The notes under the pieces: generated by a model | Told to the model about the DNA's origin: nothing | Seen by the model: the letters and a program-made list of their open reading frames with translations, nothing else | The model's database searches: none | In this document: one piece after another, positions 1-4,342 of the stretch | Numbering within the stretch: the first letter of the stretch is position 1 | Layout: every line of letters starts with the position of its first letter | From: a virus | Taxonomy: Duplodnaviria > Heunggongvirae > Uroviricota > Caudoviricetes | Length of the DNA stretch: 4,342 bases | Direction: 5' to 3' (one strand) | Virus record (IMG/VR): IMGVR_UViG_2609460218_000006 | Position numbers and translations under genes: made by a program

Positions 1-124
1 GCAGTTGCCATGTTTTACGGCAGTGAGAGCAGAGATAGCGCTGATGTCCGGCAGTGCTTTTGCCGTTACGCACCACCCCGTCAGTAGCTGAACAGGAGGG
101 ACAGCTGATAGAAACAGAAGCCAC
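1..124 (-). CDS. insA: IS1 InsA (transposition regulator), N-terminal 41 codons; 3' part outside window
   Basis: Minus-strand translation from the GTG at 124..122 gives [41 protein letters not shown], matching IS1 InsA as I recall it. The frame runs off the left edge, so it is absent from the ORF track. Confidence 0.85.
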
Positions 125-156
125 TGGAGCACCTCAAAAACACCATCATACACTAA

Positions 157-179
157 ATCAGTAAGTTGGCAGCATCACC
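157..179 (-). repeat. IS1 left terminal inverted repeat (IRL, about 23 bp)
   Basis: nt 157-179 (atcagtaagttggcagcatcacc) is the reverse complement of GGTGATGCTGCCAACTTACTGAT, the IS1 terminus as I recall it. Lambda-H-like coding sequence begins immediately after, at nt 180. Confidence 0.85.
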
Positions 180-1455
180 GAAAATCCTGCAGGCAGATTA
201 CAACACGCTGATGGCGGCGGCGAAAAAGGATTATGAAGCGATGCTGAAAAAGCCGAAACAGTCCGGCGTGAAAGTGTCTGCGGGCGATCGTCAGGAAGAC
301 AGTGCTCATGCTGCCCTGCTGACGCTTCAGGCTGAACTCCGGACGCTGGAGAAGCATGCCGGAGCAAATGAGAAAATCAGCCAGCAGCGCCGGGATTTGT
401 GGAAGGCGGAGAGTCAGTTCGCGGTACTGGAGGAGGCGGCGCAACGTCGCCAGCTGTCCGCACAGGAGAAATCCCTGCTGGCGCATAAAGATGAGACGCT
501 GGAGTACAAACGCCAGCTGGCTGCACTTGGCGACAAGGTTACGTATCAGGAGCGCCTGAACGCGCTGGCGCAGCAGGCGGATAAGTTCGCACAGCAACAA
601 CGGGCAAAACGGGCAGCCATTGAGGCGAAAAACCGGGGGCTTACTGACCGGCAGGCAGCGCGGGAAGCCACAGAACAGCGCCTGAAGGAACAGTATGGCG
701 ATAATTCGCTGGCGCTGAATAACGTCATGTCAGAGCAGAAAAAGACCTGGGCGGCTGAAGACCAGCTTCGCGGGAGCTGGATGGCAGGCCTCAGGTCCGG
801 CTGGAGTGAGTGGGAAGAGAGCGCCACGGACAGTATGTCGCAGGTTAAAAGTGCAGCCACGCAGACCTTTGATGGTATTGCGCAGAATATGGCGGCGATG
901 CTGACCGGCAGTGAGCAGAACTGGCGCAGCTTCACCCGTTCCGTGCTGTCCATGATGACAGAAATTCTGCTTAAGCAGGCAATGGTGGGGATTGTCGGGA
1001 GTATCGGTAGCGCCATTGGCGGGGCTGTTGGTGGCGGCGCATCCGCATCAGGCGGTACAGCCATTCAGGCCGCTGCGGCGAAATTCCATTTTGCAACCGG
1101 AGGATTTACGGGAACCGGCGGCAAATATGAGCCAGCGGGGATTGTTCACCGTGGTGAATTTGTCTTCACGAAGGAGGCAACCAGCCGAATTGGTGTCGGC
1201 AACCTGTACCGCCTGATGCGGGGCTATGCGGAAGGTGGTTATGTGGGCGGTGCCGGAAGTCCGGCGCAGATGCGGCGGGCTGAAGGCATTAATTTTAATC
1301 AGAACAATCACGTGGTGATTCAGAACGACGGTACGAATGGTCTGCCAGGTCCACAGATGATGAAGGCAGTGTATGACATGGCCCGCAAAGGTGCCCGTGA
1401 TGAAATTCAGGCACAGATGCGCGATGGTGGTCTGTTCTCCGGAGGTGGACGATGA
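180..1455 (+). pseudogene. H: Tail tape-measure protein gpH, 3' fragment (about 424 C-terminal codons) truncated at its 5' side by IS1
   Basis: Translation from nt 181 (KILQADYNTLMAAAKKDYEA ... KAVYDMARKGARDEIQAQMRDGGLFSGGGR, stop TGA 1453-1455) matches the C-terminal half of lambda gpH (853 aa) as I recall it. In-frame stops lie upstream at 85-87, 103-105 and 154-156 inside IS1. The track's TTG start at 166 is inside the IS1 inverted repeat and is not a genuine start. Confidence 0.9.
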
Positions 1456-1781
1456 AGACCTTCCGCTGGAAAGTGAAACCCGGTATGGATGTGGCTTCGG
1501 CCCCTTCCGTCAGGAAAGTGCGCTTTGGTGATGGCTATTCCCAGCGAGCGCCTGCCGGGCTGAATGCCGACCTGAAAACGTACAGCGTGACGCTTTCTGT
1601 TCCCCGTTGGGAGGCCACGGCGCTGGAGTCGTTTCTGGCTGAGCACGGGGGCTGGAAAGCCTTTCTGTGGACGCCGCCTTATGAGTGGCGGCAGATAAAG
1701 GTGACCTGCGCAAAATGGTCGTCGCGGGTCAGTATGCTGCGTGTTGAGTTCAGCGCAGAGTTTGAACAGGTGGTGAACTGA
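1452..1781 (+). CDS. M: Minor tail protein gpM (tail-tip assembly), 109 aa
   Basis: Translation MKTFRWKVKPGMDVAS...RVEFSAEFEQVVN is near-identical to lambda gpM as recalled. GGAGG at 1441-1445 sits 6 nt before the ATG, and the ATG overlaps the H stop (ATGA, 1452-1455). Confidence 0.95.
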   Translation: MKTFRWKVKPGMDVASAPSVRKVRFGDGYSQRAPAGLNADLKTYSVTLSVPRWEATALESFLAEHGGWKAFLWTPPYEWRQIKVTCAKWSSRVSMLRVEFSAEFEQVVN

Positions 1782-2479
1782 TGCAGGATATCCGGCAGGA
1801 AACACTGAATGAATGCACCCGTGCGGAGCAGTCGGCCAGCGTGGTGCTCTGGGAAATCGACCTGACAGAGGTCGGTGGAGAACGTTATTTTTTCTGTAAT
1901 GAGCAGAACGAAAAAGGTGAGCCGGTCACCTGGCAGGGGCGACAGTATCAGCCGTATCCCATTCAGGGGAGTGGTTTTGAACTGAATGGCAAAGGCACCA
2001 GTACGCGCCCCACACTGACGGTTTCTAACCTGTACGGTATGGTCACCGGGATGGCGGAAGATCTGCAGAGTCTGGTCGGTGGAACGGTGGTCCGGCGTAA
2101 GGTTTACGCCCGTTTTCTGGATGCGGTGAACTTCGTCAACGGAAACAGTGGCGCCGATCCGGAGCAGGAGGTGATCAGCCGCTGGCGCATTGAGCAGTGC
2201 AGCGAACTGAGCGCGGTGAGTGCCTCTTTTGTACTGTCCACGCCGACGGAAACGGATGGCGCTGTTTTTCCGGGACGTATCATGCTGGCCAACACCTGCA
2301 TCTGGACCTATCGCGGTGACGAGTGCGGTTATAGCGGTCCGGCTGTCGCGGATGAATATGACCAGCCAACGTCCGATATCACGAAGGATAAATGCAGCAA
2401 ATGCCTGAGCGGTTGTAAGTTCCGCAATAACGTCGGCAACTTTGGCGGCTTCCTTTCCATTAACAAACTTTCGCAGTAA
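1781..2479 (+). CDS. L: Minor tail protein gpL (tail-tip protein with C-terminal cysteine cluster), 232 aa
   Basis: Translation MQDIRQETLNECTRAEQSASVVLWEIDLTEVGGERYFFCNEQ...FLSINKLSQ is near-identical to lambda gpL as recalled. Start overlaps the M stop (TGATG, 1779-1783). C-terminal cysteines lie in CIWTYRGDECGYSG and KCSKCLSGCKF. Confidence 0.95.
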   Translation: MQDIRQETLNECTRAEQSASVVLWEIDLTEVGGERYFFCNEQNEKGEPVTWQGRQYQPYPIQGSGFELNGKGTSTRPTLTVSNLYGMVTGMAEDLQSLVGGTVVRRKVYARFLDAVNFVNGNSGADPEQEVISRWRIEQCSELSAVSASFVLSTPTETDGAVFPGRIMLANTCIWTYRGDECGYSGPAVADEYDQPTSDITKDKCSKCLSGCKFRNNVGNFGGFLSINKLSQ

Positions 2480-2484
2480 ATCCC

Positions 2485-3228
2485 ATGACACAGACAGAAT
2501 CAGCGATTCTGGCGCACGCCCGGCGATGTGCGCCAGCGGAGTCGTGCGGCTTCGTGGTAAGCACGCCGGAGGGGGAAAGATATTTCCCCTGCGTGAATAT
2601 CTCCGGTGAGCCGGAGGCGTATTTCCGTATGTCGCCGGAAGACTGGCTGCAGGCAGAAATGCAGGGTGAGATTGTGGCGCTGGTCCACAGCCACCCCGGT
2701 GGTCTGCCCTGGCTGAGTGAGGCCGACCGGCGGCTGCAGGTGCAGAGTGATTTGCCGTGGTGGCTGGTCTGCCGGGGGACGATTCATAAGTTACGCTGTG
2801 TGCCGCATCTCACCGGGCGGCGCTTTGAGCACGGTGTGACGGACTGTTACACACTGTTCCGGGATGCTTATCATCTGGCGGGGATTGAGATGCCGGACTT
2901 TCATCGTGAGGATGACTGGTGGCGTAACGGCCAGAATCTCTATCTGGATAATCTGGAGGCGACGGGGCTGTATCAGGTGCCGTTGTCAGCGGCACAGCCG
3001 GGCGATGTGCTGCTGTGCTGTTTTGGTTCATCGGTGCCGAACCACGCCGCAATTTACTGCGGCGACGGCGAGCTGCTGCACCATATTCCTGAACAACTGA
3101 GCAAACGAGAGAGGTACACCGACAAATGGCAGCGACGCACACACTCCCTCTGGCGTCACCGGGCATGGCGCGCATCTGCCTTTACGGGGATTTACAACGA
3201 TTTGGTCGCCGCATCGACCTTCGTGTGA
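2485..3228 (+). CDS. K: Tail-tip assembly protein gpK with N-terminal JAB/MPN (JAMM) domain and C-terminal NlpC/P60-like domain; 247 aa as drawn
   Basis: Continuous ORF starting 5 nt after the L stop. HSH at nt 2686-2694 begins a complete JAMM metal-binding motif (HSHPGGLPWLSEAD = H-x-H-x7-S-x2-D), with an upstream E-x-CG element (APAESCGF). TDCYTLF and NHAAIY...HH in the C-terminal half fit an NlpC/P60-type Cys/His arrangement. The C-terminal 199 aa match lambda K as recalled. Start is uncertain: an internal ATG at 2629 with GGAGG at 2613-2617 corresponds to the classical 199-aa start. Confidence 0.85.
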   Translation: MTQTESAILAHARRCAPAESCGFVVSTPEGERYFPCVNISGEPEAYFRMSPEDWLQAEMQGEIVALVHSHPGGLPWLSEADRRLQVQSDLPWWLVCRGTIHKLRCVPHLTGRRFEHGVTDCYTLFRDAYHLAGIEMPDFHREDDWWRNGQNLYLDNLEATGLYQVPLSAAQPGDVLLCCFGSSVPNHAAIYCGDGELLHHIPEQLSKRERYTDKWQRRTHSLWRHRAWRASAFTGIYNDLVAASTFV

Positions 3229-3796
3229 AAACGGGGGCTGAAGCCATCCAGGCACTGGCCACACAGCTCCCGGCGTTTCGTCAGAAACTGAGCGACGGCT
3301 GGTATCAGGTACGGATTGCCGGGCGGGACGTCAGCACGTCCGGGTTAACGGCGCAGTTACATGAGACTCTGCCTGATGGCGCTGTGATTCATATTGTTCC
3401 CAGAGTCGCCGGGGCCAAGTCAGGTGGCGTATTCCAGATTGTCCTGGGGCTGCCGCCATTGCCGGATCATTCTTTACCGCCGGAGCCACCCTTGCAGCAT
3501 GGGGGGCAGCCATTGGGGCCGGTGGTATGACCGGCATCCTGTTTTCTCTCGGTGCCAGTATGGTGCTCGGTGGTGTGGCGCAGATGCTGGCACCGAAAGC
3601 CAGAACTCCCCGTACACAGACAACGGATAACGGCAAACAGAACACCTATTTCTCCTCACTGGATAACATGGTTGCCCAGGGCAATGTTCTGCCGGTTCTG
3701 TACGGTGAAATGCGCGTGGGGTCACGCGTGGTTTCTCAGGAGATCAGCACGGCAGACGAAGGGGACGGTGGTCAGGTTGTGGTGATTGGTCGCTGA
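3126..3796 (+). pseudogene. I: Tail assembly protein gpI, disrupted by a 1-nt deletion (-1 frameshift) in a G-run at about 3446-3449
   Basis: Frame 0 from ATG 3126 gives MAATHTLPLASPGMARICLYGDL...GGVFQIVLG, matching lambda gpI residues 1-108, then diverges (LPPLPDHS...) to a stop at 3528-3530. From nt 3449 the other frame reads AAAIAGSFFTAGATLAAWGAAIGAGGMTGILFSLGASMVLGG...QVVVIGR (stop 3794-3796), matching the rest of lambda gpI. One extra G at 3446-3449 would restore a 223-codon ORF. A sequencing error is an equally possible cause. Confidence 0.8.
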
Positions 3797-3814
3797 TGCA
3801 AAATGTTTTATGTG

Positions 3815-3842
3815 AAACCGCCTCCGGGCGGTTTTGTCGTTT
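3815..3842 (+). terminator. Terminator-like GC-rich hairpin plus T-tract in the I-J intergenic region (function unproven)
   Basis: aaaccgcc (3815-3822) pairs with ggcggttt (3827-3834) around a 4-nt loop tccg (3823-3826), followed by T-rich ttgtcgttt. Seen in sequence; no energy calculation was possible. Confidence 0.3.
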
Positions 3843-3844
3843 AT

Positions 3845-3848
3845 GGAG
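3845..3848 (+). promoter_or_regulatory. Shine-Dalgarno sequence for J
   Basis: GGAG at 3845-3848, 8 nt upstream of the J ATG at 3857. Confidence 0.6.
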
Positions 3849-3856
3849 CGTGAGGA

Positions 3857-4342
3857 ATGGGTAAAGGAAGCAGTAAGGGGCATACCCCGCGCGAAGCGAA
3901 GGACAACCTGAAGTCCACGCAGTTGCTGAGTGTGATTGATGCCATCAGTGAAGGGCCGATTGAAGGTCCGGTGGATGGATTAAAAAGCGTGCTGCTGAAC
4001 AGTACGCCGGTGCTGGACAGTGAGGGGAATACCAACATCGCCGGTGTCACGGTGGTGTTCCGGGCTGGTGAGCAGGAGCAGACTCCGCCGGAGGGATTTG
4101 AATCCTCCGGCTCCGAGACGGTGTTGGGTACGGAAGTGAAATACGACACGCCGATCACCCGCGCCATCACGTCGGCAAACATCGACCGACTGCGCTTTAC
4201 CTTTGGTGTGCAGGCACTGGTGGAAACCACCTCAAAGGGGGACCGGAATCCGTCGGAAGTTCGCCTGCTGGTTCAGATACAGCGTAATGGTGGCTGGGTG
4301 ACGGAAAAAGACATCACCATTAAGGGCAAAACCACCTCGCAG
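3857..4342 (+). CDS. J: Tail tip / host-specificity protein gpJ (central tail fibre), N-terminal 162 codons; continues beyond window
   Basis: Translation MGKGSSKGHTPREAKDNLKSTQLLSVIDAISEGPIEGPVDGLKSVLLNSTPVLDSEGNTN... matches the lambda gpJ N-terminus as recalled. The frame is open to the window end, so it is absent from the ORF track. Confidence 0.9.
   Translation, partial: MGKGSSKGHTPREAKDNLKSTQLLSVIDAISEGPIEGPVDGLKSVLLNSTPVLDSEGNTNIAGVTVVFRAGEQEQTPPEGFESSGSETVLGTEVKYDTPITRAITSANIDRLRFTFGVQALVETTSKGDRNPSEVRLLVQIQRNGGWVTEKDITIKGKTTSQ

Follow-up and report, generated by a model that had tools for sequence, protein, structure and literature searches.

The window, i.e. the whole stretch of 4,342 nt analysed here, opens inside an insertion sequence, IS1, and closes inside gene J of a lambda-like prophage. 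Between these two lie the 3' part of the tape-measure gene H and the tail genes M, L, K and I (Table 1).

Table 1. Positions of the features in the window (nt; a dot marks a feature without strand).
Feature	Position	Strand	Remarks
IS1 left (IRL) end	1..179	-	179 of 768 bp; the element extends past the left edge of the window
insA codons 1-41, zinc ribbon of InsA/InsAB'	2..124	-	GTG start at 124-122; translated
Promoter-like CTGCCA-16-TATGAT	145..172	-	from a consensus scan; directed leftwards, towards insA and not towards H
IS1 left terminal inverted repeat, ~30 bp	150..179	-	minus-strand terminus GGTGATGCTGCCAACTTACTGAT, read from the sequence
GAAAATCC, right-hand copy of the 8-bp target-site duplication	180..187	.	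the window holds this copy only
H 3' part	180..1455	+	from the last base of codon 435 to the stop after codon 859
Gene M, distal tail protein	1452..1781	+	intact, 109 aa; Pfam Phage_min_tail, E 6e-39; same as in L012
Gene L, tail tip hub protein	1781..2479	+	intact, 232 aa; Pfam Phage_tail_L, E 3e-100
Gene K, JAB and NlpC/P60 peptidase	2485..3228	+	open, 247 aa; Pfam Prok-JAB, NLPC_P60
Gene I, split by the loss of 1 bp from a run of G	3126..3796	+	N-terminal ORF 3126-3530; C-terminal ORF 3527-3796
Gene J (central tail fibre), first 162 codons	3857..4342	+	Pfam FNIII-A_GpJ; runs off the right end

The IS1 end and its border with H

In the original prediction the bases to the left of H had been assigned to IS1, and the alignment agreed with this. 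Nt 1-179 matched the annotated IS1A copy of E. coli 14EC007 (L001) over the entire length, i.e. 179/179 positions without a gap at 99.4% identity (E 1e-92). Bases 157-179 are the reverse complement of GGTGATGCTGCCAACTTACTGAT and are located at the element boundary. The inverted repeats of IS1 have a length of about 30 bp (PMC12428005). The insA frame starts about 55 bp inside IRL and its N-terminal codons specify a zinc ribbon (Pfam PF03811 Zn_ribbon_InsA, E 2.9e-22, 78.5 bits at a cut-off of 26.1). The weak IS1 promoter PIS1 'partially overlaps IRL' (PMC12428005), and the promoter-like site of the window is located where this overlap is expected. The inverted repeat, the position of PIS1 and the coding of the InsA zinc ribbon are as described for IS1 (IS1A/IS1E type, isoforms). 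The window copy is an isoform with one mismatch to IS1A within 179 bp; otherwise nothing of substance is different. All IS1-defining features which are testable in the window are present.

A hybrid outward promoter which might drive the 3' part of H was considered and rejected. The hexamer TTGGCA at 166-171 was without an acceptable -10 element at a distance of 16-18 bp, and the consensus scan returned no plus-strand promoter-like site near the junction facing into H.

The IS1 terminus ...GCAGCATCACC stops at nt 179 and H begins at nt 180, such that the junction reads AAGTTGGCAGCATCACC followed directly by GAAAATCCTGCAGG. In intact H genes GAAAATCC is preceded by ...AAAGACGG and not by ...CATCACC. 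Because the bases in front of GAAAATCC in intact H differ from the IS1 end, the breakpoint at 179/180 is unambiguous. In the closest relatives H has 859 codons, and nt 180 falls on the third position of codon 435 (Gly), the equivalent of codon 429 of 853 in lambda H. Thus, the alignment with IS1A and the comparison with intact H bore out the predicted end of IS1 at nt 179, the start of lambda-H-like sequence at nt 180 and a break at 'about codon 430'.

The H part of the window matches the intact 859-codon genes of many E. coli lambda-like prophages at 99.7-99.9% identity over their 3' part. It carries the domain Tape_meas_lam_C (Pfam PF09718, E 1e-21, 77.2 bits at a cut-off of 23) and is positioned immediately upstream of M-L-K-I-J, with Pfam assignments for all downstream ORFs. 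A full-length gpH frame which includes the N-terminal TMP_2 domain is absent from the window; what is left begins with the last base of codon 435 and continues through codons 436-859. By domain and synteny the fragment belongs to the gpH family, yet the locus is an interrupted gene and not a functional member.

At nt 242 the window and L013-L019 have a T and the H51/L012 prophage has a C; by this T a Thr codon of H reads ATG (241-243). In all IS1-bearing contigs the gene callers start a 404-aa C-terminal H fragment at ATG 241.

The tail genes downstream of H

Gene order, gene overlaps and Pfam families are those of lambda H-M-L-K-I-J. Identical residues compared to lambda amount to 104/110 in M, 230/233 in L and 159/162 in the N-terminus of J. 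The full-length H of the relatives and lambda H share 764 of 859 aligned columns; lambda H has 853 codons compared to 859 here, with a six-residue insertion after lambda residue 354. Unlike lambda, the window has an IS1 within H and a frameshift in I. Lambda is not the closest relative; E. coli prophages are (99.7%). The closest complete genome is E. coli CFSAN064036 (L012 23504-26714), in which this prophage, in its intact form, adjoins pinQ, ydfK, ynfT and a truncated ydfJ. In K-12 the Qin prophage occupies this chromosomal site. The L protein is that of the H51/L012 prophage except for one Ile in place of Thr (nt 2301), and its exact sequence is present on 48 contigs.

Intact M, L, K and J genes had been predicted. 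M, L and K are indeed open. Of J, only codons 1-162 are in the window, and I, which had been overlooked, is frameshifted. The window reads GGGG at 3441-3444, and lambda and all junction-bearing relatives have G5. The N-terminal ORF of I comprises 108 native and 26 out-of-frame residues; the C-terminal ORF begins with Met135, the start codon of which overlaps the preceding stop codon in an ATGA (nt 3527). Residues 135-223 of gpI are the part which was resolved as a plug in the lambda tail tip (PMC10721106), and the C-terminal ORF, residues 135-223, coincides exactly with this segment. A change from G5 to G4 is also seen in the unrelated assemblies L003, L004, L005 and L008. Because of this recurrence the G4 run may reflect either a hot spot of slippage or a sequencing error in the homopolymer. 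An exact look-up of the C-terminal ORF of I returned many unrelated assemblies, several of them with multiple split genes.

The window carries four private differences when compared with all 12 related loci. These are a synonymous G>A in H at 1389, a C>A at 2793 (F103L in K), a G>A at 3250 (R42Q in I) and the loss of one G of 3441-3445. Exact-protein look-ups were without a match for K, for the N-terminal fragment of I and for H fragments starting at TTG 166 and ATG 211. As K and I both carry private changes, their exact products are not on record.

The spacer between I and J folds into a long and strong hairpin at 3803-3851 (core AAACCGCC-UCCG-GGCGGUUU; -21.1 kcal/mol, z -2.85), after which comes an interrupted run of U. 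It was not called as a terminator in the terminator scan, and an Rfam scan of the window had no match. The hairpin is also present in lambda.

Insertion of IS1 versus deletion at its border

The junction contigs were reached via exact-protein look-ups with the L protein of the window and the 404-aa H fragment from ATG 241. The base-exact junction is present in seven distinct public E. coli-type contigs (L017=L020, L019=L021, L022-L027). They originate from an NCBI isolate assembly, ENA metagenome assemblies and Logan run assemblies, and one of them is common to 11 samples. Six of the seven (L019, L021-L027) break 27-196 nt inside IS1. Short-read assemblies typically break at repeats such as IS1. 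The window itself has 179 nt of IS1 at its left end and stops within J; its source contig may likewise break at repeats. BLAST searches with nt 1-600 did not find the junction in 5,426 complete E. coli genomes or in phage or plasmid collections, and the exact junction pattern had no match in GTDB species representatives, IMG/VR and JGI metagenomes.

It had been stated beforehand that the window cannot distinguish an insertion from an IS1-mediated deletion. This was correct. The left side is available in a relative. PXIF01000013.1 of GCA_003057355.1 (L017=L020; 98 kb) is the sole junction contig which spans IS1. Its organism is presumably Escherichia coli, as judged only by the source names on the exact L protein records. 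Over nt 1-4342 contig and window are 99.9% identical, with three substitutions and one 1-bp gap, none of which is in nt 1-179. The contig has a complete IS1 of 768 bp (7632-8399) with the second inverted repeat; its part 8221-8399 equals nt 1-179 of the window without a difference. On the insA strand the A6C motif TTTAAAAAAC is present, and a 232-aa InsAB' is called with InsA, HTH_Tnp_IS1 and DDE_Tnp_IS1 domains. The element is 99.9% identical to annotated IS1 copies, including one of E. coli ATCC 8739. The IRR of the IS1A copy in L001 is GGTAATGACTCCAACTTATTGAT; that of L017 begins with GGTAGTGACTCCAACTTACTGAT instead.

In L017 GAAAATCC abuts both IS1 ends (7624-7631 and 8400-8407), and the empty site in L013 has a single copy. 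IS1 is 768 bp long and generates target duplications of 8 or 9 bp (PMC12428005). The length of 768 bp, InsAB', the A6C motif and an 8-bp duplication with an AT-rich core, as known for IS1, are all seen in L017. Immediately upstream of IS1 comes the 5' half of H. When IS1 and one copy of the repeat are removed, an open H of 2580 nt results; its 859-aa product does not differ from the H protein of L013, a sibling with the empty site. Thus, what had been predicted for a simple insertion, i.e. a full IS1 of ~768 bp, the 5' half of H and a repeat of 8-9 bp of the bases from nt 180 on, was found in L017, the repeat being the 8 bp of GAAAATCC. Because a 768-bp IS1 has GAAAATCC on both sides and H is restored upon its removal, the junction in L017 is read as a simple insertion and not as a deletion. 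With IS1 in place, the N-terminal product of L017 comprises H residues 1-437 plus Arg, followed by a stop inside IS1 (438 aa; TMP_2 domain). L013-L016 and L018, the siblings with the empty site, have exactly the L protein of the window, and over nt 180-4342 their identity to the window is 99.83-99.88%. This indicates that the insertion is recent.

These contigs also bear on the question whether the junction is a chimeric assembly artefact, with H intact in the organism. IS1 is a repeat present in many copies, assemblies often break at it, and the window starts inside it. A misjoin would not account for the recurrence of a base-exact junction in independent assemblies from three sources, in one case with a contig common to 11 samples. 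Nor would it yield the two junctions with a matching 8-bp duplication which the 98-kb contig has. We therefore give next to no credence to an artefact.

A deletion-type structure does exist in another genome. E. coli 14EC007 (NZ_CP024131.1; L001 3412-4179), the sole 100%-coverage BLAST match to nt 1-600, turned out to carry a different IS1/H junction, 89 bp upstream of the breakpoint of the window. As in the window, IS1 has the same orientation and IRL abuts a lambda-type H 3' part, followed by M, L, K, I and J. In contrast, a target duplication is absent (GATGACATA versus GAGGCGCAG). On its left, IS1 is bordered by YlcI/YnfO, PerC and lysis genes, and the genes for the head and the proximal tail are missing. 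Because the breakpoint differs, a duplication is lacking and the left flank is DNA of the lysis region, 14EC007 is an independent event, an IS1-associated deletion or recombination, whereas the junction examined here is a simple insertion in L017.

For the source of the window, the left side must be taken from the 99.9%-identical L017. On this basis a simple IS1 transposition into H is the probable explanation there, too, and we would put it at roughly 85%. Conceivably, the DNA beyond IRR is not the 5' half of H in this source, and head and proximal tail genes were lost by a later adjacent deletion or by recombination between two IS1 copies. IS1 can delete DNA beside one of its ends and leave the other junction untouched. 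In E. coli genomes the median number of matching places was 11, most of them IS1 copies, such that recombination partners abound, and 14EC007 is an example of a deletion-type structure in H. Further, the left flank lies outside the window, and the four private differences mark the window as a close cousin of L017 from a separate assembly. Yet in the only contig which spans this exact junction, and to which the window is 99.9% identical, the insertion is clean, the duplication is present and the 5' half of H is intact; the remaining six junction contigs break inside IS1 and give no sign of a different left flank. Such a secondary loss is thus unlikely.

For the simple insertion we propose the following course of events. 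A 768-bp IS1 would have transposed into codons 435-437 of H in a lambda-like prophage of Escherichia coli. The staggered target cut would have been filled in, resulting in the 8-bp duplication GAAAATCC. The window begins inside this IS1, 179 bp from the IRL end, and insA is oriented such that it reads away from the H 3' part. Beyond the left edge the source would have 589 further IS1 bases up to IRR (GGTAGTGACTCC... on the plus strand), with ...GCACTGAAAGACGGGAAAATCC before IRR. H would be split in two, an N-terminal piece of residues 1-437 plus Arg, as seen in the relative, and a promoterless C-terminal piece. The frameshift in I would be a second lesion in the window, adding to the decay.

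Consequences for the prophage

GpH is the tape measure which determines tail length; the tail tube polymerises around GpH, and its C-terminal helix sits in the tail tip on a tripod of gpI (PMC10721106). Neither of the two H pieces is a full tape measure. Because H is split into an N-terminal product and a promoterless C-terminal piece, loss of a normal lambda-type tail would be expected, as reasoned from the established genetics of lambda. IS1 insertions are classically polar, and late transcription in lambda is antiterminated by Q. Therefore, M-J may still be transcribed on induction despite the polarity of IS1. A rescue of the remaining tail genes into related phages by recombination, as had been suggested beforehand, would be a reasonable expectation.

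Possibly the split module is not just debris. A C-terminal H started at ATG 241 and a gpI plug (Met135-223) reinitiated at nt 3527 could be made during late transcription and could join M, L, K and J as a tail-tip complex or short tail. If true, the host would have a tip module or a tailocin-like particle of use to it, or selection would retain the module as a recombination donor. We regard this as very improbable.

One of the standard ways in which prophages decay is the inactivation of their genes through inserted IS elements. IS1 and the lambda H-M-L-K-I-J block are both textbook entities; the case is already known in kind and nothing in it is outside known kinds. Because the junction was absent from the 5,426 complete E. 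coli genomes, it could mark the lineage of the E. coli clone which carries it. For annotation, both H pieces should be called one IS1-interrupted pseudogene and the prophage be scored as tail-defective. The locus is a clean, dated example of the inactivation of a prophage by IS1, of little weight beyond annotation.

What the first reader, a model, noticed from the sequence alone, without database searches (positions are those of the whole stretch)
2485..2700. K probably starts at 2485, not at the classical internal ATG, completing a JAB/MPN metalloprotease domain
The frame is open from an ATG 5 nt after the L stop. The extra 48 codons contain the E-x-CG element (APAESCGF) that normally precedes the HxH...S..D JAMM motif, found here at HSHPGGLPWLSEAD. 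My recollection is that lambda K is classically annotated as 199 aa, which corresponds to the internal ATG at 2629 and would leave a 149-nt gap after L. Both reported coordinates match both starts. K would then be a two-domain JAB + NlpC/P60 protein, a pairing reminiscent of ubiquitin-like/cysteine-ligase processing chemistry; its substrate in tail assembly is, to my knowledge, unresolved.
Basis: partly seen in the sequence, partly recalled or inferred. Interest (0 to 1): 0.5.

Follow-up and report, generated by a model that had tools for sequence, protein, structure and literature searches.

The report
Lambda K: full-length 247-residue gene
The tail-assembly gene K of this lambda-like phage does start right after gene L and encodes a complete two-domain protease, but this is already known; the textbook short version comes from one missing base in the 1982 lambda reference sequence.

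Summary
The window is the H-M-L-K-I-J tail-tip region of a lambda-like phage, 96.5% identical to lambda. An open frame runs from ATG 2485, 5 nt after the L stop, to 3228 (247 aa). Residues 1-48 supply the first helix, two strands and the catalytic Glu19 of a JAB/JAMM domain. Pfam Prok-JAB scores 51.8 bits with them and 22.8 bits (below cut-off) without. They are conserved down to 33% identity, and dN/dS is 0.34. Met49, the classical start, is Ile or Leu in 6 of 17 orthologues.

J02459/NC_001416 lack one G (window 2619), which breaks the frame. Resequenced lambda, at least 120 IMG/VR contigs and at least 15 stray lambda contigs in unrelated assemblies all carry the G.

RefSeq already annotates the 247-aa protein in E. 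coli prophages. The JAB + NlpC/P60 architecture and its link to the ubiquitin-like protein I were published in 2003-2006. [quoted passage not shown] What remains is a curation point: the lambda reference records still carry the truncated K.

The parts
1781..2479 (+). Gene L (minor tail / hub protein, 232 aa); its TAA stop is at 2477-2479
   Evidence: ORF list; Pfam Phage_tail_L, E = 2.8e-100; annotated as L in lambda records
2485..3228 (+). Gene K, full length (247 aa, 28.2 kDa): tail tip assembly protease, JAB + NlpC/P60
   Evidence: Open ORF; Pfam Prok-JAB at residues 3-98 and NLPC_P60 at 111-224; PGAP annotates the same 744-nt CDS in E. coli prophages and GenBank OM475427 does too; AlphaFold model with pLDDT 96.4
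2485..2628 (+). The 48 N-terminal codons that the classical annotation omits: helix 3-15, strands 21-27 and 30-36, and catalytic Glu19
   Evidence: Conserved in homologues at 33-95% identity; median dN/dS 0.34; matches residues 5 onward of the solved JAB proteins 2KKS and 2KCQ; secondary structure from the model
2539..2541 (+). Glu19 codon (GAG), the E of the E-x(n)-H-x-H-x7-S-x-x-D JAMM motif
   Evidence: Invariant in 17 of 17 orthologues, with synonymous GAG/GAA variation; at least 90% conserved in the 58-sequence alignment
2613..2617 (+). GGAGG Shine-Dalgarno-like sequence, 11 nt upstream of the internal ATG; it lies within the codons for Pro-Glu-Ala
   Evidence: Anti-SD duplex of -9.5 kcal/mol; present only in the lambda clade
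2619..2619 (+). The G that is absent from the 1982 lambda reference (J02459/NC_001416); its absence breaks the K frame there
   Evidence: Alignment; ORF lists; motif survey; IMG/VR scan gave 0 contigs without the G and at least 120 with it; lambda carry-over contigs with no mismatches differ from J02459 only by this base
2629..2631 (+). Met49 codon, the classical (199-aa) K start
   Evidence: J02459 annotation 14276..14875; replaced by CTG, ATC or ATA in 6 of 17 orthologues
2686..2727 (+). HSHPGGLPWLSEAD: JAMM zinc-binding motif H68-x-H70-x7-S78-x-x-D81
   Evidence: H68, H70 and D81 are invariant and S78 is at least 90% conserved across 58 homologues; S78 is invariant in the 16- and 17-sequence orthologue sets
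2815..3156 (+). NlpC/P60 (C40) papain-like domain, residues 111-224; putative triad Cys121 (2845-2847), His187, His199
   Evidence: Pfam NLPC_P60, 49 bits; H187 and H199 invariant, C121 at least 90% conserved; fold matches to MepS/Spr, LytE and C. difficile autolysins
3126..3796 (+). Gene I (ubiquitin-like domain + plug domain), the reported substrate of K. In this window a one-base deletion at 3446-3449 splits it into ORFs 3126..3530 and 3527..3796
   Evidence: ORF list; Pfam Lambda_tail_I at residues 14-97; alignment with lambda shows GGGGG shortened to GGGG; an I homologue follows K in every diverged genomic locus examined, L034-L048

Best explanation
Gene K of this lambda-like phage is a 247-codon gene. 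It starts at ATG 2485, 5 nt after the stop of L, and is probably translated by coupling to L, because no Shine-Dalgarno sequence precedes it. Its product (28.2 kDa) has two catalytic domains. The N-terminal domain is a JAB/JAMM zinc metalloprotease with Glu19, His68, His70, Ser78 and Asp81. The C-terminal domain is an NlpC/P60 papain-like domain with Cys121, His187 and His199. The 199-aa K of the textbooks is an artefact: the 1982 lambda sequence lacks one G (window 2619; about lambda 14266 from my memory of vendor notes). That shifts the frame, so the first ATG in the downstream frame was taken as the start. The likely function is that the JAB domain acts as a deubiquitinase-like peptidase. 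It would cut the N-terminal ubiquitin-like beta-grasp domain of the next gene product, gpI, away from gpI's C-terminal plug domain once gpI has docked in the J-I-L tail-tip initiator. Only gpI 135-223 remains in the virion, and K itself is not incorporated.

Shown here: the ORF, the domain completeness, the conservation, the selection, and the origin of the mis-annotation. Taken from the literature: cleavage of gpI by gpK (a meeting report), absence of K from virions, and gpI 135-223 in the tip lumen. Inferred: translational coupling, and any role for the NlpC/P60 domain.
For: ORF and coordinates. Pfam Prok-JAB covers residues 3-98 at 51.8 bits for the 247-aa form and scores 22.8 bits (below the cut-off of 25) for the 199-aa form. 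NCBIfam desampylase matches only the long form, weakly.

The N-terminal 48 residues align with every full-length homologue down to 33% identity. G22 and N38 are invariant, and P17, E19, C21 and F47 are at least 90% conserved. Median dN/dS for codons 2-48 is 0.34 against 0.15 for the rest. E19 and C21 show only synonymous change, and Met49 is not conserved. The K start lies within a few nt of the L stop in most of the diverged loci where L could be located; in Edwardsiella L039 the chosen ATG is 35 nt downstream, with an alternative GTG overlapping the L stop. Distant relatives have a Shine-Dalgarno sequence at the long start and none at the Met49 position.

Solved JAB proteins (2KKS, 2KCQ, PfJAMM1 5LD9/5LDA) align from profile position 3-17. 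The AlphaFold model has pLDDT 96.4, with helix 3-15 and strands 21-27 and 30-36 as integral parts of the domain. Foldseek hits include JAMM1-SAMP2, CSN5, AMSH, Rpn11 and NlpC/P60 enzymes.

The reference lacks one G. IMG/VR has 0 contigs without it and at least 120 with it. Lambda carry-over contigs with no mismatches differ from J02459 only by +G. PGAP and GenBank already annotate the 247-aa form.

Literature: PMC300881 (JAMM motif of lambda K), PMC1779556 (JAB + NlpC/P60, Ub-like gpI, predicted cleavage), PMC12908700 (gpK cleaves gpI), PMC10721106 (gpK absent from the virion, gpI 135-223 resolved), and bioRxiv 10.64898/2026.02.24.707460 (the F-pyocin I homologue loses its N-terminal region; the K homologue PA0639 is needed for tip assembly).
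Against: ATG 2485 has no Shine-Dalgarno sequence in the lambda clade (anti-SD dG +0.7 kcal/mol). The internal ATG 2629 has GGAGG (dG -9.5) at an 11-nt spacing, so some internal initiation cannot be excluded. Many gene callers pick the short start: clusters with 199-aa representatives hold about 11,000 sequences, against about 50,000 in clusters with 247-aa representatives. I found no N-terminal protein sequence, intact mass or ribosome-profiling evidence for gpK. The gpK-gpI cleavage is known to me only from a conference summary, not a full paper. Two further GenBank records lack the G (OR974322, OR474059), but they are base-for-base identical to J02459 and look reference-derived.
Confidence: 0.93

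Rival explanations
1. Two isoforms: lambda-clade phages make the 247-aa protein and also a 199-aa protein, initiated internally at the SD-preceded ATG 2629. The short form would have an intact NlpC/P60 domain but a crippled JAB domain, and might have its own role.
For: GGAGG lies 11 nt upstream of ATG 2629 with dG -9.5 kcal/mol, whereas the long start has no SD. The SD + ATG pair is present in most lambda-clade sequences.
Against: Met49 is Leu or Ile (CTG, ATC, ATA) in 6 of 17 orthologues, including two close relatives, L021 (96% identical) and L030 (87%). In distant relatives the equivalent ATG, where present, has no SD. The GGAGG is explained by the Pro-Glu-Ala codons. A 199-aa product would lack the catalytic Glu, one helix and two strands of the fold. 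No experimental sign of two products was found.
Confidence: 0.08
2. The classical annotation is right. K is the 199-aa protein starting at 2629, and the upstream open frame is non-coding or a decayed remnant.
For: It is the annotation of J02459, NC_001416 and several later lambda and HK630 records. The internal ATG has an SD.
Against: Protein-level conservation and dN/dS of 0.34 across codons 2-48. The JAB profile and solved structures need residues 3-48. The start codon is not conserved. The frame is broken only in J02459 and its copies.
Confidence: 0.02
3. The JAB domain is a catalytically dead scaffold. K acts only through NlpC/P60, for example as a peptidoglycan hydrolase or as the protease that matures the tape-measure protein gpH.
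For: NlpC/P60 relatives are mostly cell-wall hydrolases. The gpH cleavage has no assigned protease (PMC12617516).
Against: All JAMM catalytic residues are kept: H68, H70 and D81 are invariant and E19 and S78 at least 90% conserved across 58 homologues. K is absent from virions, and lambda virions carry no peptidoglycan hydrolase (PMC10721106, PMC12617516). K acts early at the tip initiator, whereas gpH is cut after tail completion (PMC12617516). The meeting report assigns the cleavage of gpI to the deubiquitinating domain (PMC12908700).
Confidence: 0.05

Closest known systems
Bacteriophage lambda gpK (tail tip assembly protein K; GenBank AAA96551 / NP_040598, 199 aa as deposited)
   Same: It is the same gene. 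The window K differs from resequenced lambda K (OM418625) by one residue, F103L, over 247 aa. The synteny H-M-L-K-I-J is the same.
   Different: The deposited reference protein lacks residues 1-48, because J02459 lacks one G. This window, like all other sequenced relatives, has the intact frame.
RefSeq 'C40 family peptidase' WP_089587466.1 / WP_000194780.1 of E. coli prophages; GenBank ULG00737.1 (phage D2); HK022/HK140 gp19 (minor tail protein K)
   Same: These are full-length K proteins annotated to start 1-5 nt after L, with the same two Pfam domains.
   Different: The name 'C40 family peptidase' reflects only the C-terminal domain. HK140 K is 236 aa, and its N-terminal 47 residues are about 44% identical to the window's.
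Prokaryotic JAMM/JAB peptidases that cut ubiquitin-like proteins: PfJAMM1 (PDB 5LD9/5LDA with SAMP2), haloarchaeal desampylase HvJAMM1 (NF041370), and the solved bacterial JAB proteins 2KKS and 2KCQ
   Same: The same fold and the same E...HxH-x7-S-xx-D motif. Sequence and fold matches cover K residues 3-105. All act, or are predicted to act, on a beta-grasp Ub-like partner.
   Different: Those are single-domain enzymes acting on free or conjugated Ubl proteins. K is fused to NlpC/P60, and its Ubl is the N-terminal domain of a structural protein, cut once during assembly. The desampylase score (30.5 bits) is far below that model's cut-off of 130, so K is not a member of that equivalog.
NlpC/P60 cell-wall endopeptidases (E. 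coli MepS/Spr 2K1G and 8XUD, B. subtilis LytE/CwlO, C. difficile Acd autolysins)
   Same: Papain-like fold and a Cys-His-His arrangement; Pfam PF00877 above its cut-off.
   Different: K has no signal peptide or cell-wall-binding domain, is cytoplasmic and non-virion, and no peptidoglycan substrate is known. Its substrate is undetermined.
F-type pyocin PA0639 (K counterpart) with PA0640 (I counterpart)
   Same: The gene order is the same. The I homologue loses its N-terminal region on maturation, and only its C-terminal plug is seen. Deletion of the K homologue gives tip-less tubes (bioRxiv 10.64898/2026.02.24.707460).
   Different: It is a tailocin rather than a phage, and the protease responsible was not identified there.

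Membership tests
JAB/MPN+ (JAMM) metalloprotease | Complete motif E-x(n)-H-x-H-x7-S-x-x-D | tested here: met
   E19 ... H68-S-H70-PGGLPWL-S78-EA-D81. All five are invariant in 17 orthologues. Across 58 homologues H68, H70 and D81 are invariant and E19 and S78 at least 90% conserved.
JAB/MPN+ (JAMM) metalloprotease | Profile match above the curated threshold, covering the whole domain | tested here: met
   Pfam PF14464 Prok-JAB: 51.8 bits (cut-off 25), protein residues 3-98 against profile positions 3-103 of 114. The 199-aa form scores only 22.8 bits.
JAB/MPN+ (JAMM) metalloprotease | MPN fold | tested here: met
   AlphaFold model with pLDDT 96.4. Foldseek probability 1.00 to 2KKS, PfJAMM1, CSN5, AMSH, Rpn11 and BRCC36. 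HMM hits to 2KKS, 2KCQ and 5LD9 at E = 1e-11 to 1e-13.
JAB/MPN+ (JAMM) metalloprotease | Zinc binding and peptidase or isopeptidase activity | not testable with these tools
   The only evidence is a meeting report that gpK cleaves the Ub-like domain of gpI (PMC12908700).
NlpC/P60 (C40) papain-like peptidase | Profile match above threshold, and the fold | tested here: met
   Pfam PF00877: 49.2 bits (cut-off 23), residues 111-224, full profile 1-105. Fold matches to MepS, LytE and Acd autolysins.
NlpC/P60 (C40) papain-like peptidase | Catalytic Cys at a helix N-terminus plus His and a third polar residue | tested here: met
   C121 sits at the start of helix 121-131. H187 and H199 are invariant and C121 is at least 90% conserved.
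NlpC/P60 (C40) papain-like peptidase | Demonstrated hydrolytic activity and a known substrate | not testable with these tools
   No report of an activity was found; the literature calls the function unknown (PMC12617516, PMC13455828).
Lambda-type tail tip assembly protein K (TAPK) | Position between L (hub) and I (Ub-like plug protein), upstream of J | tested here: met
   Window ORFs and Pfam hits for L and I. The same order holds in Citrobacter, Edwardsiella, Budvicia, Limnobaculum and Chania loci.
Lambda-type tail tip assembly protein K (TAPK) | Family length of about 235-250 aa, with the start adjacent to the L stop | tested here: met
   Full-length representatives at 33-60% identity are about 228-271 aa long and align from query residues 1-19, mostly 4-12. 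Gaps between L stop and K start are short in most loci examined, and 35 nt for the ATG chosen in L039.
Lambda-type tail tip assembly protein K (TAPK) | Actual N-terminus of the protein made in infected cells | not testable with these tools
   No proteomic or ribosome-profiling data could be retrieved.

The most novel reading that the evidence does not exclude
In lambda-clade phages the SD-preceded internal ATG (2629) is used alongside the coupled start at 2485. This would give a second, 23-kDa K isoform with an intact NlpC/P60 domain and no functional JAB, with a distinct or regulatory role in tail-tip assembly, by analogy with other lambda nested-start pairs. Separately, this window's split gene I (Ubl ORF plus plug ORF from Met135) might represent a natural bypass of the K-dependent cleavage step.
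Probability: 0.07. Interest if true: 0.4.

Novelty: already known. Interest (0 to 1): 0.15.

Why it matters
The practical value is curation. The two most-used lambda records (J02459 and NC_001416) still encode a truncated K without the catalytic glutamate, and so do several later records that copied them. From memory, the 199-aa UniProt entry does too. Analyses based on these records miss the JAB domain. For example, a 2020 survey using the 199-aa protein found only a peptidase domain at residues 52-182 (PMC7291167). Anyone expressing, mutating or modelling gpK should use the 247-aa sequence. The biology is already in the literature: a deubiquitinase-like enzyme that removes a ubiquitin-like domain from a tail-tip protein as an assembly checkpoint.

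Tried and rejected
- I looked for a paper that explicitly reports the extra G or the corrected K start. Searches found none. The Casjens & Hendrix 2015 review and the Liu et al. 2013 lambda ribosome-profiling paper are not held, so I cannot say whether the correction is in print.
- My memory that vendor notes list a G insertion at 14266 could not be verified.
- I considered that the G-less state might be a real allele. Two extra GenBank records lack the G, but both are 100% identical to J02459 over 4163 nt. One is an UNVERIFIED engineered strain and the other is a 'chicken cloaca' isolate with reference coordinates. I treat them as reference-derived.
- I considered modelling a K-I complex to locate the scissile glycine. 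The structure tool takes single chains from the window only and returns no coordinates, so this was not attempted.
- dS is saturated for the most distant pairs. The dN/dS medians therefore rest on 53 pairs with usable dS.

Full report
**What the window is.** The 4342-nt window carries the C-terminal part of the tape-measure gene H, then M (1452..1781), L (1781..2479), K, I and the start of J (ATG 3857). From position 180 onward it is 96.5% identical to lambda J02459 11828-15990 and 99.7% identical to prophages in many E. coli genomes. It is therefore a lambda-type tail-tip module, not lambda itself.

**Checking the observation.** The L stop TAA is at 2477-2479. An ATG follows at 2485, and the frame stays open to TGA 3226-3228, giving 247 aa. 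APAESCGF is residues 16-23 and HSHPGGLPWLSEAD is residues 68-81. The internal ATG is codon 49 (2629), which leaves a 149-nt gap after L. J02459 and NC_001416 do annotate K as 14276..14875, 199 aa.

**Why the classical gene is short.** Aligning the window, J02459 and a resequenced lambda hybrid (OM418625) shows a single difference in this stretch. J02459 reads GGAGGC-TATTT where the other two read GGAGGCGTATTT; the extra G is window position 2619. In J02459 the ATG after L therefore opens only a 76-codon frame, and the K frame becomes readable only from the next ATG. In OM418625 the 247-codon frame is open.

The G is present in every other sequence I examined:
- E. coli prophages and HK630.
- At least 15 low-coverage contigs in assemblies of unrelated bacteria (Neobacillus, Shewanella, Bradyrhizobium and others). 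These are evidently stray lambda DNA, matching J02459 with zero mismatches and exactly one gap. A few further such contigs carry 1-6 mismatches.
- An exact-match scan of IMG/VR, which found 0 contigs with the G-less 31-mer and at least 120 with the G-containing 32-mer.

Two further GenBank records lack the G (OR974322, OR474059). They are identical to J02459 base for base and look reference-derived. The 199-aa K is thus a consequence of one missing base in the 1982 sequence.

**Is the extension coding?** There are four independent lines of evidence.
1. *Profiles.* Pfam Prok-JAB matches residues 3-98 (profile positions 3-103 of 114) at 51.8 bits. The 199-aa form gives 22.8 bits, below the cut-off of 25. 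The NCBIfam desampylase model matches, weakly, only the long form.
2. *Homologues.* Sixteen enterobacterial orthologues at 67-95% identity conserve ILAHA..CAPAESCG.VV....G..Y.PC.N.S as strongly as the rest of the protein. An exhaustive search of 1.84 billion representatives found 1731 relatives at E <= 1e-10. The full-length ones, at 33-60% identity and about 228-271 aa, align from query residues 1-19, mostly 4-12. In a 58-sequence alignment G22 and N38 are invariant, and P17, E19, C21 and F47 are at least 90% conserved.
3. *Selection.* For codons 2-48 the median pairwise dN/dS is 0.34, against 0.15 for codons 49-247. Glu19 (GAG/GAA) and Cys21 (TGC/TGT) change only synonymously.
4. *Structure.* The alignment-based AlphaFold model has pLDDT 96.4 and pTM 0.90. 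Residues 1-48 form helix 3-15 and strands 21-27 and 30-36. Solved JAB proteins (2KKS, 2KCQ) align from profile position 3-4. Foldseek recovers PfJAMM1 (free and bound to the ubiquitin-like SAMP2), CSN5, AMSH, Rpn11 and BRCC36 for the N-terminal half, and MepS/Spr, LytE and autolysins for the C-terminal half.

**The start codon.** Met49 is Leu or Ile (CTG, ATC, ATA) in 6 of 17 orthologues, including two close relatives, so the classical start is not a conserved feature. In most diverged loci where L could be located, the K start lies within a few nucleotides of the L stop; in Edwardsiella L039 the ATG I chose is 35 nt downstream, with an alternative GTG overlapping the stop. The honest counter-evidence is that, in the lambda clade, ATG 2485 has no Shine-Dalgarno sequence (dG +0.7 kcal/mol), while ATG 2629 has GGAGG 11 nt upstream (dG -9.5). 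More distant relatives show the opposite pattern: a Shine-Dalgarno sequence at the long start (-6 to -9) and none at the Met49 position. The lambda GGAGG coincides with the Pro-Glu-Ala codons. I infer translational coupling to L in the lambda clade, consistent with the 4-nt H/M and 1-nt M/L overlaps. A minor internally initiated product cannot be ruled out. That SD is probably why gene callers often choose the short start: clusters with 199-aa representatives hold about 11,000 sequences, against about 50,000 in clusters with 247-aa representatives.

**How it most likely works.** K carries a complete JAMM site (E19, H68, H70, S78, D81) and an intact NlpC/P60 triad (C121, H187, H199). The next gene, I, has an N-terminal Lambda_tail_I domain. 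It follows K in every diverged genomic locus I examined (L034-L048), with a conserved ...IHI(V/I)PRxxGA... end to that domain.

The literature fills in the rest:
- Ambroggio et al. listed lambda K among JAMM proteins (PMC300881).
- Iyer, Burroughs and Aravind described K as JAB + NlpC/P60 and gpI as a ubiquitin-like beta-grasp domain plus a C-terminal domain. They predicted that the JAB domain releases the Ub-like domain at its C-terminal glycine (PMC1779556).
- Cryo-EM and mass spectrometry show that gpK is absent from virions and that only gpI 135-223 sits in the tip lumen (PMC10721106, PMC12617516).
- In F-pyocin the I homologue loses its N-terminal region on maturation, and deleting the K homologue gives tip-less tubes (bioRxiv 10.64898/2026.02.24.707460).

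The mechanism I commit to is therefore that the JAB domain of full-length K is a deubiquitinase-like assembly checkpoint protease acting on gpI. The role of the NlpC/P60 domain remains unassigned. A second cut in gpI or substrate docking seem to me more likely than peptidoglycan hydrolysis or gpH maturation, but this is inference only.

**Novelty.** The domain architecture and the K-I functional link were published in 2003-2006. PGAP already annotates the 744-nt CDS as WP_089587466.1 and WP_000194780.1. GenBank OM475427 annotates a 247-aa 'assembly protein K', and HK140 has a 236-aa K one nucleotide after L. In a spread of 60 phage records whose DNA encodes the N-terminal peptide, most annotate it as part of a K-like CDS and a minority leave it unannotated. 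The finding is correct but already known. Its residual value is as a curation flag for J02459/NC_001416 and for records that copied them (OM418625, JQ086376). It is also a warning for analyses built on the 199-aa protein (PMC7291167).

**Limits.** I found no direct protein-level evidence for the N-terminus of gpK. I could not retrieve the lambda ribosome-profiling paper or the 2015 Casjens-Hendrix review. The gpK-gpI cleavage rests on a meeting summary. My recollections that vendor documentation lists a G insertion at 14266 and that UniProt P03729 is 199 aa are from memory only.

Noticed in passing
window 3126-3796 (G-run 3446-3449; ATGA at 3527-3530): Gene I is frameshifted here: GGGGG in lambda and in the 99.7%-identical prophages is GGGG in the window. 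This gives a 134-aa ORF (intact ubiquitin-like domain plus an out-of-frame tail) whose stop overlaps the ATG of an 89-aa ORF starting at Met135. That second ORF is exactly the gpI segment (135-223) resolved in the virion tip (PMC10721106). The G4 variant has 0 exact matches in IMG/VR. It could be a homopolymer sequencing error, a decaying prophage, or a natural split that bypasses K-dependent cleavage.
   Followed up: partly
window 3126 vs 3225 (start of I): PGAP and some GenBank records start I at GTG 3225 (190 aa, 4-nt overlap with the K stop) instead of the classical ATG 3126 (223 aa). Pfam Lambda_tail_I begins at residue 14 of the 223-aa form, so the 190-aa call removes the first strand (RICLYGDLQRFGRR) of the ubiquitin-like domain. 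Distant relatives start at the Met14 equivalent, and an Edwardsiella relative lacks that Met and needs the upstream one. With the classical start, K and I share a 103-nt dual-coding overlap.
   Followed up: partly
loci L006-L017, L024, L026, L031, L032, L036, L037, L046 and others: Many low-coverage contigs in genome assemblies labelled Neobacillus, Pseudoxanthomonas, Pseudomonas, Shewanella, Bradyrhizobium, Enterococcus and others are lambda DNA. About 15 have zero mismatches to J02459 apart from the extra G, and a few have 1-6 mismatches. This is evidently laboratory carry-over or spike-in contamination in public assemblies.
   Followed up: partly
window 2791-2793 (K residue 103): The window's K has Leu at position 103 where lambda and all 15 other aligned enterobacterial orthologues have Phe (IHKFRC). 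Together with the I frameshift, this may hint at relaxed constraint in this copy.
   Followed up: no
window ~3815-3838, between I and J: A GC-rich hairpin followed by a T-run (AAACCGCCTCCGGGCGGTTTTGT) sits in the 60-nt I-J intergenic region, resembling an intrinsic terminator inside the late operon (sequence printed).
   Followed up: no
window 1-179: The first 179 nt (within the tape-measure gene) do not match lambda or most prophages. Only one E. coli genome (14EC007, where the gene is truncated next to IS1) covers the whole window, at 96.1% identity. This points to a mosaic junction in H.
   Followed up: no
K protein, PHROG hits: PHROG families 7305 (76 positions), 2635, 2552 and 24556 each match only a piece of K at very high scores. 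They look like families built from fragmentary or split K gene calls rather than real proteins.
   Followed up: no

Follow-up and report, generated by a model that had tools for sequence, protein, structure and literature searches.

The window, by which we mean the whole stretch of 4,342 nt analysed here, is the tail-tip block of a lambda-type prophage. It holds the following features, numbered from its first nucleotide.

1-179, minus strand: terminal 179 nt of IS1 (inverted-repeat end), inside the tape-measure gene H; relatives without IS1 align from 180 only, and in the relative L137 the IS1 transposase lies directly upstream.
181-1455, plus strand: H′, what remains of the tail tape-measure gene at its C-terminal end (424 codons; Pfam Tape_meas_lam_C), severed from the N-terminal half by IS1.
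1452-1781, plus strand: gene M (minor/distal tail protein), intact; full-length Pfam Phage_min_tail, and the exact protein is common in E. coli.
1781-2479, plus strand: gene L (minor tail protein L), intact; Pfam Phage_tail_L, E = 2.8e-100.
2485-3228, plus strand: gene K (JAB + NlpC/P60 peptidase; Pfam Prok-JAB and NLPC_P60), intact, with a private F103L (A at 2793).
3126-3796, plus strand: gene I as a whole, between K and J.
3126-3530, plus strand: upstream ORF of gene I from translation and Pfam, with 108 native codons (ending KSGGVFQIVLG), 26 out-of-frame codons (LPPLPDHSLPPEPPLQHGGQPLGPVV) and a TGA.
3446-3449, plus strand: G4 run, site of the one-base deletion in alignment with orthologues, which have G5.
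3450-3796, plus strand: rest of gene I (codons 109-223 and stop; translation AAAIAGSFF...VVVIGR*), in the -1 frame relative to the start.
3527-3796, plus strand: ORF of 89 aa from the first start codon of the downstream frame, corresponding to gpI 135-223 by the ORF list and cryo-EM coverage.
3815-3842, plus strand: intergenic GC hairpin between I and J (aaaccgcc/ggcggttt), followed by T-rich sequence, read by eye from the letters.
3857-4342, plus strand: start of gene J (central tail fibre), running off the window; assigned from how lambda, phage 21 and E. coli relatives are annotated.

The best-matching E. coli complete genomes align over positions 180-4342 only, at 99.7% identity. The site homologous to the I-J hairpin is annotated as a terminator in phage 21; the hairpin at 3815-3842 is absent from the output of a simple terminator scan, and a terminator just ahead of the essential gene J, within the late operon, would be odd.

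Gene I is split by the loss of a single base. The run at 3446-3449 reads GGGG, as against GGGGG in lambda, phage 21 and nearly all orthologues, a deterministic contrast with thousands of orthologues and not a statistical pattern. In translation, the upstream frame runs from the ATG at 3126 to a TGA at 3528-3530 and gives a 134-aa product, and the remainder of I lies in the -1 frame through to the TGA at 3794-3796. Over about 105 nt around the G run, the absent G is the sole difference from both lambda and phage 21 in the alignment, and the full-length phage matches are all 672 nt against a 671-nt query. Inserting one G yields a 672-nt ORF of 223 codons, whose product is identical to lambda gpI at 221 of 223 residues (the exceptions being R42Q and I164T) and to that of phage 21, and likewise of the nearest relative L137, at 222 of 223. 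Residues 109-223 are identical to lambda gpI apart from I164T, and DNA identity over the I region is 98.8% with lambda and 99.4% with phage 21. The initial annotation, which had placed a frameshift in I at this G run and proposed that one added G would restore a 223-codon gene, was thus right in its coordinates, frames and ORF length.

Three parts make up the protein encoded by I: an N-terminal ubiquitin-like beta-grasp domain closed by a conserved glycine is followed by a glycine-rich linker and then by a small C-terminal domain, and the JAB peptidase of gpK has been predicted to cut after the ubiquitin-like domain (Iyer et al. 2006, PMC1779556). Only gpI 135-223 (or 134-222) is resolved by cryo-EM in the lambda virion, where it forms a trimer that acts as a plug in the tail-tip lumen and keeps hold of the gpH C-terminus (PMC10721106, PMC12617516); the gpI chain of PDB 9e7m covers 133-222. 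In the window, Pfam places Lambda_tail_I (PF06805) at residues 14-97 (E = 5.7e-29, profile positions 2-83 of 83). The break follows codon 108 (GGG) and falls within a hydrophobic Gly/Ala-rich linker, 7 residues beyond the SGG (99-101) that closes the ubiquitin-like domain. The frameshifted product, whose aberrant peptide is LPPLPDHSLPPEPP, ends in 26 wrong residues rich in proline, and it is missing both hydrophobic segments (centred near 103-121 and 130-148) as well as the C-terminal plug domain. We infer that functional gpI is not made and that I is a pseudogene.

Lambda gpI (NP_040599.1; PDB 8iyk, 8iyl, 8k35, 8xcg, 9e7m) has the same position between K and J and the same three-part architecture as the window's I, which differs from it in the G absent at codons 108/109, in the split into 134 aa and 89 aa and in a private R42Q. 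Genes of the gpI family (Pfam PF06805 at the N-terminus, then TAPI-C) lie between K (JAB + NlpC/P60) and J, as the window's I does, and encode the ubiquitin-like domain, Gly-rich linker and C-terminal domain in a single ORF of about 223 codons, which the window's I does not. The window's I is thus a member of the gpI family by descent, but a disrupted one.

Two start sites in I deserve mention. The ATG of the 89-aa ORF at 3527 corresponds to Met135 of gpI and overlaps the upstream TGA at 3528-3530 (ATGA), so that this ORF is exactly the gpI segment resolved in virions; it is called on 223 public contigs. The ATG sits in the loop of a 6-bp GC hairpin (3518-3535). As a terminator signal this hairpin was rejected, with 1 site found against 0.7 expected by chance. 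At the other end of the gene, RefSeq/PGAP and the gene calls of related contigs begin I at a GTG at 3225 that overlaps the K stop (190 aa) in place of ATG 3126 or 3165. The GTG start drops the first strands of the Lambda_tail_I domain, whose first residue in the 223-aa form is 14, and this short start is probably a widely propagated annotation error.

The tape-measure gene H is also broken. The IS1 damage to H proposed in the initial annotation is seen in the IS1 end at 1-179 and in the IS1 transposase upstream of the corresponding sequence in L137 (GCA_003057355.1, an E. coli draft contig). L137 carries a simple IS1 insertion in H with an 8-bp duplication (GAAAATCC); the insertion is at 9172-9939 of that locus, and the transposase has the Pfam IS1 domains. 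The truncated H product (404 aa, from the ATG at 241) has exact copies on 8 public contigs, of which one is the E. coli draft genome L137 and the others come from metagenomes (gut) or Logan, and all those that reach upstream of the ORF run into IS1 sequence. Its presence on 8 public contigs shows that a defective IS1::H prophage lineage is circulating and is not a one-off. A prophage with H split by IS1 could not build tails anyway.

Five of the 8 truncated-H contigs reach gene I. They are mutually identical, have five Gs and an intact I, and differ from the window at only 4 places, namely the missing G and three substitutions, given here as the window's base and then that of the relatives:

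1389, A/G, in H: synonymous.
2793, A/C, in K: F103L.
3250, A/G, in I: R42Q.

Because I is intact in five contigs with the window's IS1::H junction, the insertion of IS1 is older than the loss of the G, which, real or apparent, is private to the window. The initial annotation had named close relatives with four Gs and a functional product as the observation that would speak against disruption of I; when checked, the closest relatives proved to have five. With a frame-breaking indel relative to 99.9%-identical relatives and an IS1-split H, the window's I would, if the source DNA carries the indel, belong with the homopolymer-indel pseudogenes of prophages.

The substituted alleles are themselves rare. 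The allele at 2793 (K F103L) was found in 0 of 3,425 E. coli records and that at 3250 (I R42Q) in 0 of 3,286, and 1389A in H occurs in 6 of 884. The window's exact K protein is absent from a collection of 15 billion proteins, and we found no exact match to the 134-, 121- and 101-aa frameshifted products in the public protein sets searched, nor to the repaired Q42 forms of I or the 199-aa form of K. A Q42 25-mer had no match in IMG/VR or the JGI metagenomes, the exact IS1::H junction of the window none in IMG/VR or GTDB representative genomes, and neither plasmids nor phage records yielded a source for the window; the truncated H protein alone led to the closest sequences. The window's combination of alleles is thus in no public assembly or protein set searched. 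The window base is A at all three private substitutions. A mutator or mutagenised strain might lie behind the four private changes (two transitions, one transversion and one homopolymer indel).

We then asked how rare the four-G form is, using a 61-nt probe centred on the G run that matched 2,678 records of E. coli complete genomes. Only 4 of the 2,678 matched the four-G form exactly; the other 2,674 fell below 99% identity, with 98.4% (equal to a one-base gap, the fifth G) in every one of the matches listed. In IMG/VR, at least 120 contigs carry five Gs and none carries four, and 102 of 106 full-length I genes there are intact 672-nt ORFs. GTDB representative genomes gave 0 four-G matches, and JGI/ENA metagenome contigs gave one, with 2.3x coverage and 14 gap openings relative to the window. 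Typing of 134 G-run sites in the retrieved loci turned up no six-G allele. Given the rarity of the four-G form and the in-frame orthologues, I is normally a single ORF and its two-frame layout is not conserved.

RefSeq annotates the same site of I as frameshifted in other E. coli. The tail assembly pseudogenes marked 'frameshifted' by PGAP (for example QDW99_RS07170 in ETEC1746 and XF37_RS18530 in O157:H7 Rafaela_II) have the identical change at the same position and match the window at 100% over the 61 nt around the G run. They belong to other prophage lineages, 95-99% identical over the aligned tail block, and none has IS1 in H, unlike the window. Given this level of identity and the different lineages, the losses of the G are independent events. 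A matching frameshift product is found on at least 13 contigs.

The quality of the four-G sequences varies. Three of the four E. coli complete genomes with four Gs (Rafaela_II, ET474 and FELIX_MS516) carry frameshift flags on most or all of the tail genes next to I, and draft assemblies with four Gs (L128, L130 and L133) have 8-16 gaps over 4 kb. ETEC1746 (L004, NZ_CP122727.1) and GCA_036681845.1 (L129) are 100% identical over 8 kb and both have four Gs, with intact H, M, L, K and J beside the split I; their prophage is a candidate natural split-I prophage. In three other loci (L131, L135 and L136), a large deletion joins the Nu1/terminase region to I (about 5,890-5,915 in each locus), with its junction some 10 nt ahead of this G run, so that only the 89-aa C-terminal ORF of I is left. 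These are effector-carrying cryptic prophages with NleB/SseK, M85 peptidase and OspG-kinase genes downstream.

What breaks the frame in the window is an ordinary loss of one base from a homopolymer, real or apparent, and the prophage was already defective. On balance, and only just, we consider it probable that I carries a genuine, non-programmed one-base deletion that arose by slippage in an already dead prophage. With the tape-measure gene already cut in two by IS1 and the prophage dead, I had lost the protection of selection; a slipped-strand replication error would have taken G5 to G4 at codons 108/109, and the deletion could have become fixed without cost. On the sequence as written, ribosomes that start at the ATG at 3126 make the ubiquitin-like domain, add 26 wrong codons and stop at 3530. 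Across 4.3 kb the missing G is the sole indel that sets the window apart from its relatives, and another 17 runs of at least 5 bases, including one G6 and six G5, are all of the expected length; the window sequence is therefore not generally indel-prone. Only about 6% of random deletions would fall in a run of at least 4 bases, and the location therefore points to slippage. The private substitutions (2 nonsynonymous and 1 synonymous) fit relaxed selection. A tolerated frameshift in a lambdoid tail gene lost by chance has a parallel in stf, which is frameshifted in lambda PaPa relative to Ur-lambda; however, laboratory growth does not need stf, whereas tails cannot be assembled without I, and the tolerance in the window comes from a prophage that was already defective.

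Real mutations and miscalls both favour homopolymers, and it is quite possible, if somewhat short of probable, that the run is five Gs long and I intact in the source DNA and that one G was dropped in sequencing, base-calling or assembly. The G run of I is a demonstrated miscall hotspot, because error-ridden assemblies and the 2.3x metagenome contig share the four Gs: the same miscall is found in the frameshift-ridden Rafaela_II, ET474 and FELIX_MS516 and four Gs also in the gap-rich L128, L130 and L133. The five IS1::H-sharing contigs that reach I are all five-G and mutually identical, so that four private differences in 4.3 kb, with none among the relatives, are many for a young clade, and the window's alleles are missing from every collection searched. 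A raised error rate would also fit the three other private bases, two of which occur in 0 of more than 3,000 orthologues; however, 1389A is a natural allele (6 of 884 records), and the contig L144 shows that there is real diversity in the IS1::H clade. Error-prone long-read assemblies usually show several indels, whereas the window has one. A real frameshift would cost an already defective prophage nothing, and the same deletion is present in ETEC1746 and GCA_036681845.1, whose tail module is otherwise intact. The G run begins inside a Dcm site, CCTGG (3443-3447). This context is error-prone for nanopore base-calling, and the Dcm site may explain the frequent loss of a G here in nanopore-type assemblies.

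Recoding would leave the split gene functional, and we looked for its usual signals. A programmed -1 frameshift was rejected, as there is no conservation, no heptamer and no structure. The zero-frame sequence at the site is C CUG GGG CUG, which does not form a slippery heptamer X XXY YYZ, and only single-tRNA slippage on G GGG is possible. The folding energy of 3440-3540, -43.3 kcal/mol, hardly differs from the mean of shuffled sequences (-43.1; z = -0.05), and so the region contains no stimulatory structure. The initial annotation had read the site as pseudogenisation or homopolymer error and not as a programmed frameshift, a reading that in-frame orthologues and the missing RNA structure support. 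In lambda G-T, a conserved slippery heptamer, G GGA AAG, directs the shift, and the two-frame layout is conserved across long-tailed phages. The window resembles lambda G/G-T in being a tail-gene block of a lambdoid phage with -1 frames at a G-rich site, but its relatives are single-frame and it has neither the heptamer nor the conservation. Transcriptional slippage was also rejected, four Gs being far below the length that it needs.

It remains to be weighed whether the split I could work through -1 P-site slippage of tRNA-Gly on G-GGG, or through termination-reinitiation at ATGA (3527-3530), and we regard this as very improbable. A -1 slip on GGGG would place GCT next and give ...LGAAA..., identical to wild-type gpI, and the stop of the upstream ORF shares bases with the start codon of the 89-aa ORF, whose product corresponds to gpI 135-223, the sole part resolved in virions. 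The prediction that gpK normally cleaves off the ubiquitin-like domain (Iyer et al. 2006, PMC1779556) and the four-G allele in the otherwise intact tail module of ETEC1746 also speak for such function. However, the arrangement is not conserved, the downstream RNA is as structured as shuffled sequence (z = -0.05), no X-XXY-YYZ heptamer is present, and a two-protein version would be without the hydrophobic segment 109-134. Since one cryo-EM model of gpI already includes residue 134 as its first, ahead of Met135, translation of the native protein does not start at Met135. The ATG lies in a GC hairpin, and the Shine-Dalgarno-like sequence near it is only weak. In the window the question is moot, as H is broken by IS1. 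Because RNA structure and heptamer are absent, relatives are in frame and the model starts at residue 134, we treat the ATGA overlap and the slip that restores wild type as chance results of where the G was lost. If a split allele were alive, covalent joining of the ubiquitin-like domain and the linker 109-134 would be dispensable for lambda tail-tip assembly, which would fit the old prediction that the JAB peptidase of gpK cuts the gpI halves apart.

A phase-variable homopolymer that toggles gene I is hardly credible: G5 to G4 does recur in unrelated lineages, but about 0.15% of E. coli records (4 of 2,678) show the off form, mostly through assembly errors, six-G alleles are absent among the 134 typed sites, and a tract of 4-5 nt, five bases at most, is well below the length of contingency loci, which typically run to at least 7-8 and are marked by a long tract with both lengths common.

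Whether a decayed gene or a homopolymer miscall, the window's I should be marked in annotation as a frameshifted pseudogene. The G5 at codons 108-109 of lambda-type I suffers a recurrent one-base loss in assemblies and is usable as a quick quality check. The break parts the ubiquitin-like domain from exactly the part of gpI resolved in the virion, and otherwise intact prophages with a natural four-G allele offer a ready means of asking if gpI can do without the link between its halves.
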